Source: Actinomycetes bacterium (GTDB lineage: Bacteria; Actinomycetota; Aquicultoria; CAJVYJ01). Taken from it: a DNA stretch of 30,539 nucleotides. Positions 1-30,539 of this stretch are shown here, piece by piece. A program made the position numbers and the translations under genes. How positions within the stretch are numbered: the stretch's first letter is position 1; each line of letters starts with the position of its first letter. The stretch lies in the NCBI GenBank assembly GCA_030597945.1, contig JAUVQW010000001.1, positions 1-30,539 of the forward strand. The letters run 5' to 3'. Under the pieces are notes generated by a model, which saw only the letters and a program-made list of their open reading frames with translations, was not told the origin of the DNA and made no database searches.

Positions 1-121
1 CGTTAGCTTTTACAACCGCCATGAAAAGAGTCGTATCCTCTAAAGTATTTTTTATTGTTTGAATATTTTTTTCGATCGCGGAGTGATCGATCTCAGCCCA
101 GACAGGTCGTTTATACACCAT
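1..121 (-). CDS. alr: Alanine racemase, N-terminal part (runs off the window edge)
   Basis: Hand translation from ATG at 121: MVYKRPVWAEIDHSAIEKNIQTIKNTLEDTTLFMAVVKAN. This has the Alr N-terminal 'W-A-E-I-D' segment and the PLP-lysine motif AVVKAN. It starts 2 nt after the CBS gene stop, in the nnr-alr context. Not in the ORF track. Confidence 0.9.
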   Translation of the reverse strand, partial: MVYKRPVWAEIDHSAIEKNIQTIKNTLEDTTLFMAVVKAN

Positions 122-123
122 GA

Positions 124-576
124 TCAGCTAGAAAGAGTTCTAACTATATCCCCTTTAGTTATGATCCCGACAACTTTTCCCCCTGATATGACCGGAATGC
201 GTCCAATATGTTTTTCGATCATCAGGGTCGCTATTTCTTCGGTACTTGCATCAGGAGTAACTGTTACAACCTCCGTTGCCATCAGCTCTTCGACAGTAGC
301 TGCTGCAGCTCTTTTGAGCGACTCCTCAAATCGTTTAGGACTTTCGAGGAATATGTAGCTATCTAAAAGATGGATATAGCTTGGAAAATGTACCTTTATG
401 TCTTGAGATATAAGATCAGATTCAGAGATCAATCCTATCAACTGATCGTCATCATCAAGCACCGGTGCCGCACCGATTTTATTGTCGACAAAAAATTTTG
501 CCGCCTGCTTGATACTGTCTTTGGGCTTTAAGCATTTAACGTCCTTGGTCATTACTTCTTCTGCGATTGGGCTCAT
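124..576 (-). CDS. Stand-alone tandem CBS-domain protein
   Basis: Two CBS repeats (EEVMTKDV...IGAAPVLD...LIGLISESDL; EELMATEV...IGRIPVI...VVGIITKGDI). SD GGGGAG upstream. Confidence 0.9.
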   Translation of the reverse strand: MSPIAEEVMTKDVKCLKPKDSIKQAAKFFVDNKIGAAPVLDDDDQLIGLISESDLISQDIKVHFPSYIHLLDSYIFLESPKRFEESLKRAAAATVEELMATEVVTVTPDASTEEIATLMIEKHIGRIPVISGGKVVGIITKGDIVRTLSS

Positions 577-599
577 CTATTCTCCCCTTGATCCTCTCA

Positions 600-2120
600 T
601 CATCGGACAACTCCGATAATATTTTTTATTGCTCTTGGTAATAAGTCTATCAAGTCGCCCGCGATCATAGCAAGCTCGCCTTTCTCTTTTTTTCCGAAAT
701 CACCGCTTAGACCGTGGACAAACGTACCTGCAACCGCTGCCGGATAATCGGGAAGGCCTTGAGCCATGAAAGAAGCGATTATTCCTGTTAGCACATCTCC
801 GGTTCCCGCTGTCGCCATCCCTGCATTGCCAGTAGTATTGATCATTGTCGCTCCCCGACCACTAATGATAGATCTGTTTCCCTTTAAGACAACGGTCGCC
901 TTAAAGGCCCGACTCGCCTCCTGACATGCTTTTACCCGATCTGAGGTGATCTTAGAAGTCGTTTCTTTAGTTAAGCGGCTTAATTCGCCTTCATGAGGGG
1001 TGATTACCTTTGATGATGGAGTACTGCTAAGAACGCCTGTGTCGTCCAGACAATTTAATCCATCGGCGTCGATGACCATAGGAATATCGATCTCACTCAC
1101 TACTTTATTTAGAAAAACTCTTGTCTCATCGTTTCGTGAAATACCGGGACCAATGGCTATGACATCAAATCTTTTACTTACATCTTTTATGATATCTAAT
1201 GCCGTTGGCGATATACTTTGCTGAGCAGTCTCCGGCAACGGGATTGTCATTACCTCTGTAAGCTTAATCTCCAATATCTCGTTCAGGCTTCTTGGTGCCG
1301 CCAAAGTTACTATTCCCGCCCCGGATCTCAGCGCCGCCAAAGAAGTCAGCGTCGCAGCTCCCGTCATCCCTACCGAGCCGGCAATGACCAATACTCTTCC
1401 ACAAGTGTGCTTATTAGCTGTGAATGCTCGTTTGGGAATAAGCGAGCTTGCGATCTCCCTTGAAGCCAAATGAGTATCTACGTTTTCACTAATGACATCT
1501 TTACTGATACCAATATCGACTAAATGGATCTTGCCTGAAAGCCCTACGCCTTGATCGATCACCGAACCTATTTTTGGACAAGTAAAAGTTACCGTATGGT
1601 CAGCTTTTACGCTCACTCCATCGGATCTTCCGGTATCGGCATCGATGCCGGAAGGAATATCCACCGAAACGACTATTGCCCTTACTTTGTTTATCTGCTC
1701 GACTGCGTCGGCCGCTTGGCCATGGATCTCACCTTTTAAGTTAAAGCCAAAGAGAGCGTCAATGATCAAGTCGGGCGATGGGCAGACCTCTTTCTTAAAT
1801 TCCATTATATTTACTGAAGCTGCTTCAGCCTCACTTAGAGCATCTTTCGCGATCCCTTTGATATCATCCTTTGAAAAAGTCAGATAGACAGTCACATCGT
1901 GACCGATCCTTTTTAGATGCTTAGCAGCAACGAAGCCGTCTCCGCCATTATTTCCTTTACCACAATATATGGCTATTTCGCCGCCGGCTTTTAAAAGGGA
2001 AGAGGCAATATCAGCAACGGATTCCCCCGCCGCTTCCATCAGTTCCTTTAACGATATCTCTTGAGACTCTACCGCCTTCTCTTCTATATCCATCATCTGA
2101 TTGGCGGTTACGATTTCCAT
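600..2120 (-). CDS. nnr: Bifunctional NAD(P)H-hydrate epimerase/dehydratase (YjeF family)
   Basis: YjeF_N motifs GKGNNGGDG and VDIPSG; carbohydrate-kinase-domain motifs GSVGMTGAA, IDADGL, TPHEGE, VVLKG, GTGDVLTG. Confidence 0.95.
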   Translation of the reverse strand: MEIVTANQMMDIEEKAVESQEISLKELMEAAGESVADIASSLLKAGGEIAIYCGKGNNGGDGFVAAKHLKRIGHDVTVYLTFSKDDIKGIAKDALSEAEAASVNIMEFKKEVCPSPDLIIDALFGFNLKGEIHGQAADAVEQINKVRAIVVSVDIPSGIDADTGRSDGVSVKADHTVTFTCPKIGSVIDQGVGLSGKIHLVDIGISKDVISENVDTHLASREIASSLIPKRAFTANKHTCGRVLVIAGSVGMTGAATLTSLAALRSGAGIVTLAAPRSLNEILEIKLTEVMTIPLPETAQQSISPTALDIIKDVSKRFDVIAIGPGISRNDETRVFLNKVVSEIDIPMVIDADGLNCLDDTGVLSSTPSSKVITPHEGELSRLTKETTSKITSDRVKACQEASRAFKATVVLKGNRSIISGRGATMINTTGNAGMATAGTGDVLTGIIASFMAQGLPDYPAAVAGTFVHGLSGDFGKKEKGELAMIAGDLIDLLPRAIKNIIGVVR

Positions 2121-2128
2121 GAAAAATA

Positions 2129-2137
2129 ATTATAGCA
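2129..2137 (-). promoter_or_regulatory. Extended -10 promoter (TGC-TATAAT) 8 nt upstream of nnr ATG; probable leaderless transcript
   Basis: Minus strand reads TGCTATAATtatttttcATG. No SD and no recognisable -35. Confidence 0.55.
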
Positions 2138-2172
2138 GACTGTTTGTTAAAAAGATTTTATTGACTGGCTGG

Positions 2173-3495
2173 TCAGAATTGTCTTACCCAAAGATCCGTC
2201 TCCGACTGATCGTCGATCGGCCCCAGTAGAAATACGCCAACGCCCTTATCTTGAGCGTCACTTATCGCCACTATCGAAGATACTAAACCGTCGCCGTCGA
2301 AATCTCCTGAAACTATCTTGGTACGTTCGCCGTCCCAATTGCCTTCGCCACTATCCCATAACTTTATCGGATTGTTATAATCACCGATCGAGTTTACAAA
2401 GATCCAGGCAGAAGATCTTTTGTTGGCATGGGTATAGAGACCGAAAATATCTATTAGGCCATCGTCGTTGAAATCCCCGGCCGCGATCTTGGTCGCTCCG
2501 GCGTTCCAGCCGTCATTTCCCGAATCCCACCAGACTTGAGGGGCGTAAAAACCAGCTCCGTATCCTTGGAAAAACCACATTCGGGCCCGTCTGTCTCCAT
2601 AGTTATACATGATCAGTAGATCCAACGTCCCGTCCAGATCAAAATCACCGGGCAATACCTGTGATTTTTCCCCCAGCCATTGGCTAGTAGAGCCCCACCA
2701 CTTTTTTGGCTCGCCTAACCTCTTGCCGTCATTTTCAAAAAACCAGAAGGTGGATTTGCCGTCATCAAAAGTATACAGAGCAAGGAGATCTATTAACCCA
2801 TCGTTATTAAAATCTCCCGAAATCATTTTAGTTGCAGCCTCGTTCCAGCCTTCGTTCGATGACCACCAGATATCCGGCTCCTTGAATCCTCGGCCGCTAT
2901 TCTCGAAGAACCAAGCCTTTGCGTGTTGATCACCGTAACCATAGAAGGCCATAATGTCGCTTAGACCATCGTCATTAAAATCCCCGACTGTGAGCTTGGT
3001 CTTATCTCCATCCCATTTACCATAACCGGAAGCCCAAAGCGATATCGGCTCTAAAAGCGTATTATTGTTCCCCTCAAAACCCCAGATCATGGAGAAATTT
3101 CCAGCCCTGCTATAGAGCGCCAGCAGGTCATCCTCATCGCCGCCGATAAAATCACCCGCTATCGGATTTAGCGCCTGCCAACTCCAGTTAGAAAGAGTGC
3201 CTGTCTCAACGAACGAGATGGGGATAATATCACTTGAAATATTTCTATCTTTATAGGAAACATTGGCCTCGATCGATTTCAATCCGTCAAATAAAGAATT
3301 AAATCTAAGGACGTCGCTGCTATTTATAAAGATCAGGTCGCCCGAGGAGTAGTTTTGGCCGTTGATAGAAATATTGATGGCAGAATCATATACACTAATC
3401 TCTACATTCGCAGCCATTACCTGTTTCGATAAAATTAGTATAAATATTATTATGATTAGGAGTGCATTTAATCGCGCTTTTTTAAAGAGCCTCAT
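2173..3495 (-). CDS. Secreted FG-GAP/VCBS-repeat beta-propeller protein
   Basis: N-terminal signal-like segment. Six repeats of about 56 aa with a GDF(N/D)xDGxxD core (GDFIGGDEDD, GDFNDDGLSD, GDFNNDGLID, GDFDLDGTLD, GDFNDDGLID, GDFDGDGL); repeats 2-6 are each preceded by a W-x(4-5)-W segment. Confidence 0.8.
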   Translation of the reverse strand: MRLFKKARLNALLIIIIFILILSKQVMAANVEISVYDSAINISINGQNYSSGDLIFINSSDVLRFNSLFDGLKSIEANVSYKDRNISSDIIPISFVETGTLSNWSWQALNPIAGDFIGGDEDDLLALYSRAGNFSMIWGFEGNNNTLLEPISLWASGYGKWDGDKTKLTVGDFNDDGLSDIMAFYGYGDQHAKAWFFENSGRGFKEPDIWWSSNEGWNEAATKMISGDFNNDGLIDLLALYTFDDGKSTFWFFENDGKRLGEPKKWWGSTSQWLGEKSQVLPGDFDLDGTLDLLIMYNYGDRRARMWFFQGYGAGFYAPQVWWDSGNDGWNAGATKIAAGDFNDDGLIDIFGLYTHANKRSSAWIFVNSIGDYNNPIKLWDSGEGNWDGERTKIVSGDFDGDGLVSSIVAISDAQDKGVGVFLLGPIDDQSETDLWVRQF

Positions 3496-3571
3496 TGCTA
3501 TCCGTTAATAGCCGTCAAACCATCTTAGTTCAGCAAAAGAATTGCCGAATTCTTAAAGAAAAAGTTCAATT

Positions 3572-3600
3572 ATTTTAGCAGTTTTTTACTTCTTTGTCAA
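3572..3600 (-). promoter_or_regulatory. Housekeeping-sigma promoter for the FG-GAP gene
   Basis: TTGACA (3600-3595), 17-nt spacer, TAAAAT (3577-3572) on the minus strand. Confidence 0.7.
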
Positions 3601-3633
3601 GGTAGAGGAGTTGTAACAATAATTCTTCGGCGG

Positions 3634-4191
3634 TTAATTTGAAGGGCTTGGTGGCGATATTGTTCTAGGTTGTGGAGTCCCAACACCCGGGCCTCCCGCT
3701 AATTGACCGAAGGTCTCAAGAAGATAAAATTCAAGAAAAGGAAGCTCTCGAGCCGCACGCCCAAGCGCTCTGTTCGCCGCCATAGTCATCTTAAGAGATT
3801 CAGTCCTCTCCGGTGAGATCTGTTGTTCTCCGTTAATATCTTCCTCGCTCTCGCTTTTATCCAATTTAATCTCGATCTCTTTTCCGTCAACATAAAAACT
3901 CAAGAATTGGATCAGGTCAGCGTGGCCGCTAAAAAAATCCTCTGGGGGAGTGATCTTCTCCATCTTTTTTTCCGTATCTTCCAATATTTTTATCTGCTCT
4001 TTATCTAATTCGGCCCTTGATTTATTATCCTCACCGCTTTTCTTAGATAGATCGCTAAGCTCCTCTTGGGTATCAATCAATATCTTTGTCATTTTATCTT
4101 GATAACTCTTTTTGCTATTCGTACAACCACCCAAAAGCAATGTAACCAAAATAACGATTATAATAATTGTTAGCTTTTTTTTAAAAGACAA
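3634..4191 (-). CDS. Hypothetical lipoprotein
   Basis: Start reassigned to TTG at 4191, after AGGAG. Basic N-terminus KKK, hydrophobic stretch, lipobox LLGGC, then a helical charged body and a Pro-rich tail. The ORF-track start at 4284 overlaps acpS. Confidence 0.7.
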   Translation of the reverse strand: MSFKKKLTIIIIVILVTLLLGGCTNSKKSYQDKMTKILIDTQEELSDLSKKSGEDNKSRAELDKEQIKILEDTEKKMEKITPPEDFFSGHADLIQFLSFYVDGKEIEIKLDKSESEEDINGEQQISPERTESLKMTMAANRALGRAARELPFLEFYLLETFGQLAGGPGVGTPQPRTISPPSPSN

Positions 4192-4249
4192 GATTCTCCT
4201 AATTAGTATCAGACCATAGAATAGCTGACAAAGAAAACCTTTGCAAATT

Positions 4250-4624
4250 TTACAACCCGATGGCGATGGCCGACGCGACTGCATTACTTTTATTAAAAGA
4301 GAGGCTCACTTCGACATCGCAGATGCCGTTTTCGTTCGCCAGTTTTGCCGCTCCCCCGCTTAGACTGATGAATGGTTTTCCCTTGCTATCCCTCTTTACT
4401 TCAATATCAGTCCATTTCATGCCGGCCCTACCAGTTCCAAGCGCTTTACTGACTGCTTCTTTAGCAGCAAACCGAGCGGCATAGTGATGTGCTGGCTCCT
4501 GTTTTGACTGACAATACTTGCTCTCATCTTGAGTGAATATCCGCTTTTCGAATTTTTCATATTTTAAAAGCGCCTTTTTGATCCGATCGATCTCGACGAT
4601 GTCTACGCCCAGTCCTCTAATCAT
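4250..4624 (-). CDS. acpS: Holo-[acyl-carrier-protein] synthase
   Basis: GLGVDIVEIDRI, RIFTQDE, AARFAAKEAVSKALGTG, GKPFI motifs; follows glmS. Confidence 0.95.
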   Translation of the reverse strand: MIRGLGVDIVEIDRIKKALLKYEKFEKRIFTQDESKYCQSKQEPAHHYAARFAAKEAVSKALGTGRAGMKWTDIEVKRDSKGKPFISLSGGAAKLANENGICDVEVSLSFNKSNAVASAIAIGL

Positions 4625-4626
4625 CT

Positions 4627-6453
4627 CTACTCGACCGTCACGCTTTTTGCTAAATTACGGGGCTGATCGACATTACATCCTCTTTCTTTAGCAATAAAAT
4701 AAGACAGAAGCTGAAGCGGGATAACGCTTAAGATCGCTGATGACATTTCATCTGATTCGGGGATGACAAATACGTCATCGGTTAGTGCTCTAATCTGGTT
4801 ATCATCTGAATCAGTGATAGCAATGATGCTACCACCTCTGGATTTTGCTTCCTGCATATTGCTTACTATCTTTTCGAAGACTTTTCCTTTTAAGGCAATA
4901 GCTAAAACGGGGACGCCATCATTGATAAGGGCTATCGGACCGTGTTTCATCTCCCCGGCTGGGTAGCCCTCGGCATGAATATAGGATATTTCCTTTAACT
5001 TTAGAGCCCCTTCCATAGCTACTGGATAACCCACCCCTCTTCCGATAAAGAGAAAGTCATATACATCATGATATTTCTTTGCCCATTCTTTGATCGTCTC
5101 CGCTTTTCCCAATATCTCATCTACTTTTTCCGGTACTTTTGAGAGAGATTCAGCTATTTTTTGAAAAAAGGAATCATCCAAACCATTTTTTTGCCGGGCG
5201 ATAAACATTGAAAGCAAGATCAGCGCCGCTATTTGGGATACATGTGTTTTTGTCGCTGCTACCCCGATTTCGGGACCGGCGTGCGTGTAAACTACTCCGT
5301 CTGCCTCTCTCGTTATCGAACTGCCAACAACATTGGTCACGGCGATAATCTTTGCTCCCTTTTCCTTAGCTTTTCTTATCCCCGCCAATGTGTCGGCTGT
5401 CTCTCCCGACTGAGTGATGGCTATTAGAAGGCTCTTATCGGACAGCACAGGTTCGCGGTAGCGAAATTCCGAAGAACAATCTATCTCGACAGATATGTGG
5501 GCCCATTTCTCAATCGCTAGTTTCGCTATCATTCCAGCATGAAGAGATGTACCGCAAGCAACGATGAAAATTTTATCGATATCTTCTATTTTTTCTTTAT
5601 CGAGCAAAAGGTCATCAAAATTAACTTTGCCATCCTCATCTAATTGTCCCCGCAGCGTATCTTGAATAGCGCTTGGTTGTTCATATATCTCTTTTAACAT
5701 GAAATCGGCGAACCCGCCTTTTTCTGCAGCTTCAATATCCCACTTGACTTCAATGGAGTCACGCTTAATTAAAACGTCATCCCCTGATGTGATCTGATAC
5801 CCGTCTTGGGCTACCTCCACCAGCTCTTCGTCTTCGATGATTACGATCTTTCTAGTCTGGTCGATAAGTGCGGGGATGTCTGAAGCTACAAAAATTCCGC
5901 TTTCAGCGATACCAAGGACCAGAGGGCTGTCTTTTCTGGCAGCGATCAATTTCGAGGGATCTTCGCTTGAGATCACAGCTATTGCATAGGAGCCCTTGAT
6001 CCGGCGAAGTGCCTTTTTTACCGCTTCTTTAAGATCGCCGTTGAAGTTTGCTTCTACCAGATGTGCCAGAGTCTCAGTATCGGTCTCGGAAGTAAATTCG
6101 TGCCCTGAATCAATAAGCTCATCTCTTAGCTCATGCCAGTTCTCTATGATCCCATTATGGACAACCGCGATCTTTCCTGAACAATCAGTATGGGGATGAG
6201 AATTTCTCTTTGACGGTTCGCCGTGGGTGGCCCACCTGGTATGCCCGATTCCTAGCCTACTATCAAGTTTATCGTGATCGACGATCTTTTCGAGTTGATC
6301 CAAATTACCTTTTTGTCTAAGTACTGTTAAGCTTCCATTGATAGACAAAGCCAACCCGGCTGAGTCGTAACCCCTGTATTCGAGTCTCTTTAATCCCTGT
6401 AAAAGTAGCGGGGTGGTCTTTTCTTTTCCTATGTAACCTACGATTCCACACAT
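4627..6453 (-). CDS. glmS: Glutamine-fructose-6-phosphate transaminase (isomerizing)
   Basis: MCGIVG N-terminal nucleophile, LEYRGYDSAG, GHTRWATHG, SQSGETADT-like motif, C-terminal PRNLAKSVTVE. Confidence 0.98.
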   Translation of the reverse strand: MCGIVGYIGKEKTTPLLLQGLKRLEYRGYDSAGLALSINGSLTVLRQKGNLDQLEKIVDHDKLDSRLGIGHTRWATHGEPSKRNSHPHTDCSGKIAVVHNGIIENWHELRDELIDSGHEFTSETDTETLAHLVEANFNGDLKEAVKKALRRIKGSYAIAVISSEDPSKLIAARKDSPLVLGIAESGIFVASDIPALIDQTRKIVIIEDEELVEVAQDGYQITSGDDVLIKRDSIEVKWDIEAAEKGGFADFMLKEIYEQPSAIQDTLRGQLDEDGKVNFDDLLLDKEKIEDIDKIFIVACGTSLHAGMIAKLAIEKWAHISVEIDCSSEFRYREPVLSDKSLLIAITQSGETADTLAGIRKAKEKGAKIIAVTNVVGSSITREADGVVYTHAGPEIGVAATKTHVSQIAALILLSMFIARQKNGLDDSFFQKIAESLSKVPEKVDEILGKAETIKEWAKKYHDVYDFLFIGRGVGYPVAMEGALKLKEISYIHAEGYPAGEMKHGPIALINDGVPVLAIALKGKVFEKIVSNMQEAKSRGGSIIAITDSDDNQIRALTDDVFVIPESDEMSSAILSVIPLQLLSYFIAKERGCNVDQPRNLAKSVTVE

Positions 6454-6463
6454 GATCTTATAT

Positions 6464-6472
6464 ATATTACCA
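6464..6472 (-). promoter_or_regulatory. Possible extended -10 promoter (TGG-TAATAT) 10 nt upstream of glmS ATG
   Basis: Minus strand reads TGGTAATATatataagatcATG. No SD in the 51-nt gap. Confidence 0.4.
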
Positions 6473-6504
6473 GATTAGTTACCGACTTCTTTACCTTTGG
6501 CCCT

Positions 6505-7833
6505 CTAGATATTCTCTTCAATGGCTGAAACGATATTATCGGTTAATCTCTCGGCTAACTCCTCGCTTTTGGCCTCGACCATTACTCTGATTAGCGGCTC
6601 TGTCCCTGATGGTCTTACTAGCACTCGACCATCGCCGCCCAGTTCATTTTCACTGGCGAGTATTGTTTTTTTTACGCCTTCTAAATCTATTATTGTTTTT
6701 TTATTGTTTTTTACGATCACATTTTTTAGAGATTGTGGATACCTGGTCATCACTTTTGCTATTTCTGACAGCGGTTTTTCTTTGTCTCTCATAACTGAGA
6801 GAAGTTGAAGGGCGGTGATTATTCCATCACCGGTCGTATTATGGTTTAAAAAAATTATGTGTCCCGATTGTTCGCCCCCGACTTGTATCTTATCGTCTAG
6901 CATTTCCTGTAATACAAATCTGTCTCCTACGGGAGTCTTGATTATTTCTATACCTTTTGACTCCATGCACCTATCGAGACCTATATTTGTCATGACTGTT
7001 GTAACCATAGCATTAGGATTAAGCAGATCCAGCTCCTTTAAATGCGTCACACAGATGGCCATAATGAAATCTCCATCTATAACTTCGCCGTTCTCATCTA
7101 CCGCGATCACTCTATCGGCATCACCATCGAAGGCAAACCCGACATCAACATTGTGAGCCTTTACTATCTTTGCCAAATGATCGGTATAGGTAGAACCACA
7201 ATTTTCATTGATATTCATACCATCAGGCTCATTTGAAAAAGTTATCACGTCGGCACCGAGTGACTTAAGAATATCCGGAGCCACTTTTGAAGCTGCTCCG
7301 TTAGCACAATCGATCGCTACCTTGATGCCATCCAACCCGCCGTAAATAGTGTCGACTACATGGCTTACATATCTTTCGATCGAACTTGATCCATCGACTA
7401 TCGTTCCAATATCTTTACCGGTAGATCGATCGATAACGTTATCTTCCATTAACGCCTCGATCTTTTCTTCTTCTTCTTCCTGCAGCTTGATACCGTTCTT
7501 ATCAAAAAATTTGATACCGTTATATTCAGCCGGATTGTGTGATGCGGAGATGACGACCCCACCATCGGCACCAAGTTGTCTTGTTAAAAAAGCAACAGCC
7601 GGTGTCGGGAGAACGCCGAGGTTTACACCATCACATCCAGCAGAACAAATACCAGACATCAGGGATGACTCTAATAGATCGCCGGACAATCTGGTGTCGC
7701 GTCCTACTACTATTCTTTTTGCTCTACCCTTTAGAAAAGTAGCCCCGGCCCGACCTAACTTGAAAGTCAGTTCCGGAGTAAGCTCGGTATTAGCAATCCC
7801 TCTTACGCCATCAGTGCCAAATAGCTTCGGCAA
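6505..7833 (-). CDS. glmM: Phosphoglucosamine mutase
   Basis: LFGTDGVRG, ISASHNP (phosphoserine), DGDADR (metal loop), GGEQSGH, RPSGTEP. TTG start with AGGAG SD. Confidence 0.97.
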   Translation of the reverse strand: MPKLFGTDGVRGIANTELTPELTFKLGRAGATFLKGRAKRIVVGRDTRLSGDLLESSLMSGICSAGCDGVNLGVLPTPAVAFLTRQLGADGGVVISASHNPAEYNGIKFFDKNGIKLQEEEEEKIEALMEDNVIDRSTGKDIGTIVDGSSSIERYVSHVVDTIYGGLDGIKVAIDCANGAASKVAPDILKSLGADVITFSNEPDGMNINENCGSTYTDHLAKIVKAHNVDVGFAFDGDADRVIAVDENGEVIDGDFIMAICVTHLKELDLLNPNAMVTTVMTNIGLDRCMESKGIEIIKTPVGDRFVLQEMLDDKIQVGGEQSGHIIFLNHNTTGDGIITALQLLSVMRDKEKPLSEIAKVMTRYPQSLKNVIVKNNKKTIIDLEGVKKTILASENELGGDGRVLVRPSGTEPLIRVMVEAKSEELAERLTDNIVSAIEENI

Positions 7834-7940
7834 TTATTAATTTCTCCTTTTATAGGGGATTTGCAATTGATTTATACCCTTTTACCACCGATCAGCTCTT
7901 AGTTAACGAGTATAAAATTCAATGTCTTTATGGCTGTTTA

Positions 7941-8933
7941 TTATAACCCAATATATTCCTTATCTACATAAGGAGATATCATCGCTGCCAAGACAGCAAA
8001 GTACGATGGTTCGATCTTTATCCTCCCGCCAACTTGGAGCTTTGCGTCAACGGCCGGCTTTATCGTCAGATGATCGCTGCTTCGGTTAAAGATGGATCCG
8101 CTGTCGGTTTTGATCGGGGCCATAGCTATATCCTGTCTTCCAAGAGCTATGACAGCTTGCCCTCCTTGATCATTGTTTTTCTTTTTTACCTCGATAACCT
8201 CGGCCTCAAGTGAAAAGGCCCCTTGCTTAAAACCATCTAGCGGCCTATAATTAATCGGCTCATGCCCGAGAAGTATCGCCTCTCCGATTCTTAATTGATT
8301 TATCTCTTGCGGCATCTTTCCATTTAGTAAAATATCGATACAGCTACTATTTCCCCCGGAAAGAATAGGTACGTCCTGACTAAATCTATTAACTAGTCTC
8401 TTTTTTGACTCGACGAGGCTCACAAGTTGTTTTTTTGTTGGAGCTACAGCAAAAGAACAACCCGCGTTTATGGCTAAACCATAAAGTTCTATCGAAGTCA
8501 GTCTTTGCACCTCTTCTGCAATCTCGTCCAACTCCGGCTCGGTTATTCCTTCTCTTAAGTCTCCAGCCTCCAACATAAGTATGATGCGCTGGACTTTCCC
8601 CGCTTTTGTGGCTTCTAAAGAAATCTGTCTCGCTATTTCGATCTCCGTTAACAAAATATAATCAGCAAATTTTATTGCGGTTGCGATCTCGTTTACCATC
8701 GGCTGGCGAAGAAGCATAAGAGGGGCTGCAAAAAAATCTTTTAGCCTGATCAGATTTTCGAGTCTTGAATCGGCAAGTCCATCCACGCCGCCCTCGACCA
8801 TAGCCCCGGCTACCTCCATGCTACCGGCAACCCCTTTGATAACACCAAAAACCTCTCGCTTACCAACGAGTCCTAAAAGAGTAGAGGTATTACTTCTGAT
8901 GCAATCTAGATCGATCGAAAGCTTTGGATACAA
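7941..8933 (-). CDS. Alanine/ornithine racemase-family PLP enzyme (Orr/YhfX-like, fold type III)
   Basis: MYPKLSIDL N-terminus, PLP lysine in VIKG, ADSRLENL, GDLREG, SGGNSS, RIGEAILLG, LGRQD, SSDHL. TTG start with GGAG SD. Confidence 0.8.
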   Translation of the reverse strand: MYPKLSIDLDCIRSNTSTLLGLVGKREVFGVIKGVAGSMEVAGAMVEGGVDGLADSRLENLIRLKDFFAAPLMLLRQPMVNEIATAIKFADYILLTEIEIARQISLEATKAGKVQRIILMLEAGDLREGITEPELDEIAEEVQRLTSIELYGLAINAGCSFAVAPTKKQLVSLVESKKRLVNRFSQDVPILSGGNSSCIDILLNGKMPQEINQLRIGEAILLGHEPINYRPLDGFKQGAFSLEAEVIEVKKKNNDQGGQAVIALGRQDIAMAPIKTDSGSIFNRSSDHLTIKPAVDAKLQVGGRIKIEPSYFAVLAAMISPYVDKEYIGL

Positions 8934-8987
8934 ATCGCTCTCCAGAAAAAAGCACCGTTAAGATATGAGAGATGATTAAAATTCAGA

Positions 8988-9461
8988 TTATCGTTTCGAG
9001 AATTGAGGACGTTTACGAGCTTTCTTGAGACCGTACTTTTTCCTCTCAGTCATCCTTGAATCTCTGGTAAGAAACCCATTCTTCTTAAGTTCGCTACGAT
9101 AATCCGGGTCAGCTTCTAAAAGCGCCCTGGCAACACCATGCCTTAAAGCACCTGCTTGGCCAGAAAGGCCTCCGCCAGCGATGTTAGCTAAAATATCGAA
9201 CTTACCGGCTGTCCCTGTTACTTCAAATGGTTGAACCACTAAGGTGCAGAGAGTATCTCTTCCAAAATATTCTTTTAACTGGCGACTGCCGTTAATTCTA
9301 AATTCTCCGCTACCAGGCACAAGCCTTACCCTGGCAGTTGAGTTTTTTCTTCTGCCCGTTCCGATGTATACAGCCATCGCTTGAGCGCTCTTTTTTGTGG
9401 TCTTTTTCGCCTTCTTCGCAGGCGCTTTCTTTTCTTCTATCTTTTCTTCTTCAGGAACCAT
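8988..9461 (-). CDS. rpsI: 30S ribosomal protein S9 with Lys/Glu-rich N-terminal extension
   Basis: [21 protein letters not shown]-terminal [12 protein letters not shown]. Start reassigned to ATG at 9461 after AGGAGG; overlaps the rplM end by 11 nt. Confidence 0.97.
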
Positions 9462-9903
9462 TTGCCTCCTTGGTTTTAAGTGCCCGCTCTTTTGGCGCTT
9501 GGGCAACATGTGGATGATCGCTCCCCGCATATACTTTCAGTTTTTGGATAACTTGCCTACCCAGTTTATTGTGAGGAACCATCCCTTTGACAGCTCTTTC
9601 TATAATCTCTTCCGGCCTCTCACTTAGCACCTTTTTGTATTTCTTTTCTTTGCCCCCACCAAGATAGCCTGAGTGAGAAAAATAGGTCTTTTGCTCTGCC
9701 TTATTTCCAGTAAGCCTTATTTTCTCGGCATTGACGACAACTACATAATCGCCTGTATCAATATGAGGGGTAAAAATCGGCTTATGCTTTCCCCTTATTA
9801 ATTGAGCTATCTCGCTAGCGAGACGACCAAGGGGCTTGTCAGTAGCATCGACTAGCCACCAATCTCTAGTTATCTCACTCGGTTTTGCGCTATATGTCTT
9901 CAA
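9451..9903 (-). CDS. rplM: 50S ribosomal protein L13
   Basis: [44 protein letters not shown] start with GGGAG SD. Confidence 0.98.
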
Positions 9904-9938
9904 TCGATCTCCCGTATCTGTAAATTAGCAGCTTAGAT

Positions 9939-9967
9939 ATACTAAGTAATTATCTTGTTTGTGTCAA
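9939..9967 (-). promoter_or_regulatory. Housekeeping-sigma promoter of rplM-rpsI
   Basis: TTGACA (9967-9962), 17-nt spacer, TAGTAT (9944-9939). Confidence 0.75.
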
Positions 9968-10056
9968 GAAAATACTGCTCCTAAATAGATTCTAGCCAAT
10001 TGCCAGTCGATTAAACCCGTAGCAGATAGTACAAGATGTTTTATAGCTCGATAAGT

Positions 10057-10842
10057 TCATTCTTTGCGGTTGAACATCACTACAGCTAACGAGATCATGG
10101 CGGCGCCGAAAGCGATTATTACCGCAATATTTAAGGATATCGGATTAGCGCTCACTTCCATACCCAACATCAACCCTCTAAGGGCGTCTACCCCGTAAGT
10201 CAATGGATCGAGAACGGTAAGCGCCTTTAACCACTCGGGCAGTCTTTCGATAGGGAACATGGCACCTGACAAAAGAAATAAAGGCATAACGAGGAAATTC
10301 ATTACCATCTGAAATCCTTCCATGGATTCCATCCTCGCAGCAATGACGATCCCAAAAGATGTCAGCGAAAATGAGATCAAAAACATGAGAGGGATGATGA
10401 TAACCAGTGTCTGAATCGAAAAACTTACACCTATAAAGGGTGCAAAGAGTAAAATGATCAACCCTTGAATAACTGCGACCGTACTCCCCCCCATCGCTTT
10501 TCCAATAGCAACGGACGTCCTAGAAATCGGAGCCACCATCACTTCTTTTAGAAAGCCGAATTCTCTGTCCCAGATTATCGACATAGCGGAGAAGATAGAT
10601 GTAAAAAGTAACGACATACCCAGTATCCCCGGATAGATAAAGACAACATAATTATCAACCGGCCCTAGACTGGAACCACTGCCTCCCCTGATCGCAAGCC
10701 CCCTTGATAGGCCGGTACCGAACACAAAAAGATATAATGCAGGCTGAGCCACGGAGCTCACCAACCTAAATCTATCCCTTCTATATCGTGTGAGATCTCT
10801 TAGCCAGATCGAGTAGATCGCCCGTATGTCCTTGAAACTCAT
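10057..10842 (-). CDS. ABC-2 type exporter permease (DrrB-like)
   Basis: About 6 TM segments; DREFGFLKEVMVAP, FLLSGAMFP, PLTYGVDALR motifs. ATGA overlap with the ATPase gene. Confidence 0.9.
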   Translation of the reverse strand: MSFKDIRAIYSIWLRDLTRYRRDRFRLVSSVAQPALYLFVFGTGLSRGLAIRGGSGSSLGPVDNYVVFIYPGILGMSLLFTSIFSAMSIIWDREFGFLKEVMVAPISRTSVAIGKAMGGSTVAVIQGLIILLFAPFIGVSFSIQTLVIIIPLMFLISFSLTSFGIVIAARMESMEGFQMVMNFLVMPLFLLSGAMFPIERLPEWLKALTVLDPLTYGVDALRGLMLGMEVSANPISLNIAVIIAFGAAMISLAVVMFNRKE

Positions 10843-11813
10843 CGACGCCTCAAAGCTCTAACATGTGATCTCATGCTTTTAATTGCACTTCCCTGTTCTT
10901 CCCGGATCTTTCGACCGGTCAAATGTAAAAATACATCTTCCAATGTCGGGCGATGTACAGATACCGAGACTACCGGGATCGATTGGTCGCTGATAAGCCG
11001 GGGAAGCATGCTTTCGCCATCGTCAGTCTTAATAAAAATAGTGCCATCATCAATGATTACCTGCAGTTTAAACCTTGACTCAATCTCCTTTGCCACTTTA
11101 ATGTTGTCTTTAGTCTTTAGTTTTATCGTGTCTCCCCCAATTGATTTCTTAAGCTCATCAGGCGTATCTAGAGCAATTATTTTGCCTTGGTCGATTATCG
11201 CCACCCGGTCACAATTTTCGGCTTCATCCATGTAGTGAGTGGTAAGAAAAATGGTTATCCGCTCTTTTTCTCTTAGTTCGTTAAGGTAATCCCAGATATG
11301 ATGCCTGGTTTGCGGATCTAAACCCAAGGTCGGCTCGTCTAAGAAAAGTACTTTGGGAAAGTGAAGCAGTCCCCGCCCTATCTCCAACCGACGCTTCATC
11401 CCTCCAGAGAAAGTTCTTACAATATCGTTTTGTCTTGGCGTAAGATCGATCAGATCAAGCACTTTTTTGATCCGTTCTTCTCTCTTCTCTTTTGGAATGT
11501 TATAGACAAGAGCATGAAAATTAAGATTTTCTTTCGCGCTTAGGCGCTCGTCTAAGCTCGGGTCTTGAAAGACAATGCCAATCGATGACCTGACGTCGTG
11601 TGGACTCTTTACTACATCATAACCGTTTAAGACGGCTCGTCCCGACGTTGGCTGCATTAGCGTACATAAGATGTTGATCGTCGTTGTCTTCCCGGCACCG
11701 TTTGGTCCAAGAAAACCGAAAACTTCGCCTTCATGAACTTTAAAAGAAACTCCATCGACTGCCAATATTTCATCAAAGAGTTTTCTTACATTATCCACTT
11801 CTATCATTGCCAT
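10839..11813 (-). CDS. ABC exporter ATP-binding protein (DrrA-like, with C-terminal extension)
   Basis: Walker A GPNGAGKT, signature FSGGM, Walker B LFLDEP, H-loop TTHYM, C-terminal PTLEDVFL. Start reassigned to ATG at 11813 after AGAAAGG. Confidence 0.92.
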   Translation of the reverse strand: MAMIEVDNVRKLFDEILAVDGVSFKVHEGEVFGFLGPNGAGKTTTINILCTLMQPTSGRAVLNGYDVVKSPHDVRSSIGIVFQDPSLDERLSAKENLNFHALVYNIPKEKREERIKKVLDLIDLTPRQNDIVRTFSGGMKRRLEIGRGLLHFPKVLFLDEPTLGLDPQTRHHIWDYLNELREKERITIFLTTHYMDEAENCDRVAIIDQGKIIALDTPDELKKSIGGDTIKLKTKDNIKVAKEIESRFKLQVIIDDGTIFIKTDDGESMLPRLISDQSIPVVSVSVHRPTLEDVFLHLTGRKIREEQGSAIKSMRSHVRALRRR

Positions 11814-11871
11814 TTTTATGCCTTTCTTACATCGGTATAATATAACAGACAAAGTTTAAAGAGAAAGTATT

Positions 11872-12474
11872 ATGCCTGATAAGGAAAAAAAGATCTTAAG
11901 GGATGAATATTTGATAAAAAGAGATGGTCTCAGCAGTAAGATGCGCCATCATATGAGCGCCGCCATTTTAGAAAACCTTATCCGGAGCCCTATATATAAA
12001 TCAGCAAACGACATCGGTTTCTATTGCTCTTTCGGCAGCGAAGTCGAAACATCTGAGATGATGAGTAGAGCGATAACGGATAATAAATCAATTTACCTTC
12101 CGGTAATAGACCCAAGCGATAAAAAAATGCACTTTTGCCATTTCGATGGAGATGTATGTTGTCTTACCTGCAACTCTTTTGGCATCATGGAACCTAAAAA
12201 AATGCCGGCCATAGCCGATCAGGTGCTGGATTTGATCATTGTTCCCGGTCTGGTCTTTACCAAAAACGGATGGAGAATAGGCCACGGGGCCGGCTATTAT
12301 GACCGTTATTTAAAAAAAGTTGACGCTACTACCAGCGGTGTCGCCTTTTCCACTCAGATGAGAGAATCGATCCCGAAAGGAAAATTCGACGTTCCGCTCG
12401 ATTATGTCATTACTGAAAAAGATCTATTTATAAGAAATGAACCAAAGCCCGTCTTTTCCGGATTTCAAAAATAG
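11872..12474 (+). CDS. 5-formyltetrahydrofolate cyclo-ligase
   Basis: FGSEVET, IYLPVI, FGIMEP, DLIIVPGLVF, RIGHGAGYYDRYL, DVPLDYVITE. Confidence 0.93.
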   Translation: MPDKEKKILRDEYLIKRDGLSSKMRHHMSAAILENLIRSPIYKSANDIGFYCSFGSEVETSEMMSRAITDNKSIYLPVIDPSDKKMHFCHFDGDVCCLTCNSFGIMEPKKMPAIADQVLDLIIVPGLVFTKNGWRIGHGAGYYDRYLKKVDATTSGVAFSTQMRESIPKGKFDVPLDYVITEKDLFIRNEPKPVFSGFQK

Positions 12475-12489
12475 TTATGAAAAACTGTT

Positions 12490-12536
12490 TTGACAATCTC
12501 TATGTGGATATATAATATTATAGCTATAAGTCTTAT
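12490..12536 (+). promoter_or_regulatory. arsR promoter with overlapping palindromes (candidate autoregulatory operator)
   Basis: TTGACA at 12490-12495. The -10 is TATAAT at 12511 (15-nt spacer) or TAATAT at 12513 (17-nt spacer). Palindromes ATAATATTAT (12512-12521), TTATAGCTATAA (12518-12529) and ATAAG-T-CTTAT (12526-12536). SD GAGGTGA. Confidence 0.65.
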
Positions 12537-12550
12537 TGAGGTGATAATAT

Positions 12551-12838
12551 ATGCCAGGTTCGGAAGATTTCTTCCACGCGATGTCTGATAATACTAGACA
12601 AGAGATATTGGTCTTGTTGGATAAGAAGCCTAGATGTGTAAGAGATATAGCAAAAAAATTTTGTATCTCCCAGCCATCGATATCTAGACATCTGTCAGTA
12701 CTTAAAAATGCCGGCCTGGTAAGTGATGAGAGAAACGGCCAAAAGATTATTTATTCTCTAAATCAAGATTGGTTGCGCAGCTGTTGCGAGAATAACTTTG
12801 CCAGGTTTAGCTGTTGCAAAAGTCTTTTTAAATCTTAG
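12551..12838 (+). CDS. ArsR/SmtB family metalloregulator with C-terminal Cys pairs
   Basis: FHAMSDNTRQEIL, wHTH CVRDIA...SQPSISRHLSVLKNAGLV, ERNGQKIIYSL; C-terminus SCCENNFARFSCC. Confidence 0.92.
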   Translation: MPGSEDFFHAMSDNTRQEILVLLDKKPRCVRDIAKKFCISQPSISRHLSVLKNAGLVSDERNGQKIIYSLNQDWLRSCCENNFARFSCCKSLFKS

Positions 12839-12859
12839 ATTACTAAGGAGGTGACGTGG

Positions 12860-12922
12860 ATGAAAAGATATATGGTACCTCGAATAGCCCATTGTGAGTC
12901 TGGTTGCACTAGACCGTCCTGA
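12860..12922 (+). CDS. Unannotated 20-aa Cys-containing peptide MKRYMVPRIAHCESGCTRPS
   Basis: Near-perfect SD AAGGAGGTGA (12845-12854), 21 nt after the arsR stop, ATG at 12860, TGA at 12920-12922, terminator downstream. Below the ORF-track length cutoff. Confidence 0.6.
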   Translation: MKRYMVPRIAHCESGCTRPS

Positions 12923-12958
12923 GCACGACGCGAAACTACTCATCAGGTTAAAAAGTTA

Positions 12959-12992
12959 AGGCCCCCGAAATTGGAGGGTCTTTTCTTTTTTT
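12959..12992 (+). terminator. Intrinsic terminator of the arsR-peptide transcript
   Basis: Stem AGGCCC-CC / GG-(A)-GGGTCT with loop GAAATT, followed by TTTCTTTTTTT; lies between convergent genes. Confidence 0.8.
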
Positions 12993-14097
12993 ATCTGTAT
13001 TTATAGAGTTGATCGAGGGTAACAATGGAGTAGCCTGCTGATCTTAGATGCTCTATGATCTTGGGTAGAGCCGCTACCGTTACCTGTCTATTGCCTCCAC
13101 CATCATGAAGTAAAACGATTGCCCCCGGTCTTACTTGCAACATCATCGTCTGAATGATGCTATCTACTGACTCCGCCTGCCAATCCATAGGATCAACCGA
13201 CCACAGCGCAATCGAGTAACCTCGTCTGGTCACCGCTTCTCCTAGCAGGCCGTTTAGGCGACCGAAGGGGGGGCGAAACCATCTGGGTGATTCCCCAGTT
13301 TTTGCGAGAATAAGATCATGGCTCACTTGAATCTCGTTTTCCACGACCGCCTGATCCTTATCATCGAGACGACTGTGAGTGAGCGAGTGGTTCTCAATAT
13401 CAAAGCCTTGGTCCTTCATATATTTTATAGTGGCAGGATATTTTTGGACCTGCGTCCCTACGACAAAAAAAGTTGCCGGCACATCGTAGGATTTTAGAAT
13501 ATCAACTATTTGTTTTGTATATGGGAGCAAAGGGCCATCATCAAAAGTAAGCGCCACCATTCTTTTGGGATTAATTTTTCCTCTCTTTAATATTGTCGGT
13601 TTCGGCTTACTAACTATCTCTTTCTTTACAATAAGGCCGCTATCTTCTAGGTAATACTCTCTTATTTCGCCAGGCGATCCAGGTCTTTTAACAACTACAA
13701 ATGGACCGCTGCCTTCGATGATCGTCCGCGGTGTAATCTCCAGGGTTCTTTCTTTAATCACTTCCCGTAAATTTCTTCCTTGGACCATCTCAATCCTAGA
13801 CCCGCGGCTTATCAATGAGGATTCCTTGACCCGTGAGCCATCTAGGTAAATCGTTGGCTCTTCTCCCAAACCGTTTAATACGATCTCTCCGTCATGGCTG
13901 AGAAGATTGCCGGTCTCTGGTTTAAAACCTACTTTTCTTAGTGCGTCGCCTACTGTCTTCTCTTTAGTTATATAGTTTTCATTGTTTATCTTGATCGGTA
14001 TCTTTGCGTAGGCAGAATAAAAAAAGACCTCGATCCCGATAAGGGTGATCACGGCCACCAACAGACGGATAATCATCTTTTTTTTACTAATAATCAT
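12991..14097 (-). CDS. Membrane-anchored polysaccharide deacetylase (NodB/CE4) with putative ubiquitin-like/G5-type stalk
   Basis: N-terminal TM; ALTFDDGP, ENHSLTH, FRPPFG, LWSVDPMDW, IVLLHDG. The stalk region (KTVGDAL...PGSPGEI...KKEIVSKP) resembles DUF348/G5 modules (inference). Confidence 0.88.
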   Translation of the reverse strand: MIISKKKMIIRLLVAVITLIGIEVFFYSAYAKIPIKINNENYITKEKTVGDALRKVGFKPETGNLLSHDGEIVLNGLGEEPTIYLDGSRVKESSLISRGSRIEMVQGRNLREVIKERTLEITPRTIIEGSGPFVVVKRPGSPGEIREYYLEDSGLIVKKEIVSKPKPTILKRGKINPKRMVALTFDDGPLLPYTKQIVDILKSYDVPATFFVVGTQVQKYPATIKYMKDQGFDIENHSLTHSRLDDKDQAVVENEIQVSHDLILAKTGESPRWFRPPFGRLNGLLGEAVTRRGYSIALWSVDPMDWQAESVDSIIQTMMLQVRPGAIVLLHDGGGNRQVTVAALPKIIEHLRSAGYSIVTLDQLYKYR

Positions 14098-14924
14098 TCT
14101 TTTTTTCTTTTGCTTATAATAGCCGCAACCTCACTTCCAAAAATAGTTATGATCGCCAAGATATATAGCCAGAGCAAAAAGCCGACGACAATACCGAGTG
14201 ATCCATAGATCGCTGTAAAACCGGAGACGCGCTTTAAATACCACGAAAAAACTCTTCTTGCCAGTTCCCAGATTATACCTGCTGTGACCGCTCCTTTCCA
14301 GATGTCCTTAACTGGCGGTCTCTTACTTGGCACAAAATGGTAGATAGCTCCAAATACGCCGATGACGATAAAGACATTAAAGACCCAAAGGTATGGATTG
14401 AGAACAGATACATCCGTATCACCCGACAATATACCTAGCCAAACGTCGCGAATAATTTGTAATATAGGAAAAAATAGAGACGTTAAGATCAAAATAAATA
14501 CTATCCCTATGACAACAACTACTCCAAGAAGTCTGGCTCTAAAGAGCAACTTGCTCTCACTTTTACCCCAGATCTGATCGAGCGCATATTCCAAGGCGTC
14601 AAAGACAGCTGTCCCCACCCAAAGAAGTCCGATGATACCGATGATACCTACCTCGCCCCTGGTAGCCACAACGGCTTCGATGTTCTCCTTTATGAGATCA
14701 CTAAATTGCGGGATCGTCCTGTTGACCAGGTCAATCAATTGATTGATCGTTCCCCCCCTGACGAGATCGAATCCGGCGATTGATACCAGCACTAATATCA
14801 GAGGAAATAACGAAAGGAGGGCGTAGTAAGCTATTGTCGCCGCCAGGAAAGTTCCGTGGTCACCGGAGAATTTTAGATAGACTTCTTTAATAAATCCATA
14901 GACCGATCTGATCTTATTCTTCAA
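14094..14924 (-). CDS. YihY/virulence factor BrkB family membrane protein
   Basis: AATIAYYALLSLFPLI, ALDQIW, YHFVP, IYGSLGIVVGFLLWLY...GSEV. Confidence 0.9.
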   Translation of the reverse strand: MKNKIRSVYGFIKEVYLKFSGDHGTFLAATIAYYALLSLFPLILVLVSIAGFDLVRGGTINQLIDLVNRTIPQFSDLIKENIEAVVATRGEVGIIGIIGLLWVGTAVFDALEYALDQIWGKSESKLLFRARLLGVVVVIGIVFILILTSLFFPILQIIRDVWLGILSGDTDVSVLNPYLWVFNVFIVIGVFGAIYHFVPSKRPPVKDIWKGAVTAGIIWELARRVFSWYLKRVSGFTAIYGSLGIVVGFLLWLYILAIITIFGSEVAAIISKRKKE

Positions 14925-15004
14925 TTCATTTTGATATTACGTTCTAGCTCTTCACTTGGCAAGGGAGGAGTTTAAATTCGATGATTGCAAATCAAGTGTT
15001 GCGG

Positions 15005-16405
15005 CTAGTTGGTGGCTTCGGGTTTGTTCCCAAAATATGATCTCTCTAGAGTGAATTCCTGCTGTACCCCTTTGATGGCAATTGAGTCTACAGCAACCAA
15101 TTTTTGGTTATCCTTTTTAAAATATAGAAGTTGGAGGCTGTACGGTAATCCCTCTTCCACTTCGAAGGTCCTTATGCCCGCTGCCCCGGTCGTTCCCGCA
15201 TTTATCAAGTTGGTTCCTTTGACCTTGTCGAGTTTTGCCCTATGAGAGTGTCCGCTTAAGACAACATCAACCATGCCCAATATTTTTTTTGCGTTTCGTG
15301 GTTCATGAGTGGCAACGATATCCGGTTTATTTTTACTGCCGCCAACTATCTCTTGTAACTCAGTGGCGCTTATATCTGCCAGGTTCTTACTCTGAGACTT
15401 TCGAACGTCTTTCGTTATCGAGCTGGGGTCCGGGTAACCCAAGATATCCAACTCTTTAAAGGAAAAACTCTCTCCTTTTTCTAGAACATCAACATTTTCG
15501 ATCCCGTCAAGCATCGAAACTATCTCGGGTGAGTCATGATTGCCGGGGATATATACATAGGGCGTCTCAAGGCCTCTAATGTTATTTAAAAGACTGGCCT
15601 CCATTGGTGTTCCAAAGTCGGTAATGTCTCCGGTATCTATTATAAGATCCACATTGAAATCTTCGGCAATCTGCTTTGTCAGCTCCAACCCTACAGGGTT
15701 ATTATGAATATCGCTGACATGAAGAACTTTTATCGATTCGTCTTTCTTAAGACCGTCGCTATCCATCCCTTCCACGCGGGAATAAAAATAGTGAAGATTT
15801 GCAGCCAATTTTTTTACCTCTTGGCGAAACGAATCTAGTGTATCCAGTTTCTCTTCAATATTATTCATCAGCCATGGAGCCGCCGTAAGAAGGCCTGTAT
15901 ATTTTGGCTGCCTGAATTCACGATAGTTGTAGGTTGTAGCAGTTGCTAAGGCCATGGAACCGATAATAAGCGCACCACATAATCCCCCCGCCACTACCCT
16001 ATAAATGGATCTTGGCCTTATAATAAGTCCGGCTAGCGCCCCTCCGACAATTGCCAGAAAAAAGATTTTGATTAAAAAATATTTTAGCGCTTCTTTTGCC
16101 TGTATTTCAGATCTAGAAAATATCTCTTTTTTTGAGATAGAGGTATTTGCCAGTTTTTCTACGCTTTCAATTGAGACCTGCTCGATTTTGGCACGAGCCT
16201 TTACGGGCGCTTTGTGAGTCTTTGCAGATATTGTCCCAAGCGGTGGGAGAATGAGTTCCGTACTGCCTTTAAGGGCGGGGGCTACACTCATTTCGACAGT
16301 GGCACCCTCGATATCATAAGTAGATCTCCCAAACAATGCGACAGCAAGTAACGCAAATATGATTGCGGTTAGGATAAACAAACTAGTAACGCGAAAATCT
16401 TTCAA
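15005..16405 (-). CDS. Membrane-associated metallophosphoesterase (calcineurin-like)
   Basis: Three N-terminal TM segments; HVSDIH, DTGDITD, GNHD, THE, GHSH metal motifs. Start probably TTG at 16405 (GAGG 8 nt upstream) rather than ATG at 16456. Confidence 0.85.
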   Translation of the reverse strand: MKDFRVTSLFILTAIIFALLAVALFGRSTYDIEGATVEMSVAPALKGSTELILPPLGTISAKTHKAPVKARAKIEQVSIESVEKLANTSISKKEIFSRSEIQAKEALKYFLIKIFFLAIVGGALAGLIIRPRSIYRVVAGGLCGALIIGSMALATATTYNYREFRQPKYTGLLTAAPWLMNNIEEKLDTLDSFRQEVKKLAANLHYFYSRVEGMDSDGLKKDESIKVLHVSDIHNNPVGLELTKQIAEDFNVDLIIDTGDITDFGTPMEASLLNNIRGLETPYVYIPGNHDSPEIVSMLDGIENVDVLEKGESFSFKELDILGYPDPSSITKDVRKSQSKNLADISATELQEIVGGSKNKPDIVATHEPRNAKKILGMVDVVLSGHSHRAKLDKVKGTNLINAGTTGAAGIRTFEVEEGLPYSLQLLYFKKDNQKLVAVDSIAIKGVQQEFTLERSYFGNKPEATN

Positions 16406-16554
16406 ACTACGTGCCTCACAACAATTATTTGACCGATCTACTATATGGCCGGTCATATACTATTGTGAAATGTTGGGGCTAAAAGTCAACAAAGAGACTC
16501 TGTTAAACTCGGCCAAAACAATTAAAGATAAAGTCTGCGGGAACAAAAAGTCTT

Positions 16555-17325
16555 TTAATGTTTGTCTTTCCACTTTTGAAATCTGGAACGAATTCCCCCC
16601 GTACCTGCAGCTAGTGTCAGATGATGAAGCCTCTTCGCTTCAGTTGCTCTCGAAATATGATCAGCTGTAATGATATCGCCTTTTTCGATAACCTTATCTC
16701 CGGTTTCGTCGGTGATATCGTAACTTGAGGTCTTACCGATGATGAAAGATCTCTCCCTGGAACTTACAAGACCCTCAGCTTCTGTCTTTAACTTGAACAT
16801 CTTCGTTCCAAGAGTCGACATCTGTTCTGTCAATTTGCTACTAGCTTTTATTAATTTCTCCGCTTTGACCTCGATCTCACTGCCGGTGAACGATAATATG
16901 TCCTTGCCTTCGACAATATAGCTCCCTCTTGTAAAGGTAACAAAGGCGTTTTTGCTTATTGATATGCTTTCTAGTGTGCCGTCTTCCAGTTTGTATTTGG
17001 CTAATCTTACTTTCCCCAGATCTTTCCCTTTCGAGCTCGCAACCTTTCTGCCGATAAGAGAAGTCCCTGGTCTAAGTAGTGGTCTGAATCTGGGGTCTTT
17101 TTTACGCGCAAGCAAGCTGCCTTCGGCTAGAATGATTTTATCATCGCCTACTTTAGCAATATCGCTTACCACCAATATTCTTGATCTCTTAAAAGGTCCG
17201 GGTTTTATCAGTAGGGCGACCAGCCGCCTGCCTTCAGCCTCTAGAAGAGTCCTGGTGACGATTCCGATGTTTACCTGATCATTTGATAATACCCTTGCAT
17301 CTATAATGCGGGGAATTAAAATCAT
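16555..17325 (-). CDS. PRC-barrel domain protein (tandem)
   Basis: IIDARVLSNDQVNIGIV and LIGRKVASSKGKDLGKV barrels; C-terminal IIGKTSSYDITDETGDKVIEKGDIIT module. Confidence 0.7.
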   Translation of the reverse strand: MILIPRIIDARVLSNDQVNIGIVTRTLLEAEGRRLVALLIKPGPFKRSRILVVSDIAKVGDDKIILAEGSLLARKKDPRFRPLLRPGTSLIGRKVASSKGKDLGKVRLAKYKLEDGTLESISISKNAFVTFTRGSYIVEGKDILSFTGSEIEVKAEKLIKASSKLTEQMSTLGTKMFKLKTEAEGLVSSRERSFIIGKTSSYDITDETGDKVIEKGDIITADHISRATEAKRLHHLTLAAGTGGIRSRFQKWKDKH

Positions 17326-17367
17326 TTACTTATGAGAGTCATCTTCAACTTAATAAAGCTGTCTTTA

Positions 17368-17715
17368 TTAACTGTTATCTTCCGTAGCTTCCTTAGCTTT
17401 TTTTAAGGAGTCATTTACTTTTTCTTTCGCAGACTCGGTTGCCTGATCGACTTGATCTTTCAGCCTTTCTTTTGCCTCTTCAAGCTTGATCTTTATATCA
17501 TCTCTTTTTTGTTGGACCGCTTCTTTACCGGAATCGACCGCTTTTAGTACTCGTTCCCTTTGGGCTTCATAGTTTTCGCGACCCTGTTCCACGTATTCGT
17601 CGAACAAGTCCTTTAGATCGTCCCTAGTTTCTTTTCCTGATTTGGGAGCGTATAACATGCCGATGACAGTTCCAACAAGTCCGCCTGCCACAAAACTCCA
17701 GAATCTTCCTCTCAC
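17368..17715 (-). CDS. YtxH domain protein
   Basis: FVAGGLVGTVIGMLYAPKSGKETR followed by a coiled coil. GTG start with GGAGGTGA SD. Confidence 0.9.
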   Translation of the reverse strand: MRGRFWSFVAGGLVGTVIGMLYAPKSGKETRDDLKDLFDEYVEQGRENYEAQRERVLKAVDSGKEAVQQKRDDIKIKLEEAKERLKDQVDQATESAKEKVNDSLKKAKEATEDNS

Positions 17716-17780
17716 CCTAGATCACCTCCAACTTTTCAATCTAGCTTATCATATCTAATAAACAGAGCTTCATACAAGAC

Positions 17781-18716
17781 TCATTTTCTAGATTCTGCCA
17801 TTCTTACAAGTGAATCGACAAGTTCATTAAAATCTATGCCTTCTTCTTTTGCGGCCATGGGAAGGAGGCTCGTTTCTGTCATTCCCGGGCTAGTGTTTAA
17901 CTCTAACACCCAGGGAATACCATCTTTGTCGAGAATCATATCTACCCGGGAAACATCGCGGCATCGTAAGATCGAGTGAACCTTTAAAGCAGTTTCTTGG
18001 ACTTTTTTTGTGATAGTTTCAGATAACCTTGCAGGAACATAATATTTTGTTGCACCCATCGTATATCTGGACTCAAAATCGAAGTATTCCTTGCTCGCCT
18101 CAATCTCTACTACGGGAAGTGCTTTAGGTGGATCATTGCCTAGGATGGAGACAGCAATCTCTTTTCCACTGATATATTTTTCCAGTAGAACCTTTTCATC
18201 ATAGCTTAAAGCACCGGTCAAAGCTTGCGTCAGATCGTTTTTTTCGTTTACAAACTTTACTCCGAGCGCTGAACCTTGGCTCTCGGGTTTTACAATCATA
18301 GGAAGGCCGATCTCTTTGACAACGTCAGGAAGAGCCGCAGATGCCCCCATCTCTTTAAACGACCCGGAGCTCAAAGCATAATAAGGGGGGGTATGAATAT
18401 CGTTTTGGCCAAATATCTCTTTTGCTAGCAATTTGTCAAAGCTTACAATATTTGCAAATACACCGGGGCCGGTATAGGGAATGCCCAGAATTTCTAATAT
18501 CTCCTGGGTCGTGCCGTCTTCACCATATTTGCCGTGAAGTGCCACATAAGCAACATCCGGCCTTAGTTTTTTTAATTTTTCAACAAGGGTCTCATCGACA
18601 TCCACCGCGGTTGCCTTGTGCCCTTTTTCCATTAATGCTTCATGGACACGATGGCCGCTTTTTAGCGACACCTCTCTTTCAAGCGAACGTCCTCCCATTA
18701 AAACCGCTATCTTCAT
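17781..18716 (-). CDS. ddl: D-alanine-D-alanine ligase family ATP-grasp enzyme
   Basis: GGRSLEREVSLKSG, LHGKYGEDG, KPESQGSALGV, RVD, LELNTSPGMT. SD GGGAGG. Confidence 0.88.
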   Translation of the reverse strand: MKIAVLMGGRSLEREVSLKSGHRVHEALMEKGHKATAVDVDETLVEKLKKLRPDVAYVALHGKYGEDGTTQEILEILGIPYTGPGVFANIVSFDKLLAKEIFGQNDIHTPPYYALSSGSFKEMGASAALPDVVKEIGLPMIVKPESQGSALGVKFVNEKNDLTQALTGALSYDEKVLLEKYISGKEIAVSILGNDPPKALPVVEIEASKEYFDFESRYTMGATKYYVPARLSETITKKVQETALKVHSILRCRDVSRVDMILDKDGIPWVLELNTSPGMTETSLLPMAAKEEGIDFNELVDSLVRMAESRK

Positions 18717-18725
18717 AAAGCCTCC

Positions 18726-18758
18726 CTTGATATGAATATTATAATATTTATTATCAAG
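18726..18758. promoter_or_regulatory. 33-bp AT-rich imperfect palindrome containing a -10 hexamer upstream of ddl
   Basis: CTTGATA-TG-AATATTATAATATT-TAT-TATCAAG. The central 14 bp is a perfect palindrome; TATAAT at 18743-18738 on the minus strand. Confidence 0.55.
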
Positions 18759-18768
18759 CCAACATCAT

Positions 18769-20025
18769 TCATTTGCTCTTTTTATTTAATCGATCTGCGA
18801 CCGAATGATAGAGTGAGATCTGGTTTTTCACGACCCCGGCCAAGCGCTTTATTCCTTCTCCTATTTCTTCCTCTTCCGGATAACAAAATGCCAGCCTCAT
18901 AAAATTTTGGCCCTTTCCGTCTGCATAAAAAGCCCTTCCAGGAACATAGGCCACTTTTTTCGAGATGGCTTCAGCTAACATCTCCGTCGTATCTATAAAC
19001 TCAGGTAGTTTTGCCCAAACAAAAAAACCGCCTTGAGGTTTTGTCCAGGATGCTTCTTTGGGAAAATATTCTTCCAGACTTTTAAGCATGATCTCGCATC
19101 TTGATCTATACCGGCTGACAAGTTTGTCCAGATACTTGTTGATATCATTGGTATTAAAAAAGTACTCCACAAGCCTTTGGGTGAAAGAACTGGTACAAAG
19201 GTTTGCCGATTGCTTACCAAAGATCACTTTTTCTAGGATCGGGGTTGGGGCTATCAACCAACCCAGCCTTACTCCCGGTGAAAATATTTTTGAGAACGTT
19301 CCGAGATAGATAATATTTTCATCCATCGCTCTTAATGAGGGGATTGGTTTTCCTTCAAAACGCAATCTTCCGTAAGGGTTGTCTTCCACTATCAGTAGCT
19401 CGTAGTCTTGGGCCAATTTTAATATCTTTTTTCTTCTAGCCATGGAAAGAGTGACACCTGCGGGGTTGTGAAAATTAGGGACCAGATATAAATATTTTGC
19501 TCTTCTACCCTTTTTAGCAAGGCTTTTTAGTTTTTTTTCTAGTTCCTCAACAATGATCCCGTGCCTATCAAGGGGAACGCTTTCAAAGTTTGGCTGGTAT
19601 CCTGAGAAAGCATTAAGCGCCCCCACATAGCTTGGTGCCTCGACGATTATCGTATCACCGGGATCGACAAATACTTTAGCCACTAAATCTAAGCCTTGTT
19701 GCGAACCATCCGTGATAATAATCTCTCCTTGATCGACCACCACACCTTCGGCTGCCATAATATCGACAATCAGTTTTTTTAGGCCGATATGGCCTTCTGA
19801 GGGTCCGTATTGAAGAGCGGCATTTCCTTCGAGTCTCATCATCTCTTTAGCCGCTGCGACGATCTTTTCTTCCCTTAACCCTTTTGTATATGGTAGGCCG
19901 CCTGCCAGAGATATAACGTCCGGCCTAGATGTTACGCTGAGTAGGTCTCTTACGGCAGATGACTTTAATTCACTTGCCCTGTCAGCGTAAAGATCTACCC
20001 ATTTATCAAATTGATACTGAGACAT
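18769..20025 (-). CDS. PLP-dependent aminotransferase class I/II (MocR-like catalytic domain without HTH; 2-aminoadipate transaminase-like)
   Basis: ISLAGGLP, LQYGPSEG, ITDGSQQGL, PNFHNPAG, VEDNPY, GTFSKIFSPGVRLGW, GGFFVW, MRLAF. Confidence 0.9.
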   Translation of the reverse strand: MSQYQFDKWVDLYADRASELKSSAVRDLLSVTSRPDVISLAGGLPYTKGLREEKIVAAAKEMMRLEGNAALQYGPSEGHIGLKKLIVDIMAAEGVVVDQGEIIITDGSQQGLDLVAKVFVDPGDTIIVEAPSYVGALNAFSGYQPNFESVPLDRHGIIVEELEKKLKSLAKKGRRAKYLYLVPNFHNPAGVTLSMARRKKILKLAQDYELLIVEDNPYGRLRFEGKPIPSLRAMDENIIYLGTFSKIFSPGVRLGWLIAPTPILEKVIFGKQSANLCTSSFTQRLVEYFFNTNDINKYLDKLVSRYRSRCEIMLKSLEEYFPKEASWTKPQGGFFVWAKLPEFIDTTEMLAEAISKKVAYVPGRAFYADGKGQNFMRLAFCYPEEEEIGEGIKRLAGVVKNQISLYHSVADRLNKKSK

Positions 20026-20200
20026 CTTGTCACCTTGTTAATAACTTTCCTGACAATATAACACTTTCCTATAAAATAGCTTAATAGTCTTTCTATAAAA
20101 AATGGCTTTATTGTTTTATAAAAGGGGCCGCTCGTACTACGCTCTCTTGCTCAAAGCATTCTACTCGTTGAATATTATCCTTCTCCTACTCTTACCTGGT

Positions 20201-20229
20201 ACTATAATAAATATGTTGTATTTCATTAA
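20201..20229 (-). promoter_or_regulatory. Candidate leftward promoter, divergent from the dnaA unit
   Basis: TTAATG, 17-nt spacer, TATAGT on the minus strand. Confidence 0.4.
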
Positions 20230-20230
20230 C

Positions 20231-20259
20231 TTGCTAGCTAGGTCTTGCTTTGATATAAT
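20231..20259 (+). promoter_or_regulatory. Promoter of the ATPase-wHTH/dnaA unit
   Basis: TTGCTA (20231-20236), 17-nt spacer ending in TGA, TATAAT (20254-20259): a -35 plus an extended -10. Confidence 0.7.
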
Positions 20260-20402
20260 CGATTCGTTTGAATACCAAGGCGCCTAACTTTTCCGTATTC
20301 TCTTTGATGCCTTTTTTATTTATCGCATTTTGAAAACATACGAAAAACTTTTTTGGCACTTATCTGGCCTTTTTATCAAAAAGAAGGATACTGTGTCATT
20401 TG

Positions 20403-20434
20403 TTTTCCACAGTTGTGGAGATACTTGTGGATAA
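20403..20434. promoter_or_regulatory. DnaA-box cluster (left part of oriC / autoregulatory boxes)
   Basis: TTTTCCACA (20403-20411, +), ATCTCCACA (20422-20414, -, degenerate), perfect TTATCCACA (20434-20426, -). Confidence 0.8.
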
Positions 20435-20577
20435 ATCGGTGTTGTTGCTGTAAGAACAGTGTCATAGTATTTTTTGTTTTTTGTCTGAGCTTTGTTTTTA
20501 CGGGTTGTTTTTTCTAGTGTTTCGAACATGTTTTGTTAAAAACCTTGTTAATAAACGATTATGAGACGAGATGTATC

Positions 20578-21348
20578 ATGGCTGTTTTTTTGGAAAAGAT
20601 ATCTGAGGGTTCCGTCGATGAGGATCAAGAAAAAAGCGTTGCCCGTTTAGCTATATATGATAATCTGAAAGTCAGCCCTAGGGTCATAGAGTTATCCGCA
20701 GCTGGATTTGACGATTTTATAAGCCTCTTAGCATCGAAAGCTTATCAATCATCACAAGAAAAGGGGGGCTCTATCCCTTTTACGGTAATTAAAGAAGTCG
20801 TGGAAAACCTTATCCACGCTTACTTTAAAGAGATCACTATTACGATCTTGGACGAAGGAAACACTATAAGAATATCGGATCAGGGTCCGGGGATACAGGA
20901 TAAAAACAAAGTAATGTTGCCAGGTTTTTCAACAGCTACCTCGAAGATGAGAGATTTTATAAAAGGGGTCGGATCAGGGCTTCCAGTAGTAAAAGAGTCG
21001 ATCTCCTTTTTGGGTGGCACAATATCAGTTGACGATAATATTGATAAAGGGACCGTAATAACCTTGAGGGTCCCAGCGGATAAAGAAGAGGTGCCGATAG
21101 AGAATGATAAAGAAGAGGCTTCTTGGAACAAACTAACAGACAGGCAAAGAAAGGTCCTGTTTTTGGTAACAGAGCTTGGTTCTGTCGGTCCCTCAAGGGT
21201 CGCATCAGAGCTAAGTATCTCTCTTAGTACGGCCTTTCGCGACCTTGCTCTTTTAGAGAAGTTTGGACTTATTAAAACGGTCGCAAACGGAAAAAGGGCT
21301 TTGACAAGCGACGGCCTCGAAAAACTTGACCACTACATAGATTCATAG
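20578..21348 (+). CDS. GHKL (HATPase_c) ATPase fused to a C-terminal winged HTH; no HisKA/DHp domain
   Basis: N-box EVVENLIHA, G1 ISDQGPGI, F-box GFST, G2 GVGSGLPVV, KGTVITL; then LTDRQRKVL...VASELSISLSTAFRDLALLEKFGLI. Start at ATG 20578 or TTG 20533. Confidence 0.82.
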   Translation: MAVFLEKISEGSVDEDQEKSVARLAIYDNLKVSPRVIELSAAGFDDFISLLASKAYQSSQEKGGSIPFTVIKEVVENLIHAYFKEITITILDEGNTIRISDQGPGIQDKNKVMLPGFSTATSKMRDFIKGVGSGLPVVKESISFLGGTISVDDNIDKGTVITLRVPADKEEVPIENDKEEASWNKLTDRQRKVLFLVTELGSVGPSRVASELSISLSTAFRDLALLEKFGLIKTVANGKRALTSDGLEKLDHYIDS

Positions 21349-21358
21349 AAAGGTAGGG

Positions 21359-22714
21359 ATGGGGGAGTTAGGCAGAGTGTGGGATGAGACGCTTGATTTA
21401 ATCAAGTCCCAATTAAACCTACCCACTTTTAATATGTGGTTTGCCAATACCCACCCCCTCGAGCTAGATGATGAGCGGTTTGTGTTGGCTGCTCCAAATA
21501 AATTTGCCAAAGAGTGGCTTGAGTCCAGATACTTATCCTTAATCAGAGGCTCTCTTCAAGAGGTCATCGGCCAAGAGGTGTCGATCTCTCTCGTCCTGGC
21601 AGCATCACCAGCAATTTCTTCTGACAAAACCGTTGTTGAGGAGAAAAACCAAGCAAAAGAGCTGGGGGCAACCTTGCCCGATATCCCCCATTCGAAACTC
21701 AAATACACGTTTGATTCATTTGTCATCGGGTCAAGTAATCGTTTTGCTCATGCCGCCGCTCTCGCGGTAGCAGAAAAACCGACCAAGGCTTACAATCCTC
21801 TTTTTATCTATGGAGGCGTTGGTCTTGGTAAGACACACTTACTTCAGGCAATTAACAATTATGTTTTAAGCCATCATCAAAACTTCAAATCCAAATATGT
21901 TTCATCGGAAAAATTTACGAACGACTTCATAAATTCGATCAGGGACAAGAATAAAATCGTCGGTTTTCAAAAGAGATACAGGGGAAACGACGTGCTGTTG
22001 ATCGACGATATACAATTTCTCGAGAACAAGGAAGCAACCCAGGAAGAGTTTTTTCATACCTTCAACACCCTTTATGAAGCAGGTAAGCAGATCGTTATTT
22101 CGAGCGATAGGCCACCGAAAGATATCGCTACACTTGAAGACCGCCTTAGAACCAGGTTTGAGTCCGGTCTCACTGTTGATATCCAACCGCCCGACATAGA
22201 GACAAGGATCGCAATACTTAGAAAACAGGTCCAACACAAAGAAATCGCCGTCTCGGATGAGGTGCTTGAGATGATAGCGTCAAAGATCCAGTCGAACATC
22301 CGGGAGCTTGAAGGAGCACTTACTAGGATTGTGGCGTTTTCCTCACTTACAAATGATGATATTGACGTCGTAATGGCTGAAGAAATATTAAAAGACATCT
22401 TTCCCAACCACGAAGTCAGACCGGTTACTATTGAGGTTATACAAAAAGAAGTCAGCCGTTTTTTTCGACTTTCTGTTACTGATCTAATAAGTAAAAAAAG
22501 ATCTCATTCAGTACTTCTTCCAAGACAGATAGCGATGTATCTCGCAAGAGATTTAACAGATCTATCTCTTCCCAAAATAGGTGCAAAGTTTGGCGGACGC
22601 GATCATACAACAGTTCTCCATGCTGTCTCTAAGGTCGAGAAGATGCTCAGTGAACATCGCGACGTTTATAATCAGGTAAAAGATCTTACGAACAAAATCA
22701 AACAAAGGTGTTGA
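21359..22714 (+). CDS. dnaA: Chromosomal replication initiator
   Basis: YTFDSFVIGSSNRFA, YNPLFIYGGVGLGKT, LLIDDIQF, NIRELEGAL, SLPKIGAKFGGRDHTTVLHA. Confidence 0.99.
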   Translation: MGELGRVWDETLDLIKSQLNLPTFNMWFANTHPLELDDERFVLAAPNKFAKEWLESRYLSLIRGSLQEVIGQEVSISLVLAASPAISSDKTVVEEKNQAKELGATLPDIPHSKLKYTFDSFVIGSSNRFAHAAALAVAEKPTKAYNPLFIYGGVGLGKTHLLQAINNYVLSHHQNFKSKYVSSEKFTNDFINSIRDKNKIVGFQKRYRGNDVLLIDDIQFLENKEATQEEFFHTFNTLYEAGKQIVISSDRPPKDIATLEDRLRTRFESGLTVDIQPPDIETRIAILRKQVQHKEIAVSDEVLEMIASKIQSNIRELEGALTRIVAFSSLTNDDIDVVMAEEILKDIFPNHEVRPVTIEVIQKEVSRFFRLSVTDLISKKRSHSVLLPRQIAMYLARDLTDLSLPKIGAKFGGRDHTTVLHAVSKVEKMLSEHRDVYNQVKDLTNKIKQRC

Positions 22715-22899
22715 TAATGTTGTTAGTAATTATTGGGTTGTTTAACTATTAAGCAATTTTCAACTGTTTCCAATATCACATCTACAGCCTTATCAACAAG
22801 GCGACGCGATAGACCAGTATGGTAAATGTGTGTTTTTCCACATAATAACAGCGACTATAAGTACGACTATATTTTTATATATAAGTATTATATAAATAA
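22709..22899. other. oriC core between dnaA and dnaN: DnaA boxes, degenerate trio-like repeats and AT-rich DUE
   Basis: TTATCAACA (22717-22709 -, 22790-22798 +), TTTTCCACA (22834-22842), CTA-TAA-GTA-CGA-CTA (22855-22869), then 30 nt with a single G (22870-22899). Confidence 0.8.
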
Positions 22900-22912
22900 G
22901 AGGGAGGATTAA

Positions 22913-24025
22913 TTGTTAATAAAGTGCTTAAAAGAAGATCTTTTTTCAGCTCTTCAAATTATTCAAAAAGGCGCGGCGGTACAAACAACCCTTGAGATTT
23001 TATCCGGGTTAATGCTTGAAGCCGAAAACGACTCTCTTTTACTCTACGCAACAAACTTAGAGATCTCAATCAAGACCTCAATAGAGGCCACTGTAGAAAA
23101 AAACGGTAAAACAGTTGTTCCAGCAAAACTTATTGTCGATGTCGTAAAAAACCTGCCTGACGGGGTATTAGAACTAAGCCTTGATCCTAAAGAAGGACAA
23201 GAGCTGACCATAAAAGCTAAAAACTCGGATTATAAATTAAGAGCGCTCTCACCCGAGGACTTTCCAGAGTTTCCTAGTGTTGACAAAAAACTAATGGTAA
23301 AAACAAGGGCAACCGATCTCCACGATGCTTTAAGACAGACTTTAAGGGCTGTATCTAGAGATGAGACAAGACCGATTTTAAACGGCATTTTGTTTCGGTT
23401 GGAAGAGGATAATTTAAAAGTAGTGGCAACGGATAGCTATAGGCTTGCTGTAAGAGATCTTAAACTAGATTCGGTTATTGGCGAGAAAACGGAAATAGTA
23501 GTTCCCTGGCGCGCCCTAGACGAACTGCAAAAAATAATTCCCAGCGCGTCGAAGGATATAAATATCTCTATCAGTGAAAATCAGATCTTATTTGAAACCG
23601 CTGATGTCGTATTTATTTCCCGATTAATAGAGGGACAATTTCCCAACTACCAACAACTGCTTCCCGACAACTACAAACTCAGCTTAGAGCTGGAAAGAGA
23701 AGGTTTTGTCAGTGCGATCACCCGCGCTGCTTTAATCGCTCAAAAAAACCAATCTATTAAGATAAAACTTGATAGCACGAGGTTGATAGTTACATCCTCG
23801 ACCCAAGGTGTGGGTGAGGCTCAAGAAGAATTGCCTGTAAATGCAAGTGGCGGAGGTGAGATCGAGATAGCCTTTAATGCCCAATACTTGTTGGATGGAA
23901 TACAGGGAATCAAAAACGAAAACATTAAGTTGGATCTTAACGATTCGATCAGTCCCGGTTTATTAAGTAAGGACAACGACGACAGTTTTTTCTATCTTAT
24001 AATGCCGATCAGAGTAGGAAATTAA
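22913..24025 (+). CDS. dnaN: DNA polymerase III beta clamp
   Basis: ATNLEISI, SRDETRPILNG, VATDSYRLA, SRLIEGQFPNY, IAFNAQYLLD, YLIMPIR. TTG start with GGGAGG SD. Confidence 0.98.
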   Translation: MLIKCLKEDLFSALQIIQKGAAVQTTLEILSGLMLEAENDSLLLYATNLEISIKTSIEATVEKNGKTVVPAKLIVDVVKNLPDGVLELSLDPKEGQELTIKAKNSDYKLRALSPEDFPEFPSVDKKLMVKTRATDLHDALRQTLRAVSRDETRPILNGILFRLEEDNLKVVATDSYRLAVRDLKLDSVIGEKTEIVVPWRALDELQKIIPSASKDINISISENQILFETADVVFISRLIEGQFPNYQQLLPDNYKLSLELEREGFVSAITRAALIAQKNQSIKIKLDSTRLIVTSSTQGVGEAQEELPVNASGGGEIEIAFNAQYLLDGIQGIKNENIKLDLNDSISPGLLSKDNDDSFFYLIMPIRVGN

Positions 24026-24026
24026 A

Positions 24027-24338
24027 GTGATCAAACTCGAGACTATTCTGGTAGAGACGTCCAAGTTACTTGGTATCTCGTCACGACTGGAAGACGAAAA
24101 AATAATCGAATGTTGGGGTTCGGTTGTTGGAGAAGAACAAAGCAATCACACAAAAGCCCTGTACTTTAAAAGAGGTATTCTTTATGTCGATACGACCAGC
24201 CCGTCTTGGACACATCGCCTAACGATCAACAAGAAAATATTTATCGAAGAATTAAATAAAATAGCGAGCAAAACAGTCAAAGATATCAGGTTTTCTTCAA
24301 CTGGATCGATTTCTGTTAGGGATAGTAATAACGAGTAA
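24027..24338 (+). CDS. DUF721/DciA family protein
   Basis: WGSVVGEEQSNHT...LYVDTTSPSWTHRL...KDIRF (KH-like DciA core); canonical position before gyrB. Confidence 0.8.
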   Translation: MIKLETILVETSKLLGISSRLEDEKIIECWGSVVGEEQSNHTKALYFKRGILYVDTTSPSWTHRLTINKKIFIEELNKIASKTVKDIRFSSTGSISVRDSNNE

Positions 24339-24384
24339 AAACATCGTTAATTTTTATGATAAGATGATGGCGGCCACGTGGTAG

Positions 24385-26303
<1,919 letters not shown>

Positions 26304-26304
<1 letters not shown>

Positions 26305-26549
26305 TGACAGACAAAAGCGATGTAGACAAGAAGCTTAAAAAATTAAAAGAAGAGAACGAAAAAGAGTTCAAGAAAATAGTCAATAGAAGCGGTCTGGTCA
26401 TGATAGGCTTAAGCATCATATTGGCTGTGACTTTTTTCTATATTTTTTATTTAAGTCAAAAGCGAACAGTAGATGTTTTGATGATCATAGCTGCTATTTT
26501 AGTAAGTGTGGCGTTTTTTGCGATGGGGCTCAAGAGATACTTGGACTAG
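26304..26549 (+). CDS. Small hypothetical protein with two TM helices
   Basis: TAATG overlap with the gyrB stop; charged N-terminus followed by two hydrophobic segments. Confidence 0.75.
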
Positions 26550-26583
26550 CCAGAAGAAAATCGGATATTAGAAAGGATAAATC

Positions 26584-29064
26584 TTGGAACCGGTGATGGG
26601 AAAGATCGGCCTTGTTGATATAGAAGACGAAATGAAGGGCTCCTATATAGATTATGCGATGAGCGTGATTGTTGGAAGAGCTCTTCCCGATGTTAATGAC
26701 GGACTAAAACCGGTCCACAGAAGAATCCTATACGCGATGTTCGACCAGGGCATGTTGCCCAATAAAAGATACGAAAAGTGTGCCGCGACCGTGGGAGAGG
26801 TTTTAAAGAAATATCATCCACACGGCGATAGCGCTGTTTACGATACGCTTGTTAGGATGGCTCAAGACTTTTCTCTTAGATACCCGTTGATCGACGGACA
26901 AGGAAACTTTGGTTCGGTCGATGGAGATTCGGCGGCCGCCTACAGATATACAGAAGCCCGCTTGTCAAAAATAGCCATGGAGCTTTTAAGGGATATCCAA
27001 AAAGACACGGTAGATTTTACTCCCAATTTTTCAGAGACAACAAAAGAGCCAGCGGTACTTCCGGCAAGGTTTCCCAACCAGCTTGTCAACGGTTCATCCG
27101 GTATAGCTGTGGGAATGGCGACAAACATCCCTCCTCATAATCTTCGTGAAGTAATAGAGGGGGTCATTATGACCATTGATAAACCGGATATCGAGGTAGA
27201 GGAACTGATGCAAGTAGTAAAAGGGCCGGATTTTCCCACTGCCGGGTTCATAATGGGACGAGAAGGGATCGTCGATACATTCAAGACCGGACGAGGCAGT
27301 ATAAAGATTCGCGGTAAGGCCGGGATCGAGGAGACAAAGGGAAGCAGGATGCGGATTATCGTCAGCGAACTTCCCTATCAGGTCAACAAAGCCCGCTTAA
27401 CTGAGAAGATAGCCGAGCTGGTCAGAGAGAAGAAGATAACCGAGATATCTGATCTCCGCGATGAGTCTGATCGAAGCGGCATGAGGTTAGTAATCGAGCT
27501 TAAGCGGGACTGTATCCCTCAGGTGGCTCTGAACAAGCTATATAAACACACCCAACTTGAAACCTCTTTCGGGGTAATAATGTTAGCCCTGGTAGATGGT
27601 GTACCAAAAATCTTAAACCTTAAGAACGTCATCGGACATTACGTCGGTCATCAGGAAAACGTTATAACCAGAAGGACCAAGTATGAATTAAAACAGGCGG
27701 AGGATAGAGCGCATATTCTTGAAGGACTGCTAGTTGCCCTAAACAATCTCGACGAGATCATCAAAACGATTAAAGCATCAAAGACGCCGGATGAGGCACG
27801 GGAAAAACTAATAAAAGGATGGGAGCTTACCGAGATCCAGGCCCAGGCAATCCTTGAAATGAGGCTCCAGCGCCTAACCGGTCTTGAGAGAGAAAAAGTT
27901 GAAGCGGAGCATAAGGAGCTAGTCAAGACGATTAAAGAATTAAAAGGGATCCTGGCTGATAAGAAAAAGATCCACTCCATCATTAAAGAAGAACTCGAAG
28001 AGATAAAAAAGGTCCACGGAGATGAGAGAAGAACCGTGATAACCAGCGCGGAAGGCGAGATCGATATAGAGGACCTGATAGCCGAAGAGGACATGGTGAT
28101 CACTATTACTCGTTCCGGCTATCTAAAAAGACAGCCGGTTACGACCTACAGGAAGTAACATCGGGGCGGGCGCGGGATCGTCGGCATGAATCTAAAGGAA
28201 GATGATTTTGTTGAACACCTCTTTATATCATCGACCCATAACTACATTCTCTTTTTCTCTAATAAAGGCAAGGTTTACCGGCTGAAAGTCCACGAATTGC
28301 CCATGGGGAGCAGGCAATCGAAAGGGCAATCTGTCGTAAATGTACTGCCTTTTTCTCAGGGTGAAGAAATAGCGGCTGTGATCACCGCAAAAGATTTTAA
28401 AGAACATAAATATTTGATAATGGGGACAAAAAAAGGAAGAGTCAAAAAAACCGAATTCGGTCTTTACAACACTGCAAGAAGAGATGGGATAATCGCCATA
28501 AGCTTAAGAGACGGCGATGAGCTTATCGGCGCAAAACTTACAACTGGCGAGAGCGAAATAATTCTGGTTTCCACTCAAGGGCAGTCTATCAGGTTTAGTG
28601 AAGAAGATGTTCGGCCGATGGGGAGGACAGCCTCAGGTGTGCTGGGGATGAGGGTTCCCGACGACCATGAAGTTTTGTCAATGGAAGTGGCCAGAGATGA
28701 CGCCTCGTTATTTGTCATAACAGCGAATGGGTTTGGGAAAAGAACTTTGATCAGCCAATATCGAGTTCAACATCGGGGCGGCCGCGGGGTCAAGACGATA
28801 AAGGCCACTGCCCAAAAAGGACGGCTTGCAGGGGTGAAGATGGTAATGCCCTCTCATGAATTGATGATAGTATCCAGTGAAGGGATAATAATACGTCTAC
28901 CTGCGGATGGGATCTCCCAGACGGGAAGAGACACTCAGGGCGTAAAGATAATGAATCTAAAAAAAGACGACAAGGTTAGCGCGATTGCCAGAGTCGTTGC
29001 AACAAAAAACGAGGTCGATGAGGATGATGAAGGGGAAAGCGAAGAAGGAGAGAAAGAAGAGTAA
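26584..29064 (+). CDS. gyrA: DNA gyrase subunit A, interrupted by one in-frame TAA at 28156-28158
   Basis: [23 protein letters not shown] (catalytic Tyr), [14 protein letters not shown]. The frame continues past TAA as [11 protein letters not shown] into the beta-pinwheel CTD and an acidic tail. The two ORF-track ORFs share one frame. Confidence 0.92.
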
Positions 29065-29476
29065 CGATACTCAAATATTCGATCACACCGCAGATACGGG
29101 AATAAAATGTTGGGCCGGGGATCTGGAGAGTGTTTTTGAAAAGATGGCGAAGGCTCTGACTTCTCTTATGACCGATCCGAACAACATATCGATCAAAAAA
29201 GAAAGAGAGATCAAAGTTTCGGCGAGCGATATTCAATCTTTATTGGTCGAATGGTTAAACGAGATAATCTACCTTCTGGAAACAGAAGGTTTTTTATTTA
29301 AGGATTTTAAGATCATCGAAGTCGATGCCTATAAACTAAGAGCCACTGGCTTTGGAGAGAAGTTTTTCGAAGAAAAGCATGTTATAGAGCAAGAGATCAA
29401 GGCCTGCACCTTCCATCTTTTAGAATTAAAGGAGACAGCCGATGGTTGGTTTGGCCAGGTAGTATTAGATATTTGA
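29018..29476 (+). CDS. Archease (RtcB activator)
   Basis: IFDHTAD, LLVEWLNEIIY, C-terminal EIKACTFH...VVLDI. Start uncertain (ATG at 29018, 29024 or 29027); overlaps the gyrA 3' end. Confidence 0.9.
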   Translation: MRMMKGKAKKERKKSNDTQIFDHTADTGIKCWAGDLESVFEKMAKALTSLMTDPNNISIKKEREIKVSASDIQSLLVEWLNEIIYLLETEGFLFKDFKIIEVDAYKLRATGFGEKFFEEKHVIEQEIKACTFHLLELKETADGWFGQVVLDI

Positions 29477-29529
29477 GCGTCATTCGACAAACGGATTTTT
29501 AATCCACATTTATTGGGTAGGTTTTTATT

Positions 29530-30539
29530 ATGATCGAATCGATAGAGAAAATAACAGATGCGATATTTAGGATACCAACATCTTACAGGAAAGGGATGAG
29601 GGTGCCTGGGATCATAATCGCCAGTGATGAGTTGATGGATTCTTCGTTTGATGATAACGCCATCGAACAAGTGGTAAACGTAGCTCATATTCCAGGGATC
29701 GTTAAAGCTTCATTGGCGATGCCAGATATTCATTGGGGGTACGGTTTCCCCATCGGCGGGGTAGCCGCTACCGATCTTGAATCGGGCGTTGTTTCACCCG
29801 GGGGAGTAGGTTACGACATATCATGTGGGGTAAGGTTGCTCCGGACCGACCTAGAAGCGAATGAAGTGGCAAAAAATATCCCCGAACTGATGCATGGACT
29901 TAGCAGAAACATTCCTAAAGGATTGGGGAGAAAGGGACGGATCGCCCTATCTCCAAAAGATATGGAAGCGGTTCTTAAAAGCGGATGTCGTTGGGCGATC
30001 TCGAAAGGCTACGGATGGCAAGAGGATCTGGAGACGATTGAACAAGGCGGAACTTATGATGGAGCGGATCCAAACCTTGTTAGCGATCAAGCAAAAAAAA
30101 GAGGCAAGGACCAGCTAGGCACTATTGGGTCGGGAAACCACTTTGTCGAAATTCAAAGAGTAGATGTGATCTATGATGAAATAAGGGCGCAAATCTTTGG
30201 TGTACATGAGGGACAACTTGTCATCATGGTACATAGCGGATCGAGAGGGTTGGGTCATCAGGTCTGCGGTGACTACATAAAGGAGACGCAGAAGGCGACG
30301 AGCAGGTTAAAGATCGAAATCCCAGATAGGCAATTGGCTTGCGCTCCGTTAAACGACCCGGTTGGCAGGGACTATCTTGCAGCTATGGCCGCGGCTGCTA
30401 ACTATGGTTTGGCCAATCGGCAGTGCATCGCTCACTGGGTAAGAGATACGTTTGAGCGCCACTTCAAAAAAGGGGCAAAAAAATTGGGCATGGATCTTGT
30501 CTACGATGTCTCACATAATATCGCACAGATTGAAGAACA
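29530..30539 (+). CDS. rtcB: RtcB family RNA ligase, archaeal/eukaryote-like (partial, runs off the window)
   Basis: Hand translation from ATG 29530 is open to the window end: MRVPG, MPDIHWGYGFPIGGVAA, SPGGVGYDISCGVR, GTIGSGNHFVEIQ, HSGSRGLGHQV, YDVSHNIA. Not in the ORF track. Confidence 0.95.
   Translation, partial: MIESIEKITDAIFRIPTSYRKGMRVPGIIIASDELMDSSFDDNAIEQVVNVAHIPGIVKASLAMPDIHWGYGFPIGGVAATDLESGVVSPGGVGYDISCGVRLLRTDLEANEVAKNIPELMHGLSRNIPKGLGRKGRIALSPKDMEAVLKSGCRWAISKGYGWQEDLETIEQGGTYDGADPNLVSDQAKKRGKDQLGTIGSGNHFVEIQRVDVIYDEIRAQIFGVHEGQLVIMVHSGSRGLGHQVCGDYIKETQKATSRLKIEIPDRQLACAPLNDPVGRDYLAAMAAAANYGLANRQCIAHWVRDTFERHFKKGAKKLGMDLVYDVSHNIAQIEE

Follow-up and report, generated by a model that had tools for sequence, protein, structure and literature searches.

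A conserved micropeptide core followed in register by a covarying RNA element of pseudoknot topology in an arsR operon of an Actinomycetota bacterium

The window analysed here, a stretch of 30,539 nucleotides from an Actinomycetes bacterium (assembly GCA_030597945.1, contig JAUVQW010000001.1), carries on its forward strand a short operon composed of arsR and a single small ORF (Table 1). The host genome assembly comprises 1.22 Mb and is 82% complete. AT-rich inverted repeats flank the putative promoter of the operon, one of them with its arms at 12508-12516 and 12544-12552. The arsR product matches PF01022 (HTH_5 type) with an E value of 2.8e-16 and 59.6 bits (cut-off 22) and thus belongs to the ArsR/SmtB family. 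No terminator was found between arsR and the small ORF, and the latter is the only other gene in the operon, both here and in this ArsR lineage. The terminator behind it is common to the operon and to a convergent polysaccharide deacetylase gene (12991-14097, minus strand, PF01522).

Table 1. Features of the arsR operon and the small ORF in the window
Feature	Position	Strand	Evidence
Sigma-70-like promoter of the arsR-small ORF operon (TTGACA, 17 nt, TAATAT), putative	12490-12518	+	10/12 consensus matches
arsR, 95-aa ArsR/SmtB-family winged-helix regulator with C-terminal CC-x9-CC	12551-12838	+	PF01022
Shine-Dalgarno sequence AAGGAGGTGA of the small ORF	12845-12854	+	Longest anti-SD match of 29 ORFs
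Conserved 16-codon micropeptide core MKRYMVPRIAHCESGC	12860-12907	+	Wobble-position variation; pN/pS 0.34 in frame
Unconserved tail TRPS and stop	12908-12922	+	No 3-nt periodicity; pN/pS 1.15
27-nt RNA element, H-type pseudoknot topology	12916-12942	+	Covariation; covariance model R1
Bidirectional intrinsic terminator	~12958-12995	both	Plus strand: stable hairpin, then U-run; minus strand: terminator-like site

The micropeptide gene extends from the ATG at 12860 to the TGA at 12920-12922 on the plus strand and encodes, in 20 codons, the product MKRYMVPRIAHCESGCTRPS; the ORF list of the window holds the same frame as a 23-aa, GTG-started version at 12851. The initial annotation had described an ORF at 12845-12922, between arsR and the terminator, with the best Shine-Dalgarno (SD) sequence of the region, and the sequence is as it described: the anti-SD match of 10 nt is the best among the ORFs of the window, with runners-up of 8 and 7 nt. 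The SD sequence lies 6 nt past arsR and 5 bases before the ATG, with a distance of 8 nt from GGAGG to the ATG, and the gap between the arsR stop and this ATG is 21 nt. A 20-codon ORF is by itself weak evidence of a gene, given that the surrounding 4.5 kb is overlapped by 59 ORFs of 20 aa or longer.

About 20 ArsR orthologues (49-58% identity), to which the C-terminal CC...CC is common, are present among 60 relatives. The small ORF is located 0-60 nt 3' of arsR in 21 of 21 loci (the window counted); each time it is preceded by an SD of the GGAGG type and starts with ATG, GTG or TTG. The coding signature was measured on 27 units that had been found either by their linkage to arsR or by a peptide profile, that is, without the use of any codon pattern. 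Over the 16-codon core, the mean column entropy at codon positions 1, 2 and 3 is 0.68, 0.70 and 1.44 bits, respectively. Four-fold sites are near saturation, the codons for His, Cys and Gly do not vary at positions 1 and 2, and Arg codons alternate between CGN and AGR among the homologues. A Nei-Gojobori analysis of the core in frame gave a pS of 0.81 (saturated) and a pN of 0.28, a ratio of 0.34, while the same bases read in the two other frames gave ratios of 1.32 and 0.93, and the nine codons past the core, in frame, a ratio of 1.15. The core is under protein-level purifying selection, and, judged by these sequence signatures, 12860-12922 is a genuine micropeptide gene and not a chance ORF. 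Among the observations that, according to the initial annotation, would speak against such a gene are the absence of a conserved ORF downstream of homologous arsR genes and a frame-independent pattern of conservation; what is found instead is an ORF at every orthologue locus and, in the core, conservation tied to one frame.

As the pN/pS ratio rises from 0.34 in the core to 1.15 beyond it, the conserved product consists of the first 16 residues, and the TRPS tail is unconserved as protein. The proposal of a 20-aa peptide thus holds for these 16 residues only, the tail being a variable spacer plus the start of an RNA element: a 9-nt stretch of fixed length (12908-12916) is followed by UCC and UGA, which are already inside the RNA. 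The core follows the pattern M-K-R-[FY]-M-[VIL]-P-R-[VIT]-A-H-C-x-[ED]-G-[C/H], in which His11, Cys12 and Gly15 are invariant over 105 distinct units examined and Cys is the commonest residue at position 16.

The peptide is not confined to arsR operons. The host genome contains a second copy, MKRFIIPRVAHCESGCRPKS, located between a TlpA/AhpC-like redoxin gene on its upstream side and queDECF on its downstream side, with no ArsR near. A search with a profile of the core recovered more copies within the class, several of them of the form ...AHC[DG]EGH... and positioned directly after P-type ATPase genes. The codon pattern K-R-[FY]-M-x-x-R-x-A-H-C-x-x-G-[YRY] was then run over 596 Gb of sequence; because it carries about 42 bits, less than one chance match is expected, and it matched at least 120 stretches or genomes. 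The small peptide family is present in at least nine bacterial phyla. Labels among the matches listed (80 records) include Actinomycetota (Ca. Solincola, Geothermincolia and Acidimicrobiia), many Desulfobacterota/'Deltaproteobacteria', Anaerolineales (Chloroflexota), Patescibacteria (Saccharibacteria, Parcubacteria and Andersenbacteria), Zixibacteria, Ignavibacteria, Spirochaetota, Aminicenantes and Pseudomonadota. An SD and a start are present at each of the 80 fetched loci, the start directly before KRF in nearly all, and each locus encodes the consensus MKRFMVPRVAHCSEGC with minor variation; the SD preceding nearly all homologues is of the GGAGG type. Variation within the family comprises a more divergent second subfamily (M[RK]Y[RQ]N[IF]xExR[HR]C[ED]EGC), an AHCCEGK subgroup without Cys16 and one copy with Arg instead of His11.

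In 98 of 107 units the peptide is 16, 18, 20, 22 or 24 aa long, and a length of 16-24 aa falls under the usual limit of gene callers. Eight family members searched by exact sequence were absent from a collection of 15 billion proteins, and the peptide matched nothing in Pfam (E up to 10), NCBIfam or the PDB sequences. Six peptide strings retrieved no paper from the searchable literature, and keyword searches of the literature returned nothing relevant; the ArsR-like regulator of hgcAB that is described there differs from the present ArsR in its Cys positions, and nothing is said of a small ORF. A tblastn search against 72,556 plasmids gave one chance-level match only, so that the family is unseen on sequenced plasmids. 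On the RNA side, an Rfam scan of the window returned only three chance-level matches (E 3-9), a scan of a copy close to the consensus of the RNA element returned none at E up to 10, and no Rfam match of the element to the preQ1-I, guanidine-III or NiCo families was obtained. No described protein or RNA family is matched in the libraries and texts searched, in agreement with the initial annotation, which had recognised no described family.

The RNA element behind the core was omitted from the initial annotation, although it makes up half of the module. In most units it starts exactly 9 nt past codon 16, after a spacer of free sequence, and its consensus is G-U-C-C-[YGRGCA]-N-G-A-C-NNN-AAAC-[UGCYCR], the bracketed segments forming the second of two helices (S2). 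In the window, the first helix (S1) pairs 12916-12918 with 12927-12929 (GUC:GAC), S2 pairs 12920-12925 with 12937-12942 (UGAGCA:UACUCA, with one C.A mismatch in this copy) and the A-rich loop occupies 12930-12936 (GCGAAAC), the UGA stop being formed by the first three bases of S2. S2 covaries: one column pair is GC in 52 copies, AU in 25 and GU in 4, and another is UA in 19, CG in 18 and UG in 15. S1 is near invariant, but three sequences have pairs in which both sides have changed, and these fall at two of the four positions of the helix; the compensated copies, which come from independent genomes, are CUCC:GGAG (L115), GACC:GGUC (L118) and GCCC:GGGC (L140), and in a further one (L120, GUUU:AGAC) the helix is maintained through wobble pairs. 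None of 500 column shuffles reached the observed covariation values, slid registers score far lower, and RNAalifold independently recovers the core of S2. The topology is of the H-type pseudoknot, because the 5' strand of S2 constitutes the loop of S1, a relation which by sequence is equally that of two simultaneous or two alternating helices. The third loop measures 7 nt and contains three invariant A.

Covariance model R1, built for this element, detects the window copy with 33.7 bits (E 2.9e-7). Over 61 related genomes nearly all of its matches immediately follow the small ORF, the exceptions being two matches at contig edges and a single copy that precedes an unknown gene and has no small ORF, and over 592 kb of fetched loci every match follows a small ORF. 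Anaerolineales and one Actinomycetota family have a second copy of the RNA in tandem with the first. The site of the stop varies: it may follow codon 16 directly, be a UAG before GUCC, the UGA of UCC-UGA, the UGA of GCA-UGA-C, or a UAA in the loop, while the frame of the stop relative to the RNA is constant among homologues. Every terminating ribosome must therefore open the structure. The element is missing from some Patescibacteria, from the Solincola group and from three ArsR-linked loci, all of which have retained the peptide, and at such loci another stable hairpin or a terminator is usually found at the same position.

Several other interpretations of this region were set aside. Selenocysteine read-through of the UGA is contradicted by the homologues, which have CGA, CAG, CUG or UAA at this site, and by the lack of a conserved frame downstream. 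The element is an RNA feature and not a DNA operator palindrome, because its G.U pairs are confined to the sense strand. Nor is it a repeated extragenic element, as the genome holds two copies only, both after a small ORF, with none extra in 592 kb of flanks. An antisense ORF of 61 aa (12758-12943) was discarded, as the periodicity fits the frame of the plus strand, and sequestration of the SD by codons 7-8 was discarded as well, the wobble position of the Pro codon being free.

Overall, the small ORF unit is free-standing, with heterogeneous genes both upstream and downstream and with the next gene on the opposite strand in 31 of 80 loci. Six loci labelled 'Deltaproteobacteria' or Pseudomonadota have a promoter-like sequence of their own containing TTGACA, and an ArsR homologue occurs within 400 nt in only five of the 80 loci found by the codon pattern. 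As most family members are not next to arsR and some have their own promoters, the peptide is not an ArsR-specific accessory. The view of the initial annotation that it is the sole partner of ArsR is therefore valid for this operon and lineage but not for the family.

The neighbours are statistically associated with copper, metal and thiol genes. A gene for ArsR, a CopA-type ATPase, a YHS domain, or a TlpA-like or CnrX-like protein is close by in about 24 of the 80 pattern-found loci, while about 70% of the unbiased loci have no metal gene nearby. The metal- and thiol-related neighbours comprise ArsR, CopA-type ATPases, YHS and HMA domains, CnrX-like Metal_resist proteins with PDZ, redoxin, NifU and an Fe-S domain, together with a DksA-type zinc finger protein, a glutaredoxin-like protein and Cys-rich proteins, about 80 and about 140 aa long, that are unclassified. 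The remaining recurrent neighbours, namely Usp, hemerythrin, GGR-like FAD oxidoreductases and GrdB-like proteins, are as compatible with redox stress as with metal stress. The neighbouring ATPases carry CPC and MxxSS, the signature of Cu(I) pumps among the P1B-ATPases. Units with His16 lie in CopA or YHS loci in 9 of 11 cases, compared to 5 of 94 for the other variants (Fisher p 3e-8, a value inflated by related genomes); the context statistics in general include related genomes and are not independent. In Ignavibacteria and Zixibacteria, an ArsR with a Cys-rich tail is followed by another small ORF of the type CCC...CC and then by the small ORF discussed here.

The reading favoured here is that of a micropeptide binding thiophilic metals which, in this operon, would be the sole cargo of ArsR; resting as it does on sequence, it is put forward tentatively, at somewhat less than an even chance. 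His11, Cys12 and Cys16, and possibly Met5, would bind a thiophilic metal or metalloid. For the family as a whole Cu(I) may be regarded as the best-supported candidate ligand, while for the Cys16 type beside the present ArsR, Zn, Cd, As(III) and Ni would be inseparable candidates. The peptide might act as a small cytoplasmic buffer, as a hand-over peptide or as a partner of metal-handling proteins. The operon would be autoregulated, with the Cys-rich ArsR leaving its operator on binding the effector, and arsR and the peptide gene would be co-transcribed from the promoter at 12490 to the terminator, a miniature of the SmtB/SmtA logic. The pseudoknot, in turn, would most likely modulate how ribosomes terminate or pause where the ORF ends, or how stable this very short mRNA is.

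The parallel with SmtB-SmtA and BxmR-BmtA lies in the genetic coupling of an ArsR/SmtB-type sensor to a small product bearing Cys and His, in an operon without enzyme or transporter. However, SmtA has about 55 aa, many Cys and a zinc-cluster fold and is divergently transcribed, whereas the core of the peptide counts 16 aa, among them two Cys and one His, and the peptide would be co-transcribed after arsR and belongs to a family that is mostly without ArsR; a search of Pfam at E up to 10 placed it in no family, the bacterial metallothioneins of the SmtA type included. Similarly, the His16 variant, directly after CopA-type pumps or beside YHS genes, occupies the usual position of the gene for a small copper chaperone such as CopZ. 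CopZ is nevertheless of about 70 aa with a ferredoxin-like fold and an MxCxxC motif, compared to the 16-24 aa and H-C-x-x-G-[C/H] of the peptide, and no HMA match was obtained. Several observations count against the metal-binding reading. Most unbiased loci have no metal gene close by, some recurrent neighbours suit redox stress just as well, and the AHCCEGK subgroup and the Arg11 copy each lack a proposed ligand residue. Two Cys and one His are a thin ligand set for a short peptide, so that dimers or a partner may be needed; residues 1-10 are as conserved as the ligand residues, which a simple chelator does not explain; and a metal buffer gives the pseudoknot no role. Indeed, no simple model explains either the conservation of residues 1-10 or the purpose of the pseudoknot.

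An alternative is that the unit is a translation-coupled RNA device acting in cis. The nascent peptide and the pseudoknot would act jointly to pause or arrest the ribosome, possibly on sensing a metal, a thiol or some other ligand, and would control the fate of the mRNA or downstream expression, the free peptide having no task of its own. The spacing between core and pseudoknot, fixed at exactly three codons of free sequence, is consistent with such a device, as are the stop, which in every case lies within the RNA or just ahead of it, the other stable hairpin found at the same place in lineages without the pseudoknot, the conservation of the whole 16-mer, which resembles that of arrest peptides, the tandem duplication of the RNA in two unrelated lineages and, at some loci, a ribosome binding site of the next gene within 9-30 nt. 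Leader and arrest peptides such as the amino-acid attenuators, TnaC, SpeFL and SecM likewise combine a very short, efficiently initiated ORF with an RNA structure at a fixed distance. Those elements, however, sit 5' of the genes they control, whereas a terminator or a convergent gene often comes after the unit described here, as in the window; the heterogeneity of the downstream genes, with 31 of 80 on the opposite strand and none conserved, together with the purifying selection on the peptide, sets it apart from attenuators and leaders. In several lineages, moreover, the peptide persists although the pseudoknot is lost, and the stop comes immediately after codon 16; in addition, residue 16 co-varies with the class of the neighbouring gene, as expected for a peptide that meets a partner. 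On balance, a device of this kind is considered unlikely, although it is not a negligible possibility. As an RNA, the element resembles the preQ1-I riboswitch and the luteovirus frameshift pseudoknots in its predicted H-type topology, its A-rich third loop of 7 nt and its size of about 27 nt; it differs from them in position, the 3' end of an ORF instead of a 5' UTR, and in having no slippery site and no extended frame after it.

A further reading, in which the small ORF and the in-register pseudoknot form one new cross-phylum module for translation-coupled sensing of metals or thiols, is possible yet rather unlikely. In such a module, the event of a ribosome finishing a 16-residue His/Cys peptide would be read out by a 27-nt pseudoknot responsive to a ligand or to the peptide; for example, a metal-loaded basic peptide might bind its own RNA, or the RNA might gate the release of a minimal 'metal-hook' peptide. 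If so, this class of sensor would span the Patescibacteria (candidate phyla radiation), Actinomycetota and Desulfobacterota.

A role in thiol redox or oxidative stress is distinctly less probable. According to this explanation, C-x3-C would serve as a dithiol/disulfide relay, or the peptide as a sensor partner of proteins with a thioredoxin fold or similar to flavin disulfide reductases. The TlpA/AhpC-like redoxin next to the second copy in the same genome would fit, as would the glutaredoxin-like, FAD/pyridine-nucleotide oxidoreductase, GrdB-like, hemerythrin and Usp neighbours and the labels of the carriers, which mostly denote lineages usually regarded as anaerobic. The invariant His beside Cys12 and the replacement of Cys16 by His in copper-pump loci nevertheless fit metal ligation better, and the AHCCEGK and ...GH variants are without the C-x3-C pair.

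The suggestion that the peptide is a co-sensor or anti-repressor specific to ArsR, binding the CC...CC tail with or without a metalloid and thereby modulating DNA binding, accords with the complete linkage in this ArsR lineage (21 of 21) and with the recurrence of a Cys-rich-tail ArsR followed by the small ORF in two other phyla. It is quite improbable, given that most family members, among them the second copy of the host genome, are away from any ArsR, and that the small ORF persists next to certain ArsR orthologues whose first CC pair is lost.

Very improbable, too, is a precursor that is modified in the manner of a RiPP, or whose leader is cleaved after Ala10 to expose an H-C-x-x-G-C 'hook', although the conserved N-terminal part of 10 residues does end in a nearly invariant Ala just before H-C-x-x-G-C, and in three lineages the ORF ends right after this motif. 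The Ni-hook of nickel superoxide dismutase has the sequence H-C-x-x-P-C-G-x-Y after leader cleavage. The peptide shares with it an identical H-C-x-x-[G/P]-C spacing and a short N-terminal segment ending in Ala, but it has neither Pro5 nor Tyr9, neither the four-helix body nor a match to Sod_Ni or any other Pfam family, so that the common feature is reduced to the H-C-x-x-G-C spacing, and cleavage is entirely hypothetical. An Arg at -3 makes a poor site for type I signal peptidase. Among the 25 commonest families of the immediate neighbours scanned there is no radical-SAM, YcaO, lanthipeptide or dedicated peptidase family. Both the sensing leader peptide and the RiPP-like precursor, options raised in the initial annotation, are disfavoured because no downstream gene is conserved and no maturase family is present among these 25.

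Finally, a chance ORF in a non-coding 3' region, conserved purely at the level of RNA or DNA, would accord with the frequency of short ORFs and with the conserved RNA overlapping its 3' end, but is effectively refuted by the codon-position entropy and pN/pS, and stands against the three-base periodicity, the saturated synonymous sites among conserved residues, the conserved SD and start, and the persistence of the peptide where the RNA is lost.

If the metal-binding reading is correct, a small-protein gene conserved from the Patescibacteria to the Actinomycetota and Desulfobacterota is missing from annotation, and a new component of bacterial copper, metal or thiol homeostasis would be added. 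It would also provide a function for those 'orphan' Cys-rich ArsR regulators that are without an apparent target. A coding core fixed to a covarying pseudoknot constitutes a clean new case for the interplay between RNA structure and translation termination, and both the 16-mer peptide and the 27-mer RNA are small enough to be synthesized and tested directly.

The ArsR protein encoded in the window (12551-12838) and its orthologues at loci L003-L022, fetched from other genomes, share the motif CC-x8/9-CC-x-x-[LF]F at their C-terminus, beyond which the tail is variable and comprises 5 to 35 residues. In one genus group of these orthologues the first CC pair has been lost and the small ORF is retained. 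The gene order cyclo-ligase, arsR, small ORF and deacetylase appears to be retained in several relatives, to judge by the N-termini of the ORFs on either side. Coordinates of the operon flanks and of the other features considered here are compiled in the table.

Features of the window and of related loci (L numbers, fetched loci; C121, contig of the genome that holds the window)
Feature	Position	Remark
ABC-2 type exporter pair (ATPase and permease)	window 10057-11852, minus strand	flank of operon
5-formyltetrahydrofolate cyclo-ligase gene	window 11872-12474	flank of operon
~57-aa Cys-rich ORF (…WFSCCCMP…SECCP…)	L077 ~2600-2800; L104 ~2700-2900	Zixibacteria, Ignavibacteria
~140-aa protein gene	L068 3949-4581; L075 5812-6264 (minus strand); L118 7209-7640	immediately 5' of small ORF
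79-83-aa Cys-rich protein gene	L080 4557-4796; L102 3842-4081; L139 7367-7618 (minus strand)	
Pseudoknot-like copy, GACC UGAGCA UGUC ... AAAC UGCUCA	L190 1492-1527 (G037:C26:19391-19426)	
TlpA/AhpC-like redoxin gene	C121 (L192) 149-685	precedes second module copy
Second module copy, MKRFIIPRVAHCESGCRPKS and pseudoknot	C121 (L192) 726-815	

Other Cys-rich proteins are encoded upstream of the small ORF elsewhere. At the Zixibacteria and Ignavibacteria loci (L077 and L104) the ~57-aa ORF is situated between an arsR with a Cys-rich tail and the small ORF. In front of the ~57-aa ORF is a promoter region that is AT-rich and contains the inverted repeat CATATA-AC-TATATG. The ~140-aa protein of the Solincola/Geothermincola group shows conserved Cys motifs (GC-x-IC-H-G-N-E ... 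LCP ... GEC-E-I-C-Y). At the three Desulfobacterales loci the small ORF lies between the gene for a conserved 79-83-aa protein (…CPYY…CLDH…W-x-C-x2-C…), on its 5' side, and one for a universal stress protein, on its 3' side. Neither the ~140-aa nor the 79-83-aa protein, at the loci tabulated, gave a Pfam match. In several 'Deltaproteobacteria' (L071, L126, L134, L127, L135) a gene for a GGR-like FAD oxidoreductase precedes the small ORF. In L071, L126 and L134 the next ORF is one whose match to selenoprotein B (GRDB) covers only the C-terminal half of that protein. A hemerythrin-like gene is found within ~400 nt in L127 and L135, and also in L069 and L086.

In L014, L020 and L039 a long, conserved hairpin, AAAGCGTTGGTT ... 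AACCAACGCTTT, is located ~90-150 nt 3' of the small ORF, between the pseudoknot(s) and a gene whose product begins MKKGL...NSF..KS.AVDNQW and which we take, by its sequence, to be lemA-like; no clear U-tract is seen at this hairpin in the three loci. The pseudoknot-like copy in L190, the only one without a small ORF before it, is located 30 nt upstream of the SD of a gene, amid a run of small uncharacterised genes.

The genome that holds the window contains a second copy of the module (small ORF plus pseudoknot), in which the pseudoknot stem is formed by UAAACAG/CUGUUUA, and which is followed by a terminator and then by queD-queE-queC-queF.

What the first reader, a model, noticed from the sequence alone, without database searches (positions are those of the whole stretch)
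12845..12922. Unannotated 20-aa HCxxxC micropeptide as the sole partner of ArsR
MKRYMVPRIAHCESGCTRPS has the best SD in the region (AAGGAGGTGA) and fills the space between arsR and the terminator. H-C-x3-C is a plausible metal or metalloid ligand set. Hypotheses (inference): a minimal metalloid-sequestering peptide, an anti-repressor or co-sensor for the Cys-rich ArsR, a RiPP-like precursor modified in trans, or a sensing leader peptide. I do not recognise a described family.
Basis: partly seen in the sequence, partly recalled or inferred. Interest (0 to 1): 0.78.

Follow-up and report, generated by a model that had tools for sequence, protein, structure and literature searches.

The report
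Conserved Cys micropeptide ending in pseudoknot
The 20-codon reading frame after arsR is a real, widely conserved but unannotated His/Cys micropeptide gene, and its stop codon lies inside a 27-base RNA pseudoknot that also occurs between genes in many phages and matches no Rfam 15 family.

Summary
ATG 12860 to TGA 12922 encodes MKRYMVPRIAHCESGCTRPS. It follows AAGGAGGTGA (12845-12854), sits after arsR (12551-12838) and precedes a terminator (about 12950-12992).

The frame is a gene, not chance. All 17 arsR orthologue loci in the same class carry the same SD-led sORF. In the Ala-His-Cys and Gly codons, changes fall only on third positions. The family (consensus MKR[YF]M[IV]PR.AHC.[DE]GC) recurs in 34 of 401 genomes of the phylum and in at least seven other phyla. 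It is absent from Pfam, NCBIfam and a collection of about 15 billion proteins.

Outside this class it is rarely next to arsR. Its neighbours there include P-type ATPases, other ArsR genes and a Cys-rich 143-aa protein. It usually ends a transcription unit, so it is not a leader peptide.

Covariation supports 9 of its 10 pairs. The motif is abundant between phage genes, where the upstream stop lies at least 6 nt before it. It has no Rfam match.

Best reading: a thiol/metal-binding effector or co-sensor peptide of an SrnR-like ArsR, whose translation must melt the pseudoknot. The function is inferred, not shown.

The parts
12490..12518 (+). sigma-70-like promoter of the arsR-sORF operon (TTGACA, 17 nt, TAATAT)
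   Evidence: Consensus scan, 10 of 12 matches. It lies between the 5-formyltetrahydrofolate cyclo-ligase gene and arsR.
12508..12530 (.). AT-rich inverted-repeat box overlapping and following the -10 element; candidate ArsR operator
   Evidence: A similar box (ATATTC..TAT.GG.ATAT-like) occupies the same place upstream of arsR in the orthologous loci L004-L006, L009-L012, L014 and L016. This is inference from position and conservation; binding was not tested.
12551..12838 (+). arsR: 95-aa ArsR/SmtB-family regulator with a C-terminal CC-x8-CC motif
   Evidence: PF01022 E 2.8e-16. Best solved relative is SrnR, PDB 7p6f, E 2.5e-14. The CC..CC motif is kept in most orthologues.
12845..12854 (+). 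Shine-Dalgarno sequence AAGGAGGTGA of the sORF
   Evidence: Read directly. A GGAGG-type SD at the same spacing is present in 54 of 56 homologous sORFs.
12860..12922 (+). sORF: 20 codons plus TGA, MKRYMVPRIAHCESGCTRPS
   Evidence: Present after arsR in 17 of 17 orthologue loci. Third-position substitution pattern. pN/pS 0.30 in frame versus 0.95-1.33 out of frame. 38 pattern hits in 34 of 401 genomes of the phylum versus 3 control hits.
12915..12942 (+). 27-28-nt H-type pseudoknot. S1 pairs 12915-12918 with 12927-12930. S2 pairs 12920-12925 with 12937-12942. The A-rich loop AAA is at 12933-12935. The sORF stop codon 12920-12922 is the 5' end of S2.
   Evidence: Consensus GTCCTGAGCA-N-GAC-NNN-AAA-NN-GCTC. 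Found in 20 of 48 genomes of the class with 0 control hits. More than 119 genomic and more than 118 viral stretches carry it. 9 of 10 pairs change on both sides and 0 of 500 shuffles reach the observed values. No Rfam match. The window copy has a C.A mismatch in S2 that recurs in other copies.
12950..12992 (+). Intrinsic terminator: hairpin 12958-12982 with flanking A/U pairing and a U-run. It probably works in both directions, between the convergent genes.
   Evidence: -18.2 kcal/mol, z -3.55. The minus-strand scan also reports a site at 12978-12962.

Best explanation
Window 12860-12922 is a genuine, translated gene for a 20-residue peptide. It belongs to a widespread, undescribed family with the consensus M-K-R-[YF]-M-[IV]-P-R-x-A-H-C-x-[DE]-G-C.

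In this actinobacterial class it is the second and last cistron of a small operon. That operon has its own promoter and a candidate operator, and its first cistron is an SrnR-like ArsR regulator with a C-terminal CC-x8-CC site. The peptide is therefore the only non-regulator product the repressor controls.

Inferred mechanism. When ArsR senses a thiol-reactive metal, metalloid or redox signal, the operon is derepressed. The His/Cys (and Met) peptide is made and binds the same species. It would act as a minimal buffer or chaperone, or as a co-sensor for ArsR. The analogies are SmtB with SmtA and SrnR with SrnQ.

Pseudoknot coupling. The peptide's stop codon (UGA) is part of a 27-nt H-type pseudoknot that lies between the ORF and the terminator. 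Every ribosome that finishes the sORF must therefore unfold the pseudoknot. Phage genes that use the same module stop just outside it. So translation of the sORF and the folded state of this 3' element are coupled.

Shown versus inferred:
- Shown: conservation, the coding signature, the operon layout and the pseudoknot structure.
- Inferred: translation in vivo, metal or thiol binding, the ArsR link in function, and what the pseudoknot does.
For: Gene reality:
- 17 of 17 arsR orthologue loci carry the sORF with an SD.
- In a sample chosen without looking at the peptide, pairwise differences at codon positions 1/2/3 are 683/845/1153. The Ala, His, Cys and Gly codons vary only at position 3.
- pN/pS is 0.30 in frame versus 0.95-1.33 in the other frames.
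- Two loci (L003, L015) keep the peptide but have an ordinary terminator instead of the pseudoknot. About half of the phylum loci lack the pseudoknot too. The peptide is therefore selected for itself.

Distribution:
- 38 hits in 34 of 401 genomes of the phylum versus 3 control hits.
- Also found in Thermodesulfobacteriota and other 'delta' lineages, Omnitrophota, Spirochaetota, Nitrospiraceae, Saccharibacteria, Auribacterota and a betaproteobacterium.

Effector rather than leader:
- 25 of 48 loci have a hairpin plus U-run within 110 nt after the pseudoknot, and only 3 have an SD-led gene within 90 nt.
- In the window, a terminator and a convergent gene follow.
- Free-standing copies have their own TTGACA promoters.

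Metal/thiol theme:
- Neighbours are ArsR genes (this class, plus 2 more in the phylum), P-type ATPases (3) and a Cys-rich 143-aa protein (5). NifU, Fur, rhodanese and PALP/CysK-like genes occur in other phyla.
- The regulator's closest solved relative is SrnR. SrnR acts together with the small Ni-binding protein SrnQ (PMC7055735).

Pseudoknot:
- Covariation.
- The stop codon is bases 5-7 of the motif, or lies just before it, in the same frame in 55 of 56 sORFs.
- In phages, stop codons sit at least 6 nt before the motif, with a sharp onset.
Against: - There is no direct evidence of translation or of metal binding.
- The ligand set is minimal: one His and two Cys. The second Cys is not universal (family f7 has HCCEGK; one Acidimicrobiia copy has HCNDGH).
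- The most conserved part is the N-terminal half (RYM.PR.AHC). That would also suit a nascent-chain function.
- Outside this class the sORF is seldom next to arsR, so ArsR cannot be its obligate partner.
- The constant reading frame relative to the pseudoknot, and the different GC hairpin at the stop codon in another family, suggest that structure at the stop codon is itself selected. A pure 'free peptide' model does not explain this.
Confidence: 0.45

Rival explanations
1. Translation-gated RNA device. The sORF exists mainly to put a ribosome onto the pseudoknot. The conserved peptide acts as a nascent chain that slows or arrests the ribosome near the stop codon, possibly in response to a small molecule or metal. 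The real output is whether the pseudoknot-containing 3' RNA is folded or unfolded. That state could govern stability, processing, binding of a factor, or a 3'-derived small RNA. The free peptide would have no function.
For: - The stop codon lies in the pseudoknot in the same frame in 55 of 56 sORFs, even though the spacing from His-Cys to the motif varies by whole codons (26, 29 or 38 nt).
- Phage genes never run into the motif; their stops begin 6 nt before it.
- Another family replaces the pseudoknot with a GC hairpin at the stop codon.
- Conservation is strongest 9-17 residues before the C-terminus, which is the part that would sit in the exit tunnel at termination.
- Many copies are promoter-sORF-pseudoknot-terminator units with nothing else in them.
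Against: - Two class members and several phylum members keep the peptide with no structure at the stop, only an ordinary terminator some nucleotides downstream.
- The C-terminal residues nearest the peptidyl-transferase centre are variable, unlike in known arrest peptides.
- No regulated downstream gene exists in most loci.
- The function of the pseudoknot is unknown, so the proposed output is hypothetical.
Confidence: 0.25
2. Cysteine-sensing attenuator leader. Ribosome stalling at the Cys codons when Cys-tRNA is scarce changes downstream RNA folding and controls sulfur or metal genes.
For: - Cys codons are always present, and there are up to five in one subfamily (HCSCCSEGGCC).
- Some neighbours are sulfur-related: a PALP/CysK-like gene, NifU and rhodanese.
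Against: - The amino-acid sequence upstream of the Cys codons is conserved through synonymous change, which a codon-counting leader does not need.
- Some members have only 1-2 Cys codons.
- A terminator or a convergent gene follows, with no regulated gene, in most loci including the window.
Confidence: 0.05
3. RiPP-like precursor that is modified by an enzyme encoded elsewhere in the genome.
For: The peptide is short, Cys-containing and highly conserved, with a conserved N-terminal 'leader-like' half and a more variable C-terminal half.
Against: - No recurrent maturase (radical SAM, YcaO, lanthionine synthetase or MNIO enzyme) lies next to the sORF in about 80 loci. A single radical SAM neighbour was seen.
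- In the window the neighbours are a folate enzyme and a deacetylase.
- The genome is small: 1.2 Mb in an 82%-complete assembly.
Confidence: 0.05
4. Not a gene. The conservation downstream of arsR would be RNA-level only (3' UTR structure), and the open frame would be incidental.
For: The 3' end of the frame does overlap a strongly conserved RNA motif, which forces the last two codons and the stop.
Against: - The 48 nt upstream of the motif show third-position-biased change, with invariant first and second positions in the Ala-His-Cys and Gly codons.
- An SD and a start codon are conserved in 54 of 56 copies.
- The peptide persists where the motif is absent.
- The motif in phages never carries this upstream sequence: 0 of the 74 peptide-pattern matches across all fetched loci lie in viral loci.
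Confidence: 0.03

Closest known systems
SmtB-SmtA (and other ArsR/CsoR-controlled bacterial metallothioneins such as BmtA and MymT)
   Same: An ArsR/SmtB-family repressor whose main regulated product is a small Cys/His peptide encoded next to it. The local motif H-C-x-E-G-C recalls the H-E-G-C stretch of MymT; that comparison is recalled from memory and was not tested.
   Different: - The peptide has 20 residues with 2 Cys and 1 His, whereas metallothioneins have roughly 50 or more residues and many Cys.
- It has no Pfam match.
- It is co-transcribed downstream of the regulator rather than divergently.
- It is widespread without an ArsR neighbour.
- Its stop codon lies in a pseudoknot.
SrnR-SrnQ of Streptomyces griseus
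   Same: The window's ArsR is most similar to SrnR among solved structures (E 2.5e-14). SrnR is a DNA-binding ArsR protein that works in a complex with a separate small metal-binding partner (PMC7055735).
   Different: No sequence relation to the sORF was tested or is claimed. Complex formation could not be tested because the peptide is below the 30-residue limit of the complex predictor.
Compact H-type pseudoknots: the luteovirus (BWYV-type) frameshift pseudoknot and the preQ1-I riboswitch
   Same: The size is similar (27-34 nt) and so is the topology: a short stem 1, a 1-2-nt loop 1 with an invariant C, a 4-6-bp stem 2, one junction nucleotide and an A-rich loop 3. Like recoding pseudoknots, it sits 5-6 nt downstream of the codon in the A site, which in phages is the stop codon.
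   Different: - There is no slippery heptamer upstream.
- There is no stop-codon bias that would suggest readthrough.
- It has no Rfam match to preQ1 or any other family.
- Gene contexts are unrelated to queuosine.
- It occurs in many copies per phage genome.
Regulatory leader or arrest peptides (trp-type attenuators, TnaC, SecM)
   Same: A short SD-led ORF with a conserved peptide, whose stop codon is embedded in RNA structure and whose translation must remodel that structure.
   Different: - Most loci have no downstream regulated gene.
- It lies at the 3' end of an operon in the window.
- The family spans many phyla, whereas known arrest peptides are lineage-restricted.
- The residues nearest the C-terminus are variable.

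Membership tests
ArsR/SmtB transcription regulators (for the upstream gene) | Winged-helix HTH_5 domain | tested here: met
   PF01022 E 2.8e-16, 59.6 bits against a cut-off of 22. 26 solved ArsR-family relatives were found; the best is SrnR at E 2.5e-14.
ArsR/SmtB transcription regulators (for the upstream gene) | Autoregulation through an inverted-repeat operator at its own promoter | tested here: inconclusive
   A similar AT-rich inverted-repeat box lies after the -10 element in the window and in orthologous loci. Binding was not testable.
Bacterial metallothionein (SmtA/BmtA type) | Cys-rich protein matching the metallothionein family profile, with many Cys ligands | tested here: not met
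   No Pfam or NCBIfam family matches, even at E up to 10. The peptide has only 2 Cys and 1 His in 20 residues.
Bacterial metallothionein (SmtA/BmtA type) | Metal binding by the product | not testable with these tools
   This needs a synthetic peptide and metal titrations.
SrnR-SrnQ two-protein sensor | An SrnR-like ArsR with a small partner gene immediately adjacent | tested here: met
   SrnR is the best solved match. The sORF starts 22 nt after the arsR stop codon. Adjacency is conserved in 17 of 17 loci.
SrnR-SrnQ two-protein sensor | Physical complex of the regulator with its partner | not testable with these tools
   The complex predictor asks for chains of 30 residues or more. The peptide has 20, so no job was sent.
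Leader-peptide attenuator | The sORF lies upstream of, and on the same transcript as, the gene it regulates | tested here: not met
   In the window a terminator and then a convergent gene follow. Of 48 loci, 25 have a terminator after the sORF and 3 have an SD-led gene within 90 nt.
RiPP precursor | A recurrent modifying enzyme encoded next to the precursor | tested here: not met
   Pfam tallies of upstream and downstream neighbours in about 80 loci show no recurrent maturase.
Any Rfam 15 RNA family (for the pseudoknot) | A covariance-model match | tested here: not met
   Nothing relevant at E up to 10 in the window region. Nothing lies on the motif in 12 other loci, although neighbouring DUF2800 RNA and pistol hits were found, which shows the search worked.
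Recoding (frameshift or readthrough) pseudoknot | H-type pseudoknot 5-9 nt downstream of the recoded codon | tested here: met
   The structure is supported by covariation. In phages the upstream stop codon ends 6 nt before base 1, which is 5 nt before stem 1, with a sharp onset.
Recoding (frameshift or readthrough) pseudoknot | A slippery heptamer, or a leaky stop context with an extended frame that encodes a product | tested here: not met
   No recurring heptamer is seen in the upstream sequences. Stop-codon usage is ordinary, with TAA dominant in viral loci. The next gene starts 13-40 nt downstream in its own frame.

The most novel reading that the evidence does not exclude
The promoter-SD-sORF-pseudoknot-terminator unit is a self-contained, translation-gated RNA device. 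The 27-nt pseudoknot would be a previously undescribed, near-universal RNA module. Possible roles are an exonuclease block, a processing or self-cleavage site, a small aptamer, or a docking site for a conserved host factor.

Phages place this module just outside the footprint of terminating ribosomes between their genes. Cells instead gate it with a dedicated His/Cys-coding sORF whose ribosome must unfold it. That arrangement would link metal or thiol status, or translation status, to the state of the RNA.
Probability: 0.25. Interest if true: 0.9.

Novelty: new variant of a known kind. Interest (0 to 1): 0.78.

Why it matters
If the reading is right, three things follow.

1. A micropeptide gene family spread over many bacterial phyla has been missed by every gene caller. 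None of 8 members tested is present in a collection of about 15 billion proteins. It would give ArsR-type sensors a new, minimal kind of effector or co-sensor.

2. The 27-nt pseudoknot is one of the smallest natural RNA motifs with solid covariation support. It occurs in cultured phages of cyanobacteria, mycobacteria, Bacillus, Streptococcus, Paracoccus and crAss-like phages. It is un-annotated in all the matches listed and matches no Rfam 15 family. Its placement exactly 6 nt after stop codons points to an undescribed rule of phage operon design.

3. The overlap of the sORF stop codon with the pseudoknot offers a simple, testable system for how translation controls a 3' RNA element.

Tried and rejected
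- Rfam scans of the window region and of 12 other loci gave no family on the motif.
- Pfam and NCBIfam scans of six sORF peptides gave nothing.
- Exact look-up of 8 peptides in the protein collection found none.
- Literature searches found nothing relevant. They covered a pseudoknot plus small ORF, ArsR plus a small protein, H-type pseudoknots in phages, and the motif string itself.
- RNA evidence: no RNA holder was listed for the window. For the homologous locus in the ORM2a genome (L090), one metatranscriptome run has a single 618-nt contig of a roughly 90%-identical relative. It covers the sORF and the pseudoknot (L090:4592-5191). This shows presence in an RNA library only. It gives no ends and no level.
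- The two other near-matches to the motif in the window's own genome lie inside rpoB-like and RNase E/G-like coding sequence and were dismissed as chance.
- A hammerhead reading (GUC cleavage triplet, CUGANGA core) was considered. The core does not fit and most copies lack the other strands.
- A promoter reading (sigma-54 or phage RNA polymerase) was rejected because of compensatory changes, G.U pairs and the variety of downstream genes, which include a T7-like RNA polymerase gene.
- An integron attC site and an oriT nick site were considered. Neither consensus is present.
- Selenocysteine at the UGA was considered. The codon is replaced by UGG, CGA, CAG or CUG in some members, with only short extensions.
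- A 9-nt complementarity to the 5' end of 16S rRNA was noted. Chance cannot be excluded and it was not pursued.
- No complex prediction of ArsR with the peptide was sent, because the peptide is shorter than the tool's 30-residue minimum.
Full report
**1. The observation**

The sequence is as described.
- arsR runs from 12551 to 12838. It is PF01022 with E 2.8e-16 and ends in TAG.
- AAGGAGGTGA lies at 12845-12854.
- The frame from ATG 12860 to TGA 12920-12922 reads MKRYMVPRIAHCESGCTRPS.
- A promoter-like TTGACA-17-TAATAT lies at 12490-12518.
- A hairpin of -18.2 kcal/mol (z -3.55) with a U-run lies at about 12950-12992.
- The next gene is a convergent polysaccharide deacetylase that ends at 12991.

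So arsR and the sORF form a two-cistron unit of their own. The window is contig C135 of a 1.22-Mb, 82%-complete assembly. Record titles of two near-identical relatives call the lineage Actinomycetota (L106, L116).

**2. Is the sORF a gene?**

I searched 40 relatives with the ArsR protein. This found orthologues (51-58% identity, with one at 46%) in 16 genomes from several families of the class.

In all 17 loci, the window included, an SD-led short ORF starts within about 15-60 nt of the arsR stop codon. It encodes the same peptide type. Examples:
- MKRFMIPRMAHCDDGC...
- MKKFMVPRVAHCTEGC
- VKRFMIPRTAHCDAGCNISS
- In family f7: L(L)RKRYMLRAVAHCCEGK...

These loci were chosen by ArsR similarity and aligned on the downstream nucleotide motif, not on the peptide. 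In the 15 of them that carry the motif, pairwise differences at codon positions 1, 2 and 3 are 683, 845 and 1153. The Ala, His, Cys and Gly codons of the core change only at position 3.

In 50 unique family members, pN/pS is 0.30 in frame versus 0.95-1.33 in the other two frames. That larger set was picked with a peptide pattern, so it is partly circular.

An SD of 5-7 matching bases precedes 54 of 56 copies.

I put the probability that this is a protein-coding gene at about 0.9.

**3. How far the family reaches**

I scanned 401 genomes of the phylum with a nucleotide pattern derived from R-x-A-H-C-x-[DE]-G-C. The scan took no account of the downstream RNA motif. It gave 38 hits in 34 genomes, against 3 for the reversed control. 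Of the 30 loci fetched, 26 are SD-led short ORFs.

One of the 34 genomes (G159, locus L304) is unpublished. No claim here depends on it, and without it the count is 33 of 400.

Through the downstream RNA motif, the family was also found in the following groups, named as in the record titles:
- Thermodesulfobacteriota and other 'delta' lineages
- Omnitrophota
- Spirochaetota
- Nitrospiraceae
- Saccharibacteria
- Auribacterota
- Acidimicrobiia
- a betaproteobacterium

Subtypes:
- MKR[YF]M[IV]PR[VT]AHC.[DE]GC...
- MRWMFPHATHCS[TA]CGS...
- MQRKRFMLRRVAHCSCCSEGGCC...
- ...RWLLRRVAHCKSGC...

None of these matches Pfam or NCBIfam. None of 8 members tested is present in a collection of about 15 billion proteins.

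**4. Context**

In the window's class the partner is always arsR. Elsewhere it mostly is not.
- Among the sORF loci from other phyla, the nearest downstream gene was scanned in 31 and the nearest upstream gene in 29. Only one of these neighbours is ArsR-family. The others include hldE (5), a PALP/CysK-like gene (2), NifU, Fur, rhodanese and pyridine-nucleotide-disulfide oxidoreductases.
- Within the phylum, the upstream same-strand genes are P-type ATPases (3), ArsR genes (2) and a 143-aa Cys-rich protein with no Pfam family (5 homologous copies).
- Most free-standing copies have their own near-consensus TTGACA promoter 40-60 nt upstream.
- After the sORF, 25 of 48 loci have a hairpin plus U-run within 110 nt. 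Only 3 have an SD-led gene within 90 nt.

The sORF is thus normally the last or only cistron of its transcript, not a leader. The recurring neighbours share a metal or thiol theme, but loosely.

**5. The regulator**

The closest solved relative is SrnR of Streptomyces griseus (7p6f, E 2.5e-14). The alignment runs into the Cys-bearing C-terminal region. SrnR is the DNA-binding half of a two-protein nickel sensor. Its other half, SrnQ, is a small metal-binding protein (PMC7055735).

The window's ArsR has a C-terminal CC-x8-CC motif that most orthologues keep. An AT-rich inverted-repeat box follows the -10 element in the window and in the orthologous loci. This fits autoregulation, but binding is untested.

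**6.

The last codon (TCC) and the stop codon (TGA) belong to a conserved motif, GTCCTGAGCA-N-GAC-NNN-AAA-NN-GCTC, at window 12916-12941.

Where it occurs:
- 20 of 48 genomes of the class, with 0 hits for the reversed control.
- Only once in the window's own genome. Two 1-mismatch matches to the first half of the motif lie inside coding sequence and look like chance.
- More than 119 stretches of DNA in a scan of one genome per prokaryote species, and more than 118 in viral contigs.
- Cultured phages of Synechococcus, Nostoc, Microcystis, Pelagibacter, Paracoccus, Mycobacterium, Arthrobacter, Streptomyces, Bacillus, Streptococcus, Lactobacillus and Moorella, and crAss-like phages. No feature other than a few 'hypothetical protein' calls is annotated under any listed match.

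Structure:
- The fold is an H-type pseudoknot.
- Stem 1 pairs N0-N15, G1-C14, U2-A13 and C3-G12.
- Stem 2 pairs (U5-A27), G6-C26, A7-U25, G8-C24, C9-G23 and (A10-U22).
- C4 and A18-A20 are invariant.
- On 129 distinct copies, 9 of the 10 pairs show changes on both sides and 86.8% of cells are paired.
- None of 500 shuffles, and no slid register, reaches these values (raw variants).
- G.U pairs fix the strand as that of the sORF.
- No Rfam 15 family matches.
- The window copy carries a C.A mismatch in stem 2 that recurs in more than ten other copies.

**7. How the pseudoknot is used**

In phages and mobile elements it is intergenic and points the same way as the genes.
- The stop codon of the upstream gene ends at a distance that begins abruptly at 6 nt before G1. 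Viral counts by gap are 4:1, 5:1, 6:23, 7:9 and 8:5. No gap of 0-3 nt was seen.
- The next gene's start lies mostly 13-40 nt downstream.
- Five nucleotides between an A-site codon and the first pair is the geometry of a structure sitting at the mRNA entrance of the ribosome. This point is established knowledge from frameshift pseudoknots.
- I infer that phage genomes place the motif as close to the stop codon as a terminating ribosome allows while leaving it folded.
- The downstream genes are heterogeneous: scaffold proteins, helicases, RNA polymerases, clamp loaders and PhoH. In some Desulfuromonadales the downstream gene is a heavy-metal P-type ATPase.
- In several Firmicute siphoviruses the motif sits just upstream of the scaffold and major capsid genes.
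- Neighbours include tRNA genes, a DUF2800 RNA and a pistol ribozyme.
- There is no slippery site and no stop-codon bias.

The function of the pseudoknot is unknown. I consider these candidates: an RNA-stability or processing element, a translation-coupling element, a small aptamer, or a docking site for a conserved factor.

**8. The coupling of sORF and pseudoknot**

The peptide pattern matched 74 times across all fetched loci. None of those matches is in a viral locus, so the sORF was found only in cellular genomes.

In 55 of 56 sORFs the reading frame enters the motif in the same register. The stop is then either UGA at bases 5-7 or a UAG ending at base 1. When the UGA is mutated, the frame runs a few codons further. 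The spacing between the His-Cys codons and the motif changes only by whole codons (26, 29 or 38 nt).

A ribosome finishing the sORF must therefore unfold stem 1 and the 5' strand of stem 2. This is the opposite of the phage arrangement.

The peptide also persists without the pseudoknot:
- L003 and L015 have an ordinary terminator instead.
- One actinobacterial family has a GC hairpin at the stop codon.

So the peptide sequence is selected in its own right. Structure at the stop codon is a second, recurrent feature.

**9. Most likely mechanism**

I commit to the following reading. The sORF encodes a functional His/Cys(/Met) micropeptide, and it is the effector of the operon. It is made when the SrnR-like ArsR is released from its operator. 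It binds the inducing thiophilic metal or metalloid, or a reactive sulfur or redox species. It then acts as a buffer, a chaperone or a co-sensor.

Translation of the sORF also transiently melts the 3' pseudoknot. This may tune the stability or 3' processing of the transcript.

Confidence, by claim:
- Gene and conservation: about 0.9.
- Effector rather than leader: about 0.7.
- Metal or thiol binding: about 0.4.
- The whole statement: 0.45.

The main rival (0.25) is that the unit is a translation-gated RNA device, in which the peptide acts only as a nascent chain and the state of the pseudoknot is the output. Minor rivals are a Cys-tRNA attenuator (0.05), a RiPP precursor (0.05) and 'not coding' (0.03).

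**10. Comparison with known systems, and novelty**

The operon logic resembles SmtB-SmtA and SrnR-SrnQ. The product fails the metallothionein membership test, having no profile match and only 2 Cys, and it is far smaller than SrnQ.

The pseudoknot has the architecture of luteoviral frameshift pseudoknots and of preQ1-I aptamers. It fails their other defining features: there is no slippery site, no Rfam match and no queuosine context.

I found no description of either element in Pfam, NCBIfam, Rfam 15, the protein collection or the searchable literature.

I rate the finding as a new variant of a known kind: a regulator paired with a small metal-binding product. It carries an unexplained and possibly more novel RNA component.

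**11. Limits**
- There is no expression data for the window. The only RNA evidence is one metatranscriptome contig of a relative covering a homologous sORF and pseudoknot.
- Both public scans for the motif were truncated and used a near-exact pattern. Counts are therefore lower bounds, and the apparent invariance of the core is partly by construction. Variants were recovered only inside loci already fetched.
- Related genomes are not independent samples.
- ORF calls in the fetched loci are mechanical.

Noticed in passing
window 12915-12942; L063-L299: A 27-nt H-type pseudoknot (GTCCTGAGCA-N-GAC-NNN-AAA-NN-GCTC) is widespread between genes of phages and mobile elements across many host phyla. 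The upstream stop codon ends from 6 nt before it. It has no Rfam family, and none of the listed GenBank phage matches carries any feature beyond a few 'hypothetical protein' calls. Its function is unknown.
   Followed up: partly
L010, L012, L013, L035, L038, L043 (family f7 of the class): The pseudoknot is duplicated in tandem with a 27-nt period directly after the sORF, upstream of a LemA-like gene.
   Followed up: no
L315:1607-2044, L317:931-1359, L322:1666-2094, L323:1002-1430, L324:1584-2033: A 143-150-aa Cys-rich protein (motifs GCHICHGNE, LCPI, GECEICY) with no significant Pfam family lies immediately upstream of the sORF, on the same strand, in five genomes of other families of the phylum. 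It is a possible second partner of the peptide.
   Followed up: partly
L320-L328 (another family of the phylum): Here the sORF (MKR[FY]M[VL]PRVAHCSEGC..) is followed by a GC-rich hairpin at or over its stop codon instead of the pseudoknot. The hairpin is often followed by CCUGAAG.
   Followed up: no
L088:2339-2618, L105:3791-4070, L131:3771-4050, L100:2476-2755: In Paenibacillus and Syntrophomonadaceae prophages, a second conserved hairpin follows the pseudoknot after about 15 nt, upstream of the head scaffold gene. Its stem covaries (UCCG/CGGA, UUCG/CGAA, CUG/CAG) and its loop is GUUCUGAGGAGU.
   Followed up: no
L183:258-445; L207:733-1002: In L183 the pseudoknot directly abuts a DUF2800 RNA (RF02960, E 9e-30). 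In L207 it lies about 190 nt from a pistol ribozyme (RF02679, E 7e-5). Several copies flank phage tRNA genes (L182, L194, L209, L295, and L330 in mycobacteriophage Labelle).
   Followed up: no
L072, L082, L094, L123 (Desulfuromonadales): The pseudoknot, without the sORF, sits about 30 nt upstream of heavy-metal P-type ATPase or HMA-domain genes. In L094 it lies downstream of a cytochrome c assembly gene.
   Followed up: partly
window 12772-12835 (C-terminus of ArsR): The ArsR has a C-terminal CC-x8-CC motif that most orthologues conserve. L010 and L011 lack the first pair and L015 lacks the second. It could be a metal, metalloid or redox sensing site.
   Followed up: no
L135:4300-5700 (Selenomonadales): Four copies of the pseudoknot lie within 1.3 kb. 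Three of them sit about 20-30 nt upstream of the SD of small genes of unknown function. The fourth copy, which is not followed by an SD, carries the compensatory pair U9-A23.
   Followed up: partly

Follow-up and report, generated by a model that had tools for sequence, protein, structure and literature searches.

We describe a two-gene unit in a bacterial contig: a promoter, an ArsR/SmtB-type repressor gene, a 20-aa micropeptide gene and a terminator. The micropeptide represents a previously unnamed and very widespread family. We are highly confident that its 20-codon open reading frame (sORF) is a genuine conserved coding gene, and just as confident that an H-type pseudoknot overlapping its 3' end is real and coupled to it. 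As to function, the peptide may be a stress-induced, His/Cys metal- or redox-active product whose translation is coupled to the pseudoknot, a preferred but tentative reading to which we give slightly less than even confidence. Throughout, the window means the whole stretch of 30,539 nt that was analysed.

The arsR transcription unit

The unit comprises the following features.

12490..12518, plus strand: putative sigma-70-like promoter of the arsR-sORF unit (-35 TTGACA, 17 nt, -10 TAATAT; consensus scan)
12551..12838, plus strand: arsR, ArsR/SmtB-family repressor gene, 95 aa (Pfam HTH_5, E 2.8e-16)
12845..12854, plus strand: Shine-Dalgarno (SD) AAGGAGGTGA of the sORF, 5 nt ahead of the ATG (sequence)
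12860..12922, plus strand: micropeptide gene, MKRYMVPRIAHCESGCTRPS plus TGA (sequence, ORF list, homologue conservation)
12908..12915, plus strand: 8-nt linker ACTAGACC from the second Cys codon to the pseudoknot (fixed-offset listing)
12916..12941, plus strand: H-type pseudoknot GUCCUGAGCACGACGCGAAACUACUC, 26 nt (covariation across 99 sequences)
12958..12992, plus strand: intrinsic-terminator-like hairpin (stem 12958-12982) and U-run (RNA fold)

An inverted-repeat scan found the AT-rich palindromic TATAATATTATA at 12511-12522, overlapping the -10 of the arsR promoter, and palindrome arms ATATATAAT (12508-12516) and ATAATATAT (12544-12552). The palindrome over the -10 may be the operator. Since the 21-nt gap between arsR and the sORF ATG holds no terminator, the two genes are probably co-transcribed. 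The terminator scan also flagged a minus-strand reading of the hairpin at about 12958-12992, and a convergent polysaccharide-deacetylase gene ends at 12991; the hairpin is thus common to both sides and may act bidirectionally.

The sORF starts at ATG 12860, 8 nt past GGAGG, and ends after 20 codons at TGA 12920-12922. Its potential ligands are His11 (12890-12892), Cys12 (12893-12895) and Cys16 (12905-12907), with Gly15 at 12902-12904. The ORF list entry, 12851..12922, begins at an in-frame upstream GTG inside the SD. The sequence AGGAGGTG is found once in the 30.5-kb window, and one match is also the chance expectation (44 of 100 shuffles), and the SD is therefore no proof by itself; it is conservation across loci that sets the sORF above chance. 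The first-pass annotation had given the sORF the best SD of the region and had it fill the space up to the terminator. The SD is there, but the gap also holds the pseudoknot at 12916-12941, which overlaps the last two sORF codons and the stop.

Conservation and coding signature

A homologous, SD-preceded sORF lies downstream of arsR in all 16 orthologous loci of the class (Ca. Aquicultoria, Actinomycetota). Each has a GGAGG/GGGGG-type SD, and they share the core [KR][YF]M[VIL][PR][RPA]x[AS]HCxxG[CK]. A degenerate DNA pattern scanned over 185,579 species genomes gave at least 120 matches and at least 116 further SD-preceded sORFs in about ten phyla (116/120 among the matches listed, 12-43 aa), with an SD core GGAG, GAGG, AGGA or GGGG within 17 nt of the start. 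One of these matches comes from a Moorella isolate (L048), a carrier that can be cultivated. The family core overall is [KR]-[YF]-M-[VIL]-[PR]-[RPA]-x-[AS]-H-C-x-x-G-[C/H/K], in peptides of 12-43 aa. With a peptide HMM, the family was present in 23 of the 48 genomes of the class, at one or two copies each.

The search pattern fixes ATG, CAY, TGY and GG, so the invariance of Met, His, Cys and Gly in the pattern-found set is circular. We therefore relied on two smaller, unbiased sets chosen independently of the peptide pattern, one anchored on arsR (n = 15) and one on the pseudoknot (n = 17). Entropy at the three codon positions was 0.64/0.66/1.45 bits in the former and 0.68/0.64/1.50 bits in the latter; amino-acid identity in both was 0.53-0.54 in the sORF frame versus 0.27-0.35 in the other frames. 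Codon-position entropy and frame-specific conservation together establish selection on the sORF at the protein level. Frame-independent conservation had been named beforehand as counter-evidence; upstream of the pseudoknot, a single frame is conserved and variation falls at third codon positions. The claim of an unannotated 20-aa HCxxxC micropeptide therefore held: SD, ATG and frame are present, the sORF is conserved and its coding signature is clear.

In both unbiased sets His, the first Cys and Gly are invariant, except for one Arg at the His position. The last ligand position is Cys, with His or Lys in some lineages, and the variants HCCEGK and HC..GH occur. Ala precedes the His in > 90% of sequences. 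Residues N-terminal of the His are strongly conserved, the N-terminal length is free and the C-terminal tail, 4-10 residues past the motif, is unconstrained. A subfamily from anammox and Bacteroidales loci ends in GC-stop and has no pseudoknot. Two arsR-linked loci, L004 and L016, keep the peptide and lack the pseudoknot; in L016 the ArsR is also without its C-terminal Cys pair.

A pseudoknot at fixed spacing

In the pseudoknot, stem 1 pairs 12916-12918 with 12927-12929, and stem 2 joins 12921-12925 to 12937-12941, where 12924/12938 is a C-A mismatch. The UGA stop of the sORF occupies positions 5-7 of the element. In 99 of 116 loci among the matches listed, the pseudoknot begins exactly 8 nt past the second Cys codon; in all 99 pseudoknot-bearing loci among these the linker is 8 nt without indel, and its sequence is variable. 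Pairing is filled in 95.1% of cells (99 sequences among the matches listed), versus 27-44% in slid controls. Six of the eight pairs show changes on both sides (41 cells), which 0 of 500 shuffles reached. The element spans 26-28 nt, with a loop 1 of 1-2 nt containing an invariant C and an A-rich loop 3. The stop codon falls within it in 80 of the 99 loci among the matches listed, at varying positions. The first-pass annotation had missed this structure, which bears directly on the sensing leader peptide that it listed as one option.

Searches of the window and 16 sORF loci with Rfam 15 gave no match at gathering thresholds, and more permissive searches (E up to 5-10) of the window and 15 phage-type loci gave none at the pseudoknot. 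Around 100 of 130 metagenome-contig copies among the matches listed have the pseudoknot without the peptide. In phage-like contigs, solo copies lie 5-12 nt 3' of stop codons, a placement from which the element would engage terminating ribosomes. Roseobacter phage CRP-207, the nearest named relative of one metagenome locus, lacks the pseudoknot.

Several known roles were considered for this element and rejected. It is not an intrinsic terminator, as a run of four or more T follows within 14 nt in just 15-19% of copies among the matches listed. A programmed -1 frameshift needs a slippery heptamer X XXY YYZ 5-9 nt ahead of the pseudoknot; instead, the loci carry GGN TGY NNN and a variable linker. 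Selenocysteine insertion or readthrough at the TGA fails because the stop position varies (TAG before the pseudoknot, TGA or TAA inside it) and extensions are not conserved. By inspection, a hammerhead-like core (CUGA...GAAA) misfits at position 8 and helix II. The preQ1 riboswitch, an idea taken from the queDEC genes downstream of a second sORF copy in the source genome, has no model match and no general que linkage. The queDEC proximity itself appears coincidental, since que is not in the 25 most frequent families of 100 downstream neighbours among the matches listed.

Searches for known families

Three peptide variants matched no Pfam-A or NCBIfam family at E up to 10. A search of 5.8 billion proteins, a search of 1.84 billion representatives and a cluster look-up returned no name for the peptide: of the 111 and 189 homologues, every one is unnamed or labelled "hypothetical protein", and no precomputed Pfam domain is recorded for the 111. 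Literature searches turned up nothing relevant on the peptide or the pseudoknot. The earlier statement that the peptide belongs to no described family thus stands across Pfam, NCBIfam, two large protein collections and the literature.

Domain fusions were discarded as a functional clue: matches of 100-390 aa are mis-extended ORFs in which the motif still starts after an SD-like stretch. Two proteins with tandem MLNPITHCSDGSK repeats are something different from the micropeptide family. Nor is the sORF a remnant of a longer gene, the frame being short in every lineage.

The ArsR-type regulator

The window regulator belongs to the ArsR/SmtB family, with 59.6 bits for Pfam HTH_5 (cut-off 22) and 84 bits for NCBIfam NF033788 (cut-off 55). 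SdpR (NF033789) is its best NCBIfam subfamily, although at 86.2 bits it stays below the curated cut-off of 100 and is not assigned to it. Its nearest solved structure is SrnR (7p6f, E 2.5e-14). The regulator has C29 in helix 3 and a C-terminal CC-x8-CC cluster; C29, C79, C88 and C89 are kept in 14 orthologues.

The classical arsenite-sensing motif of ArsR is Cys-Val-Cys (ELCVCDL) in helix 3. The window regulator lacks this CVC site and has PRCVRDI, with a single Cys, in its place. In the AfArsR-like type, three C-terminal Cys bind As(III). The window regulator does have a conserved C-terminal CC-x8-CC, but no ars genes lie nearby and no specific model matches. It scores as a generic ArsR/SmtB metalloregulator, and a link of the locus to arsenic is unsupported.

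Genomic neighbourhoods

Within the class, the arsR transcription unit carries the sORF and no other cargo (16/16), and the loci of other ArsR paralogues (L018-L031) lack it. Its description as the sole partner of ArsR is right there and fails elsewhere: the upstream neighbour is ArsR-type in just 4 of 98 cases among the matches listed, and the second copy in the same genome follows a TlpA-like thioredoxin gene with no regulator adjacent. A terminator stands directly 3' of both copies in this genome, and in other loci too the sORF is often the last gene of its operon, right before the terminator.

The downstream neighbour is an Rrf2 regulator in 32 of 100 loci among the matches listed. These Rrf2 partners bear a C-x4-C-x6-C-x5-C pattern, and the sORF before them is a first cistron with its own promoter; in about a third of the loci among the matches listed it is the first cristron ahead of a regulator gene. 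Other neighbours among the matches listed are ArsP_1 permease (10), YHS (5), ArsR (4) and Metal_resist/LTXXQ (3). Ferritin and hemerythrin also occur, as do CusBA, P-type ATPases (with the sORF downstream of their genes in three genomes of the class) and TlpA- or DsbD-type redoxins, whose TlpA-like or DsbD-Redoxin genes adjoin the sORF in some loci. Desulfoferrodoxin, flavodiiron, catalase and AhpC-like genes recur as oxidative-stress company. Two operons exemplify this: sORF-Rrf2-hcp-sufCBD-dfx-flavodiiron and cusBA-redoxin-YHS-sORF. Overall, the neighbourhoods are heterogeneous and most single neighbours are unrelated.

With Rrf2, ArsP, YHS, CusBA, P-type ATPases and redoxins among the neighbours elsewhere, the suggestion of a co-sensor or anti-repressor specific to ArsR is too narrow. 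The suggestion of a RiPP-like precursor is unsupported, for lack of a conserved maturase neighbour: the neighbour tallies among the matches listed contain no recurrent radical SAM, YcaO, lanthipeptide, peptidase or SodX-like gene. A radical-SAM gene stands two genes upstream of the sORF in one locus only.

Proposed function and alternative readings

In the proposed mechanism, the Cys-rich repressor (C29, CC-x8-CC) would shut its own promoter until a soft metal or thiol oxidant modifies it. Derepression would then yield the arsR-sORF mRNA, on which the strong SD would drive peptide synthesis. The peptide would act in trans as a small His/Cys ligand set, probably as a dimer presenting four thiolates plus two imidazoles, or else as a dithiol (C-x3-C) that reacts reversibly. 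It might buffer or hand on a thiophilic metal or join thiol-redox repair, a suggestion that rests on the invariant residues, the Cys-to-His swaps at the last ligand and the gene company. With its start 8 nt past the second Cys codon, the pseudoknot would arrive at the mRNA entry channel of a ribosome whose P site contains this codon, and synthesis or release of the peptide would thereby be coupled to RNA unfolding. A pause, tuned termination or altered mRNA stability could follow; the spacing and structure underlying this step are established.

Context and residue chemistry suggest a trans-acting metal/redox effector, which we regard as a possibility somewhat short of an even chance. Where a terminator directly follows an operon-end sORF, nothing remains downstream to regulate, which favours action in trans. 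The GC-stop subfamily without pseudoknot and the change of the last ligand from Cys to His in several lineages point the same way. On the other hand, one His and two Cys make a thin ligand set for a 20-mer, and the 8-nt spacing, the conserved residues before the His and the free tail are what a nascent-chain mechanism in cis would be expected to show, as is the leader-like position before a regulator gene in about a third of the loci among the matches listed. The main rival is a cis-acting sensory leader or arrest peptide, which we consider rather unlikely while giving it real weight. Its 12 conserved residues would act in the exit tunnel, and the pseudoknot would hold the ribosome at the point where its P site contains the second Cys codon. 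A metal, a thiol-reactive ligand or the redox state would stabilise or relieve the stall and so alter mRNA folding or fate, be it translation of a downstream Rrf2 operon or stability of the arsR message here. The sequence-variable linker, constant at 8 nt in 99/99 pseudoknot-bearing loci among the matches listed, agrees with this. Judged by textbook ribosome footprints, the edge of the pseudoknot then falls near +12 relative to the Cys codon in the P site, as it does for frameshift and readthrough pseudoknots. The variable stop inside the pseudoknot (80/99 loci among the matches listed) indicates that the RNA, rather than the peptide, shapes the tail; the free N-terminal length, the first-cistron position with its own promoter before Rrf2 (32/100 loci among the matches listed) and the solo pseudoknots 5-12 nt past stop codons, placed to engage terminating ribosomes, fit too. 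A leader is expected upstream of what it controls, a position that the sORF occupies in the sORF-Rrf2 loci. However, a terminator and then no same-strand gene follow in the window, the second copy and many Desulfobacterota loci, and some 50 nt would separate a stalled ribosome from the terminator stem, too great a distance for an effect on that stem. The peptide without pseudoknot (one subfamily, L004 and L016), the ligand-like Cys-to-His exchange and the missing slippery heptamer also speak against it. We think it unlikely, if worth stating, that peptide and pseudoknot form a new translational sensor. A nascent chain with H-C-x2-G-C, kept at the tunnel's peptidyl-transferase end by a triplex pseudoknot of 26 nt standing where the mRNA enters, would capture a thiophilic metal or become oxidised and so decide ribosome release. 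In the same reading, the pseudoknot would be a general, undescribed post-stop-codon element of bacterial and phage mRNAs acting on terminating ribosomes.

Alternatively, the peptide might bind the Cys-rich regulator encoded next to it (ArsR in the window, Rrf2 in other loci) and serve as its co-sensor or anti-repressor. It would either complete a metal or Fe-S site together with the regulator or sequester it, in the manner of SrnQ with SrnR or SdpI with SdpR. The strict linkage in the class (16/16), with no sORF beside other ArsR paralogues, suits this idea, and the CC-x8-CC of the regulator and the Cys pattern of the Rrf2 partners could supply shared ligands. SdpR is the best NCBIfam subfamily, though below cut-off, and the nearest solved relative, SrnR, acts with a separately encoded small nickel-binding partner, SrnQ, which has no known relatives (PMC7055735). 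Yet two thirds of the loci among the matches listed have no adjacent regulator, the copy behind the thioredoxin gene is regulator-free, and L016 keeps the peptide beside an ArsR without the C-terminal Cys pair. ArsR and Rrf2 are moreover unrelated folds, so one peptide serving both would need a non-specific mode; we find the idea improbable. A RiPP-like or cofactor precursor (PqqA, MftA or SCIFF type) with its enzymes encoded elsewhere is very improbable. In one version, cleavage before the His would release a hook like that of nickel superoxide dismutase (NiSOD), HCDLPCG, which is cut after an Ala. The small conserved core with Cys and the oxidative-stress genes nearby are compatible with that, but the agreement with NiSOD is limited to the H-C-x3-C spacing and the preceding Ala. 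NiSOD itself carries HCxxPCGxY at its N terminus once the leader is removed, continues into a four-helix-bundle body and is encoded beside a SodX peptidase, whereas the peptide stops 4-10 residues past the motif. The HCCEGK and HC..GH variants break the hook pattern, the peptide has no Sod_Ni or other Pfam match even at E 10, no peptidase neighbour is enriched, and neighbour families are diverse, with no conserved maturase among them. Hardly credible at all is that the sORF is no gene, its open frame being incidental to a conserved RNA element. The pseudoknot does overlap the sORF 3' end, where nucleotide conservation is frame-independent. The third-position variation and single conserved frame upstream of the pseudoknot contradict the idea, the SD and start codon are always present, and peptide and pseudoknot each occur without the other, the former in some lineages and the latter in about 100 of 130 metagenome copies among the matches listed.

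Significance

Peptides of 20 residues escape gene callers and curated libraries. This family spans Patescibacteria, Omnitrophota, Actinomycetota, Bacillota and Pseudomonadota, and would rank among the most widespread unnamed bacterial micropeptides. As it occurs in copper- and zinc-type efflux, thiol-disulfide and Fe-S/oxidative-repair operons of anaerobes, it could be a small factor that has so far been overlooked in metal or redox homeostasis. Its strict spacing to a covariation-supported pseudoknot makes a connection between nascent peptide and mRNA structure open to direct test. In many phage-like contigs the pseudoknot occurs on its own just behind stop codons, which suggests an RNA element, so far undescribed, of translation termination or mRNA fate.

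Comparison with known systems

The unit resembles SmtB-SmtA and AzuR-NmtA, where an ArsR/SmtB-family repressor governs a small, Cys-rich product that sequesters metal and is made in response to the very stress it counters, as is proposed here. Metallothioneins are about 55 aa long, with 9-10 Cys in a metal cluster, and usually divergently transcribed. The micropeptide differs in having 20 aa, one His and two Cys, in lying downstream in the same transcript, in being pseudoknot-coupled and in matching no Pfam family. The SrnR-SrnQ pair of Streptomyces griseus is related through the regulator, SrnR being the nearest solved relative (7p6f). SrnQ is roughly 100 aa, whereas the window peptide is a 20-mer that occurs also without any ArsR-type gene. 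CopZ is likewise a small Cys-bearing product beside heavy-metal efflux genes, which for the sORF are P-type ATPases and cusBA-YHS. CopZ, however, has about 70 aa, a ferredoxin-like fold and an MxCxxC site, and the micropeptide, with H-C-x3-C, is too short to fold alone.

At the RNA level, the pseudoknot is like those of BWYV (luteovirus) frameshifting and MuLV readthrough in its 26-28 nt, invariant C in loop 1, A-rich loop 3 and a position 5-8 nt past the codon being decoded. It differs in having no slippery heptamer and no conserved in-frame extension, with stops at several pseudoknot positions; it is also bacterial and phage-borne, and absent from Rfam. The preQ1-I aptamer is similar in size and shares a short hairpin and an A-rich tail whose 3' end pairs with the loop, but the stem lengths are reversed (3 and 5 bp), no Rfam model matches and queuosine genes are not generally associated. 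With SecM, TnaC, SpeFL and MgtL, the sORF shares its short length, a conserved C-proximal segment, a free N-terminal length and, as proposed, a function tied to where the ribosome stands on a structured mRNA. Known arrest peptides are encoded ahead of their target gene and confined to narrow taxonomic ranges, whereas the micropeptide is often operon-terminal, extends over about ten phyla and has as its partner RNA a pseudoknot at fixed distance instead of alternative hairpins.

The arsR-sORF locus

At the locus level, arsR, which encodes a 95-aa ArsR/SmtB-family regulator, and a convergent polysaccharide-deacetylase gene whose 3′ end is at 12991 lie 152 nt apart. The interval holds a short ORF (sORF) for a His/Cys micropeptide:

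12490-12518: sigma-70-like promoter 5′ of arsR (TTGACA, 17 nt, TAATAT)
12551-12838, + strand: arsR
12845-12854, + strand: Shine-Dalgarno (SD) of the sORF, AAGGAGGTGA
12860-12922, + strand: sORF, 20 codons, MKRYMVPRIAHCESGCTRPS (ATG 12860, TGA 12920-12922)
12916-12941: pseudoknot
~12958-12992: hairpin and U-run

Re-reading the window sequence returned the sORF coordinates and sequence of the first-pass annotation, whose account of the locus missed the pseudoknot overlapping the sORF. An AT-rich palindromic sequence overlaps the -10 of the arsR promoter. Since the window has no terminator between arsR and the sORF, one transcript is the simplest reading, and we infer co-transcription and autoregulation of the pair. 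The window has a single 8-mer match to the SD, no more than shuffled sequence gives, so the case for the sORF rests on conservation.

By curated cut-offs, the regulator is a generic ArsR/SmtB metalloregulator; it scores under the SdpR cut-off and the CVC arsenite site is absent from it. C29 and a C-terminal CC-x8-CC are conserved (SCC-x8-SCC, window 12778-12835; C79, C88, and C89 kept in orthologues). The L016 orthologue is without the last Cys pair and retains the sORF. The closest solved relative is SrnR, which works together with SrnQ, a nickel-binding partner encoded by a separate gene (PMC7055735).

Conservation, spread and coding evidence

The sORF is conserved, coding, and preceded by an SD. 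An ArsR protein search of 41 genomes, 40 of them from relatives plus that of the window, retrieved 15 loci in relatives with full-length matches at 51-58% identity. Every one of the 15, like the window, has a short ORF behind its arsR stop codon, preceded by a GGAGG/GGGGG-type SD. Examples of the peptides are MKRFMIPRMAHCDDGC..., MKRYMVPRVAHCESGC..., VKRFMIPRTAHCDAGC..., MKKFMVPRVAHCTEGC, and LKKYMLRPVAHCCEGKGL (the last two up to the stop). Across the window's taxonomic order (L003, L005, L006, L007, and L017), arsR-sORF stands, as in the window (11872-14097), between the 5-formyltetrahydrofolate cyclo-ligase gene and the convergent polysaccharide-deacetylase gene, and in another family a sugar kinase and LemA flank it; therefore, the pair moves as a unit. 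More distant ArsR paralogues (L018-L031) have no such sORF at their loci. In this class, Ca. Aquicultoria (Actinomycetota), a peptide HMM found 1-2 copies in 23 of 48 genomes, and one relative's locus was identical to a Ca. Aquicultor secundus record.

Beyond the class, a degenerate DNA pattern for ..[KR][YF]M.......[AS]HC..G, run on 185,579 species (one genome each), gave at least 120 matches, with about 35 expected by chance over the whole collection by our own arithmetic, assuming equiprobable bases. Among the 120 matches listed, 116 were ORFs of 12-43 aa (median 24) behind an SD-type 4-mer, and about 100 also had the downstream RNA motif, which is absent from the search pattern. The matches listed came from Ca. 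Omnitrophota (the biggest share), Planctomycetota (Kuenenia, Brocadia), Desulfobacterota/Thermodesulfobacteriota, Actinomycetota, Bacillota (Moorella, Pelotomaculum), Patescibacteria, Bacteroidota, Aminicenantes, Margulisiibacteriota, Auribacterota, and alpha- and gamma-Proteobacteria.

In this set, M, H, C, and G are invariant by construction, as the pattern fixes ATG, CAY, TGY, and GG. Thus, coding was assessed on two sets chosen without the peptide pattern: 15 distinct arsR-anchored loci and 17 metagenome sORFs found through the RNA motif. Nucleotide identity was just 0.60 in both. Invariant in both were the His (one Arg), the first Cys, and the Gly; the Met varied (T, Q, F, R, S, N), and the last ligand position was C, H, K, or A.

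Codon-position entropy and amino-acid identity by frame
Set; entropy at codon positions 1/2/3 (bits); identity in frames 0/1/2
arsR-anchored; 0.64/0.66/1.45; 0.53/0.29/0.35
pseudoknot-anchored; 0.68/0.64/1.50; 0.54/0.27/0.29

Like the first-pass annotation, the searches placed the peptide in no described family. It had no match in Pfam or NCBIfam, even at E 10, cluster look-ups returned no name, and the peptide strings occurred in none of the papers of the literature collection searched. Profile searches retrieved 111 short proteins among 5.8 billion (all unnamed or 'hypothetical protein', without Pfam domains) and 189 matches among 1.84 billion representatives. Domain fusions were considered among the 189 and discarded, the few long proteins being mis-extended ORFs. 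Apparently, this is an undescribed cross-phylum peptide family coupled to an undescribed pseudoknot.

The pseudoknot

The 26-nt H-type pseudoknot (GUCC-YG-RGCA-N-GAC-NNNAAAC-UGCYC) covaries and sits at invariant spacing: in 99 of 116 loci among the matches listed, exactly 8 nt, variable in sequence and never in length, separate it from the second Cys codon. Stem 1 pairs positions 1-3 with 12-14, and stem 2 pairs 6-10 with 22-26. In those 99 sequences (86 distinct), 95.1% of cells were paired, and six of eight pairs changed on both sides (41 cells), for example at 1:14 (G-C to A-U or C-G), at 2:13 (U-A to C-G), and at 6:26, 7:25, and 8:24 (each G-C to A-U). None of 500 shuffles reached these pairing and covariation values, and pairing fell to 27-44% with slid partners. 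C3, C4, A10, G12, and A18-A20 were invariant. The single C-A mismatch of the window copy is also seen in several other lineages. No Rfam family matched.

The sORF stop lies within the pseudoknot in 80 of 99 loci (UGA 5-7, as in the window, UGA 11-13, or UAA 17-19), just 5′ of it in 14, and past it in five; the RNA thus dictates the peptide's C-terminal tail. Tandem double pseudoknots follow the sORF in one family of the class (L010-L015, L072, L106, L141) and at L214; the peptide of this tandem lineage reads ...AVAHCCEGK/R, with adjacent Cys and no distal Cys. The pseudoknot is absent at two arsR-linked loci and in an anammox/Bacteroidales subfamily.

The pseudoknot is also an independent element. 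Scanning metagenomes for its pattern gave at least 120 contigs and at least 130 copies (L160-L279), and the His/Cys sORF or a variant precedes only about 26 of the 130 copies listed. The other listed copies lie on phage-like contigs, near ribonucleotide reductase, PhoH, terminase, scaffold protein, RtcB, and Kyanoviridae Gp96; several fall within tRNA gene arrays, and one contig carries five. Examples are L183:2267-5278, L167, L238, L243, and L267. Copies without the sORF sometimes lie between tRNA genes or beside RtcB. Copies lie on the same strand as the genes around them and start 5-24 nt past the upstream stop in 42 of 74 listed cases (mode 6-8 nt; usually 5-12 nt without the sORF), which would make a terminating ribosome abut the pseudoknot. 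Distances to the next start are broadly distributed. The base directly 3′ of the pseudoknot is A in 64% of listed copies, the next 9 nt are G-poor, and a U-run follows in just 15-19%.

A further variant before the pseudoknot (MRWMFPHATHCSTCGS...; L164, L211, L223, L246, L266) has a C-x2-C-G knuckle replacing C-x2-G-C.

Genomic context

The sORF sits in metal and redox neighbourhoods. Among the matches listed, downstream neighbours included Rrf2-family regulators (32 of 100 scanned), LemA (3/100), ferritin, hemerythrin, desulfoferrodoxin, catalase, and nitroreductase; upstream were ArsP_1 permease (10 of 98), YHS (5/98), ArsR-type (4/98), and Metal_resist/LTXXQ (3/98) genes. Operons include sORF-Rrf2-hcp-sufC-sufBD-...-desulfoferrodoxin-flavodiiron protein and cusB-cusA-x-redoxin-YHS-sORF, and a Patescibacteria locus has a DsbD-Redoxin fusion 3′ of the sORF. 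An HC(G/D)EGH variant lies directly 3′ of P-type ATPase genes in three class genomes (L280, L283, L285; G001:C64, G016:C11, G046:C53), followed at L285 by a DUF2933 gene. What these contexts share is thiophilic-metal export, thiol-disulfide exchange, and Fe-S/oxidative-stress response; no ars genes were found in the sORF neighbourhoods. Linkage to ArsR, whose sole partner the first-pass annotation took the peptide to be, is local (the window and 15 loci in relatives) and not general (ArsR-type, 4/98 upstream).

The Omnitrophota sORF-Rrf2 unit has its own TTGACAA promoter (L040, oriented locus ~5520-5690; similar at L057, L131, L135). At L040, by inspection of this one locus, a perfect inverted repeat (ATGATAC-N7-GTATCAT) between -35 and -10 is probably the Rrf2 operator. 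Gene callers stretch the Omnitrophota sORF into its promoter.

The window's genome carries a second copy (contig C121 of G000, L035:727-858), MKRFIIPRVAHCESGCRPKS, with SD, terminator, and a pseudoknot, GTCCTAAACAGGACGTTAAACTGTTT, whose stem 2 is fully compensated. It lies directly 3′ of a membrane-anchored TlpA/ResA-like thioredoxin gene (149-685) and 5′ of queD, queE, and queC.

The subfamily lacking the pseudoknot (anammox Planctomycetota and Bacteroidales; L067, L100, L111, L130, L137, L148, L152) reads x-I/N-W-x-[RK]K[YF]ML[RP]PVAHC[RS][SGT]GC. The stop mostly comes straight after GC (L100 and L152 extend one to three residues), and a ~100-aa membrane-protein gene lies ~30 nt downstream in six loci.

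Possible functions

The first-pass observation was confirmed, and its interpretation gained support in part only. On sequence evidence, the feature belongs to a cross-phylum micropeptide family, apparently undescribed, with a pseudoknot and a putative function; the peptide's ligand and the pseudoknot's action are what we infer. We rank first a trans-acting His/Cys effector, at somewhat below even chances: in both copies of this genome, as at many further loci, the sORF closes its operon ahead of a terminator, certain versions have no pseudoknot, and the last ligand position alternates between Cys and His. A nascent chain sensed in cis, ranked second, we consider rather unlikely. It would suit the invariant spacing from sORF to pseudoknot, the pseudoknot edge at about +12 with the second Cys codon in the P site (textbook footprints), the conserved residues N-terminal of His, the unconstrained tail, and the leader position ahead of Rrf2. 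That the peptide is a co-sensor of the regulator is improbable (third), that it is the precursor of a modified peptide highly improbable (fourth), and a non-coding stretch, ranked last, is hardly credible.

As for known systems, the H-C-x3-C spacing presumably resembles the NiSOD hook, and we take the motif to be similar to the FCSxxC knuckle of YHS/TRASH domains and, by the same assumption, to the CxxxC of Sco proteins.

Follow-up and report, generated by a model that had tools for sequence, protein, structure and literature searches.

Downstream of an arsR-family gene in an Actinomycetes genome, we found a small unit composed of a cysteine-containing micro-peptide, a spacer of 8 nt and an H-type pseudoknot. 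Comparison with related sequences makes it almost certain that this peptide-spacer-pseudoknot unit is conserved and real, and that the three-way junction drawn over the same nucleotides in a preliminary description is not. The pair of peptide and knot is spread over at least six bacterial phyla. Hundreds of phage contigs carry the knot, and the pair itself was found in none of the viral contigs.

Genomic context of the element

The window analyzed here is a stretch of 30,539 nt from a MAG that is 82% complete. On its forward strand, a sigma-70-like sequence at 12490..12519 (TTGACA, 17–18 nt, TAATAT or AATATT; 10 of 12 consensus positions) would serve as the ArsR promoter, and AT-rich inverted repeats nearby are a possible operator. 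The gene at 12551..12838 encodes an ArsR/SmtB-family metalloregulator of 95 aa (NF033788 above cut-off; PF01022). Like its close homologs, this protein carries a Cys following the first helices and two Cys-Cys pairs at its C terminus. A Shine-Dalgarno sequence, AAGGAGGTG (12846..12854), with similar counterparts in relatives, leads the micro-peptide ORF at 12860..12922, whose 20 codons specify MKRYMVPRIAHCESGCTRPS and whose conserved core runs up to the last Cys codon at 12905-12907. The spacer that separates this codon from the pseudoknot (12908..12915) is fixed in length and variable in sequence, and the 27-nt pseudoknot, identified by covariation, occupies 12916..12942.

An intrinsic terminator lies at 12958..12992, with a hairpin at 12958-12982 followed by a U-tract (fold about -14 kcal/mol, z -2.7). 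There is also a terminator-like match on the minus strand, and the terminator is probably common to the arsR-peptide side and the convergent gene. This convergent gene, at 12991..14097 on the minus strand, belongs to the polysaccharide deacetylase family, with NCBIfam PdaB/NodB-like matches below equivalog cut-offs; it is a neighbor and lies outside the element. The convergent deacetylase arrangement is repeated in four relatives (G001, G002, G003 and G005). A terminator ends the window locus, its paralog in the same genome and the loci of four relatives. A near-identical terminator hairpin is also found without peptide or knot in a genome of the same order (L009:1492-1536).

The paralog is a second peptide-knot-terminator unit (G000 contig C121:711-853, L653) that sits after a thioredoxin-like gene and before queD-, queE- and queC-like genes. 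The element is not an assembly error, since two public DNA assemblies, one of them possibly the source of the window, match it across this region.

Covariation supports an H-type pseudoknot

In the window, stem 1 (S1) of the pseudoknot pairs 12916-18 with 12927-29, L1 is C12919, 12926 is a bulge, L2 (12930-36) ends in AAAC, and stem 2 (S2) pairs 12921-25 with 12937-41. Relatives share the order SD, peptide core ending in HCxxGC, 8 nt, GUCC-loop-GAC-NNN-AAAC and then a stretch that can pair with the loop. A scan of GTDB genomes, in which the loop, the loop partner and the spacer length (6–11 nt) were left free, returned at least 120 loci; among the matches listed, these span Omnitrophota, Desulfobacterota, Bacillota, Zixibacteria, Planctomycetota, Actinomycetota and others. 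No claim made here draws on the unpublished genomes G227, G257 and G456.

Among the 125 anchored homologs in the matches listed, the S2 positions pair in fractions of 0.92–1.00, with double changes from G-C to A-U. Pair 12922:12940 is G-C in 108 of these homologs, A-U in 12, G-U in 4 and U-G in 1, and pair 12923:12939 is G-C in 119 and A-U in 6. The two sides of S2 change jointly on a rough tree (11, 11 and 13 joint changes; 6, 6 and 6). Because the genome search pattern had fixed stem 1, S1 was tested in phage contigs by requiring a base other than the consensus, for each of its three 5' positions; the partner was complementary in 275 of 275 phage copies carrying such a base. By these comparisons the H-type pseudoknot is well supported. 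Outside S2, the highest mutual-information pairs fall within the coding part, are mostly unpaired and track peptide subfamilies.

The window copy has a C-A mismatch in S2 at 12924/12938, which is present in 9 of the 125 anchored homologs among the matches listed. A pair between 12920 and 12942 could lengthen S2 in this copy and is not conserved. In the paralog, three A-U pairs replace G-C in S2 and a UAA lies in the loop.

The knot also varies elsewhere. A variant with AAAAGG for AAACUG (L512, L514, L517, L521, L531, L534, L550, L552, L561, L575 and others) includes a subgroup with a 7-nt spacer. Four loci (L163, L221, L244, L559) have a tandem second knot 27–38 nt past the first, and some phage contigs (L081, L115, L116, L127) carry a knot at several gene boundaries in succession, with as many as 5 knots in 15 kb. 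A U-tract after the knot was considered as a shared feature and dropped, being found in only 29 of 125 homologs among the matches listed.

The three-way junction and recoding

The preliminary description had proposed a three-way junction with a mutually exclusive switch helix, and had suggested stop recoding at the UGA of the peptide. This model, whether taken as a junction switch, selenocysteine recoding or a frameshift or read-through signal, is now hardly credible. Its helices can certainly be drawn. P1 (12894-99/12938-43, with one G-U), P2 (12900-04/12908-12), P3 (12915-18/12927-30) and the alternative helix (12918-22/12943-47) are all complementary at the coordinates given, AGACC at 12911-15 is complementary to 12977-81 in the terminator, and the UGA at 12920-22 terminates the small ORF and sits in the P3 loop. 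However, the junction folds at -9.5 kcal/mol with an ensemble probability of 0.006, against an MFE of -11.1 kcal/mol, and its stability is not beyond chance (z = +0.52, with 131 of 200 shuffled sequences equally stable). In the 125 anchored homologs among the matches listed, pairing in P1, P2 and the alternative helix is what base composition predicts (observed and expected pairing, for example, 0.30 vs 0.31, 0.16 vs 0.23 and 0.13 vs 0.13). The junction helices therefore show neither covariation nor more than shuffle-level stability, the two outcomes that the preliminary description had itself set against the model. The proposed switch helix is not conserved; in a relative's low-depth contig, the changes listed (among them 12915, 12926, 12931, 12932, 12936, 12944 and 12945) break it and spare the knot stems. 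What survives of P3 is its inner three pairs, which are stem 1 of the pseudoknot. The broader idea of a structured, probably translation-coupled RNA overlapping the end of the peptide holds as well, with a pseudoknot in place of the junction.

For recoding, one point in favor is that a stop immediately following the last Cys is most often TGA (9 of 11 in the genome set) and that the genomes concerned carry selA. TAG and TAA are also found at this place, however, UGA occupies the window position in only 10 of 127 homologs among the matches listed, and a TGA replacing the last Cys codon was seen 0 times in metagenomes. In the window genome, 82% complete, selA, selB, selD and tRNA-Sec scored below cut-off, and selA was not found in 17 Omnitrophota carriers. 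Selenocysteine insertion with a bacterial SECIS was rejected on two grounds: no conserved UGA aligns with Cys, and the Sec machinery was below cut-off or not found in the carriers just named. A -1 frameshift was likewise rejected, with a slippery heptamer in 0 of 127 loci listed and a -1 frame that stays open as far as the next gene in 0 of 15; read-through found no support either. Downstream genes are spread about evenly over the three frames, and stops close off most of them. The excess of TGA after the last Cys possibly comes from G as the second spacer base (62% of homologs listed). One locus in a selA-bearing genome (L005) has two in-frame TGA after HCEEGC.

The micro-peptide is conserved as protein

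In 125 homologs listed, the entropy at codon positions 1, 2 and 3 of the micro-peptide is 0.95, 0.89 and 1.76. Among the matches listed, an in-frame stop occurs in 1 of 125 peptides, compared with 61 and 67 in the other two frames, and an SD-led start is present in 123 of 127 homologs. At positions that were not forced by the search pattern, variation falls mostly on the third codon position, and Arg and Leu are drawn from both of their codon families. Comparison thus shows the micro-peptide to be under protein-level selection. Its conserved core takes 16–19 residues to reach the last Cys of HCxxGC and includes, besides Cys, conserved aromatic, Leu/Ile and Ala residues; the tail after GC is unconstrained. 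The stop codon, which may be TAA, TAG or TGA, falls anywhere between -8 and +34 nt, counted from the knot (127 homologs listed). The peptide matches no Pfam or NCBIfam family, and literature searches by literal sequence, on coremin in bacteria and on peptides with HCxxGC returned nothing relevant. A loose peptide pattern applied to 401 same-phylum genomes gave many chance matches, as judged by a reversed control, and was left out of the counts.

The pseudoknot lies at a fixed distance from the last cysteine codon

The knot begins 8 nt past the last Cys codon in 126 of 127 genome copies listed, where 6–11 nt were allowed. We also selected on the peptide only, in metagenomes, allowing offsets of 0–29; the rules for family membership and variant knots were set after viewing the matches. 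Of 106 family members, 83 have a knot at 8 nt, 4 have one at 7 nt and 19 have none, so that no knot at any offset other than 7–8 nt was seen among 87 knot-bearing copies. Shuffled controls gave a knot match at 8 nt in 0 of 2360. Since the free tail makes insertions and deletions in the spacer costless to the peptide, the fixed length points to selection on the distance itself.

When the last Cys occupies the P site, the knot lies 11 nt from the first base of that site. The mRNA channel of bacterial ribosomes has room for 11 nt, and both tRNA binding and translocation are inhibited by stem-loops placed 11–12 nt from this base (PMC7282821). Phage knots that lack the peptide have a nearly identical geometry: their distance from the stop codon upstream peaks at 6–7 nt (32 of 113), which corresponds to 12–13 nt from the P-site base of a terminating ribosome.

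A stop follows the last Cys directly in 13 of 19 knot-less peptides but in only 7 of 87 knot-bearing ones (Fisher p = 8e-8), and the contrast persists after collapsing at 70% identity (10 of 15 vs 2 of 31, p = 4e-5), although both p-values are overstated as kin are not independent. In six knot-less copies, a terminator hairpin starts 6–8 nt after the Cys. By comparison, then, a stop codon or a terminator hairpin can stand in for the knot. Five knot-less loci (L519, L546, L564, L613, L615) place a possible start codon 1–3 nt after the GC-stop, opening a short acidic frame; this arrangement is possible translational coupling.

The common denominator of these variants would be a ribosome at the last Cys, with the P and A sites alike compatible with the sequences, and it is likely that the function of the element involves a ribosome at this codon. 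An A-site ribosome is what a cysteine-starvation attenuator would require: the ribosome would wait with a Cys codon in the A site while the knot, then 14 nt from the P-site base, stays folded. The peptide has two Cys codons, though both were required by the search patterns, Fe-S and sulfur genes are among its neighbors, and uORFC-8-2 upstream of cysS offers a precedent (PMC8632094). We nevertheless regard this explanation as quite improbable, given that the Cys codons are not tandem, that non-Cys residues are conserved and that the downstream genes are not those of cysteine biosynthesis.

Gene neighborhoods

Neighbor counts rest on mechanical ORF calls and refer to the matches listed. The first downstream gene is Rrf2 in 21 loci; other neighbors include 4Fe-4S proteins, Hcp, ArsP permease, HMA/P-type ATPase, hemerythrin, Usp, Msr and rubrerythrin, and ArsR often lies upstream of the peptide-knot unit. 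A co-oriented gene is found within 200 nt downstream in 72 of 122 homologs and an opposite-strand gene within 200 nt in 36 of 122, while a co-oriented gene lies upstream in 95 of 120 loci. In two phage contigs (L018, L107) a tRNA-like sequence begins within ~20 nt after the knot, and at another locus (L008) one follows the terminator.

The frequent upstream gene is in keeping with a different use of the peptide, as the product itself. It would be a small metal- or thiol-binding peptide acting in trans, and the knot a surrogate stop codon or a mark of the 3' end, with translation in effect finishing at the last Cys irrespective of the tail. Both paralogs of the window genome are last cistrons before a terminator, and the complementarity of knot and immediate stop, together with the unconstrained tail, also fits. 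However, there is no known route to release a defined peptide at a pseudoknot, the co-oriented genes within 200 nt downstream are what a leader would have, and the 16–19 residues up to the last Cys fit inside the exit tunnel. On balance we think this reading unlikely, but worth keeping in view.

The pseudoknot resembles coremin

The knot has no covariance-model match in Rfam 15, STAXI included, either at gathering thresholds or at E 10; a scan of this kind had been proposed with the three-way junction and returned nothing relevant to it. STAXI (RF01728; PMC2864571) is likewise a small pseudoknot of bacteria and mobile DNA, but it is tandem and enterobacterial with UUCG loops, and the window genome has no STAXI match at E 10. 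Hammerhead, pistol and hatchet look-alikes were rejected as well, with no Rfam match and incomplete core motifs.

The closest likeness is to coremin, or xrRNA-C, with which the knot shares a GUC/GAC hairpin, C as the first loop base, an AAAC spacer and a loop-to-spacer pseudoknot (PMC6546385, PMC10520033, PMC10321173). With one 4-nt gap, 16 of 20 nt are identical in the window and 18 of 20 in the family consensus. The short 5' hairpin GUC..GAC and the conserved AAAC spacer agree with the published consensus (PMC10520033), and the S2 covariation agrees with the Watson-Crick pseudoknot between loop and spacer end of xrRNA-WCC. Other features differ. The coremin loop is YGAD or YGNNAD, whereas the knot has an 8-nt loop with C (57%) or U (42%) as its second base; a second hairpin after the spacer occurs in 3 of 124 copies versus 3.8 in shuffled sequence, and not in the window; S2 has 5 bp compared with 3 bp in xrRNA-WCC; and nucleotide 5 is not the G that xrRNA-WCC requires. 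Coremin belongs to plant and fungal RNA viruses, the knot to bacterial chromosomes, with a peptide at a fixed distance, and DNA phages. Because the loop rule and the second hairpin do not hold, the knot is coremin-like and not a member of coremin.

Besides blocking Xrn1, coremin stalls scanning ribosomes and promotes frameshifting; one variant of it is Watson-Crick paired (PMC10520033, PMC10321173). By analogy, the knot could stop a 5'-3' nuclease such as RNase J and stabilize downstream RNA, being switched off when a ribosome covers stem 1. The sequence identity speaks for such a roadblock, as do some phage knots just before tRNAs and the presence of RNase J in the window genome and 10 of 10 Bacillota carriers. 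Across the genomes searched, RNase J was found in 27 of 50, but in 0 of 16 Omnitrophota, Planctomycetota and Zixibacteria carriers, which are incomplete MAGs; this result in three phyla weakens the case for a general RNase J roadblock. Xrn1 resistance needs a second hairpin, which is missing, and here there would be only ~50 nt of unconserved RNA to protect. We therefore consider a roadblock improbable.

A proposed ribosome pause

We favor a model, which in our estimate is as apt to prove right as wrong, in which the leader micro-peptide and the knot program a pause at Cys that senses metal or thiol redox state. The knot would hold a ribosome that has the last Cys of HCxxGC in its P site and, lying at the mRNA entry channel, would slow the next step. 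This dwell would let the nascent His-Cys-x-x-Gly-Cys respond to a soft metal or to the thiol/Fe-S redox state. Stalling or release would then set access to what follows, be it the terminator, the knot or the next start codon, and the balance of the two would tune metal/redox-stress operons. At the window locus, where nothing co-oriented follows the element, as the preliminary description had pointed out, the output would for that reason be peptide release or stability of the arsR-peptide mRNA.

Several observations are consistent with this pause. The spacing is fixed across at least six phyla although the stop wanders, and no position beyond the one with the last Cys in the P site is common to every variant. 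The published inhibition by stem-loops, the phage stop-codon geometry, and the replacement of the knot by a stop or a terminator hairpin fit as well, as do the metal/redox-type neighbors and the stalling of scanning ribosomes by the related coremin motif. Compact structures 11–12 nt from the P-site codon are likewise found in frameshift stem-loops and luteoviral H-type pseudoknots (PMC7282821, PMC10321173); unlike those stimulators, the knot comes without a slippery sequence or frame bias. Against the pause, the downstream target is often missing, with a terminator and convergent gene here and in relatives and the opposite-strand genes counted above. A conserved antiterminator or SD-sequestering alternative fold was looked for and not found, gene contexts are mixed, and no single ligand stands out. 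The window copy itself carries the S2 mismatch, and a local helix competes with the knot there (pair probability 0.82 in a model unable to form pseudoknots).

Arrest leaders such as TnaC (PMC8429421) and CutF-like genes (PMC9973294) are similar in combining a short upstream ORF, conserved C-terminal residues and an RNA feature or stop at a defined ribosome position, and copper-sensing CutF-like genes also precede metal homeostasis genes (PMC9973294). As in those leaders, the ORF here is selected at the amino-acid level, judging from its SD, codon-position entropy and synonymous codons. From the spacing and the complementarity of stop and knot, we infer a ligand-dependent stall at a defined codon. 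The 20-aa peptide, however, has neither the signal peptide nor the C-terminal Pro-rich stalling motif of CutF-like proteins, and it differs from both leaders in its length of 16–20 aa, in having a pseudoknot where they have a rut site or SD stem-loop, and in often being last in its operon.

A wider reading, which we hold only tentatively, treats the knot as a portable, coremin-like surrogate for a stop codon that acts on bacterial ribosomes. In phages it would sit at the entry channel of ribosomes that are terminating, and anaerobic bacteria would use it to park a ribosome on an HCxxGC peptidyl-tRNA, which would act within the ribosome as a metal/thiol-redox sensor.

Significance

Despite their occurrence in at least six phyla, the peptide and the knot are uncatalogued in Pfam, NCBIfam, Rfam and the literature searched. 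The strong covariation of the knot offers a structural model for coremin, whose structure has been called unsolved (PMC10520033, PMC10321173, PMC6546385). As the element is only ~60 nt long, toeprinting, reporters and cryo-EM should be straightforward. Together, the conserved knot and Cys peptide suggest that many anaerobic bacteria control metal- and redox-stress genes through a ribosome-based element. Should the pause prove real, it would add a cytoplasmic metal/redox-responsive leader peptide to a short list and extend to bacterial translation a motif known from eukaryotic viruses; if the knot does act as a surrogate stop codon, the unit would be a new kind of nascent-peptide sensor, in which the pause is set by RNA.
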